Shown here piece after piece: positions 1 through 64,000 of a stretch of 64,000 nucleotides of DNA (its first letter is position 1; every line of letters starts with the position of its first letter). Source of the stretch: an uncultured Planctomycetaceae bacterium (lineage in GTDB: Bacteria > Planctomycetota > Planctomycetia > Isosphaerales > Isosphaeraceae); the NCBI GenBank assembly GCA_963833985.1, contig CAWIAD010000001.1, positions 864,001-928,000 on the forward strand, given 5' to 3'. The position numbers and the translations under genes were made by a program. Below the pieces are notes generated by a model that made no database searches, was not told the origin of the DNA, and saw only the letters and a list, made by a program, of their open reading frames with translations.

Positions 1-646
1 CCAGCGAGTTCTTCTTCTGCGACGTCACCGCGGCGCGGACGGCCAGCTCGAGCGCCTGGCCAATGGTCCTTGGCCCCTTGCCATCGGGCCAGAGCGTCCG
101 CTCGTCCACGGCTCCATAGGCTTCGGCCAGGGCAAGCATCGCGAAGCCGTGGTGGTACATGCTGTCGCCCATGATGCCCGTGCTGGAATCTTGCGACTTG
201 ATGAGCCAGCGCACGCTCCGGCGCACGTGATTGCTGTACTGGCCGAAATTGGGATCCTCGCCCGAAGCCAGGAAGGCGAGCAGGCTCAGCCCCACGGGGC
301 CCGGTCCTTCCTCGTAGCCCCCGCCGCTCCACTCCCCCTTGTCCGTCTGCTTCGACGCCAGGTACTGGAGGCCGTGGTCGTACATCTCGCGCACGTCGCG
401 CGGCACGACCTCGCCAAACTTCGGCCCGGGGAGCAGGTCTTGCGCACGGCATGCGGGACCGGTCATCCCGGCGACCAACGAGGCGAAGAGAATCGCCAGC
501 GCGGTGGCCAGCAACCGTCGGCAGCCTGGCACGTTCGCTGGCGAAGCAGGGACGATCGCCGCGGGGATCTCAGCCCGCCTGGTTGTTTCGCGGGCCAGAT
601 CGGCCGGTTCCCCCCTGGTTGTTGTGCAGGCAATGGCAAGGATCAT
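1..646 (-). CDS. Prenyltransferase/squalene oxidase repeat protein (runs off window edge)
   Basis: Not in the ORF track; translated by hand. ATG at 646 overlaps the upstream TGA (ATGA). Reads ...EMYDHGLQYLASKQTDKGEW...LAFLASGEDPNFGQY...MYHHGFAMLALAEAYG..., typical of planctomycete QW-repeat proteins. Confidence 0.8.
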   Translation of the reverse strand, partial: MILAIACTTTRGEPADLARETTRRAEIPAAIVPASPANVPGCRRLLATALAILFASLVAGMTGPACRAQDLLPGPKFGEVVPRDVREMYDHGLQYLASKQTDKGEWSGGGYEEGPGPVGLSLLAFLASGEDPNFGQYSNHVRRSVRWLIKSQDSSTGIMGDSMYHHGFAMLALAEAYGAVDERTLWPDGKGPRTIGQALELAVRAAVTSQKKNSL

Positions 647-1662
647 GGTTTCTGGACTTCCGCACTGAGGTGCGATCGCGAGACCCGCGGCAGGGACCCT
701 CGTCGCTTACCGCTTCGGTTCGGGTTTGGCAAAGACTTGCTCGGGAAGGTCCGGCACGGCGGGTCTGCGCCGGGAGCCCGGAGGCCGCGCAGTACCCCGG
801 CTGCGCCACGGTCCGCCTGGGCGTGCTGCGGCAGAAGTCCCTGGTTCTGAAGGAATCGCTCCATGCCCCGCGCCTGGTCGAGCTGCCGTTTCAGAAGGAG
901 CCACTGCCGCTCATCGAACAGCGGCTGCAAGCGCGCTGGCGAGACTTGACCGGCCATATACATCACGAGGTAATAATCATACTGGCCGAACCGCGTGGGA
1001 GTCTCGGTCTCGTTCAGGATCAGTTCCACCAGCCGGCGGCGCTGGTCGTCGCGCAAGCCCACCGACTGGTCAAGCTGGGCCACCACCAGCTCCACCTTGG
1101 CCTTGTAGCGGAACCGGTTCCTCTCGCACAGCACCTGCTTGCACCGGGCCAGCTCTGTCTCGGGGAGCACGCGGTGGACCGTCTTCCAGTACAGCGATCC
1201 TTCGTTGAACAGGCCCGAGCGGAGCGCCGCCTGAAGCGGCAGGATCTGCTGGTAGCTCTCGTTGAACTTGTTTTGATCATTCTTGATGTGAACGAGCAGC
1301 TTGCGTTTCTCTTCCACCTGGTCGAGAAACCGCTTGATGTCTCCCCGGCCGGCCAGCAGGAGCTTCTGCTTCTGGGAAGGCGAGAGAGCGCACATCGTGG
1401 CGACGTCCTCGACCTGGAGGACCAGCAGCGATTCGAGCCGGCTGCGCCCCGCCCGTGCCGTGCGCGATGACCCGAAGATCCACTGATCGAACTGATCGTC
1501 GCTCACCACGAGGACCTGCTGGCCCGGCAGCATGACTTCCTGCACGGGCTCTTCTTCCTCCTCGGTGACCACCTGGCCGGAGCAGGGCCGAGTCGAGCAA
1601 GCAACCGCCAGGCCAGCCAGACAGAGAAGCCAGCCAAAATGCAGATCGTGCCGGCAGGTCAC
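643..1662 (-). CDS. Secreted hypothetical protein with LTxxQ-like helical repeats
   Basis: C-terminal part of ORF 643..2256. GTG at 1662 overlaps the stop of the preceding gene (GTGA). Signal-like N-terminus; motifs CALSPSQKQKL, LRDDQRRRL, LFDERQW. Confidence 0.75.
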   Translation of the reverse strand: MTCRHDLHFGWLLCLAGLAVACSTRPCSGQVVTEEEEEPVQEVMLPGQQVLVVSDDQFDQWIFGSSRTARAGRSRLESLLVLQVEDVATMCALSPSQKQKLLLAGRGDIKRFLDQVEEKRKLLVHIKNDQNKFNESYQQILPLQAALRSGLFNEGSLYWKTVHRVLPETELARCKQVLCERNRFRYKAKVELVVAQLDQSVGLRDDQRRRLVELILNETETPTRFGQYDYYLVMYMAGQVSPARLQPLFDERQWLLLKRQLDQARGMERFLQNQGLLPQHAQADRGAAGVLRGLRAPGADPPCRTFPSKSLPNPNRSGKRRGSLPRVSRSHLSAEVQKP

Positions 1663-2606
1663 GGCCTTTTCCCCCCGGCGTCCCCGGCCTTCCCCGCGTC
1701 CGCCAGCTCCGGGTCGTCGAGCGGGTCGTTCTCCTGGTTGCCCGCGCCAAAGCTGAAACCCCAGAAGACATTGGTATTCCTGGGCACTCTTCGCCAGGCA
1801 TCCCGCTGCGGCTCGGTCAGTATCGGCATCACGAGCTGGTCGGGGATGCTGGGGAAGAAGTTCTCCAGGTTCATGAGCATCTCCAGCGACTGGCCCCAGG
1901 AATCTTTCCAGTTGGCCGTGAGCGAACGGACAAGCCGAATGCGCTGGTCGGCCGTGAGCATCAGGTCCTCGTCGAGCTTGGCGATCAGGTTGTCGATCAC
2001 GAGCTGCTTGCGGCTGGCGATGCGCTTCTCCAGTTCGGTCTTGTACCGGCCGACCTGTTCCGCGGAGAGCAGGGGGGTGATCGCCCTGGCCAGCTCCTGC
2101 TCCATGAGCTGACGCGGATCGGGATACTGGGAACCGGGCCGCCAGCCTCCGCGCATCATCTTCTGCTGCTCCACGACGAAGCTCTTCGCCGCGCCCCGGC
2201 TCACGCTTTCTCTGAGACGGGCCAGTTGCTTGCGCTGGTCCGTACTGAGGTCGCACGCGTTGCGAATGAAGTAGTACTCGCTGCGGAAGAGCGGACGGAA
2301 GTGCTGGACGTACTGCGCGGCCTGCGCATCGATGGCTGCCACGTTGCCGGCCTGCGCAGCGTGAGCCTGGGCCGGCAGCAAGGGTATGGCCCTGATCGCC
2401 TTCGTGACCTCGGCCGCCCTGAGCTTGACCGCAGCCTGCTTCTTCGCCGCGTCCGGACGGGCCGGCTGGACCGCTTTCTTCTGAACCGGCGGTTGGACCG
2501 GCGTGGCGGGAGTCAGAACATCCTGGGCGTGGCCGAGCACGAGCGTCGCAGCCGGAAACGCCGACGCGACGCTCACGAGCAGAAGCATGTCATGCAGCCG
2601 TCTCAT
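1659..2606 (-). CDS. Secreted hypothetical protein with LTxxQ-like helical repeats
   Basis: 315-aa ORF with signal peptide; motifs CDLSTDQRKQL, LTADQRIRL, ILTEPQRDAW; lies within the operon. Confidence 0.75.
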   Translation of the reverse strand: MRRLHDMLLLVSVASAFPAATLVLGHAQDVLTPATPVQPPVQKKAVQPARPDAAKKQAAVKLRAAEVTKAIRAIPLLPAQAHAAQAGNVAAIDAQAAQYVQHFRPLFRSEYYFIRNACDLSTDQRKQLARLRESVSRGAAKSFVVEQQKMMRGGWRPGSQYPDPRQLMEQELARAITPLLSAEQVGRYKTELEKRIASRKQLVIDNLIAKLDEDLMLTADQRIRLVRSLTANWKDSWGQSLEMLMNLENFFPSIPDQLVMPILTEPQRDAWRRVPRNTNVFWGFSFGAGNQENDPLDDPELADAGKAGDAGGKRP

Positions 2607-2627
2607 TCGCGACAGTCTCCCGCATGC

Positions 2628-5600
2628 TCATTGCCCGCCGGCGCCGCGCTCCAGCCGGTTGAAATACTCATCGAGCCCGGCTCGGAACTCCTCGGGCAGG
2701 GCCGGCCCCGACTGGCCTGTCGCCTGGGAGACGCCGTGATCCTCGCGGACTTCCTTCTGGTTCACGCCCGATCCCAGCAGCGCGAGGGCCGAATCAATGG
2801 TCTTGCCCGAGCCGCCCCCGCCCGGACTGGCGCCGCCACCACCGCCGCCCTTGGGATTGATGCGCTTCGATTTGAGGAGCAGCTCGATGGCCTCGGTCTC
2901 GGCCGCGATGGCTTGCGGGCCGGTATCCGGCTGGGCCAGGATGCCAGTCGCCTCGTTCATGACCCCGGCCACCTGGCCCAGCAGGCCGATCTCGTAGCCG
3001 AAGGCGGTCTCGGCATCGGGAAGCTGGCGAATGCGCTCGACCACCTTGTCCACCCGCACCTTGAGCTCGTCCTGGCTGTGCGAGAGCTGCACCGCCTGGC
3101 GCCCGTAATCCTCCGTGGAGATTGCGGTACGGGCCTGCTCGCCGACGCGCGTCTCCTCGCGCAGGCTGACTTCACCTTCGAGAATTTGCAGAACTTCCAG
3201 CACGATCGAGGGCGGCAAACTGCCGCGCGATTTGGCGCCCGGTCATGTGCCGCCCGAGACGGGGTCGACCAGGTCGTCGGCCCAGCGGTCGAGCGTGTCG
3301 GACCAGTACTCGCACTGGGCGATCGCCAGGCCCTCTTCCTTCTTGACCTCGTCGCTCAGGGACCGCAGGCTGCCGACCACGTCGAGCTTGCGCATTTCGT
3401 CGAGCACGGTCTTGAACTGGAGAAACCGCCGGCGCTCGAAGTAGGCGTGCATGTCATCCATGATCACCGATACCGTCTGGCTTCCCTTGGCTTCTTGCTG
3501 AGCCATCTCGGCGATCACCTTCGCGGCTGCGCCCGAGCCGCGGGCGCGGCCAGTCCGAAGGCGTCGCGCAGCTCGTCGATGAGCTTGCCGGCGACGGTGT
3601 ACTGTGTCCGCGAGGCCGCCTTCAGCCGCTTGACCAGCGTGCTTCCTTCCAGGTTGGCGAGCACCCGGTTCAGCTCGTCGGCGATCTTCTCGAACTCGGC
3701 GAGCAGGTCTTGCTGCTTGGCGACCGCCTCATCCAGCTTCTGACTCGTGGGGCAGGCCGCACTGTCCTTGCTCTTGCCGGGCAGCGTGGTCACCGGCAGC
3801 GTCAGCCGCGGCTGGCCGGCCGGCTTGGGCGGGGGCGGCGGGCCGGCGTTCTTGTCCAGCGGCTGCTGCGACGATTCGCGGTCGACCACCTGGGGTACTC
3901 CGGAGGCGGCCTTGGGCGCGTCCTTCGGATCCGGCGGTGCCGGGCCCCTGCGCGTGTCGCGCACCATGCCCGCCAAGGGCGTCGGCTTCCCCTGGGACGG
4001 CGGCGCGCTGGCCTGGGGAGACTGCGACGCCTGCCGCAGCAGGTCCGCCACGGTGGGTATGCGGTTGGCCGAGATGTCCTTGAGGATCTGTAGCATCTCG
4101 GCCCACTTCTCCAGGTGGCCCACGCCGAACTCGGGGTTGCGCATCGCCTGCTGCACCAGGTCTTCACCGCTGGCCACCAGGGTCGTCAGCCGGCGGCCAT
4201 TGCTCCGCTCGGCGTCGGCCTGGGTGTCGATCCGCCGCCTCACCTCGGGCCGATCCAGCTCGTCGGACGTCAGGCGCGGAGCTGCTTGTTGGTCTCGAAG
4301 AGCTGAAGCTCGCGGTCGCGCACCTCGAGCGACTGGCGATGCCAGCGGTTGAGCTGCTCCGTGATCCAGAGCGCGTGCTGCTCGGGGCTCATGACCACCA
4401 GCAGGTAGGCCGGCGAGTAGACCCGCCCGCGGCCCGGAAAGTAGTCCTCGGCGAAGACCCGCACATGCACCGGCTGTGGTTCGATGCCCAGCGACTTCGC
4501 CGAGAAGGCGCCGGCGAGCTCGAGGGCTTCCTTGTCCTGGCCACCAGCCGCCAGGATCCGCTCGCCTTTCGCCGGAGCCTTGACCAGCGATCCGGGGACC
4601 CCGCGCCATTCGATGCCGACCCGCTGGACGCCAAAATCGTCCTGGGCGCGGACCTTGAACTGGAGCGTCTCGGAATCGAGCACCACCTTCTGGCGGGGCA
4701 GGTTCTCGCAGGAGATCGACGGCGGCTCATCGTCCTTGCCGGTGATCGACAGCACGAACGGCGCCCGGCCCGCCAGGCCGAACTCGTCCTGCCAGCGGAA
4801 TTCCATGGTGCGGGTGCCGTCTACCAGGGCCGGCTCGCTGGCGAGGCTGGCGCCTTCAGGCTGCTGGGGCCGGCCATCGACGTCCGCGGCCTTCAACTCG
4901 CGGCTGGCAACGGCCGTGAACCGAGCCGTGGCCCCCTTGACGATCGCCACCGTTCCCCCGCGCACGTCCCTGTGCTGGGTGCCGCTCCGGCCCAGGTAGC
5001 CGGGAAGCATCACGTCCGCAACCACGGAGGTCAGTTCGGGCCGCAAGGTCGGCAGCACGCGCACGTGCTGGGACCAGTCGCCGATGCGGACGTCCATCCA
5101 GCCCGGGTCGATCTGAGCAGGCAGCTCGAACTGGTAGCCGCCGTCCGCGAGCGCGGCCGCGACGGGGCGCTGTTCGCCCAGGTTCGCCGTCCCCGCGCCG
5201 GGCCGCCAGGCCGTCTTCTCGGCCAGACGGGCCGCCACCGTGAAGGGCTCGCCATGCGCCACGAACATCCGCCCGGGCAACGGCTGCACGGCCGCGAAGG
5301 TGTAGCGGGGAATGGGTCTCCAGGGCGCCAGCAATCGCTTCCAGGCATTGCTCGCCGCGTCGGGGCAGAGAGCCGCCAGTCCGATCGCGCAGCACGCGCC
5401 GGCAGCCATCAGAGAGATCCAGAGCCGATGCCTGGGGTTGGGCACGGCGGCCCGGAAATCGCGGTGACGGGCGTCCTCGGCCACCTGGGCCACGGCCGCC
5501 TGGCAGAGCGCCCGCGACCGGGCCTGCTCGGCATCGCTCTCGACCAGCTCGATCACGCCCAGGAGCTGATCGCCGATGCGCGGTTCGTTGCGGCCCAGCA

Positions 5601-5892
5601 GCCGCGCTAATTGCTCCATGCGGCGGTGCCGCCAGACCCAGCGGTACAGCGCCAGCGGAACCAGGCCCATGCCCGCCCAGACGGCCAGAAAGAGGATCAG
5701 GCGGACCCAGCCCGGCGTGTCCCACGCACGGTCGACGGCAAAGAGTGCCAGGAACGCGACGAAGAGCCCGAACCCGGCCGCGGCCAGGGCCTCGGTCATC
5801 TTGATCGACCAGACCCGGCGGCGGTAGTCGCGCAACTGGCCCTGGAGGGAGTCGGGCAACTGGAGACGCTCGAGCGGAAGCTCTGTGCTCAT
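2628..5892 (-). CDS. Large membrane-anchored coiled-coil protein (DUF4175-like), ~1090 aa; candidate selenoprotein
   Basis: Continuous coding across ORFs 4270..5892, part of 3515..4609, 3243..3518 and 2628..3218. Two 1-nt frameshifts (~4272, ~3540) and one in-frame TGA at 3243-3245. N-terminal TM helices; C-terminus LPEEFRAGLDEYFNRL. Confidence 0.75.
3205..3231 (-). promoter_or_regulatory. Putative bacterial SECIS element downstream of in-frame UGA
   Basis: mRNA after UGA: CCGGGCGCCAA-AUCG-C-GCGGC-AGUUU-GCCGC-CCU-CGAU. 5-bp upper stem, GU-containing loop starting 22 nt after UGA, 4-bp lower stem. Confidence 0.6.
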
Positions 5893-5940
5893 GGCATCCT
5901 CACGATCGACGGGTCGCGAATCGTTCCCACGGCAGTCCTA

Positions 5941-8152
5941 TCATACGAGACCGATCACCTTGCGTCCCACCCAGAAAACTCCCAGCAGCACCACAATCGC
6001 GGCGCCCGCCACCGGGTGGCACCAGAGCTGGACCCTGCGCACCGAAGGGGGCGGATCGGGCAGCTCGGCGAGTGACCGGATCACCTCGTCCAGTTTGTCG
6101 GCCTCGATGACCTGGCCGCGCGTCACGCGGGCGATCTCATCAAGCACGTCCAGCCGCGCCGGGCGGCCCATCCGCTCGGCCGCGGAGCCTTGCACGAAGA
6201 AGCTGGTTTCCAGGGTCGCTCCGGTCTGCTTGCAGGCCAGGGCCAGCTCGTGCTTGCCCGGCTCCGACGGAGTGAACTGGCCGCTGAAGACGCCCCACTC
6301 CTCACCCGCGGAGACGAACTGCACCCGCTGGCTCTTGCCCGAAGGCGCCATGACAAGCGCCGACACCTCGCCCGACTTGAGCGGCTCGCCGGAACGCTCC
6401 ATGATGTTGGCGTGCAGCGAGACCGTCTGGTTGATCCTCGGCTGATCGGGCACGTAATACAGACGCATCGTCTCGCCCCGGGCCATGTTCCGCTGGTAGG
6501 CCATCCACCGCACCACCTGGCCCCAGAAGCGGTAGTGGTACTTGTCCTCCACTCCCTTGCGCCATCGCCAGGCGCCGTCGGTGCCCATGAACAGGACCTT
6601 GCCCGCGCCGAAGGTGCGGGTGGCCAGGAGCGGCAACCGGCCGTACTCATTGACCGCGTCCTTGTGCACGGCCAGCACCTCGCTGCCCGCCCTGGCGCGC
6701 AGCACCGGGGCATACCACTGGAAGCCGGGCAATCCTTCCCACACCTCCGCATTGTCGTCCTGGGTATCGGCCAGTTTGGTCAGCAGGCTGGTGCGGCCGC
6801 TCTCGGTGAGCTCGAAGTGGTTCGGTGTGCGCGAGCCCCAACCGTTCGGCTGGGCGGCGTCGAGCAGCACCGGGCAGAGGTCGCCCAGCTCGGTCTCCAG
6901 CAGCGATAACTCTCTTCCCTCCATGCCCGGCATGAACACCAGCCCGCTGGCCTGGTACTCCACCAGCCCCTTGATGAGCCGGCATTGCTCCGCGGTCAAC
7001 TGCTCGTCGGCCGTGCCCACGTCGCCCAGGAAGACCACGTCATACTTCGACAGCTCATCGAGGCCGGATGGGAACTGCTTGATGTAGTCCTTGTTGCCTC
7101 CGCCCACCTTCGAAAGCCCCGGGTGGAAGAGCAGGCAGGAGACCTCCACGCCCGGGTCGCGTGAGAGCGCGTTGCGCAGATAGCGGTATTCCCAGCGCGG
7201 GTACGACTCGATCACCAGCACCCGCAGCCGCTCCTCGCGGATCGAGATCGGCGCCGTCATGCGGTTGTTGTCGGCCAGCGTCTCATCGGGATGCCTGGGA
7301 ACTTCCAGGGTGAGCGTGAAGCTGCCGGTGGACCGGGGCTTCCAGACCATCCAGTCGCTGGTGCGGCTCATGGGCGCGATCTTCACCTCGCGCGTCACCT
7401 CGTCGCCGTCGGAGCTGCGCAGGGTGACGCTGGTCAGGTATTCGCGCGGCAGGGCACTGTCGATGGTAAAGGGGATCCGCACCGACTTGCCGGCCACGCC
7501 GAAGGTAGGGGCGTCGAGCGTGAGCAGCTCGACATCCGGCAGGCGGCTGGCACTTCCCGCGGGAACCACGAACACGGGCACACCGGCAACCCGCAGGCGC
7601 GCCGCGGCCTGCACCGGCGGGGGGCCTTCGTTCCAGTCGCCATCAGAGGTAAGCACCACGCCGCGCAGGTTGGGAATCCGCTCCAGTGCCCGCGCGTAGA
7701 GGCTCATTCAGGTCGGTCCCGTGTCCGGGCCTCTGCGGTGAGAATGCCTGGATGATCACGTTCCTGCGCTCCCGCAGCTTCGTCCACGTGCCCGGATCGC
7801 CCAGGGGCGCGACGGCCTCGCGCCGGGTGAGCAGCGAGGGCGCCGGGCTGGAGCCGCCCTTGCCCCGGACCACCACGTCGCGCGTGTCCATGCTGGGCGA
7901 CGCGTCGTGCAGCACGGCCACCGCGGGCTGCTCCTCGGGACGGTATTCCTCGACCCACTCCGGCTGGTTCAGGACCAGGGCGGCAATGATCACCAGGCAG
8001 AGCCGCACCAGCTCCAGGAGCCCCATCCCGCGGTGGTAACCGCTCCGCCGCCAGGCCACCACGCCGAGCACCGCGGTGATGGTCACCAGCACCACCGAGA
8101 GGGCCAGCGACCAGGGCGTCCAGAGGAAGGCCAGCGACCGGGAGACGCTCAT
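5941..8152 (-). CDS. vWA / glutamine-amidotransferase-like domain membrane protein (frameshift ~7695)
   Basis: ORFs 7643..8152 (TM helices, VLHDASPSM MIDAS-like motif) and 5941..7707 (VVLTSDGDWN, PRWEYRYLRNAL, DGAWRWR) join into one typical planctomycete vWA protein. Confidence 0.8.
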
Positions 8153-10128
8153 GCCGCCCCTCCCGCCGGACGCCGGCGCGGCAGGCAGAGGCCGGCCTCG
8201 ACCACCATCGCCACCATCATCGCCACCAGGAAGACGCGCCAGATTTCCTGGATCAGCCCGCTCACGCTGCCGGCACGGTCGTCGATCCGGGTCCAGTCGA
8301 GGCCGCGCACCAGGCCGGCCAGGCGGGAGTCGCTCACCACGCCGGCCAGGTCCTCGGCCCGCACCCGGCGCACGGCCAGGAGCCGCTCTCCCGAGCGGTA
8401 GACGCCGCAGTGGAAAGGATAATCCGTGGAGAGCCCCTCGTCGTTGCCCGTCACCCGCTTCCAGCCGGACGGGTCTTCACCCGCGAGGTTGCCGGCCGTG
8501 AGCTCTCGGGTATTCCCCAGCACCTTGGCTCCCTCCGCCAGGGCACGCTGTACGAGCACGTAGAGCACGACCCCGCCGCTGGCCAGCGAGGAATCGCCCA
8601 CCGCGGGCGTGGTTGCGCAGAAGTAAGCGCCGCCGGCCGTCGCGGGCACCCGGCCCAGCAGGGTCTCGCCCCCGCGCAGGCTGGCCAGAACCACCAGGTC
8701 GCCGGCGAGGCCGCAGTATCTCCGCACCTGGAGCTGGCCCACCGGCAAGGGTCCTCCGCTCTGCGTCTGCGCCAGCAGGTCCTGGTCGCCCCGCCAGCCC
8801 TGGACGGTGGCTCCCTGCGGCGGTGCCACCCAGGTTGTCCAGTGAACGCCCTGAAACTCTTCCGGCCCGGGGCTGCGCGGTGGCAAGAAGACGACCTGCC
8901 CGCCCCGGGCCAGGAAGGCCGTGATCCGCTTCGCCGCCTCGCCGGTGGGCATGGGCGCTTGCCAGAGCAGGAGCGAGACCTGCTCCCACTCCACGGTTCC
9001 CAGGGCGTCGGCCGCAACGACCTCCGCGGAGCACTTCACCGCCGGATCCGGCGGAATCGCCGCGGCGAGCTGGAGCGGCCGGGCGGCCTGCGGGTCCTCG
9101 GCCACCACGACCGCCTTCCGCAGTGGCGGCTCGTCGAAGACGAACCAGTCGTCGTTGTCGGCCGGGTTGGCGTCGGCCGGGATCGAGACCTTACCCCAGC
9201 CGCGCACCTGGCTGCGCTCCAGCGGGATACGATGGTCCTTGAGCTCGAAGGTGGGCCCGGCCATCTCCACGGAGAGCTCGGAGCGGGCCCCGTCGATCTC
9301 GAAGTGCACGGGGACCGACGCGCGCGTCTCGGCCCCTCCCTCACGGCTGATCCATAGCGACACGAAAAGCTCGGCGCCCGCCGCCGTGGGCTGGCGCCGC
9401 ACCCCGGTGACGCGCACGGCCATGTTGTCCGGGGCCGTCTCGGGATAGGCCAGCAGGTGGAACCGAACCGCCTGCGGGAGCTCCAGGAAGCCGTCGCGCA
9501 GGCTCTGCCAGCGGCCGCTCTCGGCGTTCCAGTCGTTCTCGCGCAGGTCGGAGCAGATCCAGACCTCGGTGCGGCCCGGCTTGTTGGCGCGTACGTAATC
9601 GCGTGCGGCCAGCAGCATGGCCGGCAGATCGGACGCGGCGCCGACCGGCTCGGCGCTGGGCGAGGTCAAGAGCGCCGCGGGAGAGTCCAGCGCGCGCGGC
9701 AGATTGGCCGCGCTCTCGATCAGCACCCAGTGCGCCGAGCCGAGGGTCTCGAGCGCCCGCACGAGCTGCCTGCGCCCGGTGTCGAGCTTCGACCCGACAC
9801 CCCCCGCACCCGCCTGCTGCATGCTGGGCGAGCGGTCGAGCACGATGATCGTGGTGTCCGGCCGTGTGCCCGCCGCCAGGCCCAGCCAGCCGCCCGCCAG
9901 GGGCCTGCTGATCGCGAAGACGAGCCCCGCAATCACGGCCATCCGGAACGCCATGATCAGCCACTGCCGGAGCCGAGCGTAACCACGCGACATGCGGTTG
10001 GCTGCCAGCAGGAACATCATCGCCGCCCAGCGGATCGTCTGGAAGCGCCGCTGGTTGATGAGGTGGATGATGATCGGCAGTGCGATCAGGGGCAGCGCAA
10101 GCAGGAGCATGGGCTGGAGAAAGCTCAT
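8149..10128 (-). CDS. BatA (aerotolerance regulator N-terminal) + vWA domain protein
   Basis: N-terminus MSFLQPMLLLALPLIALPIIIHLINQRR...WAAMMFL; VLDRSPSM; C-terminal TM helix. Confidence 0.88.
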   Translation of the reverse strand: MSFLQPMLLLALPLIALPIIIHLINQRRFQTIRWAAMMFLLAANRMSRGYARLRQWLIMAFRMAVIAGLVFAISRPLAGGWLGLAAGTRPDTTIIVLDRSPSMQQAGAGGVGSKLDTGRRQLVRALETLGSAHWVLIESAANLPRALDSPAALLTSPSAEPVGAASDLPAMLLAARDYVRANKPGRTEVWICSDLRENDWNAESGRWQSLRDGFLELPQAVRFHLLAYPETAPDNMAVRVTGVRRQPTAAGAELFVSLWISREGGAETRASVPVHFEIDGARSELSVEMAGPTFELKDHRIPLERSQVRGWGKVSIPADANPADNDDWFVFDEPPLRKAVVVAEDPQAARPLQLAAAIPPDPAVKCSAEVVAADALGTVEWEQVSLLLWQAPMPTGEAAKRITAFLARGGQVVFLPPRSPGPEEFQGVHWTTWVAPPQGATVQGWRGDQDLLAQTQSGGPLPVGQLQVRRYCGLAGDLVVLASLRGGETLLGRVPATAGGAYFCATTPAVGDSSLASGGVVLYVLVQRALAEGAKVLGNTRELTAGNLAGEDPSGWKRVTGNDEGLSTDYPFHCGVYRSGERLLAVRRVRAEDLAGVVSDSRLAGLVRGLDWTRIDDRAGSVSGLIQEIWRVFLVAMMVAMVVEAGLCLPRRRPAGGAA

Positions 10129-11036
10129 CGCGCCCCCTTCGCCCGGGCCCGGCCCACGAGAAATCGCATGAGCACCTGCTCGTAATCGTCATCAATCCGC
10201 ACACGGTGGTAATCGACGGCCGATTCCAGCACCACCTGGCGAAGCCCGTCAAGGTAGCCATCGAGCGCCTTGTGGTAGCGCTCGGCGATCTCATTCGGCT
10301 CGGCGAAGAGGGCCGGTCCCCCCTCCATGTCAAGGAAGCGCATGGGCCGGCGAAAGTCGAAGCTCAGCTCGCGCGGGTCGAGCAGGTGGAACACGGCCAC
10401 GTCGTGCTTGCGGAAACTCAGGTGCTGGAAGCAGCCGCGCAGCAGCTCAGGCTCCACGAACAGATCGGAAAGGATGATGCAGAGCGCCCGCTGCCGCACC
10501 GTCTCGGCCAGCTCGTGCAACACCGGCACAAGCTGGGTCTCACCCCTGGCCTGCGTCTGCTCCAGCACGTCGTACACGGCCGTCAGGTGCGCTGGGTTGC
10601 GCCGGGGCGGGATGTTGCGAACCACGCCTTTGGCCACGCACGCCAGGCCGACCGCGTCTCCCTGGTTGAGCGCCAGGTGCGCGATGGCACCGGCCAGCCT
10701 GCGGGCGTACTCCAGCTTGGAGACTCCCTGCGAGCCAAAATCCATCGACCCGCTGGTATCCAGCATCAAGCAGCAGCGCAGGTTGGTGTCGGCCTCGAAT
10801 TCCTTCACGAAGAACCGGTCCGAGCGGCCGTAGGCGCGCCAGTCCAGCCGCCTCAGATCGTCGCCCGGCACGTACTTGCGGTACTCGGCAAACTCCACGC
10901 TCGATCCCCTGTGCGGGCTCGGATGCCGCCCCGATACCGTTCCCAGCATCGGTCTACGCGCCGCCAGGGGCACGCTCGAGAGACGCGAGAGCACGCCCGG
11001 ATCCAGAAAACTGCGCTGCCGGCGATCGGGGAACAT
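10125..11036 (-). CDS. DUF58 domain protein
   Basis: GSSVEFAEYRKYVPGDDLRRLDW, VKEFEADTN, LDTSGSM; likely start ATG at 11036. Confidence 0.92.
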   Translation of the reverse strand: MFPDRRQRSFLDPGVLSRLSSVPLAARRPMLGTVSGRHPSPHRGSSVEFAEYRKYVPGDDLRRLDWRAYGRSDRFFVKEFEADTNLRCCLMLDTSGSMDFGSQGVSKLEYARRLAGAIAHLALNQGDAVGLACVAKGVVRNIPPRRNPAHLTAVYDVLEQTQARGETQLVPVLHELAETVRQRALCIILSDLFVEPELLRGCFQHLSFRKHDVAVFHLLDPRELSFDFRRPMRFLDMEGGPALFAEPNEIAERYHKALDGYLDGLRQVVLESAVDYHRVRIDDDYEQVLMRFLVGRARAKGAR

Positions 11037-11173
11037 CGGAAAACCCTGTCTCGCGTATCGATGGACATGAAGCCGATCAGATTCTGGTTCCACACCGCGG
11101 ACGCCACGTGCCGGGTCACGCAGACCCGATCACCGCGGGCTCCCGGTATCGCCCGCCGCGCGCCCCGCCCCGG

Positions 11174-12200
11174 TCAAGCCTCCGTCGCGGTCTCCTCCAC
11201 CAGCCTGCGCGATTTGCTTGGCGTCAATGCCCTCGGCCTGCGCGGCGAAGGTGGTGATGATGCGGTGCGTCAGGACCGGCACGGCGACTTGCTGGATGTC
11301 TTCCAGGCGGACCATGTAGCTGCCCAGGAGCGCCGCACGCGCCTTGGCACCAAGTATCAGGTACTGCACGGCACGCGGACCGGCGCCCCAGGAGACCAGC
11401 GGCTTGAGCCACGAAGGCGCCGTCGGCGTCCCTGGCCGCGTCTTCCGCGCCAGCCGCGCCGCGTAGGCGTAGATGTGGTCGGGGACAGGTACCCTCCGCA
11501 CCAGGCTCTGGTGCGCGATCACCTCGGCCGGCGTCATCAAATGATCGAGACGGGGCAATGCCTCCCCAGTCGTCGTGCGCGCAATCTGGATCTCCTCGGC
11601 TTCCGAGGGGTAGTCCAGCTCGATCAGGAACATGAATCGGTCGAGCTGGGCCTCGGGTAGAGGATAGGTTCCCTCCTGCTCGATCGGGTTCTGCGTCGCG
11701 AGGACGAGGAACGGCTCATCGAGCGGGAATGCCTTGCCCACCACGGTCACGTTGTGCTCCTGCATCGCCTCGAGCATCGCCGCCTGGGTCTTCGGTGGTG
11801 CCCGGTTGATCTCGTCGGCCAGGACGATGTTGGCGAAGACCGGCCCGGCCACGAACTCGAACTCGCGCTTGCCGCCGGCCATGTCCTGAAGGATGTCGGT
11901 CCCGGTGATGTCCATGGGCATGAGGTCGGGCGTGAACTGGATGCGGCTGAACTTCAGCGACATCGTCTCGGCCAGCTTGCTCACCAGCAGCGTCTTCGCC
12001 AGGCCCGGCACGCCCATCAGCAGCGCATGGCCGCGGCCGAAGAGGCAGATGGCCAGCCGCTCGATCACCTCGTGCTGGCCGACGATCACCCGGCCAATCT
12101 CCGTGCGCAGCCGCGCGTACACCTCGCGCAGGTGATCGATCGCCTGAACGTCGTTGTCGCTCAACCGATCGTGCGGTGTCGCGGTCGCTGACTGCGCCAT
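11174..12200 (-). CDS. MoxR family AAA+ ATPase (C-terminal frameshift ~11205)
   Basis: Walker A GVPGLAKT, RIQFTPDLMP, LADEINR, ATQNPIEQEGTYPLPEAQLDRF. GGGGAG RBS before ATG 12200. Corrected frame ends RLVEETATEA* at 11174. Confidence 0.93.
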
Positions 12201-12830
12201 GAAGCGGCTCCCCAGGTGTGTTCCCCTGGAATAGTGCCCTGAAGCGGCTCGGATATTCCCTTTTTCTTGTGCCGTTGTACTCGGTTCCATCGACAAAAGT
12301 CAAAGGGACTTCGTGACGGGGCCGGCATTGCCGTGGGTCCCCGAACGAAATCGAACTTACAGGGCGGTGATGCTGCTCGCAAGTGGGCTTTGCAAAGCCT
12401 TTTCGCGCAATGCGCAGGGCATCCCGCCGGGCCGGCTGCCGGCAGGCGTCGAGGCACTTCCCGGGATGAAAATAATGCTCCTTGCTCCCAGGGCGGCTCG
12501 GGCGGCGAGCGGCGAAGGCGGAGACGAGGGCCGCTGGAGGTGCAGGTCACCCCTGGTTTTTCCGCCGTGGCCACGCTGGAATACGGATTCGATCGGTGCG
12601 GCGTGCGTACGGATGCCCCGGCGAGCCCTGGGAGGCAGGCGCCACGTTCCAGAGCTCAGGATGAACGCCCTCGCTCACGCCTCGACCACGCAGCGCGCCA
12701 ATGCCTCGACGTCGCCCGAGGACCCGGAGAGGACCGAGACCCCAGGCGCCGGCTTTGGCCTCGTTAGCACGCTCCCGCGCCCGAATAGTCCGGAATGTTC
12801 GCCTGCCCGGACACGAATGAGCAGGACGAG

Positions 12831-12869
12831 GACGCAGAGAGAATCAAGAACTGGACGCGTCCCCGTTTT
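12831..12869 (-). repeat. REP-like dispersed repeat, copy A
   Basis: Reverse complement AAAACGGGGACGCGTCCAGTTCTTGATTCTCTCTGCGTC matches 14214-14252 at 30/39 positions. Confidence 0.6.
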
Positions 12870-13024
12870 ACTTTCCCGGAAGAGATCTGCGGGGTACGAG
12901 TTGTTCCCGTTTTCTCCCCGGATGGCCGTGGATACTTGCCCTTCGATTCCGCGGGAAGGCATCGGTAATCTGAACATAATTGGCCAAAAAAAAATCGACG
13001 ACCATCACAAGAGAGGTAACAATA

Positions 13025-14191
13025 ATGAGTGGTGGTGATCCTTCTGTTGCCGGAGCCGTGCGGTGCAGACGCTTCGTCAGGGTCTTTAAGACCGTGCTCA
13101 CGCTTCCCATGATCCTGTGCGGAAGCCGTGCCACGAAGCTGGCCAAGCAATCGAGCGGAGACTCATGGGTGGGCAAGCGCGTCATCACACAGTTCGGGAC
13201 CCTCCTCCAGGTCGGCGGCCAGGTGGTCGATGACGCAGGCCGCGGCAAACAACTGGCACGGGGCAGGGACAATCAAGTTTTCCGCATCTACAAGGTCGAA
13301 CAGTTGAACGGCCCCTGGCTCTGGCTGGTGGCCGAAGGGTCCGGGGTGAAGGGCTGGGCCCCCGCCGTGAATGTCATCCCCTTTGACCATGCCATCGATT
13401 ACCTCACAAACAGGATCCGCGCGAACCCAGGCGCCACTGCCAACTACCTCTGGCGGGCCCATGTCTGGAGGGCCAGGAAAGAGTACGACATCGCCATCAC
13501 GGATCTCAACGAAGCGATCCGGATCGATCCGGGATTCGCTGCGGCCTACAACAACCGCGGCAACGCCTGGAGAGCCAAGAAGGAGTACGACAAAGCTATT
13601 GCGGATTACAACGAGGCGATCCGAATCGATCCGGGATTCGCTGCGGCCTACTCCAACCGCGGTCTCGCCTGGAGTGACAAGAAGGAGTACGACAAAGCTA
13701 TTGCGGATTACAACGAGGCGATCCGGATCGATCCGGGATTCGCTATAGCCTACTACAACCGCGGTGTGGTCAAATTAATCACCGAGAGGTCCGGGGCTGT
13801 CGAGGATGCTCGACGTACGTATGAGCTGAGCGGGACTAAGGGTGAACTGGCTCCCTATGCCGTCATCGTCGGGTACCTGGGGGCACGCCGTCAGGGCCAC
13901 GACCAGGACGCTCGAACCACGCTCAACCAAGGAGCGAATCTCGACTCCTCCGCCTGGCCCGTGCCGATCGTGCGGTTCTATCGTGGCGAGCTTTCGCGGT
14001 CTGACATGATGGCACCCGCTACCGACAACGACAAGCAGACGGAAGCCCATTGCTTCCTGGGCTATGAGCGATTGCTGGCCGGCGACAGGTCTGCCGCCCG
14101 CCAGCAGTTCGAGTGGGTTCGCGACCACGGGAATCCGCGTTTTACCGAGTACACGATGTCGCTTGCCGAGCTGGAGAAGCTCAGCCGTTAG
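13025..14191 (+). CDS. Tetratricopeptide repeat protein (SH3-like N-domain, NlpI-like C-terminus)
   Basis: GAGAGG RBS before ATG 13025; canonical TPRs AYNNRGNAWRAKKEYDKAIADYNEAIRIDP; C-terminal WPVPIVRFYRG...EAHCFLG...FTEY. Confidence 0.88.
   Translation: MSGGDPSVAGAVRCRRFVRVFKTVLTLPMILCGSRATKLAKQSSGDSWVGKRVITQFGTLLQVGGQVVDDAGRGKQLARGRDNQVFRIYKVEQLNGPWLWLVAEGSGVKGWAPAVNVIPFDHAIDYLTNRIRANPGATANYLWRAHVWRARKEYDIAITDLNEAIRIDPGFAAAYNNRGNAWRAKKEYDKAIADYNEAIRIDPGFAAAYSNRGLAWSDKKEYDKAIADYNEAIRIDPGFAIAYYNRGVVKLITERSGAVEDARRTYELSGTKGELAPYAVIVGYLGARRQGHDQDARTTLNQGANLDSSAWPVPIVRFYRGELSRSDMMAPATDNDKQTEAHCFLGYERLLAGDRSAARQQFEWVRDHGNPRFTEYTMSLAELEKLSR
13507..13764 (+). repeat. Intragenic 102-bp tandem repeat (~2.5 copies) encoding TPR units
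   Basis: Units start at 13507, 13609 and 13711; units 1 and 2 differ at 9 of 102 nt. Confidence 0.92.
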
Positions 14192-14195
14192 ACTA

Positions 14196-14267
14196 GGGAA
14201 CCGAAACGCGATAAAAACAGGGGCGCGAGTCGTTCTCGATTCTCGCTGCGTACCCGTTTCGGTTCCC
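14196..14267. repeat. REP-like dispersed repeat, copy B, with 13-bp terminal inverted repeat
   Basis: GGGAACCGAAACG (14196-14208) and CGTTTCGGTTCCC (14255-14267) enclose the core shared with copies A and C. Confidence 0.65.
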
Positions 14268-14393
14268 CCAGGTTCCCCGCCAAGTTCCATCCGTGACGGA
14301 AAGGAATATCTCAGATGTTCTTATAGCTAGCCGAGACCGCGATACAGTAGATATAAGTGCTCTGCCGGTGTTGGCTCACACCGAGGTTGTGGG

Positions 14394-15416
14394 TCACGCA
14401 GTGGACGAACCCGCCGACAGTTTCCGGCGAATCCAGCGGTAGCCGGTCATGCAGGTGATACCGATACAAAAAAGGCTCAGGGTGGAGGGTTCAGGCACGG
14501 TTCCGAATGAGCCCCCTGGGGCAGACAGGCGGTAGCTGAAGTCGTACTCGGACAGGAGCAGCGTGCCGTTATTCGTGTCGGGCGAAGTGAAGTCGCCGCG
14601 AGTACCGCCGCTGGCGATGATCGTCTGTGTGGCGCCCGCCGGGTCGAAGAGGCTGACTGTGCCGTCGTTGTTGTTGGCGATGACGTAGCCGTTGTAGAGG
14701 CCGCCTGAAATCGCTCCCGTTCCGTCGGGGCTGTGGCTGCTCCCGGCGCTGAATACCAGTGCGTTGGTCGCGATGTTGAATCCCAGGATGCTATTACCGC
14801 CGTTCTCAACGTAGACGGTCTTACCATCGGGCGAGACCGAAACGCCATCAATTCCATTACTTGCGAAGATCAGTCTGCTGGCTCCGGTCAGTGGATTGAT
14901 GTCGTAGACACCGGCCCCGGCACTCCCGACACCCTGCGCGAGCAGGTGGCCAGTGGCCGGGTTTCCCGCAAGGCCGTTGTAGGGCGTAAAACCGCCCGTC
15001 ACGCTGACAGGAGTCAGACCCAGTGAGTTACTGACACGATAGAGTCCACCGGCCACGGCGCGCTGGGTGGCGTAGGTTTGGCCGCCCGCATCGGCAACGT
15101 TGACCGCGTTGGGAAGGGAGACCGAATTCAAGGCGGAACCATATGTCTGGCCGTCGACGTCCACGAATGAACGCAGCAACTCGTGCGAAAAATCGATGAC
15201 CGCCATGGTGCCTTGATTCGGGTTCAAGAGCGGTGCGGCTGCGAGAAACGAGTAATTGCTTCCACCCACCCCGGTGGCGTAAGTCGATAGCTTGAAGCCA
15301 TCGGCGATGCCTTGCGCGGTGAGGGTCAGGCCTCCTGCCTGAGCACGGACCGTCGCGCAAAGGGCGAGGCCGATCAAGGCGGCAATTCGTGAGAGTCGGC
15401 GAGCTTTGCGGACCAT
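14394..15416 (-). CDS. PEP-CTERM sorting domain protein (beta-propeller-like)
   Basis: GAGGAGG RBS and signal peptide; C-terminal VPEPSTLSLFCIGITCMTGYRWIRRK. Confidence 0.92.
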   Translation of the reverse strand: MVRKARRLSRIAALIGLALCATVRAQAGGLTLTAQGIADGFKLSTYATGVGGSNYSFLAAAPLLNPNQGTMAVIDFSHELLRSFVDVDGQTYGSALNSVSLPNAVNVADAGGQTYATQRAVAGGLYRVSNSLGLTPVSVTGGFTPYNGLAGNPATGHLLAQGVGSAGAGVYDINPLTGASRLIFASNGIDGVSVSPDGKTVYVENGGNSILGFNIATNALVFSAGSSHSPDGTGAISGGLYNGYVIANNNDGTVSLFDPAGATQTIIASGGTRGDFTSPDTNNGTLLLSEYDFSYRLSAPGGSFGTVPEPSTLSLFCIGITCMTGYRWIRRKLSAGSSTA

Positions 15417-15648
15417 CTGGCGATCCTCCTCGGGTCGAGATGCGTATCACCGTCGCGGTCGTGAAGGCAGCACGTGACTTGCATGCGTGATTGTGGGGAT
15501 ACTGAGATGCGTAATACGATTGGGTAACAAGCCTTTTTGGAAAAAGCAAGCAGAATTTGAGAACAGGTCAATTGCATTTGTGAAGATTTCACCACCAAGT
15601 GGCAAGTGAGAAACAAGTGAGGCAATCATAAAAAAGATAATATATGGA

Positions 15649-16113
15649 TTACATGGGCGGCTGCTTTGTGAGGGCAAGGCGGCGTCGATACCAGGGGACG
15701 TTGCGATTCTCCTGCGATAACTGGGCAATCTGAGATAGCCGCCGTGATCGTGCTTTCTGTATATGCCTGGCTCGGAGCTGCCGTCCCCGCGGTCGGAGGC
15801 CATAATCCAGGCCCAGGCAGCCTGCGGTCTCGACGCTCCAGGCGCCGGCGCCGTAGGGGCGTCCCGTCTCACCGAACGTCGAGTTCACCCGCTCCAGCCT
15901 CGTGCCGCCCGAGCTCTGCTCGACCGCGCTCATCATGTGGTTGCGATCGTCGGAGTTGAACCTGCACACGTCGCCCCTCGAGAGTTGGAGCTCGCCGATC
16001 GTGATTCCCTCGTTGTCAGACGTGAATGTGTAGCTGCAATCAAAGCTCAGCTCGCTGTCGGCGTTGTCGGTCATCGTGATCACTGCACGAAGAGCCGAGA
16101 GCGGATGAGTCAC
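15649..16113 (-). CDS. Hypothetical protein (possibly a fragment)
   Basis: 154-aa ORF with protein-like N-terminal composition in a lower-GC patch; no recognised motif. Confidence 0.3.
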   Translation of the reverse strand: MTHPLSALRAVITMTDNADSELSFDCSYTFTSDNEGITIGELQLSRGDVCRFNSDDRNHMMSAVEQSSGGTRLERVNSTFGETGRPYGAGAWSVETAGCLGLDYGLRPRGRQLRARHIQKARSRRLSQIAQLSQENRNVPWYRRRLALTKQPPM

Positions 16114-16137
16114 AGAGACCAGATCAGGAACCGGAAC

Positions 16138-16334
16138 GGGGAACCGAAACAGAGACGAACTAAAACAGGGGACGCGATGAGTTCTCGAGTCTAAATAGCT
16201 ACCCGTGGAACGGCCGCCCTCGGCCGTCCTGAGCCAGCCGAGGGCGGCTGGCCCACATTCGAAGAGGCGAGGATATATTTAGCTGCGTCCCTCTTTTCAG
16301 TTCCCTCCCTCTTTTCGGTCCCCGTTTCGGTTCC
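16138..16334. repeat. REP-like repeat copy C containing a nested second palindromic element (16205-16256)
   Basis: GGGGAACCGAAAC...AAAACAGGGGACGCG...GCTGCGTCCCTCTTTT...CCCGTTTCGGTTCC. Internal inverted pair GTGGAACGGCCGCCCTCGGC / GCCGAGGGCGGCTGGCCCAC, 17/20 complementary. Confidence 0.6.
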
Positions 16335-16829
16335 ATGGCCAGCTAACCCGGTGCGTCGTCGCTGCGCTCGACACACCCTGATATGGTTGACGTCGCAAGT
16401 TGCATGTCCGTAGGTACTTACGAAAGGCCATTAATTCTTTAAGATACAGGCGTACCGGAGGGCAGGAAACTTGCCCGAAATCGCGAGGGAGAAGATGGTT
16501 GCGTCGCGGAGACACGTCCGAAACACTGCGAATCTCTCCGCGAGGCAACCATCCCCTCTACAACTGTCACAGACCTCGCGACCCTCTCGCAGCAGGAGCG
16601 GGGAATCTCCGGGCCGGCGCTGGTTCAGCTCAGCGGGGATCCGCGCGAAGACCGTGACGCCCCGGGACGGCTGCGGGTTGATTTGCGTGACGTATTTCGA
16701 CTCCGGGTCCGCGGCGAAGATGCGGGCGAGCGGGATCAGGTCGGGGATCACCGGGCAGACCAGGCCCGGAAGCTGTAACCGTAGGGTGAGTCGAGCGGAG
16801 CGACGACGCACCGTCGGCAAGCCGCAGCC

Positions 16830-16995
16830 CTGAACTCGTAGAGCGCGGACTTTCGTTCGGGCTCCATGATCCCCATCGTGAGCGCCCGGCAATCCATTCC
16901 CTCGCGCTGCCAGCAGCTTGAGGATCTCGCGCGTGCACAAGGCCGGGCCGCCGGCGGGGCCGAGATCGCACTGGATCGAGCGGAAGTGCCCGCGC
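16830..16995 (-). pseudogene. Degenerate N-terminal remnant resembling planctomycete GT4-type glycosyltransferases
   Basis: Frameshift-joined translation FRSIQCDLGPAGGPALCTREILKLLAARGMDCRALTMGIMEPERKSAL. Resembles, from memory, the H-x-Y-x-D-P-x-x-G-A-A-L-C-T-R-E start of such enzymes. No intact ORF. Confidence 0.35.
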
Positions 16996-17650
16996 AGGTG
17001 TCACCAGTGGCCCGGAAGCCGTGGCGCTCCAGGAGGAGATGAAATGGCGTGCTGGTTCGCAAGATCTCCGGCGTTTGCACCGTAGACTGATGATGACGGC
17101 GCACCGCGCCGGCTCCTTGGCATTTCGGTTGTTTGTACGGACCAGCGCACCGCCAGGGGAAAGCCGGGCGGCGCGCCGGCGGCCAGTGCCCTGGCCGTGC
17201 GGTGGGCCTTTGATGCTCTCGACCGCACCCGACCTTACGTGGCCGTCATCACAGCCTTTCGTAAACAAAAACGCACGACGAACCCAATTGAAAACTCAAG
17301 TTTTGCATGGTTAAAGCTATTGCAACATGGGAGTTACGTCCGATGGCTTCGTTGGAATGACGGTGAAAACGAACCCAATGGCGGAGGGCGTGAGCCGACA
17401 CCACCGGCACCGGACGGAGGCGCCCGGGGCAAGGGCCCTATCGAGAGATGGTCAGGGTCGCCTGCTGGAAATCTGGACACGCCGCGGAGCGCGCAAAGGC
17501 TGCCGCGAGCCCTCCGGTGGAAAGCGCAGTCCTGGACGGCATCACGCGTCCGACGCTGAGAACCGTTGCAGGGTCTGGCGGAATCCTTCACCATGGGATC
17601 TCCTCTCCGCGAACCGCCCGCGGCCACGTTGCTGGAGCGAACCGAACGCC

Positions 17651-19411
17651 ATGCTGGATGAACTGCCCCGTCTGCCTGCTTCGGATACCGCGGCGGTCGA
17701 TCACCTGAGGCCACGCCGGCGAACGGTCTTGAAGGCGCTCGTCACGCTCGGAGCAGGGTCGCTGTGCTTCCAGAGAGCCCTTGCGGCGCAGGTGGCCGAA
17801 GCCGGCAAGGTCACGCCCGAGATGATCCGGCAGGCCGAGTGGATCGCCGGGCTGGAACTCACGGAAAAGGAGCGGCAGAGCGCAGCGAAGGAAGTCCAGG
17901 AAAGTCTCGGCCAGTTTCTGGAGCTGCGCAAGGTGAACGTGGGCTACGACGTGCCGCCGGCCCTGGCCTTTCAGCCCTCGCCCGGCTTGCAGCCCGCCCC
18001 GGTCGTGCGGCGAAACCAGGCCAGGCCGGCGGTCACACGCGAGACGGTGCGTCCCGGCTCGGATGAGGAGCTGGCGTTCCTGTCCGTGGCCGAGCTCGGG
18101 GCGCTGATCCGCTCGCGAAAACTGACGTCCACCGAGCTGACGAAGCTTTACCTGCGCAGGCTCAAGCAGTTTGACCCATTGCTGCTGTGTGTTGTGTCGT
18201 TCACCGAAGAGCTGGCGCTGAAGCAGGCCGAGCAGGCCGACAAGGAGATCGCCGCCGGCCATTACCGCGGCCCGCTGCACGGCATTCCCTGGGGCGCCAA
18301 GGACCTGATCTCCTATCCCGGCTACCCCACCACGTGGGGAGCACCGCAGTTCAAGGGAAGGGTGCTGAACGAGAAGGCGACCGTCGCGGCCCGTCTCGAG
18401 GAAGCGGGTGCCGTTCTGGTGGGCAAGCTGACCCTGGGCGCGCTGGCGATGGGCGACCAGTGGTTCGGCGGCAAGACGCGCAGCCCGTGGGACCCGAGGC
18501 GCGGTTCCAGCGGCTCCTCCGCCGGCTCCGCCTCCGCCGTGGCCGCGGGACTGGTGGGGTTCGCGCTGGGGAGCGAAACGCTGGGGAGCATTGTCTCCCC
18601 TTGCCGGGCCTGCGGCGCATCGGGTCTGCGGCCGACCTTCGGCCGCGTGAGCCGCCACGGCTGCATGTCCCTGGCCTGGACGATGGACAAGATCGGCCCC
18701 ATTGCCCGGTCCATCGAGGACTGTGCTCTGGTGCTCGACGCCATTCACGGCCATGACGGCCTGGACGCCACGGCCGTCGATCAGCCCTTCGTCTGGCCGC
18801 CCGGGCGGGAGCTCGGCAAGCTGCGGATCGGCTACGTCGAGGAGCCTCAGCGACCAGCGGACGGGCGTGAGGAGCTGAGAGTCCTCCGGGCATTGGGATT
18901 CGATCTGGTGCCCATCAAGCTGCCCGATCATTACCCGCTGGAGGCGATCACGGTCATGCTTGGCACCGAGGCCGCGGCCGTCTTCGACGAGTTCACGCGG
19001 AACCATGTGACCGAGGGCCTCAATTCCTGGCCGGAGACCTTTCGCCAGGGACAGTTCGTGCCAGCCGTCGAGTACCTTCGCGCTGCGCGGGTACGAACGC
19101 TGCTCATGCGGGAGCTGGCGAAGCTGATGGAGACCGTGGATCTCTACGTCGGCTCACGCAACGACCTGGTGATCACGAACCTGACCGGCCACCCCACGGC
19201 CGTTTTTCCTGGCAGCCTGCGCAACATCAACGGCCGTCCGGGGCCGCGCTCGGTCACCCTCACCGGCCGTTTGTACGACGAATCCACGCTGCTGGCCGTC
19301 GCCTGTGCCTATCAGCAAGCCACCGCCCACCACCTCCAGCGCCCGCCGCTGGAGCGCTTCCTTGCCGAGCAACAGGCCAGGGAGAAGGCGAAGCAGGGGC
19401 CGGAGGCATGA
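17651..19411 (+). CDS. Amidase signature family protein with Tat-like leader
   Basis: GPLHGIPWGAKD, GSSGSSAGSAS, GSETLGSI; RRRTVLKAL leader; likely start ATG 17651. Confidence 0.92.
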   Translation: MLDELPRLPASDTAAVDHLRPRRRTVLKALVTLGAGSLCFQRALAAQVAEAGKVTPEMIRQAEWIAGLELTEKERQSAAKEVQESLGQFLELRKVNVGYDVPPALAFQPSPGLQPAPVVRRNQARPAVTRETVRPGSDEELAFLSVAELGALIRSRKLTSTELTKLYLRRLKQFDPLLLCVVSFTEELALKQAEQADKEIAAGHYRGPLHGIPWGAKDLISYPGYPTTWGAPQFKGRVLNEKATVAARLEEAGAVLVGKLTLGALAMGDQWFGGKTRSPWDPRRGSSGSSAGSASAVAAGLVGFALGSETLGSIVSPCRACGASGLRPTFGRVSRHGCMSLAWTMDKIGPIARSIEDCALVLDAIHGHDGLDATAVDQPFVWPPGRELGKLRIGYVEEPQRPADGREELRVLRALGFDLVPIKLPDHYPLEAITVMLGTEAAAVFDEFTRNHVTEGLNSWPETFRQGQFVPAVEYLRAARVRTLLMRELAKLMETVDLYVGSRNDLVITNLTGHPTAVFPGSLRNINGRPGPRSVTLTGRLYDESTLLAVACAYQQATAHHLQRPPLERFLAEQQAREKAKQGPEA

Positions 19412-19565
19412 GGCTCGCCGTCACCACACGCTTCCCGCAGCGAGAGGAGCAGGCCTATACTGAAAGGCAGACAGAGACCACGGCGGTGAACCGCGGAGCC
19501 ACGGACAACGCATCCGCCACCCGCCCAGGGGTTCCCACTGGCCGCACTCCGGAAGGAGTTTGGAG

Positions 19566-20060
19566 ATGTCCGCCGCGATCCATCCCGACGCAACCGACGT
19601 GGTCGTGATGACGGCCGATGCGAAGGCCGCCTCCGCCCTGTCGCGCAGGCTCTCCGAACTGGGGCATGTCGAGCCGGTGCAGGGGCATCCGGGGTTCCTC
19701 GTGGTCTCGCCCACGCGGCAGGAGGCCGATCCCGCCGGACAGTTGCGCAAGGCGATCGCGGGGTTGGACGCCGACGTCCGGGTGGAGCCCCTGCTGCGCG
19801 ACGAGCACGGCAATGCCCTGGTGCCGACGGGCAAGGTGACCGTCCGCTTCAAGTCCGAGCCCTCCGCCGAGGACCTGCGCCGCTTTGCCGGCCCGCTGGG
19901 GCTCTCGGTGGATGCCCGCAACAAATATGTCCCCAGCCAGGTCTCTTTTCGCATCCCCGGCGGCGATCCGGTCAGTCTCGTCGTGGAGCGGATCCAGCAG
20001 CAGGACGACCGGGTCTTGCAAGCCTGGCCCGAGACCCTCGGCCTCTACCGTCGCGCTTGA
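19566..20060 (+). CDS. Stand-alone subtilase propeptide-like protein
   Basis: C-terminal half aligns by eye with the N-terminal prodomain of the downstream S8 peptidase. Confidence 0.7.
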   Translation: MSAAIHPDATDVVVMTADAKAASALSRRLSELGHVEPVQGHPGFLVVSPTRQEADPAGQLRKAIAGLDADVRVEPLLRDEHGNALVPTGKVTVRFKSEPSAEDLRRFAGPLGLSVDARNKYVPSQVSFRIPGGDPVSLVVERIQQQDDRVLQAWPETLGLYRRA

Positions 20061-20093
20061 TCTTGCACGGTTCTCTCCAGGTCGATCCCAGCG

Positions 20094-21746
20094 ATGCTGC
20101 TCAAGAATGCGACGAGCCCGGACCTGAAACTGGTCCCTTTACCGGCCGAGATGAGGCCCGGATCGGGCGGCCCGGTCTTCCGCCTGCGCGGCTCGGAACA
20201 TATCCTCGGACGTGTGACGCGGGCGGTCCGGACGTTCCTGGACATGGGCCGAAGCGGCATGCCCGGTTCCACGGCGCGGGGTGTCGCCCCCGACTTCGCA
20301 GCCTCAGCGCAGGGGTTCCCGGCCGTCTTCCGCGAACAGGATTCGGGACTCATCCGCCTGGTCTATCGCGAGGTCGTGATCCGCTTCGTGGCGGGGACCT
20401 CCGATTCCAAGCGAAAGGCGATCCTGGCCGATCGCGGCCTGGCCGTACGGAGGCAGAACCGGCTGATCCCTGACCAGATCATCGCCTACGACACCACCCG
20501 GAACCAGACGGGCGGCAGCATGGTGGAGCTGGCCAACGCCCTCCAAGGCTACGAGGAGGTGGTCTTCGCCACCCCGAACTTCATCTCCGAGTACCGGCGC
20601 TCTGCCCTGCCCGGCATCATCGCGGCACAGTGGCACCTGAAGAACCTGGCCCGCCGGCCGGGCCAGCACAAGGGAGAGGACATCCAGGCGGCCCTGGCGT
20701 GGAAGACGACGCTGGGACGCAAGGACGTGGTTGTGGCGGTGCTGGACGACGGCGTGGACGTGGACCACCCGAACCTGAAGCCGAACATCTGCTGGAACCC
20801 GGACCCCGGCGACAAGCGCGATCGCTGCGGGCGCGATTTCTATATTCCCGACGACGACGATCCCGACCATTTCAACCCCCGGCCGAAGAACTTCCAGTAT
20901 CCCTACAACCAGATGGCTGGCAACGACATCCACGGCACCGCCTGTGCGGGGCTGATCGCGGCCGCCGGCGTGGGGTCGAACGCGGCCATTGGAGCGGCCG
21001 CGCGCTGCCGCATTCTGCCGGTGAAGATCTTTCACGCCGAGAGCTTCGCCACCGACACCCGGGTCGCCGACGCCATCCGCTACGCTGCGCTCCACGCCGA
21101 CGTGATCTCGTGCTCGTGGACCGGCCCGGTGAGCGACGACATCGCCATGGCGATCAGGGACGCCAGCGTGCTGAACCGCAAGGGCAGGGGCTCCATTGTT
21201 ATCTGTGCGGCCGGCAATGACGGCGGCGGCGCGGTGAGGTTTCCAGCATCGCTCCCGGAGGCCGTCGCCGTGGGCGCCTCCACAGACCAGGGCGAACGGG
21301 CAGCTTATTCCAGTATCGGGCCGGAGCTGACCGTCGTGGCTCCCTCCAGCGGCGGGGTGGAGAGCATCTACACCACCGACGTCTCTTACAAATACCGGGG
21401 CTTCAATCGAGGGACTGCCGAGGACGGCGGCAAGAACGGGCTGCACACGTGCAAGTTCGGCGGTACGTCGGCGGCGACGGCCATCGCCGCGGGCGTTGCG
21501 GCGCTGGTGCGGTCCGCGGCCCCGAACCTGAGCGACACCGAGGTGCGGCAGATCCTCTGCGAGACCGCCGACAAGATCGGCGACGGCTACGACCCGAAGA
21601 CCGGCCAGAGCCCGCAATTCGGCCACGGGCGGGTCAATGCCGCGAAGGCCGTGGCCGCGGCCATGACCATGGCGGCGGGCCTTGCGGAACGTTCAGCCGC
21701 TTCCGCACCGTCCCCTCGGCCCCTCGGACGAAAACCAGGGCGCTGA
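20094..21746 (+). CDS. S8 family serine peptidase (subtilase)
   Basis: Catalytic triad motifs VAVLDDGVD, HGTACAG, FGGTSAA; oxyanion motif AAGND. Confidence 0.93.
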   Translation: MLLKNATSPDLKLVPLPAEMRPGSGGPVFRLRGSEHILGRVTRAVRTFLDMGRSGMPGSTARGVAPDFAASAQGFPAVFREQDSGLIRLVYREVVIRFVAGTSDSKRKAILADRGLAVRRQNRLIPDQIIAYDTTRNQTGGSMVELANALQGYEEVVFATPNFISEYRRSALPGIIAAQWHLKNLARRPGQHKGEDIQAALAWKTTLGRKDVVVAVLDDGVDVDHPNLKPNICWNPDPGDKRDRCGRDFYIPDDDDPDHFNPRPKNFQYPYNQMAGNDIHGTACAGLIAAAGVGSNAAIGAAARCRILPVKIFHAESFATDTRVADAIRYAALHADVISCSWTGPVSDDIAMAIRDASVLNRKGRGSIVICAAGNDGGGAVRFPASLPEAVAVGASTDQGERAAYSSIGPELTVVAPSSGGVESIYTTDVSYKYRGFNRGTAEDGGKNGLHTCKFGGTSAATAIAAGVAALVRSAAPNLSDTEVRQILCETADKIGDGYDPKTGQSPQFGHGRVNAAKAVAAAMTMAAGLAERSAASAPSPRPLGRKPGR

Positions 21747-21777
21747 GATCCGCCTCGGTCTACTGCCCACTCCCCGG

Positions 21778-23095
21778 CTAGACCAGGCCGGTGAGCACTC
21801 CTTCACCGCAGAACTCCGAGTTGCCAAAGCGCTTGAGGTCATGGCCGAAACCGTGGGCCAGCGACAGCAGCAGGCGGTTGTGCGGGGCCTTCTTGAACTT
21901 GAGCGACCGGCCCATGGTGAAATCGAGGCCATTGCCCACGAGCACGAAGGGGATGTTGTCCAGCGTGTGCGAGTTACCCTTGCCCAGCTCATTGGTCCAG
22001 AGGATGAGCGTGTTGTCCAGCAGGCTCCCCGGCCCGCCCGGCTCGGGGGTCTCGGCCAGCCGCTTTGCCAGGTAAGCCATCTGCTCGCAGAACCACTTGT
22101 TGATCTTCGTGAGCTTTTCGACCGATTCTTTCTTGGAATCGGGGTCGTGCGAGAGCTCGTGGTGCCCTTCGTTGACGCCGATCCAGTGCATCCGCGCCGC
22201 CCACGGAATTGGTGTACTGGAGCGTGGCGATGCGTGAGAAGTCGGCCGCGAAGCTCTGCACCATCAGTTCGATCTGCATCTTGCTGATGCGCGGGATGTT
22301 GTCGTTCTCTTCCTTCACGCCTGGCTCGATCTCGGGAACGGCGTGGCCGATCGGGTCCTTGCCGTCGTCCTTGAGTTCCTGCTCCATCTCGCGCACGAAC
22401 GTGGCGTGCTCTTCCAGAAGCTGCCGGTCCTCGGTACTCACGGCGGAGCGCAGCTTGCCTAAGTCGGCGTCGATGTCGTCGAGGACGCTCCGGAGGCTCT
22501 CGCGATCCTTCACGCGGCCGTAGAGCTTGGAGAACATCTGGTAAGGGTTGTCGATCGGTGCGATGGGCTTGTTCGGGCCGGCGTAGACCATGCGGGTCCA
22601 GGTATCGGCACGGTCCGGCACCATGACGCCGAACTCGAGCGAGCCGAAGCGGGTCCGCGTGCGCGGGTCTTGCTGGAGGAAGTTCTTGATCTCCTGGTCG
22701 ATCGAGTGCCCGCTTGACCACCCGGCCGGGGTGTCCGAGCCGCCCTGGATATTGCCGGGAAACAGCTCGATTCCCGTCAGCAAGCAGCCGATCCCGCGCA
22801 TGTGGTTGTCGCCATCGCCGCGTACTCTGTCGCACACGCCATGCAGGAACAGGGTGCGGTCGCGAAACGGTTCGAGCGGCTTGACGCTCTCCTTGAGTGT
22901 AAAGTTCTTGCCTTCCTCGTCGGGCCAGAACGCCGAGGGAATGACGCCGTTCGGGCTGAAGAGGACCACCAGCCTTTGCTTCCGCTTCTGCTGGTTGGCG
23001 AAGCCCAGGCTGGGCAGGTTGAGCAGGAACGGCAAGGCGCCCGCGCTAATGCCCAGGTCGCGGAGGAACTCGCGCCGGTTGGTTGTCTGAGCCAC
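21778..23095 (-). CDS. DUF1552 domain protein (frameshift ~22195)
   Basis: GGAGG RBS plus GTG 23095; Tat-like [40 protein letters not shown]. Confidence 0.85.
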
Positions 23096-23139
23096 GTATC
23101 TGCCTCCGGTATAGCGCCGGTGAGGGTCCAAGGAACACG

Positions 23140-25555
23140 AACGATCAGGGTAAGAAAACCGATCCTGGCAGTTCACCGTATCCCGAGGCGGCGACGGGGG
23201 TCGGCTTCGCCCGGCCCCCTCGGAAGCCGCCTGCCTGGGGACGAGAGCCGAACCGGCGATGATATCGACCATCAGCTTGCGAACGTTGAAGTCCTGATGC
23301 TCGAACTCCGCCCGCAGCGCATCGAGCTGCTTTGGCCCGAACGCCCGGATCGGCTGCTTGACCAGATAATGGAAGAGTTGCTGGACGAACGCCGCGTGCG
23401 TCTCCTCGCTGCCAGCCAGGTAGGAGGCCAGGCTGCGTGCGCCGGTGAAAGACACGGTCTCGCCGGTGCGCGTCTGGTAGGTCCCCGTGGCGTCGATGGG
23501 CTTACCCTTCTCGTCCTTGCGGAACCGGCCGACGGCGTCGAAATTCTCGAGGGTGTAGCCGAGCGAGTTGATCATGGCGTGGCACATCTGGCACGACTTG
23601 GGGCTGGTCTGGAGCGCCACCCGCTCGCGGGTGGTCAGTCCGGCGTGCAGATCGGGGGCCAGCGGAGCCACGGCCGCCGGCGGCGCGGGGAGCGTGCGGC
23701 CCAGGACCCCGCGCGACAGGAACACCCCCCGGTGGATCGGCGAGCTGGTGCTCGTGTACGCGAAGGCCGCCATCAGGTAGGGATGCGTGAGCAGCCCGGC
23801 GCGATCCTGTCCCTCCAGCTTGACTTTCTGGAACGACGCTCCGGCGGGAAGCCTGGCACCGTAAAGCTGCGCCAGGCGGCCGTTCAGGTAGAGCTCGTCG
23901 GAAAGCAAGAGCCGGCGGAAATCGGACGATTCGCCCCAGACGGCGTCTTCCAGAAACAGGTCCAGCGAGGTCCGCAGGTCCGAGGCCACGGCCGGACTGA
24001 ACTGCGGGAAGGCCTTGGGATCCTTGGAGACCTCGGCCGCCCGATCGACCCTCAGCCACTGGAGCAGGAACTCGCGCAGCTTGCCGCGCATGCGCAGGTC
24101 GCCGACCATCCGCTCGGCCTGCGCGGCAATCTGATCACGCGTCGACAGCTTGCCTGCGGCCGCGGCCTCCAGCAGTGCCTGGTCGGGCAGCGAATCCCAG
24201 AGTCCGTAGGAAATTCGGCAGGCGACGTCGTAGGCGTCCAGCCCGCCCCTGAGCTCATGATAGAGGAACCGCGGCGACATGAGCACCAGCAGCATGGTCC
24301 GCCGGACCGCGGCGTCAGGGTTCTTCGCGGCCTTGAACGGACGGTCCAGATAAGCCGCCTTCTGCTCGTCGGTGAGCGGCCGGCGGAAGGCCCGTTCGGC
24401 GAACTTGCCGCAGAACTCGCGCAGTTTTGCCGTGCGGTCCGAGGCACCGTCATTCACGCCGGAGAGCTCGCCCAGGTTGGCTGCGACGTAGTCTGCCACT
24501 TCGAGCGCGGCATCCGTGGCCGCCTGGTCCCAGGCCTTCGAGACCGACGTTCCGCGCTCGTAGCCGACACTGCGGTCATCGGGCGGGAAGGCCGTCTGGA
24601 GCACCAGCACCTGCGGGCTCCGGGAAGGCGACAGGAAGCGCTGGGGGATGACGTCCACGGCCTGGCCGGGCGGCTTCCAGAGCAGAGCGATCAAGGCGGG
24701 GGTGGGGGGCGGGTCCGGGTCTTTCTTGCCGTCCTTCTCCCCCTGCTTACCCTTGGAGAAGTCCAGCTTGATCGGGTAGACGCGTCCACCCAGCAGGCGC
24801 ATCGTCTCGCGGAACTCGGTGTCCTTGCCCGACTTTACCCAGCGGTCGATGAGCGGCTTCTTGAGGTCGTTCACCCAGAGCCGTGCCGAGTGGTCGGTGC
24901 GGACGACGAATTCGTAATCGCCGGTCTCGGGTGCCAGGATCGAGCCTTCCCAGCGGGTGGCAAAGCGATGCCCGATCCCCTTGCTCGCATCCGGCAGGTT
25001 CACCCCGAAATCGAACTCGATGGTCGGGTCGACGCGGTCGATGATCTTGTCGTTGTTGTTCCGGAATCGCTGAGACTTCGAATACTGGCCATGCAGTCCC
25101 TTCGGCCCGTCCCAGGCGGTCGGCCCGCGGAAGCTGCCGATCAGGTCGGCGATCGTGTGGTGATATTGCCGCACCGTGAGCCGCGACAGCTCGATCCGTG
25201 CGGGCCGGTTCCGCGCCTGGGCCACCCTGGAGTAGAAGGCGTCGTAGATGTAGGCCGCAACCTTCTGGGCATCCGGGCCGGTACAGCTTCCCGGGTCGTC
25301 GTCAGGCATCGACTTTTCAATATACTTGATAAGCTGGGCCAGCCCCCGGTCACCCTCCAGCGGGTGGCCGTACTCCTTGCTCCCCTCGCCGTTCTTGCCG
25401 TGGCACGACAGGCACTGCTGCTGGTAGATCTGCTCGCCCGTTGGATCCTCGGCGGCCGCCTGTGCCGGCAGGGCGAGCCAGACGTAGAGAGCCAGGGTCC
25501 CGCTGAGAGAGGCGCAGAGGATGCTCTTGCGGGGGCGGGGTTGTTTCATCGTCAT
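23140..25555 (-). CDS. DUF1592/DUF1588-family protein with cytochrome c and PA14 domains (3' end uncertain)
   Basis: CLSCH heme motif; RLTVRQY; PA14-like segment; [27 protein letters not shown]. No stop in frame before DUF1552. Confidence 0.85.
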
Positions 25556-25731
25556 GGCGCAACCAACCCAGATAGAGAAGTCTATGCCGGAATCCTTCAG
25601 GTGGGAGCATGGTCCCGGTCAAGCGGCGTGTGTCTGGCAGATGGATCCTGCGGGTGATGTTCAACCTTTCTTTTACACCATTCTCAGTTCGGCGGCAAGT
25701 GTCTACCTGAGGCAGTTTTCATGCCAGGGTT

Positions 25732-28700
25732 TCACGGTGCGAACGGGTCGGCCCGGAAGATCGGATCGTAGAGGATAACCGCCTCGGCCTCTAGCTTCAG
25801 GACCATATCCCGGATGTACCGCCCGCTGAGATTCACCTCGCCGAGGAGTGTTGCCAGTCGACGGGCTTCCTCCCGGTGTCCCAGGCGATAATGGGCCAGG
25901 GCCAGTGGGGCCCACTCCTTCTCGAACGCGGAGCGGGGCCTGTCGCGGAGCTTCAAGGCCTCGTCAAGGCGCTGGATCGCGTCGGCGTAGCGTCCTTCGC
26001 GGTAGAGCAGAAGTCCGTGGCTCAAGAGACCGTCTGCCTTGCTGGTCTCGGTGGGCAGGCTTATCGTCCGCTCGATCATCTGCCGGATCACAGCGAGAGA
26101 GATCCCCGGGTCGCTCACCTGGAGAGCAGCCTGAGCGATCTCGTTCACCCATTCCGGGTGTGGCGTATCACCGAATCGCTCGAAGAGCAGGACCAGTGCC
26201 GTCTTTGCCTCATCCCGGTGCCCGGCCGCGTGCAGAGCCGCGACCAAGTCGCAAAGACCGATCGGCGTCAGCCGCTCGAGGCGATCGGCCTCGCGGAGGT
26301 CCGTCGCGGCCCGCATCCAGGATCTGCTGCCAAACCAGTAAGCCGCACGCCGCTCCAGCAAGGCCGGCGCGGCGGATGGCTGGAGGGCGAGCACCCGGCG
26401 AAACAGGTTCTCGCGACTGAAGATCTTCGGTTGAATCTCGACGGCCTCCCGCGAGTTGGTGTCCAGGCCCAGGGAGTAGGCGGTGACGAAATCGGTTTCG
26501 GCCTTTTCAGTCTGTCCCCGAGCGTCCAGGAATTGACCGCGCTGGGCGCGGATCTGCGCATTGTCGGGCCAGGTGGAGACAGCCTCATCATAGGCGGCCT
26601 CGGCCTCGGCCCAGCGTCCGCGATCGGCCCAGGCCCTGGCTCGCGCGGTCGGGACGGCGCTGGCGAGAATCGAGTCGAAGCGCCATCGCGGAGGTGCCGC
26701 GGGTGGTCCGCCCAGGCTGGCCAGCCGCTCGCGCCGCGCATTCCTGGCAGCCTCGTCGAGGGGAGCGATATCGCCCCGCTCGTTGACATCGAGGCCGGTG
26801 ATCGCCTGGATCCAGACAGCGGCCCGCTCCAGGTCGTCGGGCAGGTCGGGAACCTCCATGAGACGGGCCATCTGTGCGGCTCCGGATGCCAGGAGCATCG
26901 TGCCGTCCGGAGAGAATTCGACCCTGGTGCCAAGTTCCTGGGACTCGGCGCCGGGTCCGATCGGCCGGCCGGTCGCCAGGTTCCACATCCGTGCCTTGTT
27001 GAGGCCGTTGGTGGCGACCATCCGGCCGCCGGGGTGGAAAGCCGAGCCTACGCCCATCCCCGTTTGCAGCGGAGGTCCCAAGGGCCGGCCACTGGCTACG
27101 TCCCAGAGTCGCACCTCACTCTCTCGCGTTCCGTCCTGGAAAGATGCGGTCAGGAGACTCCGGCCGTCCGGGCTGAATTCGAGGGTGATAGTTCTTCCTG
27201 ATAACCGCATGGCCGTGCCCAGCGGCTGACGTGTCGCCAGGTTCCAGACCTGGGCACTGCCGCTTTGATAGCCGCGATCGAACGTTATGGTGGCGAGTAC
27301 CTTGCCATCGGGGCTGAAGGCCGCGCGACCGGCTCCGCCACGGATGGCCAGGTCTGGGACCAGCCGCTTTCCGGTCGCGACCTCCCAGAGTTGTGCGTCC
27401 CCGTCATTGCCGCCATTCGCGGGCGTGCCCAGAAAGAGTAGCCGCGAATCGGGGCTGAAGAGCTCAGTAAGGAAGGAAACTCCATAACCCGCTCGGACAG
27501 TACACCCGGCGCCGATCTGCTTTCCGGTCGCCAGGTCCCAGAGCCTTCCGAAAAGCTGAGTTTTCCCAGGTCCCAAGGATAAGGGACTTAATATCGCGAA
27601 CAGGATCCGGCCGTCGGGACTGAACGCCAGCCTTGTGGAGCCCGAGGTATCCGCGGGAAGCCGCAGGTCGGTCGACCGGCCAGTCCGAAGATCCAGGAAA
27701 CGGATAGACCGATCACCATCATCAATGGAAGCGACCAGACCGTCACCAGATCGGACAGCCGCGTCATAGCCGACCGAGCCCCCAACAAAAAGTGGTGGCC
27801 CCATGGAATGTCCAGTCGCTGCATCCAGCAGCCGCGCCGCGCCGTTACCCGAAGTCAAGACAGATCGTCCGTCGCGAAGAAATACACCTCCTGTCCCGCC
27901 GATGGGCAAGCTGGCCGCATGGGCGGCCGTTGCGTCCCAGAGAGAGGCGGTACCGTCGCCGCTCGCTGTCAGGGCCGTCGCGCCATCGCCGATAAACCGC
28001 GCCAGCAAGACGGCCCCGCGATGCACGAAGGCAGGTCCGAGCGGACGCCCGGTGGCCACATCCCAGATGCGGGCGAGCTTGTCGTGGCCGGCCGTGATGA
28101 GCCTCTGGCCGTCGCGTCGGAAGGCCATGCTCGAGATGCCCCCGCGATGCACGAGCGCGGCTCCGAGCGGCCGGCCGGTGGCCGCTTCCCAGAGCTGCAC
28201 TTCACCAGTCTGCGACCACCTCGAGCCGGTGGAAGTCGCCAGCGTCTTCCCATCGGGACTGAACACGGCGTCGCCAACGCCTTGAGGCTGGATGAGGACA
28301 GGACCGATCTGGCGCCCTGTCGAGGCGTCGAACTGCCGTGCCTCGCCGGATTCTCCGGCCCCTCGCAGCAAGGTCCGTCCGCAGCAGATGACCACGCTCT
28401 TGCCGTCGGGACTGAACCGCGCGGCATTGACCTGTTCCATGTGCGTCAGTGGGGCGCCGAGGGGCTGCTTCGTCGCCACGTCCCAGAGCCGCGACTCGTC
28501 ATTGCCGCAGACGATCAAGATCCTACCGTCAGGGCTGAACTCCATGATCCGTATGTAAGACTTGTGTGCAAGCGGCGGGCCAAGAGGTTTGCCGCTGTAG
28601 GGGTCCCACAGCCGCGCAACGTTGCCCTGTGACACTGCTGCGGTCTTACCATCGGGCGCGAGTGCCAGCGAGCCGACAGTCCTCTGAAGCTCGATGGGTT

Positions 28701-30735
28701 GGCCGATGACGCGGCCAGTCGCGACATCAAGATAGGCGACCTCGCTTTTTCCGGCGGCCTGCCTCGTGTACAGGATCGCGCCGGCATCAAGTCGAATCGC
28801 GTGCAGGGGGATCGACCCAAAGTTTGACCATTCCCGGAGAGACAGGGGAGCCCCCAGGGGCTGGCCGGTCGCGACGTCCCAGCGCTGGACCGTTCCGCCC
28901 TCGGAGGAGAAGTTAGCCCTCTCGACCGAGATCAATGTTCTGCCATCTTCGCTGAGCTCAACCGACCGACTTATGCTGTTGGTGGACGTCTGGAAGACGA
29001 AGGAAGGAGCGATGAACTCGCGCTCCCAGGCGGCGAGGTTTCGCCGCGCGGTCTCTTGCCAGTCGCGATCGCCCGCGGCCACGGCCGACCGCCAGCATTC
29101 GATCAACCGGAGCAGCCCGATCCCGGTTTCCCCCTTCTCGAGCGCGACCTGCGCCTGCTCGAAATGGAGCGCGGTCATCCGCCGGTCCGATTCATGGAGC
29201 GAGCTCTTCAACTGCCCGGTCAACGCGGTCGAGCGGTCGAGCGAGCTCCTGAGATCGGCCGCCATGGCGGTCATCTGCTGGCGCGCCATGGATTGCTCGG
29301 AAGCGTAAACCAGCGAGACCACCGCTACCGCGACCAGCAACGCCGCGGCCGTCCCCAGGGCGCCGGCCAGCCACGGATTGCGCCTGCACCAGCGCCAGGC
29401 CTGCTCGGCGGTGGACACCCGCCGCGCCAGGATGGGCCGGCCCTCCAGAAAGCGGTTCAGGTCCTCCACCACCTCCTGTGCCGTCGCGTACCGCTGTGCC
29501 GGCTCGCGGGCCATCGATTTGTGGATGATCGTCTCCAGGTCCGGCGGCACATGGCGGTTCAGCTTCCGGAGCCGGGGCGGATCCTCCTGCGTCACTCGAT
29601 GGATCAGCTTCGCCCGGTCGGCCTCGTCGAAGGCGGGGCGCAACGCGAGCAGCTCGTAGAGCGTCAACCCCAGCGCGTATAGATCGGCCCGCGCATCGCC
29701 CGCGCCCTGGAACCGCTCCGGCGCCATGTACCGCACCGTGCCCACGATGTCGCCGGTGTGCGTCAGGTCGTCGGAGCCGATCGACTTGGCCAGGCCGAAG
29801 TCCGCCACCCAGACGTTGCCGTCGCGGTCCAGCAGCAGGTTTGACGGCTTGATGTCGCGGTGCAAGATACCCTGGCCGTGCGCATGGGCCAGGGCCTCGG
29901 CCACCTGCGCGCCGATCCGTGCCACGCTCCGGGCGAACCTGCGGTCCGATTCGGTGAAGGTCGAGACGCCGGAAAACGATGACTGACCCGTCTCGGATGC
30001 CGCCGGCAGGCCCGGCTGCGGATCGGTTGCCGTCCACGGCAACGTGGCCGTTCCCGTGACCGGGCCGCCATTGTCCGGACCCGCCGCGAAGCGGCCCGTC
30101 GCAAGCGACAGCGCGATATCGGCGGCCGGACGCTGGCGATCCGTCCGCATCGCCGTGGGCGGCTGGCCCGCCGGCGCGGTCCGCGCATCGCGCAATCGCC
30201 GCAGCTCATTGAGCACCGCATCCAGCCCCTGGCCCTGGATGAACTGCATGACGTAAAAATGGGTTCCGTCATGTTCACCCACGCCGAAGACCGGCACGAT
30301 GTTGGTGTGGTGCAGCCGCGCCGCCGACCGTGCCTCGCGCTCGAAGCGTCGCAGCTGCTTGCTGTCGGTGATCACGCCCCGGGGCAGCACCTTCAGCGCG
30401 ACCCGCCGGCCGAGCGATTCTTGCTCCGCCTCGTAAACCACCCCCATGCCGCCCCGGCCAACCTCACGGAGCAGCCGGAACTCACCGAGCCGCCCCGTCG
30501 TCACTCCGCCGATCGCGCCCCCGCCGGTGAGCACCGAACCGGTCCGCTCGACCGAATCGCCTCCCAGGTCCTCCATCATCAAGAGCGCGGGGAAGAGGGC
30601 CCGGATCTCATCGGCCAGATCGGGATGCTGCTCGGCGTAATCCTCCGGCGTGGCAGCCTCGCCCCGCCGCTTGCGCTCGAGGAATTCCTCGGCCAGTGCC
30701 TCGACCGGGTTACGATTGCCGCTGGTTGTCGACAT
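25732..30735 (-). CDS. Hanks-type Ser/Thr protein kinase with WD40 repeats and C-terminal TPRs
   Basis: GRGGMGVVY, VALK, HRDIKPSN, DFG, GTVRYMAPE; one TM helix; many FSPDG...LWD repeats; likely start ATG 30735. Confidence 0.95.
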   Translation of the reverse strand: MSTTSGNRNPVEALAEEFLERKRRGEAATPEDYAEQHPDLADEIRALFPALLMMEDLGGDSVERTGSVLTGGGAIGGVTTGRLGEFRLLREVGRGGMGVVYEAEQESLGRRVALKVLPRGVITDSKQLRRFEREARSAARLHHTNIVPVFGVGEHDGTHFYVMQFIQGQGLDAVLNELRRLRDARTAPAGQPPTAMRTDRQRPAADIALSLATGRFAAGPDNGGPVTGTATLPWTATDPQPGLPAASETGQSSFSGVSTFTESDRRFARSVARIGAQVAEALAHAHGQGILHRDIKPSNLLLDRDGNVWVADFGLAKSIGSDDLTHTGDIVGTVRYMAPERFQGAGDARADLYALGLTLYELLALRPAFDEADRAKLIHRVTQEDPPRLRKLNRHVPPDLETIIHKSMAREPAQRYATAQEVVEDLNRFLEGRPILARRVSTAEQAWRWCRRNPWLAGALGTAAALLVAVAVVSLVYASEQSMARQQMTAMAADLRSSLDRSTALTGQLKSSLHESDRRMTALHFEQAQVALEKGETGIGLLRLIECWRSAVAAGDRDWQETARRNLAAWEREFIAPSFVFQTSTNSISRSVELSEDGRTLISVERANFSSEGGTVQRWDVATGQPLGAPLSLREWSNFGSIPLHAIRLDAGAILYTRQAAGKSEVAYLDVATGRVIGQPIELQRTVGSLALAPDGKTAAVSQGNVARLWDPYSGKPLGPPLAHKSYIRIMEFSPDGRILIVCGNDESRLWDVATKQPLGAPLTHMEQVNAARFSPDGKSVVICCGRTLLRGAGESGEARQFDASTGRQIGPVLIQPQGVGDAVFSPDGKTLATSTGSRWSQTGEVQLWEAATGRPLGAALVHRGGISSMAFRRDGQRLITAGHDKLARIWDVATGRPLGPAFVHRGAVLLARFIGDGATALTASGDGTASLWDATAAHAASLPIGGTGGVFLRDGRSVLTSGNGAARLLDAATGHSMGPPLFVGGSVGYDAAVRSGDGLVASIDDGDRSIRFLDLRTGRSTDLRLPADTSGSTRLAFSPDGRILFAILSPLSLGPGKTQLFGRLWDLATGKQIGAGCTVRAGYGVSFLTELFSPDSRLLFLGTPANGGNDGDAQLWEVATGKRLVPDLAIRGGAGRAAFSPDGKVLATITFDRGYQSGSAQVWNLATRQPLGTAMRLSGRTITLEFSPDGRSLLTASFQDGTRESEVRLWDVASGRPLGPPLQTGMGVGSAFHPGGRMVATNGLNKARMWNLATGRPIGPGAESQELGTRVEFSPDGTMLLASGAAQMARLMEVPDLPDDLERAAVWIQAITGLDVNERGDIAPLDEAARNARRERLASLGGPPAAPPRWRFDSILASAVPTARARAWADRGRWAEAEAAYDEAVSTWPDNAQIRAQRGQFLDARGQTEKAETDFVTAYSLGLDTNSREAVEIQPKIFSRENLFRRVLALQPSAAPALLERRAAYWFGSRSWMRAATDLREADRLERLTPIGLCDLVAALHAAGHRDEAKTALVLLFERFGDTPHPEWVNEIAQAALQVSDPGISLAVIRQMIERTISLPTETSKADGLLSHGLLLYREGRYADAIQRLDEALKLRDRPRSAFEKEWAPLALAHYRLGHREEARRLATLLGEVNLSGRYIRDMVLKLEAEAVILYDPIFRADPFAP

Positions 30736-30793
30736 GGCGGGCGTCTCGACGGTGACACTTCGCGGAACGGGAAAGCGACGTCGCTCAACTTGG

Positions 30794-31393
30794 CTACGAC
30801 TTGCGATTGAATCCGGGCAGCGAGGCAATGATGAGACTGATGCGCTTCAGGGCGCGGATATACGCTTCGCTGGTGACCGACCGGGAAAGGTGCAGAACGG
30901 TGGCCGTCTCGTCATTCGAAAGCCGCTCGCAATGCCGCAGCGTCAGGACCTCGCGGTCGACAGGATCCATGGCATTGAGAGCCTCCTGGAGCAAGAGCTT
31001 CTGCTCGGCCCGGGCGGCAGCCTGGTCGTCCTTGCCCTCACCCTGACCCAGCAAGTGGGCGGCCAGCGAGATCGACGTGGCTTCCGGCAAAGCGCCCCGG
31101 TAAAGCGAGATATCGCCCCGGGCATCGGGTCCCAGCCGCTCCTGATGGAGCCGGGCCAGCACTTCCCCGGTGAGCACGCGGAGCCACAGGAACAGGTCGG
31201 ACCCGCTTCCCGCGAGCTCTCCCTTTCGCTCGATCGCGAGTTGCCGGACCATCTGGAGGACGCTCGCGGAATCCACAATTCCCGACAGTCTACGGTCGAG
31301 CCTTAGCCGTACCGTCCGCCTCAGTCGCTCCACGGATCGCTGGAACAGCGCGTCGAGGTCGATCTGGTTGGGATTTTCCACGGCACTGGACAT
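30794..31393 (-). CDS. ECF sigma-70 factor, planctomycete kinase-associated type
   Basis: RLRRTVRLRLDRRL; region 4 LNAMDPVDREVLTLRHCERLSNDETA; directly upstream of the kinase. Confidence 0.88.
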   Translation of the reverse strand: MSSAVENPNQIDLDALFQRSVERLRRTVRLRLDRRLSGIVDSASVLQMVRQLAIERKGELAGSGSDLFLWLRVLTGEVLARLHQERLGPDARGDISLYRGALPEATSISLAAHLLGQGEGKDDQAAARAEQKLLLQEALNAMDPVDREVLTLRHCERLSNDETATVLHLSRSVTSEAYIRALKRISLIIASLPGFNRKS

Positions 31394-31511
31394 GGCTCGC
31401 GTCCCTCGGTCGACCTGGTGGCATGACAGTAGTATATCCGCGCTTGCGTGATACCGGGAGAACAATCGGAGCACGGTGCGCGATCCTGGTATCTTTTCGC
31501 TGGATCGCCCA

Positions 31512-31566
31512 CTCGCCATTTTCGGACCTCACGGCGATTCCGATGTCGATGTCCGAAAATGGCGAG
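31512..31566. promoter_or_regulatory. Perfect 16-bp inverted repeat between ECF sigma and ada-alkA (putative Ada-type boxes)
   Basis: CTCGCCATTTTCGGAC (31512-31527), 23-nt spacer, GTCCGAAAATGGCGAG (31551-31566); TAGATT -10-like element at 31587-31592. Confidence 0.6.
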
Positions 31567-31598
31567 ACGCGCGGTTGGGGAGCGGTTAGATTGCCTCC

Positions 31599-33125
31599 AT
31601 GAAGATGGACACCGAGACCTGCTACCGTGCCCTGGCTGCCCGCGATGCCCGCTTCGACGGGGTCTTCTTCGTGGGAGTGACCACGACCCGGATCTACTGC
31701 CGGCCCATCTGTTCGGCCAGAACGCCGGGCCGCGACCGCTGCCGCTTCTTCGCCTCGGCAGCCACGGCCGAGCACGCGGGCTTCCGGCCCTGCCTGCGGT
31801 GCCGGCCCGAGCTGGCACCAGGGCACGCGCCGGTTGATGCGTTGGGCCGGACCGCGCGGCTGGCCGCGGCGCGGATCGAGGCCGGCGCACTCAACGACGA
31901 TGGCAACCTGGAAGCGCTGGCGCGTGAGCTCGACCTCAGCACGCGTCAGCTCCGCCGTGCGATCCGGCAGGAATTCGGCGTCTCGCCGGTCGAGCTGGCG
32001 CAGACGCGCCGGCTGCTGCTGGCCAAGCAACTGCTCACCGAGACGAAGCTGCCGATGATCGACGTTGCCCTTGCGAGCGGCTTCGCCAGTCTGCGACGCT
32101 TCAATGCCCTCTTTCGCTCACACTACGCAATGACGCCTTCGCGGATTCGCCGTACCGCCGGCGTCTCGAGCGGCCGCGATAGCCTGGTCCTGACCCTCGC
32201 CTATCGACCTCCGCTCGCGTGGGCCACCATGCTCCGGTTCCTGGCCGGCAGGGCCACGATGGGCGTCGAGGCGGTCGTCGAACACCAGTACCTGCGAACA
32301 ATGCGGATCGGAGAGACGCGCGGCTGGGTGAAGGTTGAACTTTCGACGCGGCCCAACGCGCTGGCCGTGGAGATCTCAACCTCGCTCGCTGCGGTGCTGC
32401 CCGCGCTCCTGCCCCGGCTGCGCTGCCTGTTCGACCTCGACGCCCGGCCCGATGTGATTGCGGCCCATCTGAGGAGTGACCCCAGGCTGGCCCGCGCTGC
32501 CGAACGATTGCCGGGGCTGCGCGTACCGGGAACCGTCGACGGGTTCGAGATGGCCGTGCGGGCCATCCTCGGCCAGCGGATCTCGGTGGCCGGCGCCACC
32601 ACGCTGGCCGGCCGGCTGGCAAGCCGTTTTGGAGAGCCGATGGAAACGCCGTTCCCGGTACTTCATCAGCTTGGGGCGGCGCCCGAGCGGCTGGCGGCCG
32701 CGGATGTCGTGGAGATCGCCTCGCTGGGCATCGCGTCGGCACGTGCCCGGGCAATCGTGGAGCTGGCACGCGCCGTGGTGGAGCGACGGATCGAGCTGGT
32801 CCCAGGCGCTGATCCTGATCTGACGATCCAGCAACTCATCATGCTGCCCGGCTGCGGCGACTGGACGGCCCAGTACATTGCCATGCGGGCGCTCCGCTGG
32901 CCCGACGCCTTCCCTGCCGCCGATCTGGGGCTGCTGCGAGCCACCGGGCTCAGATCCGCACGCGCGCTGCGGCAGCTTGCCGAGGCCTGGCGGCCCTGGA
33001 GATCGTACGCGGCGTTCACCCTCTGGAATGATCCCCATCCCGAACCGGAGCCAGTTTCCCATGACGCAGACCGTCTCCTATCGCCCCTTCTCCAGCCCGC
33101 TGGGCAAGCTGCTTCTGACCTCTGA
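31599..33125 (+). CDS. alkA: Ada Zn-binding/AraC-HTH fused to AlkA DNA-3-methyladenine glycosylase
   Basis: RDARFDG...YCRPIC...FRPCLRCRP, AraC HTH, AlkA_N domain, HhH motif LPGCGDWTAQY, WRPWRSYA. Confidence 0.93.
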   Translation: MKMDTETCYRALAARDARFDGVFFVGVTTTRIYCRPICSARTPGRDRCRFFASAATAEHAGFRPCLRCRPELAPGHAPVDALGRTARLAAARIEAGALNDDGNLEALARELDLSTRQLRRAIRQEFGVSPVELAQTRRLLLAKQLLTETKLPMIDVALASGFASLRRFNALFRSHYAMTPSRIRRTAGVSSGRDSLVLTLAYRPPLAWATMLRFLAGRATMGVEAVVEHQYLRTMRIGETRGWVKVELSTRPNALAVEISTSLAAVLPALLPRLRCLFDLDARPDVIAAHLRSDPRLARAAERLPGLRVPGTVDGFEMAVRAILGQRISVAGATTLAGRLASRFGEPMETPFPVLHQLGAAPERLAAADVVEIASLGIASARARAIVELARAVVERRIELVPGADPDLTIQQLIMLPGCGDWTAQYIAMRALRWPDAFPAADLGLLRATGLRSARALRQLAEAWRPWRSYAAFTLWNDPHPEPEPVSHDADRLLSPLLQPAGQAASDL

Positions 33126-33621
33126 TGGAATCGCGCTCACCGGCCTGTTCCTGACGAAGCTAGCGGACGGCGCCGCACCTGAGTTCGCCGCCCACTGGAA
33201 GGCTGATGATGGACCGTTCCGGGAAGTCGTTGCACAGCTCACCGCTTATTTTGATGGCGCGCTCGAGCAATTCGACCTGCCGCTTTGCCTGGCCGGCACA
33301 CCCTTTCAGAAGCGCGTCTGGACTGAGCTCTGCAACATCCCGTTCGGAGCTGCCATCTCTTACGCCGAGCTGGCGCGGCGAATCGGCCAGCCGGGATCGA
33401 GCCGGGCGGTCGGTGGGGCCAACGGCAAGAACCCGGTCGCGATCATCGTCCCTTGCCATCGCGTCATCGGCTCCGATGGCGGCCTGGGCGGCTATGGCGG
33501 CGGGCTCGACCGCAAGCGCTGGCTGCTGGAGCACGAGGCCGAGACCCAGGTGCGGCACCCCGAATGGCGGCGATCCGCTTTCGCGGGGTCGATCCAGCCC
33601 AGGCTGCTGCCGGTTTCCTGA
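33061..33621 (+). CDS. ogt: Methylated-DNA--protein-cysteine methyltransferase
   Basis: SPLGKL, GTPFQKRVW, SRAVG, active site PCHRV; GGAG RBS before ATG 33061. Confidence 0.95.
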   Translation: MTQTVSYRPFSSPLGKLLLTSDGIALTGLFLTKLADGAAPEFAAHWKADDGPFREVVAQLTAYFDGALEQFDLPLCLAGTPFQKRVWTELCNIPFGAAISYAELARRIGQPGSSRAVGGANGKNPVAIIVPCHRVIGSDGGLGGYGGGLDRKRWLLEHEAETQVRHPEWRRSAFAGSIQPRLLPVS

Positions 33622-33685
33622 CAGCGCCACATTGCAACCGCACGATCCGGTCGGCACCATGGTACCACTTTGAAAGGAGGTTCCG

Positions 33686-34651
33686 ATGTCGATTTCATGG
33701 CATGGCCGATCGCGTGCCGTCCGGGCCGCCATTGCGCTCGCGGCTCTCATGATGCTCTGCGGATTCCGCTCGGTTGCGCTGCCTCAGGTTCCCGACCCGA
33801 CGGCAAAGGCACCGCAAACGGCCGATCCGCTCGTCGACCTGAATAATGCCTCGCGCATGTTCTACGCTCTGGCCAAGCAACAGGCACTCTCCAGGACCGG
33901 CCCGGTGTTGATCGTGACCGGCGACGACCTGGTCCTGCGCAAGGGCGAGTCGCGCGTGCAGGCCCGCGTGATTCCCGAGATCTACCACACGCTCAAGACG
34001 TTTGATCATATTGCCCTGGCACTCGACGTGGCGCTCACGGCCCACGCCGGGGAGAACCCGCTCAGCGAGGACTTTCTGAATGACCTTCGCGATTACCGGC
34101 GGATGTTCCCGGCCGCCGGCGAGCGGATCGACAGGTCCGGTCTTGATGCCGAACAGGCCGCACGGCAGAAAGCGATCCTTGCCGCCTGTGCGTCGTTTTT
34201 GGACTCGGTGGTCGACCGCCGCCAGTGCACGCCGGCCGAGCGGACCGCCTTCACCCGGAAGATGAACCCGATGCTCCTGGCCAACGCCTCGGCCGCCGCC
34301 CGTGCCGCGCTCGACATGCTGCACCACCAGGTGTGCGAGTGGAAGCAGCAGCTCACACCCCAGGAATGGAGCCAGCTCACGGTCCTGGTGATCGGCCGCC
34401 AGTTGCCGCGCAAGGAGAACCTGGCCACGCAGTACTTCGCCCGCCTGCTGAACCTTCCCGGCGAGTGTTCCCGGCTGATCTTCGCGGAGGGCCTTGGCGA
34501 AGAGGCTCGCGCTCTCGACCTCCTGGCCACGCACCGCGTGGACACCGGCGTTGGCGTGGATTTCTTCAACGATCCCGAGCGCATGAAGCGCGACCTGCTG
34601 TCCGACGCGGCGCACGATTATCTGCCGCTATTGCTGGGGCCGGCCAGGTGA
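33686..34651 (+). CDS. Secreted hypothetical protein
   Basis: AAGGAGG RBS, signal-like N-terminus, 321-aa helical ORF. Confidence 0.8.
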   Translation: MSISWHGRSRAVRAAIALAALMMLCGFRSVALPQVPDPTAKAPQTADPLVDLNNASRMFYALAKQQALSRTGPVLIVTGDDLVLRKGESRVQARVIPEIYHTLKTFDHIALALDVALTAHAGENPLSEDFLNDLRDYRRMFPAAGERIDRSGLDAEQAARQKAILAACASFLDSVVDRRQCTPAERTAFTRKMNPMLLANASAAARAALDMLHHQVCEWKQQLTPQEWSQLTVLVIGRQLPRKENLATQYFARLLNLPGECSRLIFAEGLGEEARALDLLATHRVDTGVGVDFFNDPERMKRDLLSDAAHDYLPLLLGPAR

Positions 34652-34737
34652 TTCTCCAGGGGTCTGAAGAAGGTTCAGGAGATCGCTCCGGACGCGTCCA
34701 GACTCACTCGGATCAACACACCGGGAATGCCTACCTC

Positions 34738-34785
34738 ACGCCGAGAGCCCATCAATTATCCACCAGACGTCACCACGCTTCCCCG
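34738..34785 (-). pseudogene. Remnant of MazF/PemK toxin N-terminus
   Basis: Overlapping the antitoxin stop, the frame reads GGG-K-R-G-D-V-W-W-I and then stops at TGA after about 15 codons. The expected ATG position is GGG. Confidence 0.55.
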
Positions 34786-35000
34786 GCTACGTCTCCTACC
34801 CTGGCTTCGGCCCAACCGATTGTTTCGGTCTCACGCGCCTCTTGCCGGGCAAGCTCCTTGTAGGCCATCTCAAGGTCCTTGCCGATGACGTGGGGCCGCA
34901 CGAGAGATTCGATGAAACGGCTGATACGTCGCCGGCCCACGACACTGTGCAACCCATTGTACACCCTCTCGTCAATCGTGATGGTCAGCTTCTTCTGCAT
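34770..35000 (-). CDS. Type II addiction-module antitoxin
   Basis: AAGGAG RBS; MQKKLTITIDERVYNGLHSVVGRRRISRFIESLVRPHV, an RHH-like antitoxin of the type found upstream of PemK/MazF toxins. Confidence 0.8.
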   Translation of the reverse strand: MQKKLTITIDERVYNGLHSVVGRRRISRFIESLVRPHVIGKDLEMAYKELARQEARETETIGWAEARVGDVAGEAW

Positions 35001-35203
35001 GAGGAACTCCTTTGTCACGTGTGATTATACGTATTGAAAGGGCGATCCTTCACGGGAACAAGCTTGGTGAGGGCGCCGGCCGAGCGTTCGGTCCCAGATT
35101 GACAGCGCCGTTCATTGCATCTTCATGGCAATGTGTTATGACCGTACCCTTGGACGCGGTGCCGTCATGATCGCTTGCCATTCTCCATGGCTGAGGCTTC
35201 CCC

Positions 35204-37693
35204 ATGAAACGCTCCCCATTCGTCTGGATTGCCGTGGCCCTGCTCGCGGCCATCATTCCCGGAGTCTCAAGGTACGCCGGGGTGTGGATGGGGAAGCAGC
35301 CCGATGGGAGCTTCCTGGTGTCCACCGGCCAGCGGATCGAGGGTGGAGCGATCGCGTTCGAGGGCCGGCCCATCGACCTGGCGATGCATCCCGTGCGGGA
35401 CATCGCCGCCGTGCTCAACAAGAAGAGCGTCTTGCTGGTCACGGCCGGGGGAGTGGTCAAGGGAAGCGAGGTCCCGCTGGGCAGCAGCGCGGGGTTCCGC
35501 GGCCTGGTCTGGACCCCTGACGGCAGCACGCTGGCCGCCAGCACCGAGCAGGGATCCATTCAACTCTTCCAGATCGCCGGCGAGACGCTCCGGCTCGGGC
35601 CGAAGATCACGCTCGCCTCCGGAACCAGGCCAGAGAACCCCGTGCCCGGAGGCATGGTGATCACGCGCGATGGAAAACGCCTCTTCATCGCGGCCGCCAA
35701 CCGCAACGCGGTGATTGTTGTGGATCTGGCAACGAGGCAAGCGGTGCAGGAATACCCCGTCGAGAACCTGCCGTTCGAGCCGCGGCTCTCGGAGGATGAA
35801 TCGACACTGATCGTCAGCAACTGGGGCGGCCGGCTGGCCCATCCGGGCGAGCGGACGGCCAGGAGCCAGAAGCTTGACATCCTGGTCGACGAGCACGGTG
35901 CGCCGGCGTCCGGGACCGTCAGCCTGATCGATCTGAAGAGTGGATCGACCCGACATGTCGAGGTGGGAATTCACCCCACGGCGATCGCTGTCGCCGGCCC
36001 GAAGGCCTACGTTGCCAACGCCATGAGCGACTCGGTCTCGGAGATCGACATCGCCGCCGGCAGCGTGACGCGCACCATCCCCCTGCGCTGGGGCGGGCTG
36101 CGGCTCCTGGGCGCCATGCCCAATGCCCTGGCGGTCCGGGGCAAGACGCTGTATGTGGCCGACGGTGGCGACAACGCCCTGGCCGAGGTGGACCTGATCA
36201 CCGGATTGGTACGGGGCTATCGCCACGCGGGGTACTTTCCGGTGGCCATCGCCCTGGGCCACGACGGCAAGACGGCCTTCGTGCTCAACACCAAGGGGAA
36301 CGGGTCGGTGAGCAAGACCACCCTGGGACAGCCGGGGAACGCGCACGATTTCCAGGGAAGCGTCACCGTCCTCGGGCTCGAGACCGACCTGGATCGGGAG
36401 ACGGCCCTGGTTGCCCGCAACAACCACTGGAACGCCAACCCCGGCCGGCCCAGCCTCAAGGTGTATCAGGGCGGCATCAAGCACGTGCTCTACATCATCA
36501 AGGAAAACCGAACGTACGACGAGATCTTTGGTGACCTGCCCTTCGGCAACGGCGACCCCAAGCTATGCAGCCTGGGAGAGCAGGTCATGCCGAACCACCG
36601 CAAGATCGTCCGCGAGTTCACACTTCATGACAACGGCTACGTGAGCGGCACCAACAGCGCGGATGGACACAACTGGGCGACCGCGTGCCTGGCGAACGAC
36701 TACCTCGAGCATTTCTATGTCGGCTACTCGCGCACCTATCCCGACGACGGTGACGACAGCATGGCGCTCTCGAACGCCGGCGCACTCTGGGACGCTGCTG
36801 CCGCCAGGGGCAAGAGCATCCGCGTCTACGGCGAGTACTGCAACGACGAGCGGGCACGCTTCGAGCCCATGCCGAAAGACTGGTTCGATGTCTGGGAAGA
36901 CCGCAAGCAAGGCACGCACCGGTTCAAGACGTCGGCCGAGACCGAGGTCGTCTCGCTGCGGCCTTACATCAACCGCGAATACCATTACTGGCCGCTCTTG
37001 CAGAGCGATCAACAGCGGGCGGACATCTTCATCCGCGAGTATCAAGAATTTAGCCGGCGCGACACCGTGCCGGACCTGATGATCATGAGCCTCCCCTGCG
37101 ATCATTCCGAAGGGGTTGACCCCAAATACCCGACGCCTCGCGCCATGATGGCCGACAACGACCTGGCGCTGGGACGGGTGGTCGAAGCCGTCTCACACAG
37201 CCCGCAGTGGAAGGACACCTGCATCTTCGTGATCGAGGACGACGCCCAATCGGGGCCGGACCACGTCGACGGGCACCGCACCGTCTTCATGGTCATCAGC
37301 CCTTACACGCGGCGGAAGTTCGTGGATTCGACCTTCTATGCCCAGCCAAGCATGATCCGATCGATCGAGCTCATGCTGGGCCTGGACCCCATGAACCGCT
37401 TCGACGCGCTCGCGGACCCGATCACCACCTGCTTCAACGAGGCCCCCGACCTGGGGCCCTTTCGCGCCGTGCCGAACAACATCCCGCTCGACGAACGCAA
37501 TCCCGCGGAAAGGGCGATGAACCGGGACGACCGCTTCTGGCTGGAGAAAACGCGCGCGCTGGATTGGAGCCACATCGACGGCCCGGACCCGTACTGGTTG
37601 AACCGCATCATCTGGTACTCGGTGCACAAGGGGGCGAGGCCCTATCCCGGCCGTCCCGGCGAGGAACCAGGACAGGCCGTGGATCTGGACTGA
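35204..37693 (+). CDS. YncE-type beta-propeller / alkaline-phosphatase-like phosphoesterase
   Basis: Signal peptide, beta-propeller, IKHVLYIIKENRTYD, SADGHNW, EDDAQSGPDHVDGHR. Confidence 0.9.
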   Translation: MKRSPFVWIAVALLAAIIPGVSRYAGVWMGKQPDGSFLVSTGQRIEGGAIAFEGRPIDLAMHPVRDIAAVLNKKSVLLVTAGGVVKGSEVPLGSSAGFRGLVWTPDGSTLAASTEQGSIQLFQIAGETLRLGPKITLASGTRPENPVPGGMVITRDGKRLFIAAANRNAVIVVDLATRQAVQEYPVENLPFEPRLSEDESTLIVSNWGGRLAHPGERTARSQKLDILVDEHGAPASGTVSLIDLKSGSTRHVEVGIHPTAIAVAGPKAYVANAMSDSVSEIDIAAGSVTRTIPLRWGGLRLLGAMPNALAVRGKTLYVADGGDNALAEVDLITGLVRGYRHAGYFPVAIALGHDGKTAFVLNTKGNGSVSKTTLGQPGNAHDFQGSVTVLGLETDLDRETALVARNNHWNANPGRPSLKVYQGGIKHVLYIIKENRTYDEIFGDLPFGNGDPKLCSLGEQVMPNHRKIVREFTLHDNGYVSGTNSADGHNWATACLANDYLEHFYVGYSRTYPDDGDDSMALSNAGALWDAAAARGKSIRVYGEYCNDERARFEPMPKDWFDVWEDRKQGTHRFKTSAETEVVSLRPYINREYHYWPLLQSDQQRADIFIREYQEFSRRDTVPDLMIMSLPCDHSEGVDPKYPTPRAMMADNDLALGRVVEAVSHSPQWKDTCIFVIEDDAQSGPDHVDGHRTVFMVISPYTRRKFVDSTFYAQPSMIRSIELMLGLDPMNRFDALADPITTCFNEAPDLGPFRAVPNNIPLDERNPAERAMNRDDRFWLEKTRALDWSHIDGPDPYWLNRIIWYSVHKGARPYPGRPGEEPGQAVDLD

Positions 37694-37768
37694 CGACGCG
37701 CCATGGTACCCGCGCGTCTCCGCCCTCCCTCGCCGGAGCGGCAGAAGCGGGCGTGAGGCGACCGCGGC

Positions 37769-38785
37769 TCACGTCCAGTTGTAAACCCACGTGTACACGT
37801 CATAGGTGGCCGCGGGCGGTCTGTGGAAGACGCGCCCGTCCTGCTCCTCGCCGCAGCGGAGAGTGAGCCGCATGTGCCCCGGGAAGAAGACGGGGTCCCG
37901 GTCGTGGAACCGGTAGGCCGCGAAACGGTTCCTGGCCACGTCGATGTGGGTCAGGCCCGAGAGTTCTGACTGGAACAACTTGCGGTGATGGAAGTAGCCC
38001 GAACTGATGAAGTAATCCTCCAGCCCGGAGGAGAGGAAGACCGGACTCGTGGCACCATCCAGGTAGGCCCGGACACAACCCTCCTGATAGCTCTGGTCCT
38101 CCCAGGTTCCTGTCGGCTGCTCGCCTTGCACCGACATCGACACCTGGTAGAGAGCGCCTGGGCCTGTCACATCGCAGAGCGTGAACTCCTCGAGGGGCGA
38201 GGCGCGATGGCGGTCCACGTGGTGCAGACGCAGTCGGGCACTTTCCGGTAGTACCACGCCGCCCAGCGTCGCGCGCAGGCCTTGCGTACCGCGAATGATC
38301 CACCAGGCATCCTTGCGGTTGACGCTGTCGAAGACCGTGGTGGCCGGCAAGACGCACACTCGGACCTGGGAACCGAATGGGATGCGGTAGGTGTTGTACA
38401 CACCCCCTTGCCGGCCAAACTGGGGAACGCCCCAGGGCTCCGGTGGCCCGCCATGCGTGAAGCCGTGGCCCAGGTCGAGCGCCATGTCGATCGAGGGCCG
38501 CTCCTCGCCGTCGATATAGATCCGCAGCCGCGTGCGGAGGTCCATCGCGAACCACATGTGGGACAGGCAGCCAGGTGGACCAGCGTGCCGGAACAGCTCG
38601 ACTTCCTTGCCGGCTTCGAGGATCCGCCGCTCCTTACCGATGCCGCTGAAGGTCCGCAGGCACGCGGCATGCTCTGGTTGGGTGGGACGTGTGAGGGAGG
38701 GGAGTTGCGGCTCGTCGGCCTTTGCGGGGCAGGCCCGGGCCGCCAGGACGGTGCTGCCGGCGGCCAGGGCGGTTCGTCGATTCAT
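37769..38785 (-). CDS. DUF2961 domain protein
   Basis: Tat-like MNRRTAL; LRIYIDGEERPSI, SSGLEDYF, YRFHDRDPVFF. Confidence 0.8.
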   Translation of the reverse strand: MNRRTALAAGSTVLAARACPAKADEPQLPSLTRPTQPEHAACLRTFSGIGKERRILEAGKEVELFRHAGPPGCLSHMWFAMDLRTRLRIYIDGEERPSIDMALDLGHGFTHGGPPEPWGVPQFGRQGGVYNTYRIPFGSQVRVCVLPATTVFDSVNRKDAWWIIRGTQGLRATLGGVVLPESARLRLHHVDRHRASPLEEFTLCDVTGPGALYQVSMSVQGEQPTGTWEDQSYQEGCVRAYLDGATSPVFLSSGLEDYFISSGYFHHRKLFQSELSGLTHIDVARNRFAAYRFHDRDPVFFPGHMRLTLRCGEEQDGRVFHRPPAATYDVYTWVYNWT

Positions 38786-38980
38786 CACGGGACTGGCTCC
38801 GGAACAGCGGCCGTTTCGCTTCGCGGCTGATGAGGTCGTGGCCCAGTTCAGGGCCACCGGTCAGCCGAGTGTAGCGAGTTCGCCGTGTTCCGTGCCAGCC
38901 CCGGAGCCACGCCTCGGAACGGCGGCAGAATGAAGGATTCATGCGCCGGCCTGAGGGAGAATCATGTCGCCCGACTGGTT

Positions 38981-40759
38981 TCACTTCGAGATCAGCTCCG
39001 CGGCGAGGGCCTTGAGGTTGGGCACACCCAGGCCGGTCACCAGGTCGTAGCCAATTCCGGCGCTGAAGGCACCGTTGCTGCCGGTGGTGATGTCGCGGAC
39101 CGCTCCTCCGCTCATGACCGGATACAGCAGCGGATTCAGGAAAGGTAAGGGCGATTTGCCCGCCTTGCCGCGGGCCTCGTTCATGAGGGCGCAGAAGCCG
39201 GCCCAGGTGGGAGCGCTCCAGCTCGTGCCGCCGATCTGCTGGGTCTTGCCCTGGAAGATGATGAGCGCTCCGGTGCTGGGGTCGGCTACCGAGGCGACGT
39301 CGGGAACCAGCCGCTCGGTGCCGGAGGGCACACCGGTGCCGGTCTGCCACGGCTGCCGGGTGAAGAAGATGCTCTTGCCGCCCCCGCCGTCGGTCCAGCC
39401 TGTCTCCAGGGTCACTCCGCCGGCCGGGTTGAGCGTCAGGCTGGTGCCTCCCACCGCGATGACGTACGGCGAGGTGGACTGGAATTCCGCCTGCAACGGG
39501 CCGTTCGAGTTGTGGCCCGTGTCGTCCGGGTTCGAGCCCGCGTCGCCCGTCGAGACAAAGACGTTGACGCCCGCTGCCGAGAGCGTCAGGAACTTCTGGT
39601 TCTCGGTGGAAACTTCTCCCTCAGGGCTGCCCAGATAGGTCTCGCCCAGGCCCAGGCTGATCGAAAGCTGGCGCATCCCCGGCTCATTGCCCAGGTCGGC
39701 GATGATCTGGTCGAGTGCCAGGTCCAGGTCAACGAAGTTCAGTGAGCCGCTGGCGTAGATCCGCACCGTGGCATCCGGCGCGATTCCGCTGGTCCACTGG
39801 GCGTCGAGCGTCTCTTCTCCTTCCATGGCCGGCAGTGTCCCGCCCCGGACGTTGATCTTCTGGATGCGGTTCAGCGACTGGGGCAAGCTGTTGGCCTTCC
39901 AGAACTTCTTGAGGTCGGCATCCGCGGGGAACGTGTCGATCAGGATCGCGATGGTCTGCCCCGCCCCCGTGAGCCCGAGCGAATCACCGTTGTACGCCCT
40001 GAGGATTTCAGAGACGAGGTAAGGAGGCGCGTTGGAAACGTTGGTGCTGGGCCCGGGAGCAGCCGCCGTGGCGAAGGAACGCGTCTTCGGGGGCACGGCG
40101 CGGCTCTCCTCGCCATCGTCGCCCAGGCTGGCGCGGTTTCCGCCGCTGGGCGTACGCATGCGGCTGTTCTTGTAGGCGTGACGGAAGGGCTGAAGACCCA
40201 CGATGGCGTGCACGCCATCGCCGACGTTCGCCGGCAAGCTCGGTGCGGTGCGGGCGGCGTTGTAACCCATTCCCTCTCGGGAGACGCGGGTCATCTGCAC
40301 GTCGAGTGCCCTGGAGATCTGTGCCACGGTGGCGCGAGCGTAAACCGCCGTGTGGTTCGGCGTCACGTGCGTGACCTCGAAGCCCTGCTCCTTGAGCCAT
40401 GCGACCAGCTTGTCGGCGTCGGCCGCCTTCGCGCCGTAGTCGCGTTCCAGTTCTTGCGGTGAGACCACCTCACCGCGCGCCACCCGGGCCTCGAGCCGTG
40501 CCTTCGCATCCGCGGGGATGGGCAGCGAGAAGAGGATTTGCATTGTGTCGTTGTCGTGCGAGACACCGGGTGCTTCGAGTTGCACCCCTCGCGAGAGCGG
40601 CAACGGCGTCACGCTGTTGGCGAAGACCTTGCGTGCGGCCGCTGGTTGGGGCGGCTGTGCCACCGCCGGAACAAGACTCTGCGCCAGCGCCACGATTCCC
40701 AGACCCGCACTTGCCAGGACATGCCACTGAATCCGACCGGGCATCCTCGGGGTGTTCAT
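38981..40759 (-). CDS. S53 family peptidase (sedolisin/kumamolisin) with activation prodomain
   Basis: EETLD, STGDAG, VGGTSL, VPDVA, GGTSWSAP, DITTGSNG, YDLVTGLG. Confidence 0.93.
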   Translation of the reverse strand: MNTPRMPGRIQWHVLASAGLGIVALAQSLVPAVAQPPQPAAARKVFANSVTPLPLSRGVQLEAPGVSHDNDTMQILFSLPIPADAKARLEARVARGEVVSPQELERDYGAKAADADKLVAWLKEQGFEVTHVTPNHTAVYARATVAQISRALDVQMTRVSREGMGYNAARTAPSLPANVGDGVHAIVGLQPFRHAYKNSRMRTPSGGNRASLGDDGEESRAVPPKTRSFATAAAPGPSTNVSNAPPYLVSEILRAYNGDSLGLTGAGQTIAILIDTFPADADLKKFWKANSLPQSLNRIQKINVRGGTLPAMEGEETLDAQWTSGIAPDATVRIYASGSLNFVDLDLALDQIIADLGNEPGMRQLSISLGLGETYLGSPEGEVSTENQKFLTLSAAGVNVFVSTGDAGSNPDDTGHNSNGPLQAEFQSTSPYVIAVGGTSLTLNPAGGVTLETGWTDGGGGKSIFFTRQPWQTGTGVPSGTERLVPDVASVADPSTGALIIFQGKTQQIGGTSWSAPTWAGFCALMNEARGKAGKSPLPFLNPLLYPVMSGGAVRDITTGSNGAFSAGIGYDLVTGLGVPNLKALAAELISK

Positions 40760-41031
40760 GGTGTCGATCTCCTCGGAAGTGATTGGGCGGAATGGAAAGG
40801 GAGCGGGGCTTCTGGCGAGGTGCGCACCATGCCATCAGGCACGGGCTCGCATCGAAGCCAGAGTCTCCGCCCGACTTACTATCCACATCGCCCTCTCCGG
40901 CCCGAAGTAGACACGACTGAAAGCACATTCATGAGACAAGGCACCGGTGACCGCGCTGCACCCTCCGACCGCGCTGCGGGCGGAATGTGAGTGGGCTCGG
41001 CGAATCCGTGGAGGCGGTCCGCCCAGTCGGG

Positions 41032-41532
41032 TCATGGCCGGGTCGTTTCGCCGACCGACGTGTGGTCGTGGACGATCTTCCAGCCTGCGGGAAAGCGCCG
41101 GAAGATGAGCGTGAACAGGCCGCCGGGTGAGGAACCGTCGGGCAGGGTGAGCCGCCAGGCCCCGCGCACCAGGGCGGCATCGCGGCCGAGCGGCTCGATG
41201 TCCATCCGCGAGAAGGTCACACGGCCCATGGCCTTGCCCTCGGCCTTGTAGCGCTTGCGGTAGCGGTCGCGCATCGCCTCCCAGCCGTCGTGGCGCTCGC
41301 CGCCCGACTGGAACACGACCCGCGGCGACTTCCAGTAGCCCTCGAGGAAAGCGTCCAGATCACCCTTGTTCCAGTCGGCCTCTTGCCTGGCTATCACAGC
41401 GGTGATGGCGGCGACCGCTTGCCGGTCGGGTGTCGGCTCCTGGGCATGCAGCCGCGGCGGAAAGCCCGCGAGTCCAAAGCCGACGATCCCCCATCGGCGC
41501 CAGAACCGTCGACGCGTGGACCTCGGCTGCAT
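41032..41532 (-). CDS. NTF2-like (DUF4440/YybH) protein
   Basis: WNKGDLDAFLEGYW, GLFTLIFRR, WKIVHDHTS. Confidence 0.88.
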   Translation of the reverse strand: MQPRSTRRRFWRRWGIVGFGLAGFPPRLHAQEPTPDRQAVAAITAVIARQEADWNKGDLDAFLEGYWKSPRVVFQSGGERHDGWEAMRDRYRKRYKAEGKAMGRVTFSRMDIEPLGRDAALVRGAWRLTLPDGSSPGGLFTLIFRRFPAGWKIVHDHTSVGETTRP

Positions 41533-41642
41533 GACGTATTCGCTCCTGGATCTGGGTCACGTCACAAGAGGACGAAATGTCGTTTGAACAGAGTTCGCAA
41601 GCCGTGCCTGGCTTGTTGAGTTTTCCGCATGGAGGATTACGT

Positions 41643-42678
41643 TCAATGGCCGGCGGCCACTGCGCGCGGCAGGTCCTCCCGGTTCACAAGCCAGGGATGA
41701 TCAAGCAAGTCTTTGGTGTGGGTGTTGCTGCCCAGTCCCCACTTGCTGTCCCACGAGAGAAAGAAGCCCGCGCGGGGAAAGTGCGTCTCGATCCCGTCGC
41801 GGAACCGGCGATAGTCATAATCTCCTGGAGGCCTTTGTGGCCCGTGCGGGCCGAACTCGGTGAACCCGAACGGCTTGGGCATCGCAGCGACTTCCGGATA
41901 GCCGTGGATGTGTTCCGGGTCGACAAAGTCGGTGTAGGCGTCCAGGCCGACCACATCGACGTAGGCATCGCCGGCGTAATAGTCGGCCGTGTGCTTGCCG
42001 TGGTTGGGCCCGTAAACCCAGAGCAGGTTGTTCAGTCCCCTGGTTTTCGTGAAGTCGTCGAACATGTGCCGCCACACGCGAATGAACTGCTCGGGCGGCC
42101 TGGCTCCCCACCAGAACCAGTCGCCATTGACCTCGTGGAATGGCCGCCAGAGAACGACCACGTTCTCGCGCTGCAACTCGGCCAGTCCGGCGGCCAGCGT
42201 GTCGAGCTCGCGCATCCACCGCTTGTGGGTTTCGGTACCGGGGTCGAGCAGCGTCTCGAGATTCACGCCCTTGTCACGTAATCCGCCGCCCCGCGGGTTG
42301 GCGGGGTTGTAGAGGTCGAGCGCTGATGGTGACCAGCCCGCCCTTGCGGGCATAGTCGATGGCCAGGCGGTTCACGGCGGTATAATCGAGCCCTCCGGTG
42401 CGGAACTCGGCGTAATCCAGGCCGATCATGGCCGGCCAGTGCCCCGTCTTTTCGTAGGCAGACTCGCAGGCCCTGAGCAACGCGCCGGTGCCGAAGCCGG
42501 CGAACTGCCCGGAGAGCAGCCGCTTCTCGGACCGCCCGGGGAGCGACTCCAGCAGGTTCAGGACCGCCCTGGCCCGCGGATTGGCGTGCGGATTGGCCGG
42601 CTCTGCGGCTGCGCAAATCTCAGTGTTGAGCCAGCCGGAAGCCAGCAGGCCGATCGTGATCCAGCAACAGGCCTTCAT
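41643..42678 (-). CDS. Glycoside hydrolase family 26 (beta-mannanase-like), frameshift ~42318
   Basis: WRPFHEVNGDWFWWG, YYAGDAYVDVVGLDAY, KPFGFTEFG; N-terminal part lies in ORF 42274..42678. Confidence 0.88.
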
Positions 42679-44032
42679 GTTTTTCTCCTTCAGCGTGAGT
42701 CACCGTGACCGGTGCGTGGGGCAGGTCATCGCGCACCACATTGCCGCCCTTCATGACGAACTGGACGTGCTCCAGCTCCTCGATCTTCTCCAGCGGGTTG
42801 CCGCGGCAGGCGACGATGTCGGCGAGCTTGCCCGGCTCGATGGCACCGAGGTCCTGTTCGGACTGAAGCAGTTCCGCGGCGACGGTCGTGGCCGACTGGA
42901 TCGCCTGCATCGGCGTCTGGCCGTAGCGGACCATGTAGGCGAACTCCTTGGCCTGGTTCTCGGTCCAGGCATAGCCGCCGGCGTCGGTGCCGTAGGCGAT
43001 CTTGACCCCCTTCTTGAGCGCCATGCCAAAGGCCTGCCGCTCGAGGTCGACCATGGCCTTCCAGATGGGTGCGCCGGCCGCCGAGCGTCCCTCGGCCACG
43101 TACACGCCCACGTAGATGGTCGGGCACCAGTAGACGCCCCGGCGCACCATGATGTCCATCGTCTCGTCGTCCAGGCCGTCTCCGTGCTCGATCGAATCCA
43201 CTCCCGCCTGGAGCGCGGCCATGATGCCGTCGCGGCCCATGGCGTGCGCGGCCACGCGGCGGTCGAGACGATGGGCCTCGTCGACGATCGCCTTGATCTC
43301 CTCGGGCGTGAAATTCACCTTGCTGCGCAGCTTGCCATTCTCAAGGTAATACTTCCGATCGCTGTAGAACTTGATCCAGTCAGCGCCGTGCTTCACCTGC
43401 TCGCGCACGGCCTTGCGAATCTCGTCCGGGCCGTCCACGATCTGTACGCCTTCGGGCACCTTCAGCTCCCACGAATATCCGAGCAAGGGATACATCCCCG
43501 TCGCCGACAGCGCCCGCGTGGAGACGAACATCCGCGGGCCGGGAATGATGCCCCGGGCAATGGCTCGTTTCAGGTCCACGTCGGCGTACATCGCGCCTTC
43601 GGTCTCCAGGTCGCGGATCGCCGTGAAGCCGTTCTGAAGCGCCGTCCGCGCCGCCATGGTGGCGCGGATGGTCCGGAACGGGATCGACTCCTTGAGCAGT
43701 TGCTCGTCGTAGTCGGCCTGGGTGATGTCACCCTGGAGCAGCACGTGCGTATGGGCGTCGATCAGACCCGGCAAGACCGTCGCGCTGGACAGGTCGATGA
43801 GCTCGGCAGGAACTGGCACCGGCACTTCGGCGGCAGGCCCGACCCGCTTGATACGCTCTCCCTCGATCACGATATGCTGGTCGGTGAGCACTCGGCCCGC
43901 ACGCGTGTCGATGAGCCGGCCGGCCTTGATGACCGTCGTCTTTGATGCTCTCGCGGGCTCCTCTCCGGCCTGTGCATGACTCGCGGCGATCAGCGCCAGA
44001 CCGGTGAGGAACGTGGTGGCTTTCCAGCTCAT
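42620..44032 (-). CDS. Amidohydrolase family protein (Xaa-Pro dipeptidase-like)
   Basis: PGLIDAHTH, GADWIK, VAAHA, SIEHG, GTDAG, GKLADIV. Confidence 0.92.
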   Translation of the reverse strand: MSWKATTFLTGLALIAASHAQAGEEPARASKTTVIKAGRLIDTRAGRVLTDQHIVIEGERIKRVGPAAEVPVPVPAELIDLSSATVLPGLIDAHTHVLLQGDITQADYDEQLLKESIPFRTIRATMAARTALQNGFTAIRDLETEGAMYADVDLKRAIARGIIPGPRMFVSTRALSATGMYPLLGYSWELKVPEGVQIVDGPDEIRKAVREQVKHGADWIKFYSDRKYYLENGKLRSKVNFTPEEIKAIVDEAHRLDRRVAAHAMGRDGIMAALQAGVDSIEHGDGLDDETMDIMVRRGVYWCPTIYVGVYVAEGRSAAGAPIWKAMVDLERQAFGMALKKGVKIAYGTDAGGYAWTENQAKEFAYMVRYGQTPMQAIQSATTVAAELLQSEQDLGAIEPGKLADIVACRGNPLEKIEELEHVQFVMKGGNVVRDDLPHAPVTVTHAEGEKHEGLLLDHDRPAGFRLAQH

Positions 44033-44158
44033 GAGATGCGGCTCCAGGGTGTGGGAAAGTGCCCATTATCTCACGGAACGTGGCACAGTCCAGGGGCGCG
44101 GGGCACCGGGCACAGCCGGCCAGCCTGGCCGGGACGCTTCCGCAGGCCGGTCAGGAGG

Positions 44159-44914
44159 TCAGCTTTGCACGGGAGGGCAGGGGAATTCGAGGATGAGGAA
44201 CGGCGGCTTTTCGGGGTGGGTGCGCCGCATGAGCGGAAGTGACACGTTGTAGACCGGTACCCCGGTTGCGGTGCTTCCCTCAGGGCTACCGTTGTGCGCA
44301 TGCCCGTGCACGACGGCCGAGACCGGATGGCGGTTCAGGGGCTCCTCCAGGCGGCCGCACCCCAGGAATGGCAGAATCTCGACCGGCTCGTTCTCGACGG
44401 TCGCCCGGATCGGAGCGTAATGCAGCACGGCGACCCGGCTGCTGGTGCGCAACCGCGCCAGGGCGGATTCGAGCTTCATCGCCTCGTCGATCGCCTCCTG
44501 GACAAACGCCTTGATGGGCTTTTCACCCCAGGCGCCGAGCGTGCCACGCCCGAAGCCGCCGGCAAACCCCTTGGCGCCCGCGAAGCCCACTCCCTTGATC
44601 TCGACGGCGTCGCCATCGAGCAGGTTCCACCCCGCGTCCGTGAGGATCTGCTGGACCACATCCTCATGCCCGGACTCGAAGTCGTGATTCCCGAGCACCG
44701 CGACGATCGGCACCTTCGAAACCACGGAAAGCTCCGCGACAAGCAGGCGGGCTTCCTCCGGCAGGCCATAATCCGTCAGGTCGCCGCACAGCACCAGCAC
44801 GTCCGCGAACTCGTCGGCGGTCTCGAAGAGCGGCCTGAACTGTCCCTGCGAATTCCTGCCGCAGTGCAGGTCCCCGACCGCCGCAACTCGCACGACCGTA
44901 TCCGGACCGGGCAT
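44159..44914 (-). CDS. Calcineurin-like metallophosphoesterase
   Basis: GDLH, CGDLTD, LGNHD, LHY, HGHAH motifs. Confidence 0.92.
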   Translation of the reverse strand: MPGPDTVVRVAAVGDLHCGRNSQGQFRPLFETADEFADVLVLCGDLTDYGLPEEARLLVAELSVVSKVPIVAVLGNHDFESGHEDVVQQILTDAGWNLLDGDAVEIKGVGFAGAKGFAGGFGRGTLGAWGEKPIKAFVQEAIDEAMKLESALARLRTSSRVAVLHYAPIRATVENEPVEILPFLGCGRLEEPLNRHPVSAVVHGHAHNGSPEGSTATGVPVYNVSLPLMRRTHPEKPPFLILEFPCPPVQS

Positions 44915-44980
44915 CACTCTCTCCGCATGCACGAATCATCGCGCGCCGTCAGCAGGCTGCGACACCGGCCGATTTACGCC

Positions 44981-45015
44981 GGCAAAGTGCGTGCCCAAAT
45001 GGCACTGGCTTTGCG
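44981..45015. promoter_or_regulatory. Back-to-back sigma-54-like (-24/-12) promoters
   Basis: Plus strand TGGCAC-TGGCT-TTGCG (45000-45015); minus strand GGGCAC-GCACT-TTGCC (44996-44981); 3 nt apart. Confidence 0.65.
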
Positions 45016-45065
45016 AACGCTGGAACCGGATGACCGATCGCAAGCATTTCGAGGGCCGTTCGGCG

Positions 45066-45866
45066 ATGGACCTGGCACCGGTGGAACTGGACCCGACGAC
45101 GCGTGAATTCTACGTCCGCACCCTGGCGGTCCTCAATCAGGCGGGGCTGCCCTACCTGGTCGGAGGCGCCTTCGCGCTGGCCAGGCACGCGGGGATCGAG
45201 CGGCACACGAAAGACCTGGACGTCTTCGTGCGCAGGCGCGATCGCGACCGGACCCTCCGGGCGCTCGCCGGTGCGGGCTATCGCACCGAGGTCTCGTTCC
45301 CGCACTGGCTGGCCAAGGCGTTCGGCGAGGATGCACTCGTCGATATCATTTACAGCTCGGGCAACGGCGTGGCGGAGGTCGATGAAGAGTGGTTTGCCCA
45401 CGCCTCAGCAGGAGAGATCCTCGGCATCCCGGTGCGGCTCTGCCCTCCCGAGGAGATGATCTGGTCGAAGGCCTATGTCCAGGAACGAGAGCGGTTCGAC
45501 GGCGCCGATATCGCGCACCTGATACGCAGCCTGGGTGGCTCGCTGGACTGGGAACGGCTGCTGCGCCGGTTCGGGCCACACTGGCGGGTGCTTCTTGCCC
45601 ACCTCGTCTCCTTCGGTTTCATCTACCCGGACGAGCGGGCGAAGGTGCCGGCCGCGATCCTCGGCGATCTTATTCAGAGACTGGTTCGCGAGACCGAGAA
45701 CCCGGCGCCCCGGACGCACGCTTGCTACGGCACTCTGCTCTCTCGCTCGCAGTACCTCGTGGACGTCGGTGTCTGGGGATACCACGACGCCCGCCTGCAA
45801 CCCTCCGGTCCCATGTCCCCCGAGGAGGTCGAGTTCTGGACCGCAGCGATTGCCGCCAGGCCCTGA
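45066..45866 (+). CDS. Nucleotidyltransferase family protein
   Basis: YLVGGAFAL...TKDLDVF, VDIIY, ERFDGAD; Pol-beta-type DxD motif. Confidence 0.88.
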   Translation: MDLAPVELDPTTREFYVRTLAVLNQAGLPYLVGGAFALARHAGIERHTKDLDVFVRRRDRDRTLRALAGAGYRTEVSFPHWLAKAFGEDALVDIIYSSGNGVAEVDEEWFAHASAGEILGIPVRLCPPEEMIWSKAYVQERERFDGADIAHLIRSLGGSLDWERLLRRFGPHWRVLLAHLVSFGFIYPDERAKVPAAILGDLIQRLVRETENPAPRTHACYGTLLSRSQYLVDVGVWGYHDARLQPSGPMSPEEVEFWTAAIAARP

Positions 45867-45923
45867 TCGAAGCCGCCGGCGCCAACAGGGTACGATCTGA
45901 CGGATCCCTGCGCGGTGAGCGCC

Positions 45924-46364
45924 TCAGGGCGTCTCGCGCTTGTAGGTGACCAGGAAGAGCTGGCTCCCCGGCTTCGAAAGGAACTCCCTGGGGCGACCCT
46001 TGCCGCTGAGGTCGTAGCAGACGCGCAAGGCGTCGCCGTCGCGCTCGTAGATCGCCAGGATGGTCTTGCCCTTGTTCGGGCCGTCCGTGCCGGTGATGTC
46101 GAGTGACTTGGGCTTCGCCGACGGGTCGAGCTTGCAGGTTCCCCGGTCGAGCTGCTCCCCCACGGTGACGGTATACTGGTCGCCCTTGATCACGAGCTTG
46201 ATCGAGGCGCGAACCTCCTCCGGGAACGCCTTCCCCGCCAGTTCCGCGGCGGACGGCCGCCAGGTGCCATCGAGCGTGGCGGGCGCTTCATCGGGGCTGC
46301 GAACGGCCTGCGCGGGAGCAAGAAGCAAGGCGCTGGCAAGCGCCAGGAGTGGTCCGCGTGTCAT
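45924..46364 (-). CDS. TIGR03067 domain protein (planctomycete)
   Basis: LDGTW, LDPSAKPKSLDI, AIYERDGDALRVCY, RPREF. Confidence 0.9.
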   Translation of the reverse strand: MTRGPLLALASALLLAPAQAVRSPDEAPATLDGTWRPSAAELAGKAFPEEVRASIKLVIKGDQYTVTVGEQLDRGTCKLDPSAKPKSLDITGTDGPNKGKTILAIYERDGDALRVCYDLSGKGRPREFLSKPGSQLFLVTYKRETP

Positions 46365-46430
46365 GAAAGTAGTACCCCTGCAAAATACTCCCCAGCTGAC
46401 CGCGCGGGCATGTTCCAGCGGTCGCCTATG

Positions 46431-47357
46431 CTACGGCACACCTGTGGTCCCGACAATGATATCAACGAAATCCGCGTCTGCAAGCCTTTCCATCTGGGTC
46501 ATCCAGTTCCGGCGCGGAAGGACGAGGTCGCCTGCGGCGTCGGGGAAGGGACGAGTGGTGATGTTGAAGTCACCGATGTTCTCTCGGAACGCCGTGCCGC
46601 GAATGCCCGTGGCGAAACCGCCAGGGAAAGCCTTCGGGTCCAGGAACACCGCGTTGGTGCCGCTGCTGTCCACAGTCACGAAGCTGTACCCGTACGGCTC
46701 CAGCAAGGCACGCCAGCCCGCGACGGACACGCCGTAGAAGAGCCAGGTAGGGTGCTCGCCGAAACGGAGGAAATCTTTTTTGTAAGGGACCGTGACGGCC
46801 CGCTCGGGACCGAATGCACTGTTGTATTCGACAATGATTGCCTTCGGGCGGAAGCCCATCTCGATGACCTGCTTCATCACATAGTAATCGATGCCGTCGA
46901 TGTCCAGGACGAAGACGTCCGGGTCTTCGTAGGGGCACATTTTCATGAGGCTCGCCACATTCTCGGCATCGACCATCAAATGGATGGGGTGCACATTCCA
47001 GACTCGGCCTTCCAGGGACTGCCGGCAGCGGTCGCTCAGCACCGGGTTGCCCTCGACCATCACCCCCGCGTACCCCCGTGCGTGCGCAAGCCACGCACTA
47101 CAGTTTTCCAGCCCGTCCGCCGAGCCGATCTCCATGAAGAAACGATTCCGCGACACCATCTGCGAGCACAGGTAGTCGAGGATGCCGTCTTCGCCGTGCT
47201 GGCTGAAACCGGCAAATTCCCAGGTGTCGGGATTGGTCGGATCAATGGTGCGAATCGCGGCCGTCGCAGCCGCCCGCGAGTAGGCGGCCGCCAGTCGAAT
47301 ATCTGTTTCCCTACGCCTGACGTAGCTCCGGGCTCTGGTGATGAGGCTTTTTCGCAT
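46431..47357 (-). CDS. FkbM-like SAM-methyltransferase-fold protein
   Basis: FSQHGEDGIL, FMEIG, LDIDGIDY, IVEYN, YGVS, GTNAVF. Confidence 0.75.
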   Translation of the reverse strand: MRKSLITRARSYVRRRETDIRLAAAYSRAAATAAIRTIDPTNPDTWEFAGFSQHGEDGILDYLCSQMVSRNRFFMEIGSADGLENCSAWLAHARGYAGVMVEGNPVLSDRCRQSLEGRVWNVHPIHLMVDAENVASLMKMCPYEDPDVFVLDIDGIDYYVMKQVIEMGFRPKAIIVEYNSAFGPERAVTVPYKKDFLRFGEHPTWLFYGVSVAGWRALLEPYGYSFVTVDSSGTNAVFLDPKAFPGGFATGIRGTAFRENIGDFNITTRPFPDAAGDLVLPRRNWMTQMERLADADFVDIIVGTTGVP

Positions 47358-47555
47358 AGCACATCTCCGGAACTACGACTCGATCGCGCGTCATCGAGGC
47401 ACTTTCTCCGGCGCGCGATGGTCCATGCGACGAGGCCCGATTCTGAGCCCGCAGGGGCGGTCCGTCAAGCGAGTGGAACCCGCCATCGGCTGATCGACAC
47501 CGAGTGACCCCGCGCGAGCTGAAATCAAGGCCGCTGGTGAAGGAAACAGGTTCAA

Positions 47556-48980
47556 TCAGCACACGCGGGTGGTCCTCAGGCCCAGCAGGTTCCCCAGCTT
47601 TTCGAGCTTCGAGGCCAGGTGGCCGACACCCACGGCGCAGTGGTGCGCGGGGCCGGCCGCGTTCCATGACTCGACAAACCGCCGTGCGCCCAGAGAGAAG
47701 CGGTAGCGGCTGTTGGTGTTGCCGATCTTGAGGATGGGGCCGGAGACCGATTCGCCCTCGGCCGTCAGCAGCTCAAGCCGGCCGTCAGCGGCCTGGACCA
47801 CCGAGAGCAGCGTGACCGGCCCGTGCCGTACCGACATCTCCACGGAGAGCCCCCGGCCGACCTTGCCGTGGTATACCTGAAGCGGCCGGACCCTGGTCTT
47901 CCCCTCGGCGATGGCGATATGCCCCGGACCGTCGTGCCCCATCAGCACCACGTCGTCGCGATAGTCCAGGGCGTAGTACTCGGTGAACGAGCCGCCCGCT
48001 CCGAACGTGTCAAGGATCTTCATCGCCTGCACGTTCTTGATCTCGAGCTCTCCCGCCGCGGGGATGCCTCGTGCGGTCAGGAGCGAGGTGCCCAGGATGA
48101 TGGAGCTGATTGCGTCCTCGTTTTCGGGGTTGCCCGCTCCCATGTAGTAGTAGGCCAGCGAGCCAAGCTCGTGCCGTGTCACCAGCCGGTCGAGCGCCAG
48201 CGAGGTTCGAGCCGCGCGTTCCAGCTCGGTGGCCGGGCAATCGGGCTGCACGTCGAAGGCCTCGCGGAACAGGGCCACGCGCTCATGGATCTCGGGCTGG
48301 CTGACCGCGGTCCGCAGGCTGGCCAGCTCGTCCACCTCGAGCATCTCCACGTGCCCACCGAGCTGAGCGCAGTGGACCGTCAGGTCGGAGTAAACGTCGA
48401 GCATGCCGCCGTAGTAATGGCCCATCACGCCGAGCCGGTTGTGCTCCATGACGTGAGCCACGCGTGCCGCATCAATCCAGGAGTTCACCTCATTCCAGCA
48501 GGCGGGATCATCGTCGAGCGTGCCGGTCACCTGGTGGAACGGAATCCGCGCTCTCTGGAACACGCTGGCGATCTCCGGAGCGGGGCAGGCCGCGCAGTAG
48601 GCGAGCCACTCGCCGGTCATGCGCGTGCGGTCGCCCAGGGCGTTGAATTCCGCGTAGTTGATCGCCGGGGCAGGCTGAAGGTTCAGGAGGATGACCGGCA
48701 CCCTGGCGCGGCGCACGACCGGCAGCACCGTGGAGGACAGGGCATAGGTGGTGATGTGCAGGAAGATCAGGTCGACATCGGCCCGGCGAAAGGCGTGGCC
48801 GGCTTCAAGGGCCTTCGGCGGGGAATCGACCAGACCCACGTTCACAACCTCGGCTCCGGACCGCCTGAGCTTTTGCTCGACTCGTTCCAGGTATCCCTGG
48901 AGACGCTCCTTCAGGCCGGCGAATTGCGGCCAGTAAGCATCCAGGCCGATCCCGAAGAGTCCGATCCGGAGCGTGGTCAT
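47556..48980 (-). CDS. L-fucose/L-arabinose isomerase family protein
   Basis: IGLFGIGLDAYWPQF, GELEIKN, GSFTEY, GHDGPGH, GPAHH; likely start ATG 48980. Confidence 0.9.
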   Translation of the reverse strand: MTTLRIGLFGIGLDAYWPQFAGLKERLQGYLERVEQKLRRSGAEVVNVGLVDSPPKALEAGHAFRRADVDLIFLHITTYALSSTVLPVVRRARVPVILLNLQPAPAINYAEFNALGDRTRMTGEWLAYCAACPAPEIASVFQRARIPFHQVTGTLDDDPACWNEVNSWIDAARVAHVMEHNRLGVMGHYYGGMLDVYSDLTVHCAQLGGHVEMLEVDELASLRTAVSQPEIHERVALFREAFDVQPDCPATELERAARTSLALDRLVTRHELGSLAYYYMGAGNPENEDAISSIILGTSLLTARGIPAAGELEIKNVQAMKILDTFGAGGSFTEYYALDYRDDVVLMGHDGPGHIAIAEGKTRVRPLQVYHGKVGRGLSVEMSVRHGPVTLLSVVQAADGRLELLTAEGESVSGPILKIGNTNSRYRFSLGARRFVESWNAAGPAHHCAVGVGHLASKLEKLGNLLGLRTTRVC

Positions 48981-49232
48981 GATGCCAGAATCCCCGTCGC
49001 GGCTACGGGTACGCACCGCCCGTGGCCGCCATGGCCGCGGAAGTGAGGGAGCTTCAACGCCTGCGCCCATCGTAATCCCCGGGTCGGCCCGGCGGTAGAA
49101 GCCAGCGTTCTCCATGAATCTGCTGATGGAGGTATCTTTCCCGCCACTGATGTTAGAATGATATCTGGCCCCGTCCAGCCCGCTGGACGGCAGCACCGCA
49201 CGTTCCACTCATCGCCGCGCAGGAGACACGAA

Positions 49233-50163
49233 ATGAGTGCCTTGCCCCATTTCCCACGGATTCGCGTGGGTGATCCCATTCACCACGAACACCTGACGCT
49301 GTTCCCGATCTTTGCCGAGGGGACGGCCGACACCCCCGTCGATTACATGCTTGCTGACGAGGCGGTTTCTGACGGGACCGTGACGGTCGAGGAGGTCAGC
49401 GAGTCGGGCTCGGTGCCCACACTCCGCGTTCACAACCGGGGCGATCGGCGGGTCCTCTTCCTGGAGGGAGAACAGCTCAAAGGGGCCAAGCAGAACCGCG
49501 TCCTGAACACCTCGGTGCTGATCGCGGGCGGGGCCACGATCACGATCCCGGTGAGCTGCGTCGAGCGAGGACGCTGGCGGTCCCTCTCGCCGCAGTTCAG
49601 TTCCAGCTCGAGCTACTCCTCGCCCAAATTGAGGCAACAGCTCAAGGGGTCGGTCAGCCGGTCGCTGCGCGAAGGGCACGGGCACACTTCCGATCAGCAA
49701 TCCGTGTGGCGCGAGATCCAGCGCAAGATCGAGCGCGCTCGGGTCAAGCTCCGAGACCGACGCCATGGAGGACATGTACGTGAGCCACTCCGGCCGGCTC
49801 AAGGAGTACCAGGAGCGGCTCGGCTATGTCGAGGGAGCGACCGGCCTGGCCGTCGCGATCGGGCCGAAGGTCGTGGCGATCGATCTGTTCGACAAGCCGT
49901 CGACCTGCCGCAAGACCTGGGACCGGTTGCTCTCGGGCCTGGTCATGGACGCTCTCGAGGAGGGAGAAGATTCCCAGCAACCCCCGGCGGGAGCGGTGGA
50001 CGCATTCTTGAAGGCGCTGGAATCCGCCCCCTGGCAAGAGACCCCGGCAGTGGGCGTCGGCCAAGAATTCCGCAGCGATCTCGTCCCTGCGACGCACGCC
50101 TCCGCCCTCATGTTCGAGGACTGCGTACTTCATGGCAGCGCGGTCGTCGGCGGGGCGGACTGA
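49233..50163 (+). CDS. ARPP-1 (DUF6569) domain protein, frameshift ~49729
   Basis: AGGAG RBS; EVSESGSVP, GEQLKGAKQNRVLN, VSCVERGRW, DQQSVW; C-terminal half in ORF 49765..50163. Confidence 0.82.
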
Positions 50164-50253
50164 GGGCCTTCGCTTTCCGGAGCCGCCGGCACGCCGGCTG
50201 CGTGCGACCTTTGTTCGCTGAATCGGCAAACGCCCCCACGAGGAGAAGCCGCC

Positions 50254-50808
50254 ACGAAAGCCGCGTCCCGGGGTTCCGGCACGGCATATTTGTCGTGCTG
50301 GGCCGACCTGGACTATTGCGGCGAGCTGGATGATCCGGGGCAAGGGCTCACCGATGAGCAGGCCATTCGCTTCGCGGTGAGCCGCACGAGCGCCGATCCG
50401 TTCGCGATCGAGCACCACAGGGAACAGCAGGTGCACCGAATGGCTGAGGTCAGGCTGCTGCACGTCGGTATCGGCAACTCCAGCCTGGCCTTGCGGCTCC
50501 ATCAACTGTGCCGGTCGATAAGCACGGCACGGACCTCGTCCGCACCCTGGAGCCCGGCTATGCCTGGATCATCGACAACAACCCCACCAGCTTCGCCTGC
50601 TGCCGCTTTCATCACGCCAGGATCCTGGAAAACGACCGCTGGGCCAGACGCCGGGGGCCAGGTGCTCACCCACGCACGCGGCCTCGCCTGGGTCGCCGCC
50701 GATCCCCGCTGGCACGCCACCGAAGTAGACCTGATGACCGCCGCGCACCGGTTCGGATTCCAGGGTCGCTGGCTTGAAAACAACTTCCTGACGCTCGAGC
50801 GATCCTGA
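50254..50808 (+). pseudogene. Degenerate hypothetical gene (methyltransferase-like motif)
   Basis: AGGAG followed by an in-frame ACG instead of ATG; LLHVGIGNSSLA motif; protein-like segments switch frame at ~50515 and ~50650. Confidence 0.4.
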
Positions 50809-50883
50809 GCGATCGCGGCCGGGGCAGTGCCGCGCGCTGGCGAGGCACGCGGACGGCGCCGGCCTGGCCCCAGGGAAAGGAGG

Positions 50884-52368
50884 CTACGCCACGATTTCGT
50901 GGACCACCTTGCCATGCACGTCGGTCAGGCGGTAATCGCGGCCGGCGTAGCGGAAGGTGAACTGCTCGTGGTTGAAGCCCAGGAGGTGAAGGATCGTGGC
51001 GTGCAGGTCGTGGACGTGGACCGGCTTCTCGACGGCCTTGAATCCCAGCTCGTCGGTGGCGCCGTGGATGTGACCGCCCTTGACGCCACCGCCGGCCATC
51101 CACATGGTGAAGCCGTAATGGTTGTGGTCCCGGCCATTCATCTTGCCCTGGTTCGAGCCGGGCGTGGGCAGCTCGACGGTCGGCGTGCGGCCGAACTCGC
51201 CGCCCCAGACCACCAGCGTGTCCTCGAGCATTCCGCGCTGTTTCAGGTCCTTCAGAAACGCTCCGATGGCCTGGTCGCACTCGCGACCGAGCTTGCGATG
51301 GCCGGCCTCCAGGTCGTCGTGATGGTCCCAGGGCTGGCCCTCGCCGTGCCAGAGCTGGACGAAACGGACCCCGCGTTCGAGCAGCCGGCGCGTGGCCAGA
51401 AGCTGGCGGGCGTGGACGCCGGGGCCGTACATCGCCCGGATGCTCTCCGGCTCCTGGCTGACGTCAAACGCTTCGGCGGCGTCGGATTGCATGCGGTAGG
51501 CCAGCTCGAACGACTGGATGCGCGCCTCCAGCTCGGACTCGTGACCGTGCTGGTCCAGGTGCCGGCGGTTCAGCTCGGCCAGCAGGTCGAGCTGTGCGCG
51601 CTGGGTTCTGGGACTTACTCCGCGGTTGCGGATGTGCGCGATCAGTTTTTCGATGTCCGTGTACTTGCTGTCGAGGTACGTCCCCTGGTAGATACCCGGC
51701 AGGAAACCGGACTGCCAGTTCTGCGACTCGGCAATGGGATAGCCGTTGGGGCACATGACCAGGAACCCTGGCAGGTTCTGGTTCTCGGTTCCCAGGCCGT
51801 AGAGCACCCACGAGCCCAGGCTGGGCCGGGCCTGGCGGGCCTCGCCGCAGTTCATGAGCATGAGCGAGGGTTCGTGGTTGGGCACATCGGCGTGCATCGA
51901 GCGCACGACGCAGATCTCGTCAATCATCTCGGCCGTGCGGGCGAAGATCTCGGAGACCTCGATGCCGCTCTGCCCGTACCTGCGGAAGCGGTAGGGGGAG
52001 CGGAACGCGGCGCCCGTCTTGCGCTCGGTGGGCAAGTGAGTGCCGACCGCCTTGCCGTGATACTTCTCGAGCATGGGCTTGCGGTCGAACGTATCGACGT
52101 GCGACGGCCCGCCATTCATGAACAGGTGGACGACGCGCCGGGCACGGGCTTGCAGGGGCGGGCTCTTGGGCGACAGCGGGTTCACCGGTCCGGCAGCCGA
52201 GGGAACCACCGCGGCGGTCTGCCGATCGGCCGCGGCCGCCCTGACAGGCTTGCCCGACTCGGCCAGCAGGCTGCCCAGGGCCATGGCGCCGAAGCCGGTT
52301 CCCGAGCGGCAAAGCAACTCGCGGCGGGTGCACACCGCGTCTTGCAGCGAAAAGTCCGGGTGCGACAT
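50884..52368 (-). CDS. DUF1501 domain protein
   Basis: TRRELL, LFMNGGPSHVDTFD, RRLLERGVRFVQL, WGGEFGRTP, GRDHN, VHDLHATIL. Confidence 0.95.
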   Translation of the reverse strand: MSHPDFSLQDAVCTRRELLCRSGTGFGAMALGSLLAESGKPVRAAAADRQTAAVVPSAAGPVNPLSPKSPPLQARARRVVHLFMNGGPSHVDTFDRKPMLEKYHGKAVGTHLPTERKTGAAFRSPYRFRRYGQSGIEVSEIFARTAEMIDEICVVRSMHADVPNHEPSLMLMNCGEARQARPSLGSWVLYGLGTENQNLPGFLVMCPNGYPIAESQNWQSGFLPGIYQGTYLDSKYTDIEKLIAHIRNRGVSPRTQRAQLDLLAELNRRHLDQHGHESELEARIQSFELAYRMQSDAAEAFDVSQEPESIRAMYGPGVHARQLLATRRLLERGVRFVQLWHGEGQPWDHHDDLEAGHRKLGRECDQAIGAFLKDLKQRGMLEDTLVVWGGEFGRTPTVELPTPGSNQGKMNGRDHNHYGFTMWMAGGGVKGGHIHGATDELGFKAVEKPVHVHDLHATILHLLGFNHEQFTFRYAGRDYRLTDVHGKVVHEIVA

Positions 52369-52393
52369 GGCGCGGGCCTCCCTTATTCTTGCA

Positions 52394-55275
52394 TCAATCG
52401 ACGAACAGGAACTCGTTGGTGAGCATGAGCACCTGCGCGAGCTGGGCCACGGGCGAGAGGGAACCGGCCGGAGCGTCCGCATGCTCCAGAAACGCAGTCC
52501 CGAGCTCCAGCTCGGAGGGTTGAGGCGAACGCCCCAGGACGCGCCGATAGAGCAGAGCCACGCGGCCGGCGGCCGGATTGACGCCTGAGCTTATGTTTGC
52601 GCTGGCGCCGGCGTTCGCCTCGTGCTCGACGTCCGCGGCCAGCGTGCCGGCCTGTTGCTGGATGAATGGGCTGTTCATCAGGAAGAGCGCCTGCTGGGGC
52701 ACGGTGGTGATGAACCGCCTGGAGCTGGTGGCGTCGGGCACGGCGAAATCAAAGGTGCGGTAGACGCCGTCCAGGTTCTGGCGGTCGATGAAGCCGTAAA
52801 TCGTGCGCCGCGGGGGGAAGGGCGGCTCCATGAGCACGACCGGCGGCCCGCCCATGGCCGTATCGAGGCGCCGGCGACGGCCAGCACAGAGTCACGCAGC
52901 GTCTCGAGGTCGAGCCGCTGGCGGTTGTAGCGCCAGACCCAGCGGTTCTGAGGGTCGCGGGCAAGGCACTCGGGCCGGGGGTCGCTGGCCTGCTGGTAGG
53001 TGCTCGAGAGCATGATCCGCCGGTGCAGTGCCTTGATCGACCAGCCCTCGTCGATGAACAGGCGCGCCAGGTGGTCGAGCAACTCGGGATGTGACGGCGG
53101 GTCGCTGCGCAGGCCGAAGTCGCTGGGCGTGGTCACGAGTCCCTGGCCGAAATGCCAGTGCCAGACGCGGTTGACCAGCACCCTTGCGGTGAGCGGGTTG
53201 GCCGGATCGGCGACGGCCTGCGCCAGCTCCATCCGCCCGCTCCCCTTGCGGAACGGCTGGCGGTTCGGGCCCGCGAGCAACCGGAGGAACTGGCGAGGGA
53301 CGGCCTTGCCGGGACGGCCCGGATTGCCGCGCACGAAGACTTGCGGCTCCGTGGGCTGGGGCGCGTCGACCAGGACCATCGCGCGTCCGGCCTTGCCCGC
53401 GGATTTCGCTTCGATCTGCTTGACCGTGTTCTCCAGTTTGGTGTACTGCTTCCGCTGAACCGCGGACAGCACCAGCCGTGGGTTCTCGGCCGCGGTGGCG
53501 AGCACGCCACCCGGAGCGAAGAGGGCCTGGCGGAGCGACTCCCCTGCGGACGCCAGGGGGGACGGCTCCTTGCCCGCACGCTTCTCCTGGTTGCTCAGCA
53601 CTCCGACGTAGCGATCCACGAGTTCATCCAGGCTCTTCGGCAGCGGCTCGCGCAGGGCCCGAGCGAGAAGCGGATGAAGCGGGGACGGTTGCCGCGTGAG
53701 CAGGTCGGCAGCCCTGGACGCAAACTGGCCGGACGGCACGTCGCCCAGTGCCTTGAGCGGTCCAACGAAGGGATGGTCCGGCTGAATCATGCCAAGCCCG
53801 CGCTTCCAGAGCAGGATGGCGGCACGAAGCCGCTGGGGATCGATCTGCTCGGCCCGGGCGCGCTCGTCCAGTCGGGAACTGCGGGGGTCAAGCTGGAGGT
53901 CGTACGCGGCTTTGAGGTAAGTCGAGTAGCGAGCCTGGAGGAACTTGAATAACTGAGCGCGACGGTCGCTCAGGTACTGGTCTCGCTCCTTTCGTGCCTT
54001 GTCCAGCTCGCCCTTGTGGGCCTCGGCTTGAGGATCTGGCGTTTCGCCGGGACGATCCAGCCGGGGCAGGTCGTCAGGTTCCAGGCAACTGGCAAAGACG
54101 CCGTACAGAGCGTAGTAGTCCTCGGCGGGGATCGGGTCGTACTTGTGGTCGTGGCAGCGGGCGCAGCCGATCGTCAGGCCCATCAGTCCGCGGCCAACGA
54201 CGTCGATGCGGTCGTCGATGATCTCGTTCCGATCGTTCAGGAAGCGCCGGCCGACCGTGAGAAACCCCATGGCCGCCAGCGGTCTCGGGTCGCCATGCAG
54301 GTCGAGCTGATCGGCGGCAAGCTGCTGGATCAGGAAGCGGTCGTACGGCAGGTCGGCGTTGAAGGACCGGATCACGTAGTCGCGATAGGTGTAGCTGAAG
54401 GGATACTTGCGCTCTTCCTGGAAGACGTAGCCCTTGGTGTCGGCGTAGCGTGCCACGTCCAGCCAGTGCCGTCCCCAGCGTTCGCCATAGAGCGGCGAGG
54501 CCAGCAGCCGGTCGACCACCCGTGCGAAGGCATCGGGGTGGGGATCGTTCACGAACGTGTCGATCTCGGCCGCGGTTGGCGGGATGCCCAGGAGATCGAG
54601 CGTGGCCCGGCGCAGCAGCGTGCGGCGGTCCGACGGCGGCGAGGGCTCGAGCCCCTCCCGTTCCAGCCGTGCCAGGACGAAGGCATCCACCGGTGTACGG
54701 ACCCAGGCAGAGTTCTTGACCTCCGGCGGGCTCAAGGGCCGGACCGGCGTGAAGGCCCAGTGCCGGGTTGCCGGATCAGGCGTGCCCGCGGTTGCAACGG
54801 CATGCGCGCCAGCCGGGCGCGCGGCCCACGGAGCACCCAGCTCGACCCAGCGCCGCAGTGCGGCCACCTGAGCGTCGGGCAGCTTGCCACGCGGGGGCAT
54901 CTTCAGCTCCTCGTGGCTGTGAGCAACGGCCTGGACGAGCAGGCTGGCGCCAGGTTGCCCCGGAACGATGGCCGGCCCGGATGCCCCTCCCTTCAGGATG
55001 GCTTCTCGGCTGTCCAGCCGCAGCCCCGATGAGCTCTTGTCCGGGCCGTGGCATTTCTGGCACGACTGGACGAGCACGGGCCGCACCGCGGTCTCGAAGA
55101 AATCCATGGCGGCGCGGTCGGCAGCCGCGGAGTCGCCGGCTCGAGCAGAGCCGGTCAAAACCAGACTCAGCACCAGGGCCAGGGTTCCTGGAACCGTGAA
55201 CAGTCTCGCTGGCGCGGACCTGCCATCTTCCGGGACGTTCACATCAGCGATCCGAACTTCCGGCTGGCTGTTCAT
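52394..55275 (-). CDS. PSD1 / planctomycete cytochrome c domain protein (DUF1549/DUF1553), frameshift ~52865
   Basis: CQKCH, HWAF, YGERWGRHWLDVARYAD, CARCHDH, NPLTARVLVNRVW, PSHPELLD, PQQALFLMN. Confidence 0.92.
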
Positions 55276-55418
55276 GTGGCAGGCGCCGCGGTGTGTCTTG
55301 AAGGCAGGGCAGGGTCTGACGCTCGTTCGCTACGGGCGGGGCAAGGGCAAGCCCGGCAACCTGCCCGATCGTCCATGATGGCAGATCCCGATGTTCTTCA
55401 GCAATCCGGATTTCCTCG

Positions 55419-55465
55419 TTGACACCCCGAAGTGCCCGTTTACAATGTGGACTGACCGGTCAGTC
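55419..55465 (+). promoter_or_regulatory. Sigma-70 promoter with TetR operator
   Basis: TTGACA (55419-24), 16-nt spacer, TACAAT (55441-46); perfect palindrome GACTGACCGGTCAGTC (55450-65) over the predicted start site. Confidence 0.85.
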
Positions 55466-55486
55466 AGGAGGCGGAGACGTCCACGC

Positions 55487-56212
55487 ATGCAAGATATCGG
55501 TGAGAAGAAGACGAAGCGCTGCTGTTCGGACGAGGAGATGTCCGCGCGGTGCGAGGAGATCCTGGCCACGGCGACGGCACTGTTCGCCGAGCACGGTTTC
55601 TCGGACGCGATGACCCAGGCCCTGGCCGACCGTCTCAAGGTTGGCAAGGGGACGATCTACCGCCATTTCAAAAGCAAACGCGAACTTTTCCTGGCCGCGG
55701 CGGATCGGGTGATGCGGAAGATGCAGGAGTCGATCCTGGACAACATCGCCGGGGTCGATGATGGGCTCGAGCAGGTCGCGCGTGCCATCCAGGCGTTCCT
55801 CAGGTTCTTCGCGGAGCATCCCGAGTATGTGGAGCTGCTCATCCAGGAGCGGGCGCAGTTCAAGGACCGCAAGCGGCCGACTTACTTCGAGCATCGGGAA
55901 GTGAACGTGGTGCGCTGGCGTGTGCTTTACACGCAGTTGATCGCCGAGGGCCGGGTGCGCGAAATGCCGGCCGAGCAGATCACCAACGTGGTCGGCAACT
56001 TGATCTACGGCACCATGTTCACGAATTACTTCATCGGCCAGGCGAAGCCCGTGGACGAGCAGGCCGAGGAGATCCTCGACATCGTCTTCCGCGGCATCCT
56101 CACCCCCCAGGAGCAGGCCCGCAGAAGCGTGGCGCGCCGGGATCCTGCCCACGAGAGCAACGGCATCCACGCCGTAACATCGCCGCAATCCACCCAGATT
56201 GTGAACCTCTGA
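55487..56212 (+). CDS. TetR/AcrR family transcriptional regulator
   Basis: EILATATALFAEHGF...LKVGKGTIYRHFKSKRELF; start ATG 55487 lies downstream of the promoter and AGGAGG. Confidence 0.93.
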   Translation: MQDIGEKKTKRCCSDEEMSARCEEILATATALFAEHGFSDAMTQALADRLKVGKGTIYRHFKSKRELFLAAADRVMRKMQESILDNIAGVDDGLEQVARAIQAFLRFFAEHPEYVELLIQERAQFKDRKRPTYFEHREVNVVRWRVLYTQLIAEGRVREMPAEQITNVVGNLIYGTMFTNYFIGQAKPVDEQAEEILDIVFRGILTPQEQARRSVARRDPAHESNGIHAVTSPQSTQIVNL

Positions 56213-56256
56213 TCAAACGCGGTACTCATTCTTCGATCGATGGAGGCTGGATTTTC

Positions 56257-57774
56257 ATGATTCGCCGCCTTTGTGCAGGGCTGATCCTGGCCGCTGGCGC
56301 GGCTGTGGCCGCCGGTTGCGGGCAGGCCAACTCCCAGACCGCCCGGCCGCCGACGCCGGTTACCGAGGTCGTCTATGACTTGCCGATCACCCGGGTCGTG
56401 ACCGACTACGAGGACTTTCCCGGCCGGACCGATGCCATCTATACGGTGAGTGTGCGGGCGCGGGTGTCGGGATACCTCAAGCGCGTTTACTTCTTGGATG
56501 GCCAGGAGGTCCATAAAGGCGACCTGCTGTTCAAGATCGATCCCCGCCCCTTCCAGGCCACGCTCGACCGGGCCAAGGCCATGCTCGAACAGGCCGAGGC
56601 GCACTCCCAGCGCCTGAACAACGAGTACCGCCGCGCCAAGGTGCTCTTCGAACAGGGCCGCTCGATCAGCCGCGAGGAATACGACCGCTATGCCTTCGAC
56701 CACGCGGAAGCGCAGGCGGCTCTGAGCACGGCCAAGGCCAATGTGGACCTCGCCCAGCTTGATCTGGACTGGACCGACGTCACGGTGGACCTGCCCGAAG
56801 GCGTGACCGGCCGGCTCAGCCGCCGTATGGTCGACCCGGGCAACCTGGTCAAGGCTGACGACACCATGCTCACCACGATCGTCAGCCAGGACCCGCTCTA
56901 CGTCTACTTCGACGTTCACGAGCAGGCCATGCTGCGCATCCGCCGGCTCATCCAGGATGGGAAGGTGAAGGCGAGGTCGGAAAAGGAAGTCCCCCTGCTC
57001 ATCGGCCTTTCGGACGAGAAGGACGTCGACGGGAACAATGTCTTCCCGCACCAGGGGATGGTCGACTTCACCGACAACCGCGTGGACGTGGACACCGGCA
57101 CATTGCGGTTCCGGGCCAAGCTGGCCAATTCGAGCGGACTGATCTCCCCCGGACTGTTCGTCAAGGCGCGGCTGCCGATCGGTGAGGCGCACCCCGCGCT
57201 CATGGTCCGTGAGCAGGCCTTGCAGTCCGACCAGGGTCTCAAGAAAGTCATCGTGCTGCGGGCCAAGGACGATCAGGGTGAGCCCTACTATCTGGAAGAG
57301 AGCCCGGGCAAGAGGCTGCTCAATCCCAAGGGCGAGCCGATCCCGGGGTACCGGCCGGAGGCTGTTGATGTGGGCGTGCCGGGCGTGCTCCGCGACGGCT
57401 TCCGTGAGATCCACAAGGGCGTCAAGGAAGGAGACCTGGTCGTCGTCCTGGGCATGCAGAAGATCCGTCTTGGCGAGGACCCGATCACCAAGAAGCCGTT
57501 CCTGGTCGCCGCCCGAGCGTTCAATGCGGATCGCGACGCGGCGGACCCGACCAGGCCGCGCACCAGCCCCGCCCCCGCCCCCGGCTCGGTCGTGGAGAAA
57601 CCGGCGGGCAACGGCGAGAAATCTCTGGCCGGCGACAAGCCGGCCGCCCCTCCGGCCAGGGCCGGTCAGGGCGCCGGGCCGGCTGCCGAGTCGAAGGGCC
57701 ACTCGCCGGCCTCTGGACGTGTCACCCCGGCGCTGAACAGTGGCTCCGGATCTGGTACCCACCGCGGCAGATGA
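56257..57774 (+). CDS. RND efflux periplasmic adaptor (MFP) lipoprotein
   Basis: Lipobox AAGC; VRARVSGYL, KGDLLFKIDPRPFQ, DNRVDVDTGT, PGLFV. Confidence 0.93.
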   Translation: MIRRLCAGLILAAGAAVAAGCGQANSQTARPPTPVTEVVYDLPITRVVTDYEDFPGRTDAIYTVSVRARVSGYLKRVYFLDGQEVHKGDLLFKIDPRPFQATLDRAKAMLEQAEAHSQRLNNEYRRAKVLFEQGRSISREEYDRYAFDHAEAQAALSTAKANVDLAQLDLDWTDVTVDLPEGVTGRLSRRMVDPGNLVKADDTMLTTIVSQDPLYVYFDVHEQAMLRIRRLIQDGKVKARSEKEVPLLIGLSDEKDVDGNNVFPHQGMVDFTDNRVDVDTGTLRFRAKLANSSGLISPGLFVKARLPIGEAHPALMVREQALQSDQGLKKVIVLRAKDDQGEPYYLEESPGKRLLNPKGEPIPGYRPEAVDVGVPGVLRDGFREIHKGVKEGDLVVVLGMQKIRLGEDPITKKPFLVAARAFNADRDAADPTRPRTSPAPAPGSVVEKPAGNGEKSLAGDKPAAPPARAGQGAGPAAESKGHSPASGRVTPALNSGSGSGTHRGR

Positions 57775-57813
57775 TGAGAAGGCTTCCCGGGATCTGATCA
57801 AGAGCACTCACCT

Positions 57814-60800
57814 GTGTTCACGCGCTTCTTCATTGAACGGCCGATCTTCGCCTCGGTCCTGTCCATCGCGATCACCCTGGCGGGGGGGCTGGCGCTCATG
57901 GCCTTGCCGATCGCCATGTTCCCCCTGATCGCGCCGCCCACGGTCTCGGTCACTTGCCAGTATCCCGGTGCCAGCGCGCAGGTCGTTGCCGAGACGGTGG
58001 CTGCACCCATCGAACAGCAGGTCAACGGCGTCGAGAACATGATGTACATGTCGTCGGCCTGCACCAACGACGGCAACTACACGCTGACAGTCACGTTCAA
58101 GCAGGGCATCGACATGAACCTGGCCCAGGTTCTGGTCCAGAACCGGGTCTCGCTCGCCGTGCCCCTCTTGCCGGACGTGATCAAGGCCACCGGCGTGACC
58201 ACCAAGAAACGCTCGCCCGACATCCTGCTTGCCATTGGTCTCTACTCGCCGCAAACCCCGGATTATCCCAACGGCCGCTACGACCAGCTTTATTTGAGCA
58301 ACTACGCCTACATGCGGGTGCGCGACGAGATGGCCCGGCTGCCGGGCGTCAGCGACGTCACCATGTTCGGCCAGCGCGACTACAGCATGCGCATCTGGCT
58401 GGACCCGGACAAGCTTGCCCAGCGGTACATGACCGCAGGCGATGTGGTGCGGGCCCTCCGCGAGCAAAACCTTCAGGTTGCCGCCGGCTCGGTGGGCCAG
58501 TCCCCGATCGTCCGCGGCCAGCTCACGCAGGTGACCATCAGCACGCTCGGCCGCCTGGTCGATGCCGACCAGTTTGACAAGATCGTCATCAAGACCACCC
58601 GCGACGGCCGAATGGTCCGCATTCGCGACGTCGGCACCGTGGAGCTGGGTGCCAAGAACCAGGACATGAGCAGCGCCGTCGGCGTCCTGGACGAGCAGGG
58701 CGAGCTGCATGTCTACCCGGTGGCCAACCTGGCCATCTTCCAGCTTCCTGACGCCAACGCCCTGGAGACGGCGGACCTGGTGAAGGCCAAGATCGAGGAG
58801 CTCAAGAAAGAGTTCCCCGAGGGCGTCGACTACATGATCCGCTACGACACCACTCCGTTCATCCGCGAATCGATCCAGGAAGTGTTCAAGACGCTGCTCG
58901 ATTCGGTGATGCTCGTGGCGCTCGTGGTGCTGCTCTTCCTCCAGAACTGGCGCTCGGCGCTGATTCCGCTCATCGCCGTGCCGGTGGCCATTATCGGCAC
59001 CTTCGCCGTCATGGCGGCGTTCGGCTTCTCCCTCAACAACCTCACGCTATTCGGCCTGGTGCTGGCCATCGGCATCGTGGTGGACGACGCCATCGTGGTG
59101 GTGGAGGCCGTCGAGCATCACATCGAGCGCGGTATGGCGCCCAAGGAAGCGACGCTCCAGGCCATGAGCGAGGTCTCCGCGCCGGTGATCGCGGTGGGGC
59201 TGGTGCTCACGGCCGTGTTCGTGCCATGCGCGTTCATCTCGGGAATCACTGGCCAGTTCTTCCGCCAGTTCGCGCTCACGATCGCCTCCTCGACGGTCCT
59301 CTCCACCATCAACTCGCTCACCCTCAGCCCGGCGCTGGCGGCCCTGCTATTGCGCCGCGCCAGCCGGGCGAGCACCATGCCCTGCCGCGGCTGGCATTTG
59401 CGGCGCTGGGGGCATGGCTGGGGTATGTCTGGATCGGTCCATATGTCCTGCCCTACATGCAACATTCCGGGCTCATGAGCCGCACTGTCACGGCCAGCAT
59501 TCTGCCGGAGGTGAACGGCGAGTCCGCACTCACGCCCGCGGTCGCCGCCGGGATTGTGGGGGGCCTGATCGGCGGCCTTGTCGGCTGGCTGCTGAGCAAG
59601 ACCTGCAACTGGCTGCTCGGCAAGTTGTTTGACCTCTTCAACCTCGGGTTCGCGGCCACGGCCGGGCTCTACACCCGCGTGATCAGCGGCATGCTTCGCG
59701 TGTTCGTGCTGGTGTTCCTGGTTTACGTGGGCCTGCTGTTCCTCACCGGGCAGAAGTTCAGCAGCACCCCGCGCGGGTTCATCCCCTCGCAGGACATGGG
59801 CTACATCCTGGTCAATATCCAGCTCCCAGACTCGGCCTCGCTGGAGCGCACCCAGCGGGTCATCCGGCAGATCAACGAAATCGCGGTGCGGACCGATGGC
59901 GTTTCGGCCACTGTGGGCATTGCCGGACAGTCGCTCTTGCTGAACGCCTTCGGGTCGAACTTCGGCACCATGTTCGTGACTCTCAAGGAGTTCAAGGAGC
60001 GGCCCGCGCCCGGCGGAGCGTTCTTCAAAGCCGAGAACTGGCTGCGGAAGCAGCTGGGCTTGAAAGAGAAGAAGGACGTGCCCGACGTCTACTACGAGGT
60101 CATCCTGAACAAGCTCCGCGGGCAACTCGGCAAGCTCATTCCCGAGGCCAACATCGCGCTCTTCGGCCCTCCCCCGTTGCGCGGGGTCGGGCGGGCCGGC
60201 GGCTGGATGGTCATGATGGAGGACCGCGGCGACCTCGGTGCCCCGGTGCTCCAGAAAGAGGTGGAGAACCTCGTCCGCAAGGCGAACGAGGGCATCGACG
60301 TGAATGGTGCCCGGATCGTGCGCACGCCACCCCAGCCGGGAAAGCCGCCGGCACCCGGCCCGCAATCGGCCGTCATGGGGCTGGCGTCCGTCTTCCGGGC
60401 CAACATTCCCCAGGTCTACCTTGACGTCGACCGCACGGCCTGCATGCTCAAGGGGGTGCAGCTTCAGGATGTGTTCATGACACTGCAAGCCTATCTCGGC
60501 TCGCTCTACGTGAACGACTTCAATCGCTTCGGCCGCACCTGGCAGGTAATCGTCCAGGCCATGCCCAAGTACCGCGACCAGAAGGACGACATCAGCCGTT
60601 TGCAGGTGCGCAACAACCGCGGCACGATGGTGCCCCTTGGCGCAGTGGCCTCGGTGCGGGAGATCAACGGGCCGCTCGTACTCACCCGCTACAACATGTA
60701 TCCGGCGGCGTCCATCAACGGCATGGCGGCGCCGGGTGTCAGCTCCGGCAGCGCGATCCACGCCATGGAACAGCTCTCCAACACCGAGCTTCCCCAGTCC

Positions 60801-61514
60801 ATGAGCTACGAGTGGACCGAGATGGCTTACCTCGAGCTGCTGGCCGGCAACACGGCGATCATCGTCTTCGGCTTCTCGATCGTGATGGTCTTCCTGGTGC
60901 TGGCCGCCCAGTTCGAGAGCTGGGCCATGCCGCTGGCGGTGATTCTGTCAGTGCCCCTGTGTATGCTCAGCGCCCTGTTCGGCGTGACCAACGCCAAATG
61001 GCTCGGCGCCAACAACACCAGCCTCGATATCAATATCTTCACCCAGATCGGCCTGGTGGTGCTGGTGGGACTGGCCAGCAAGAATTCGATCCTCATTGTC
61101 CAGTTCGCCAAGCTCATCCGCCACCGCGGTTACCCGATCCGCGAGGCCACTCTGGAGGCCTGCCGGCTGCGGCTGCGGCCGATCATCATGACCTCGATGG
61201 CCTTCGTCCTGGGTGTCATGCCCCTGCTGTACGCCCACGGAGCAGGGGCCGAGATGCGGCAGTCGCTGGGAGTGGCCGTCTTCAGCGGCATGATCGGCGT
61301 GACCTTCTTCGGAGTCATGCTCACCCCGGTCTTTTTTTACGTCATCGATTCGGTTGCCGAATCCCATATCTTCAGCAACCCCAGGGTGCGGCGGGTCGGG
61401 AAGATCCTGCTGGCGATCCTGCTGCCCGTGGTTCTCCTGCGTGAGCTCTTCCGCTTCAGCACCCGCCGGGCGTCGACAAGACTCGCCAAACCCAACAAGA
61501 ACGAAGAGCTGTAA
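57814..61514 (+). CDS. RND (HAE1) efflux permease 1, frameshift ~59355
   Basis: RFFIERPIFA, GIVVDDAIVVVE, LSPAL, GLASKNSILIV, RLRPIIMTS. Confidence 0.92.
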
Positions 61515-61546
61515 CTCTTCGATCACTCACTCTGTGAGGACTCGCC

Positions 61547-64000
61547 GTGTTCTCGCGCTTCTTCATCGACCGCCCGATCTTCGCCTCGGTCCTGTCGATC
61601 ATGATCACGCTGGCGGGAGGCATCACCCTCTTCACGCTCTCGGTGGCGCAGTATCCCGAGATCACGCCCCCGACCGTGGAGGTCTCGGCCTACTATCCCG
61701 GGGCGAACGCCCAGGTCGTCGCCGATACCGTCGCCGCGCCCATCGAGCAGCAGGTCAACGGCGTCGAGAACATGATGTACATGTCGTCGCAGTGTACCAA
61801 TGACGGCACCTACATCCTGACCGTCACCTTCAAGCCGGGCGTCGACCTGAACATGGCCCAGGTGCTGGTGCAGAACCGCGAATCGCTGGCCGAGCCGATC
61901 CTCCCGGACCTGGTCAAGCGGCGCGGCGTCGCGGTGAAGAAGAAGTCGCCCAGCATCCTCATGATCATCAACGTCTTCTCTCCCGACGGCTCCAAGGACA
62001 ACCTTTACCTCAGCAACTACGCCACCATCCAGCTCCGTGACGAGCTGGCCCGGCTTGACGGCGTGGGCGACATCACCTACATCGGCCAGCGCAATTACAG
62101 CATGCGGGTCTGGCTGGACCCGCAGAAGATGACGTTCCGCAACCTCACCTCATCGGATGTGGTCAACGCCATCCAGCAGCAGAACATCCAGGTGGCCGCC
62201 GGCCAGCTTGGCCAGCCGCCGGTCTCCACCGGGCAAGCCTTCCAGTTCACCATCACCACGCTCGGGCGGCTCAGCGACACCGAACAGTTCTCCGAGATGA
62301 TCCTCAAGACCGACAACCTGGGCGGCGTCGTCCGGCTCCGCGACGTGGGCCGGGTGGAGCTGGGCGCGCAGGGCTACGACCAGGAATGCACGCTCGACGG
62401 CCGCCAGACCGTCGCCCTGTCGGTTTATCAACGGCCAGGATCCAACGCCCTGGAGACCGCCAAGCTGGTCCGCCAGAAGATGGAGGAGCTCAAGGAACGG
62501 TTCCCCGAGGGCGTGGATTACGCCATCGTCTATGACACCACGCCGTTCATCACCGAGTCGGTCGCCGAGGTGTTCAAGACGTTGCAGGACGCCGTCGTGC
62601 TGGTGGCCATCGTCGTCCTGCTCTTCCTCCAGAACTGGCGTTCGGCGCTGATTCCGCTCATCGCCGTGCCGGTGGCCATCATCGGCACCTTCGCCGTCAT
62701 GGCGGCGCTCGGATTCTCGCTCAACAACCTGACGCTCTTCGGCCTGGTGCTGGCCATCGGCATCGTGGTGGACGACGCCATCGTGGTGGTGGAGGCCGTC
62801 GAACACCATATCGAGGCGGGGCTGAAACCGCGCGAGGCCACCATCAAGGCCATGGACCAGGTCTCCGCGCCGGTGATCGCGGTGGGGCTGGTGCTCACGG
62901 CCGTGTTCCTCCCCTGTGCCTTCATCACGGGGATCGTGGGCCAGTTTTACCGCCAGTTCGCGCTCACGATCGCGACATCGACGGTGATCTCCGCGTTCAA
63001 CTCGCTGACCCTGAGCCCCGCGCTTTCGGCCCTGCTGCTGCGGCCCCGGCAGAAGGGCGTGTACCAGGCCCTGCCGCGGCTGGCCTTCGTGGCCATTGGC
63101 TGCTGGGCCGGCGCCACAGCGCCGGCGCCCTACCTAGGCACCTGGGGCGAACACATCCTTCCCGAACGCGTCGAGGCCCTGCGCGGCCTTGCCCTCTTAC
63201 GTGACGCTGAACCATGTCTTCTCGGCCGCCGGTGCGGTGCTTGGCGGGCTAGTCGGCTGGCTCGTGAGCCGGCCCCTGAACGCGGTCATGGGCTGGTGCT
63301 TCTACCAGTTCAACCGCGGCTTCGACGCCGCGACCGGCATCTACACCCGCATCGTCAAAGGCTTGCTTCGCGTTGGCCTGGTGGTCCTGGTGATCTACGG
63401 CGGTCTGCTCTACCTGACCTACTGGGGCTTCACGCGCACCCCCACGGGCTTCATCCCCGCCCAGGACAAGGGTTACCTGCTGGTCAACGTCCAGCTTCCC
63501 GACTCGTCGTCGCTCGATCGCACGAAGACGGTGATGCGGCACGTCGAGGCCGTCGCCGACAAGATGCCCGGCGTCACGCACACCCTGTCAATCGCCGGCC
63601 AGTCGATCCTGATGAACGCCAACGCGCCGAACTTCGGCGCCATGTACGTCATGCTCGACGACTTTCACGCCAGGGCAGAGAAAGGCCTGACCGGCCCGGT
63701 GGTAGCGGGACAGGTCCAGGCGGCGCTTCAGAACGAGATCCAGGACGGTCTGGTCAACGTCTTCGAGGCGCCTCCGGTGGACGGCCTGGGGACCGCCGGC
63801 GGCTTCAAGATCGTCATCGAGGATCGAGGCGATCTGGGCACGAGGGAGCTCGAGACGGTGGCCAACAACGTCGTCGCCTCCGGCAACGCCGATTCCCGAC
63901 TCCAGGGGCTGTTCACCAGCTTCCGGGCAAACACACCCTGGCTCTACCTGGACATCGACCGCGAGAAGGCCAAGCTGCTGGGCGTCTCCATCGCCGAGCT
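61547..64000 (+). CDS. RND (HAE1) efflux permease 2, frameshift ~63183, runs off window
   Basis: Translated by hand from GTG 61547: FSRFFIDRPIFA...GIVVDDAIVVVE...GFIPAQDKG; paralogous to permease 1. Confidence 0.9.
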   Translation, partial: MFSRFFIDRPIFASVLSIMITLAGGITLFTLSVAQYPEITPPTVEVSAYYPGANAQVVADTVAAPIEQQVNGVENMMYMSSQCTNDGTYILTVTFKPGVDLNMAQVLVQNRESLAEPILPDLVKRRGVAVKKKSPSILMIINVFSPDGSKDNLYLSNYATIQLRDELARLDGVGDITYIGQRNYSMRVWLDPQKMTFRNLTSSDVVNAIQQQNIQVAAGQLGQPPVSTGQAFQFTITTLGRLSDTEQFSEMILKTDNLGGVVRLRDVGRVELGAQGYDQECTLDGRQTVALSVYQRPGSNALETAKLVRQKMEELKERFPEGVDYAIVYDTTPFITESVAEVFKTLQDAVVLVAIVVLLFLQNWRSALIPLIAVPVAIIGTFAVMAALGFSLNNLTLFGLVLAIGIVVDDAIVVVEAVEHHIEAGLKPREATIKAMDQVSAPVIAVGLVLTAVFLPCAFITGIVGQFYRQFALTIATSTVISAFNSLTLSPALSALLLRPRQKGVYQALPRLAFVAIGCWAGATAPAPYLGTWGEHILPERVEALRGLALLRDAEPCLLGRRCGAWRASRLAREPAPERGHGLVLLPVQPRLRRRDRHLHPHRQRLASRWPGGPGDLRRSALPDLLGLHAHPHGLHPRPGQGLPAGQRPASRLVVARSHEDGDAARRGRRRQDARRHAHPVNRRPVDPDERQRAELRRHVRHARRLSRQGRERPDRPGGSGTGPGGASERDPGRSGQRLRGASGGRPGDRRRLQDRHRGSRRSGHEGARDGGQQRRRLRQRRFPTPGAVHQLPGKHTLALPGHRPREGQAAGRLHRRA

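Follow-up and report, generated by a model that had tools for sequence, protein, structure and literature searches.

A UGA codon inside a MoxR/DUF58/vWA operon of an uncultured planctomycete is, on comparison of homologous sequences, very probably (about 0.95) decoded as selenocysteine (Sec) by SelB, tRNA-Sec and a hairpin within the open reading frame. It is highly likely that the codon is decoded in this way and that the loop residue it encodes is also chemically active. The gene represents a genuine selenoprotein family that has not been catalogued; its decoding is standard and its protein is unusual. The original prediction of Sec is supported by a TGA/Cys column among homologues, a hairpin specific to the TGA forms and the presence of sel genes. 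In the window (the whole 64,000-nucleotide stretch of DNA that was analysed), the open reading frames 3243..3518 and 2628..3218 lie on the minus strand in one frame and their sole break is the TGA at 3243-3245, as had been predicted. The features around the codon are the following.

3243..3245, minus strand: in-frame UGA, the proposed Sec codon (residue 883 in the intact orthologue of genome G002), in a TGA/Cys column and at constant spacing from the hairpin
2628..5892, minus strand: whole gene, approximately 1,088 codons, with three membrane helices, Ig-like domains, helical bundles and a Gly-rich tail; two frameshifts in the assembly
3212..3226, minus strand: apical stem-loop of the putative SECIS, GCGGC-AGUUU-GCCGC, with the GUU triloop closed by an A-U pair and the loop 21 nt 3' of the UGA
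3205..3231, minus strand: whole hairpin including a less conserved lower stem, from RNAfold and pair counting

The proteins of intact relatives were mostly 1,080–1,110 amino acids (aa) long. The predicted membrane-anchored protein of approximately 1,090 aa is intact only in these relatives, because the gene is frameshifted near 4270 and 3545 in this assembly. The upstream neighbour has a frameshift near 7697, and three were counted in the 13-kb cluster as a whole in comparison with genomes G002 and G004. These three frameshifts could suggest that the TGA itself is a nonsense mutation, a basecall error or part of a pseudogene in this strain. We consider this extremely unlikely: both in-gene frameshifts lie in short G or C runs and are apparently one base short of in-frame reading, and frameshifts in such runs are typical of long-read errors. 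In sequencing-run data, one contig of a relative showed an additional base behind 4276. The two frameshifts are probably sequencing errors, and a basecall error at the TGA is unlikely, given that the identical codon occurs in 16 other genomes and in 76 metagenome loci. The copy of this one strain is possibly a pseudogene, which would leave the family unaffected. At the far end of the window, positions 57898-64000 on the plus strand, which resemble an RND-type efflux gene region, were divided into several ORF pieces, which accords with frequent indels in this assembly.

The search for homologues returned 107 loci, from which 10 duplicates, one misaligned locus (L118) and four loci unaligned across the site were removed. 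Among the remaining 92, the column held TGA in 17, Cys in 58 and neither in 17, i.e. TGA or Cys in 75/92, with Cys in 58 of the 75 non-TGA loci. TGA and Cys occurred in one continuous gene, as expected for a selenoprotein. Twelve of the 17 loci with neither residue had no Cys anywhere in the loop, and many distant relatives had acidic or Gly-rich loops; the loop residue is thus not essential across the family. The loop contained at least two Cys in 50/58 Cys loci and three to four in 26/58, whereas the Sec forms had no other loop Cys (17/17). With the full-length protein as the query, all of the best 120 matches read through the site, and the 119 parsed loops all had Cys and none U. In 57 of these 119 proteins there was only one loop Cys. 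The Cys-rich motif before SLPP that the original prediction mentioned is thus real but variable, being present in the 50 loci and not in these 57 proteins, and we abandoned the view that it is a multi-Cys motif that Sec replaces in every case.

With the 882-aa upstream part as the query, 120 proteins were obtained among the matches listed, 80 of them new, and 76 of these 80 end exactly at the column (protein records, which give termini and not codons). One of them, RefSeq WP_246196390.1 (888 aa, named Aquisphaera giovannonii), has its C-terminal end at the site. In hairpin-bearing metagenome loci, with the third base of the codon left free, the codon was TGA in 76/77 and TGC in one.

Trees built without the loop required nine changes for the TGA forms among 88 rows. 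Constraining 15 TGA forms as one clade versus 21 others was rejected (p-AU 2e-8, 36 chosen rows). Two Cys-type copies in genome G003 (L017 and L036), which keep the distal Cys described below, were nested among the TGA forms; they look like a recent Sec-to-Cys change. Two of the 17 TGA loci, L019 and L042, were near copies, and the record of L042 is titled as an alphaproteobacterial bin, so the sel genes found there may belong to another organism. For L042, L092, L096, L107 and L117, record titles (Alphaproteobacteria, Chitinophagaceae, Kuenenia, Akkermansia) and tree neighbours disagreed, and misbinning is likely.

The hairpin had been drawn from the sequence, and RNAfold of 56 nt recovered it at 3231-3205 with −21.6 kcal/mol. 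Its stability was not significant against shuffled sequences (z-score −1.06; 30/200 shuffles folded equally well), and a loose SECIS rule, which proved too permissive, was satisfied at 152/416 coding-like UGA sites genome-wide. For these two reasons the hairpin alone is weak evidence, and the case rests on comparison. The bSECIS consensus criteria, taken from section 5 of PMC13188914, were a loop of 3–9 nt, a stem of 4–16 bp, a G in the first two loop positions, a distance of 16–37 nt from the UGA and a minimum free energy ≤ −7.5 kcal/mol. The element lies within these limits, with a loop of AGUUU or GUU, a stem of 5–6 bp, a distance of 21 nt and −19.0 kcal/mol.

The hairpin tip GGCAGTTTGCC followed the codon at a distance of 21 nt in 17/17 TGA loci versus 0/58 Cys loci, and the hairpin codons were used in 0/19 of the Cys loci with the same xGSLP peptide. 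The synonymous third positions at the close of the stem were able to pair in 17/17 TGA loci versus 6/19 of these Cys loci. The closing pairs in the TGA loci were C-G (14), G-C (1), A-U (1) and U-G (1), which is the covariation that had been proposed as a check, and the pair also held in 67/67 distinct metagenome TGA sequences. Pair counting gave 99.0% paired cells for the upper helix and 89.7% for the lower helix (AUCG/CGAU), so that the apical stem of the proposed structure is conserved and the lower stem is less so. The AGT-TTG dicodon was confirmed as unusual: in the long ORFs of the genome it encodes Ser-Leu in 80 of 14,790 cases (0.54%). RNAalifold with the upstream flank chose a different structure, without two-sided changes; we retained the apical hairpin because pair counting and the Cys-form control support it. 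Judged by this comparison, the hairpin is a SECIS element under selection. The Rdx/SelW gene of the source genome (G000) has an identical AGUUU loop at the identical 21-nt offset, and its AhpD-like gene has AGUUU at 16 nt. In one Cys form (L075), whose genome has sel genes, the full stem persists around an AGCCT loop and is possibly a SECIS relic.

Were the UGA a real stop, the downstream 196-aa part would be a separate gene starting at the conserved TTG. This is very unlikely. The TTG of the tip is invariant in 17/17 TGA forms and databases contain upstream products of 880–890 aa, both as expected for a split gene, but this first in-frame start 3' of the UGA (3218-3216) lies inside the hairpin tip and the anti-SD duplex test upstream of it gave only −2.3 kcal/mol. 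The original prediction had noted that the downstream half has only a TTG and no RBS, and SD-like pairing was absent in most cases. Moreover, the seven codons between the UGA and the AGT-TTG loop keep P-G-x-K-S-x-G in the TGA forms; their variation is mostly synonymous and without indels, which indicates that they are translated. Continuous orthologues have Cys at the column, and TGA forms were found only alongside selB.

Sec was also found at a second position, which the original prediction did not contain. Among 401 genomes searched, three from other classes (G161, G127 and G492; loci L141, L152 and L153) had the TGA four codons earlier. Their hairpin tip lies 36 nt downstream and also carries AGT-TTG, and all three genomes have selA and selB. 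An extra strong hairpin was observed between the UGA and the AGT-TTG tip in these loci. Of the 150 best-matching representatives at the 50% identity level, 11 proteins terminate at the column and 14 after GPG, four residues before it; one further protein ending at the earlier position was seen outside those 14.

The source genome (96% complete) contained selA, selB, selC (tRNA-Sec, anticodon UCA) and selD, as the original prediction had asked of it; the search for selD covered this genome, and the gene has its own UGA. In the 17 TGA genomes, selB was found in 17, full selA in 16 and tRNA-Sec in 14, compared with selB in 20, selA in 21 (E<1e-40) and tRNA-Sec in 20 of 55 non-TGA genomes (many of these genomes are incomplete bins, and related ones do not count as independent). 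No TGA form without selB was found among the 17 TGA genomes and the second-position genomes. The 88-row tree offered just three independent pairs, and no test on it was significant.

A stricter scan of the source genome covered 114,189 open-flanked UGAs and gave 77 matches, of which the majority are probably due to chance. The matches include formate dehydrogenase, SelD, Rdx/SelW, AhpD-like and peroxiredoxin-like genes. Loci L136, L137, L138 and L140 (G000:C2) are selenoprotein genes of known type, comprising an Rdx/SelW gene adjoining selD, an AhpD-like gene, a peroxiredoxin-like gene with UxxC and formate dehydrogenase alpha. The SelB C-terminal domain was matched a second time, over a short stretch, in a 56-aa frame approximately 2.4 kb from selB (L012, G000:C2:831935-832024). 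Paralogous small membrane ORFs with CxxU (L133:961-1227, minus strand; L134:1167-1352, plus strand) each carried a hairpin, with AGTTT or AGTCT, at 18 nt from the UGA, and the one that was scanned had no family match. Another small membrane ORF (L135:1122-1418, minus strand) had a CU motif, a GGTCC hairpin 21 nt after the UGA and no family match. A secreted-looking 185-aa protein with a CYRU motif (L139:792-1346, minus strand) had no strict hairpin and no family match. Another MoxR/DUF58/vWA operon of the same genome encodes a 240-aa Sec/Cys protein (L132:8189-8908; G000:C2:6016188-6016907, plus strand) with the loop U-Q-G-C, a hairpin 19 nt downstream and no Pfam or NCBIfam family. In loci parsed by pattern, its column was TGA in G000, G007, G009, G052 and G060 and Cys in G013, G016, G030, G035, G056 and G059; one of the TGA genomes also has two additional copies, both with Cys.

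The AlphaFold2 model (mean pLDDT 77, pTM 0.56) contained three membrane helices, beta-sandwich domains at residues 208–501 and then helices, with no beta-strands over residues 503–1082. Hydropathy and charge counts also gave three membrane helices and placed the C-terminal part outside. The Ig-like domains and tandem four-helix bundles are accordingly modelled outside the cytoplasmic membrane, and Sec883 is predicted to lie in an exposed, low-confidence linker (877–887) between two four-helix bundles. Fold searches gave only generic matches, to Ig-like repeats and to four-helix bundles (the latter with Z up to 14.6), and Pfam and NCBIfam assigned no family. The gene is embedded in the following neighbours.

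11130..12200, minus strand: MoxR AAA+ ATPase (AAA_3), domain match
10125..11036, minus strand: DUF58/vWA protein, domain match
8149..10128, minus strand: protein with the BatA N-terminal (two_anch) domain, domain match
5941..8152, minus strand: upstream neighbour, a membrane protein of approximately 732 aa in relatives, vWA-like and weakly GATase1-like, with the frameshift near 7697
1..2606, minus strand: three genes downstream that stay with the cluster, two of them secreted-looking and without family; the G002 orthologue of the third has a weak squalene-hopene cyclase-like match

All eight neighbours were present in 5/6 loci of 17–18 kb, and the neighbours fitting in the flanks recurred in 33–50 of 51 loci of at least 12.5 kb. 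No sigma-70-like promoter was found within 1-13,200 of the window. Bat proteins have been proposed to form a periplasmic complex that handles reducing power, and bat deletion in Leptospira biflexa left oxidative-stress survival unchanged (accessible text of PMC3557215).

A second feature absent from the original prediction was a Cys that co-varies with Sec.

3752..3754, minus strand: distal Cys codon (Cys713 in G002 numbering), 170 residues upstream of Sec, the candidate Se-S partner

The distal Cys was present in 14/15 TGA loci versus 2/65 others, both exceptions being in G003, and in 49/52 readable metagenome TGA loci. Of 200 proteins, 180 were parsed, and it occurred in 56/63 Sec-type versus 3/117 Cys-type proteins, leaving seven Sec-type proteins without it. 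A FastTree phylogeny built without the Cys713 and Sec sites forced at least 11 switches; it gave 11 independent pairs, 8.1 agreeing and 0 opposing (median p 0.008). In the second-position type, the distal Cys was absent in 2/2 readable loci and the link is weaker. In a co-evolution analysis of 114 sequences by MI-APC, no usable contact emerged for Cys713. Both residues are in low-confidence stretches of the models (pTM 0.48–0.56), in which a straight helix could separate them.

The tracking of Sec by the distal Cys suggests a Se-S redox pair. In the proposed mechanism, an inner-membrane-anchored protein of approximately 1,090 aa would be made by reading the UGA as Sec via SelB, tRNA-Sec and the hairpin. 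Sec would then act as a redox-active nucleophile, passing repeatedly through a selenenylsulfide formed with Cys713 of the same or of another chain, and Cys-type orthologues would use a lone Cys or local CxxxC/CxxC groups in place of this pair. The MoxR/DUF58/vWA (Bat-like) envelope complex would thereby gain a thiol-disulfide switch or relay. We give about even odds to such a Sec883-Cys713 cycle, located outside the inner membrane and acting as a redox switch or relay for the MoxR/vWA complex. Evidence against it comes from the many relatives without the loop residue, from the Sec-type proteins without the distal Cys and from the unchanged oxidative-stress survival of the L. biflexa bat mutants.

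It is rather doubtful that Sec is inserted for a loop that binds a metal or hands it over in a MoxR/vWA-assisted step. The Cys forms do include CCxxCxxC clusters (with the 26 loci of three to four loop Cys noted above), the protein of the second MoxR operon has a U/C-x-G-C loop, and a postulated role of MoxR is to supply the MIDAS site of Bat proteins with metal (accessible text of PMC3557215). However, the Sec forms and 57/119 Cys forms have a single Sec or Cys in the loop, which leaves too few ligands for a conserved metal site. A mainly regulatory use, in which selenium supply would set the ratio of the full-length protein to an 882-aa form without the last bundle and the tail, is unlikely, although the site is at a domain boundary, the loop residue is dispensable in many relatives and the Sec position can move by four codons. 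Chemistry rather than regulation is indicated because the column is specifically Cys in the 58 of 75 non-TGA loci and the distal Cys co-varies with Sec.

Returning to the redox pair, we tentatively extend it to a wider picture, in which planctomycete MoxR/vWA envelope complexes might be selenium-using redox machines. The protein would be a non-enzymatic scaffold with a Sec/distal-Cys switch at the bundle hinge, swapped at least 11 times with a Cys-type loop, with Sec at two positions under one SECIS tip and a second MoxR operon with its own Sec/Cys protein; the Se-S bond might gate a conformational step of the ATPase-driven complex. Sec usually marks a chemically active residue (PMC13188914, sections 7–8), and the finding thus points to one residue pair in the MoxR/DUF58/vWA cluster. 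It hints that a poorly understood envelope gene cluster may do redox chemistry. It also adds a widespread selenoprotein family whose proteins gene finders shorten at the apparent stop, as in the RefSeq entry currently cut at the site. The repeated Sec/Cys swaps between close relatives, with the tracking distal Cys, offer a natural test of Sec retention.

Table 1 of PMC13188914 (2026; 119 families) contained no fit when compared by description or motif, and 'Planctomyc' and 'DUF4175' did not occur anywhere in the text of that paper. The nine new families in the accessible part of PMC12013277 do not fit by name. With no match in NCBIfam either, the original statement that no described family is of this type stood. 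Our literature search, which covered mainly the main text of open-access papers, returned no report of this planctomycete selenoprotein family, of a selenoprotein in MoxR/DUF58/vWA (Bat) operons or of a Sec form of a DUF4175 protein.

DUF4175 proteins have an N-terminal membrane anchor and a long helical, low-complexity C-terminal part. In layout, which is the extent of the comparison, the planctomycete protein fits this description, and it is similar to DUF4175 (PF13779) in size. The N-terminal piece gave a weak match, but its score was below the curated cut-off (19.3 versus 27.3 bits), and 0/44 full-length members of the planctomycete family matched DUF4175 at E≤0.01. UniRef names Singulisphaera orthologues 'DUF4175 family protein', and the fourth-ranked ESM Atlas cluster has DUF4175 in 37% of its members. 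As in Bat operons, genes for MoxR, DUF58/vWA and BatA-N proteins lie in order upstream of the Sec gene. Of the BatA–E set, only the BatA N-terminal model matched among the 11 ORFs scanned, and the planctomycete cluster has the giant Ig/helical protein and other genes instead. Thioredoxin-fold selenoproteins combine that fold with UxxC or CxxU, whereas this protein has neither and lacks a second loop Cys in 17/17 Sec forms. As in other bacterial SelB/bSECIS genes, such as the E. coli formate dehydrogenases, the UGA has conserved coding sequence on both sides. Unlike in the known bSECIS selenoproteins, Sec here occupies one of two alternative positions in a linker between bundles of a membrane-anchored scaffold, and is accompanied by a co-varying Cys 170 residues away.
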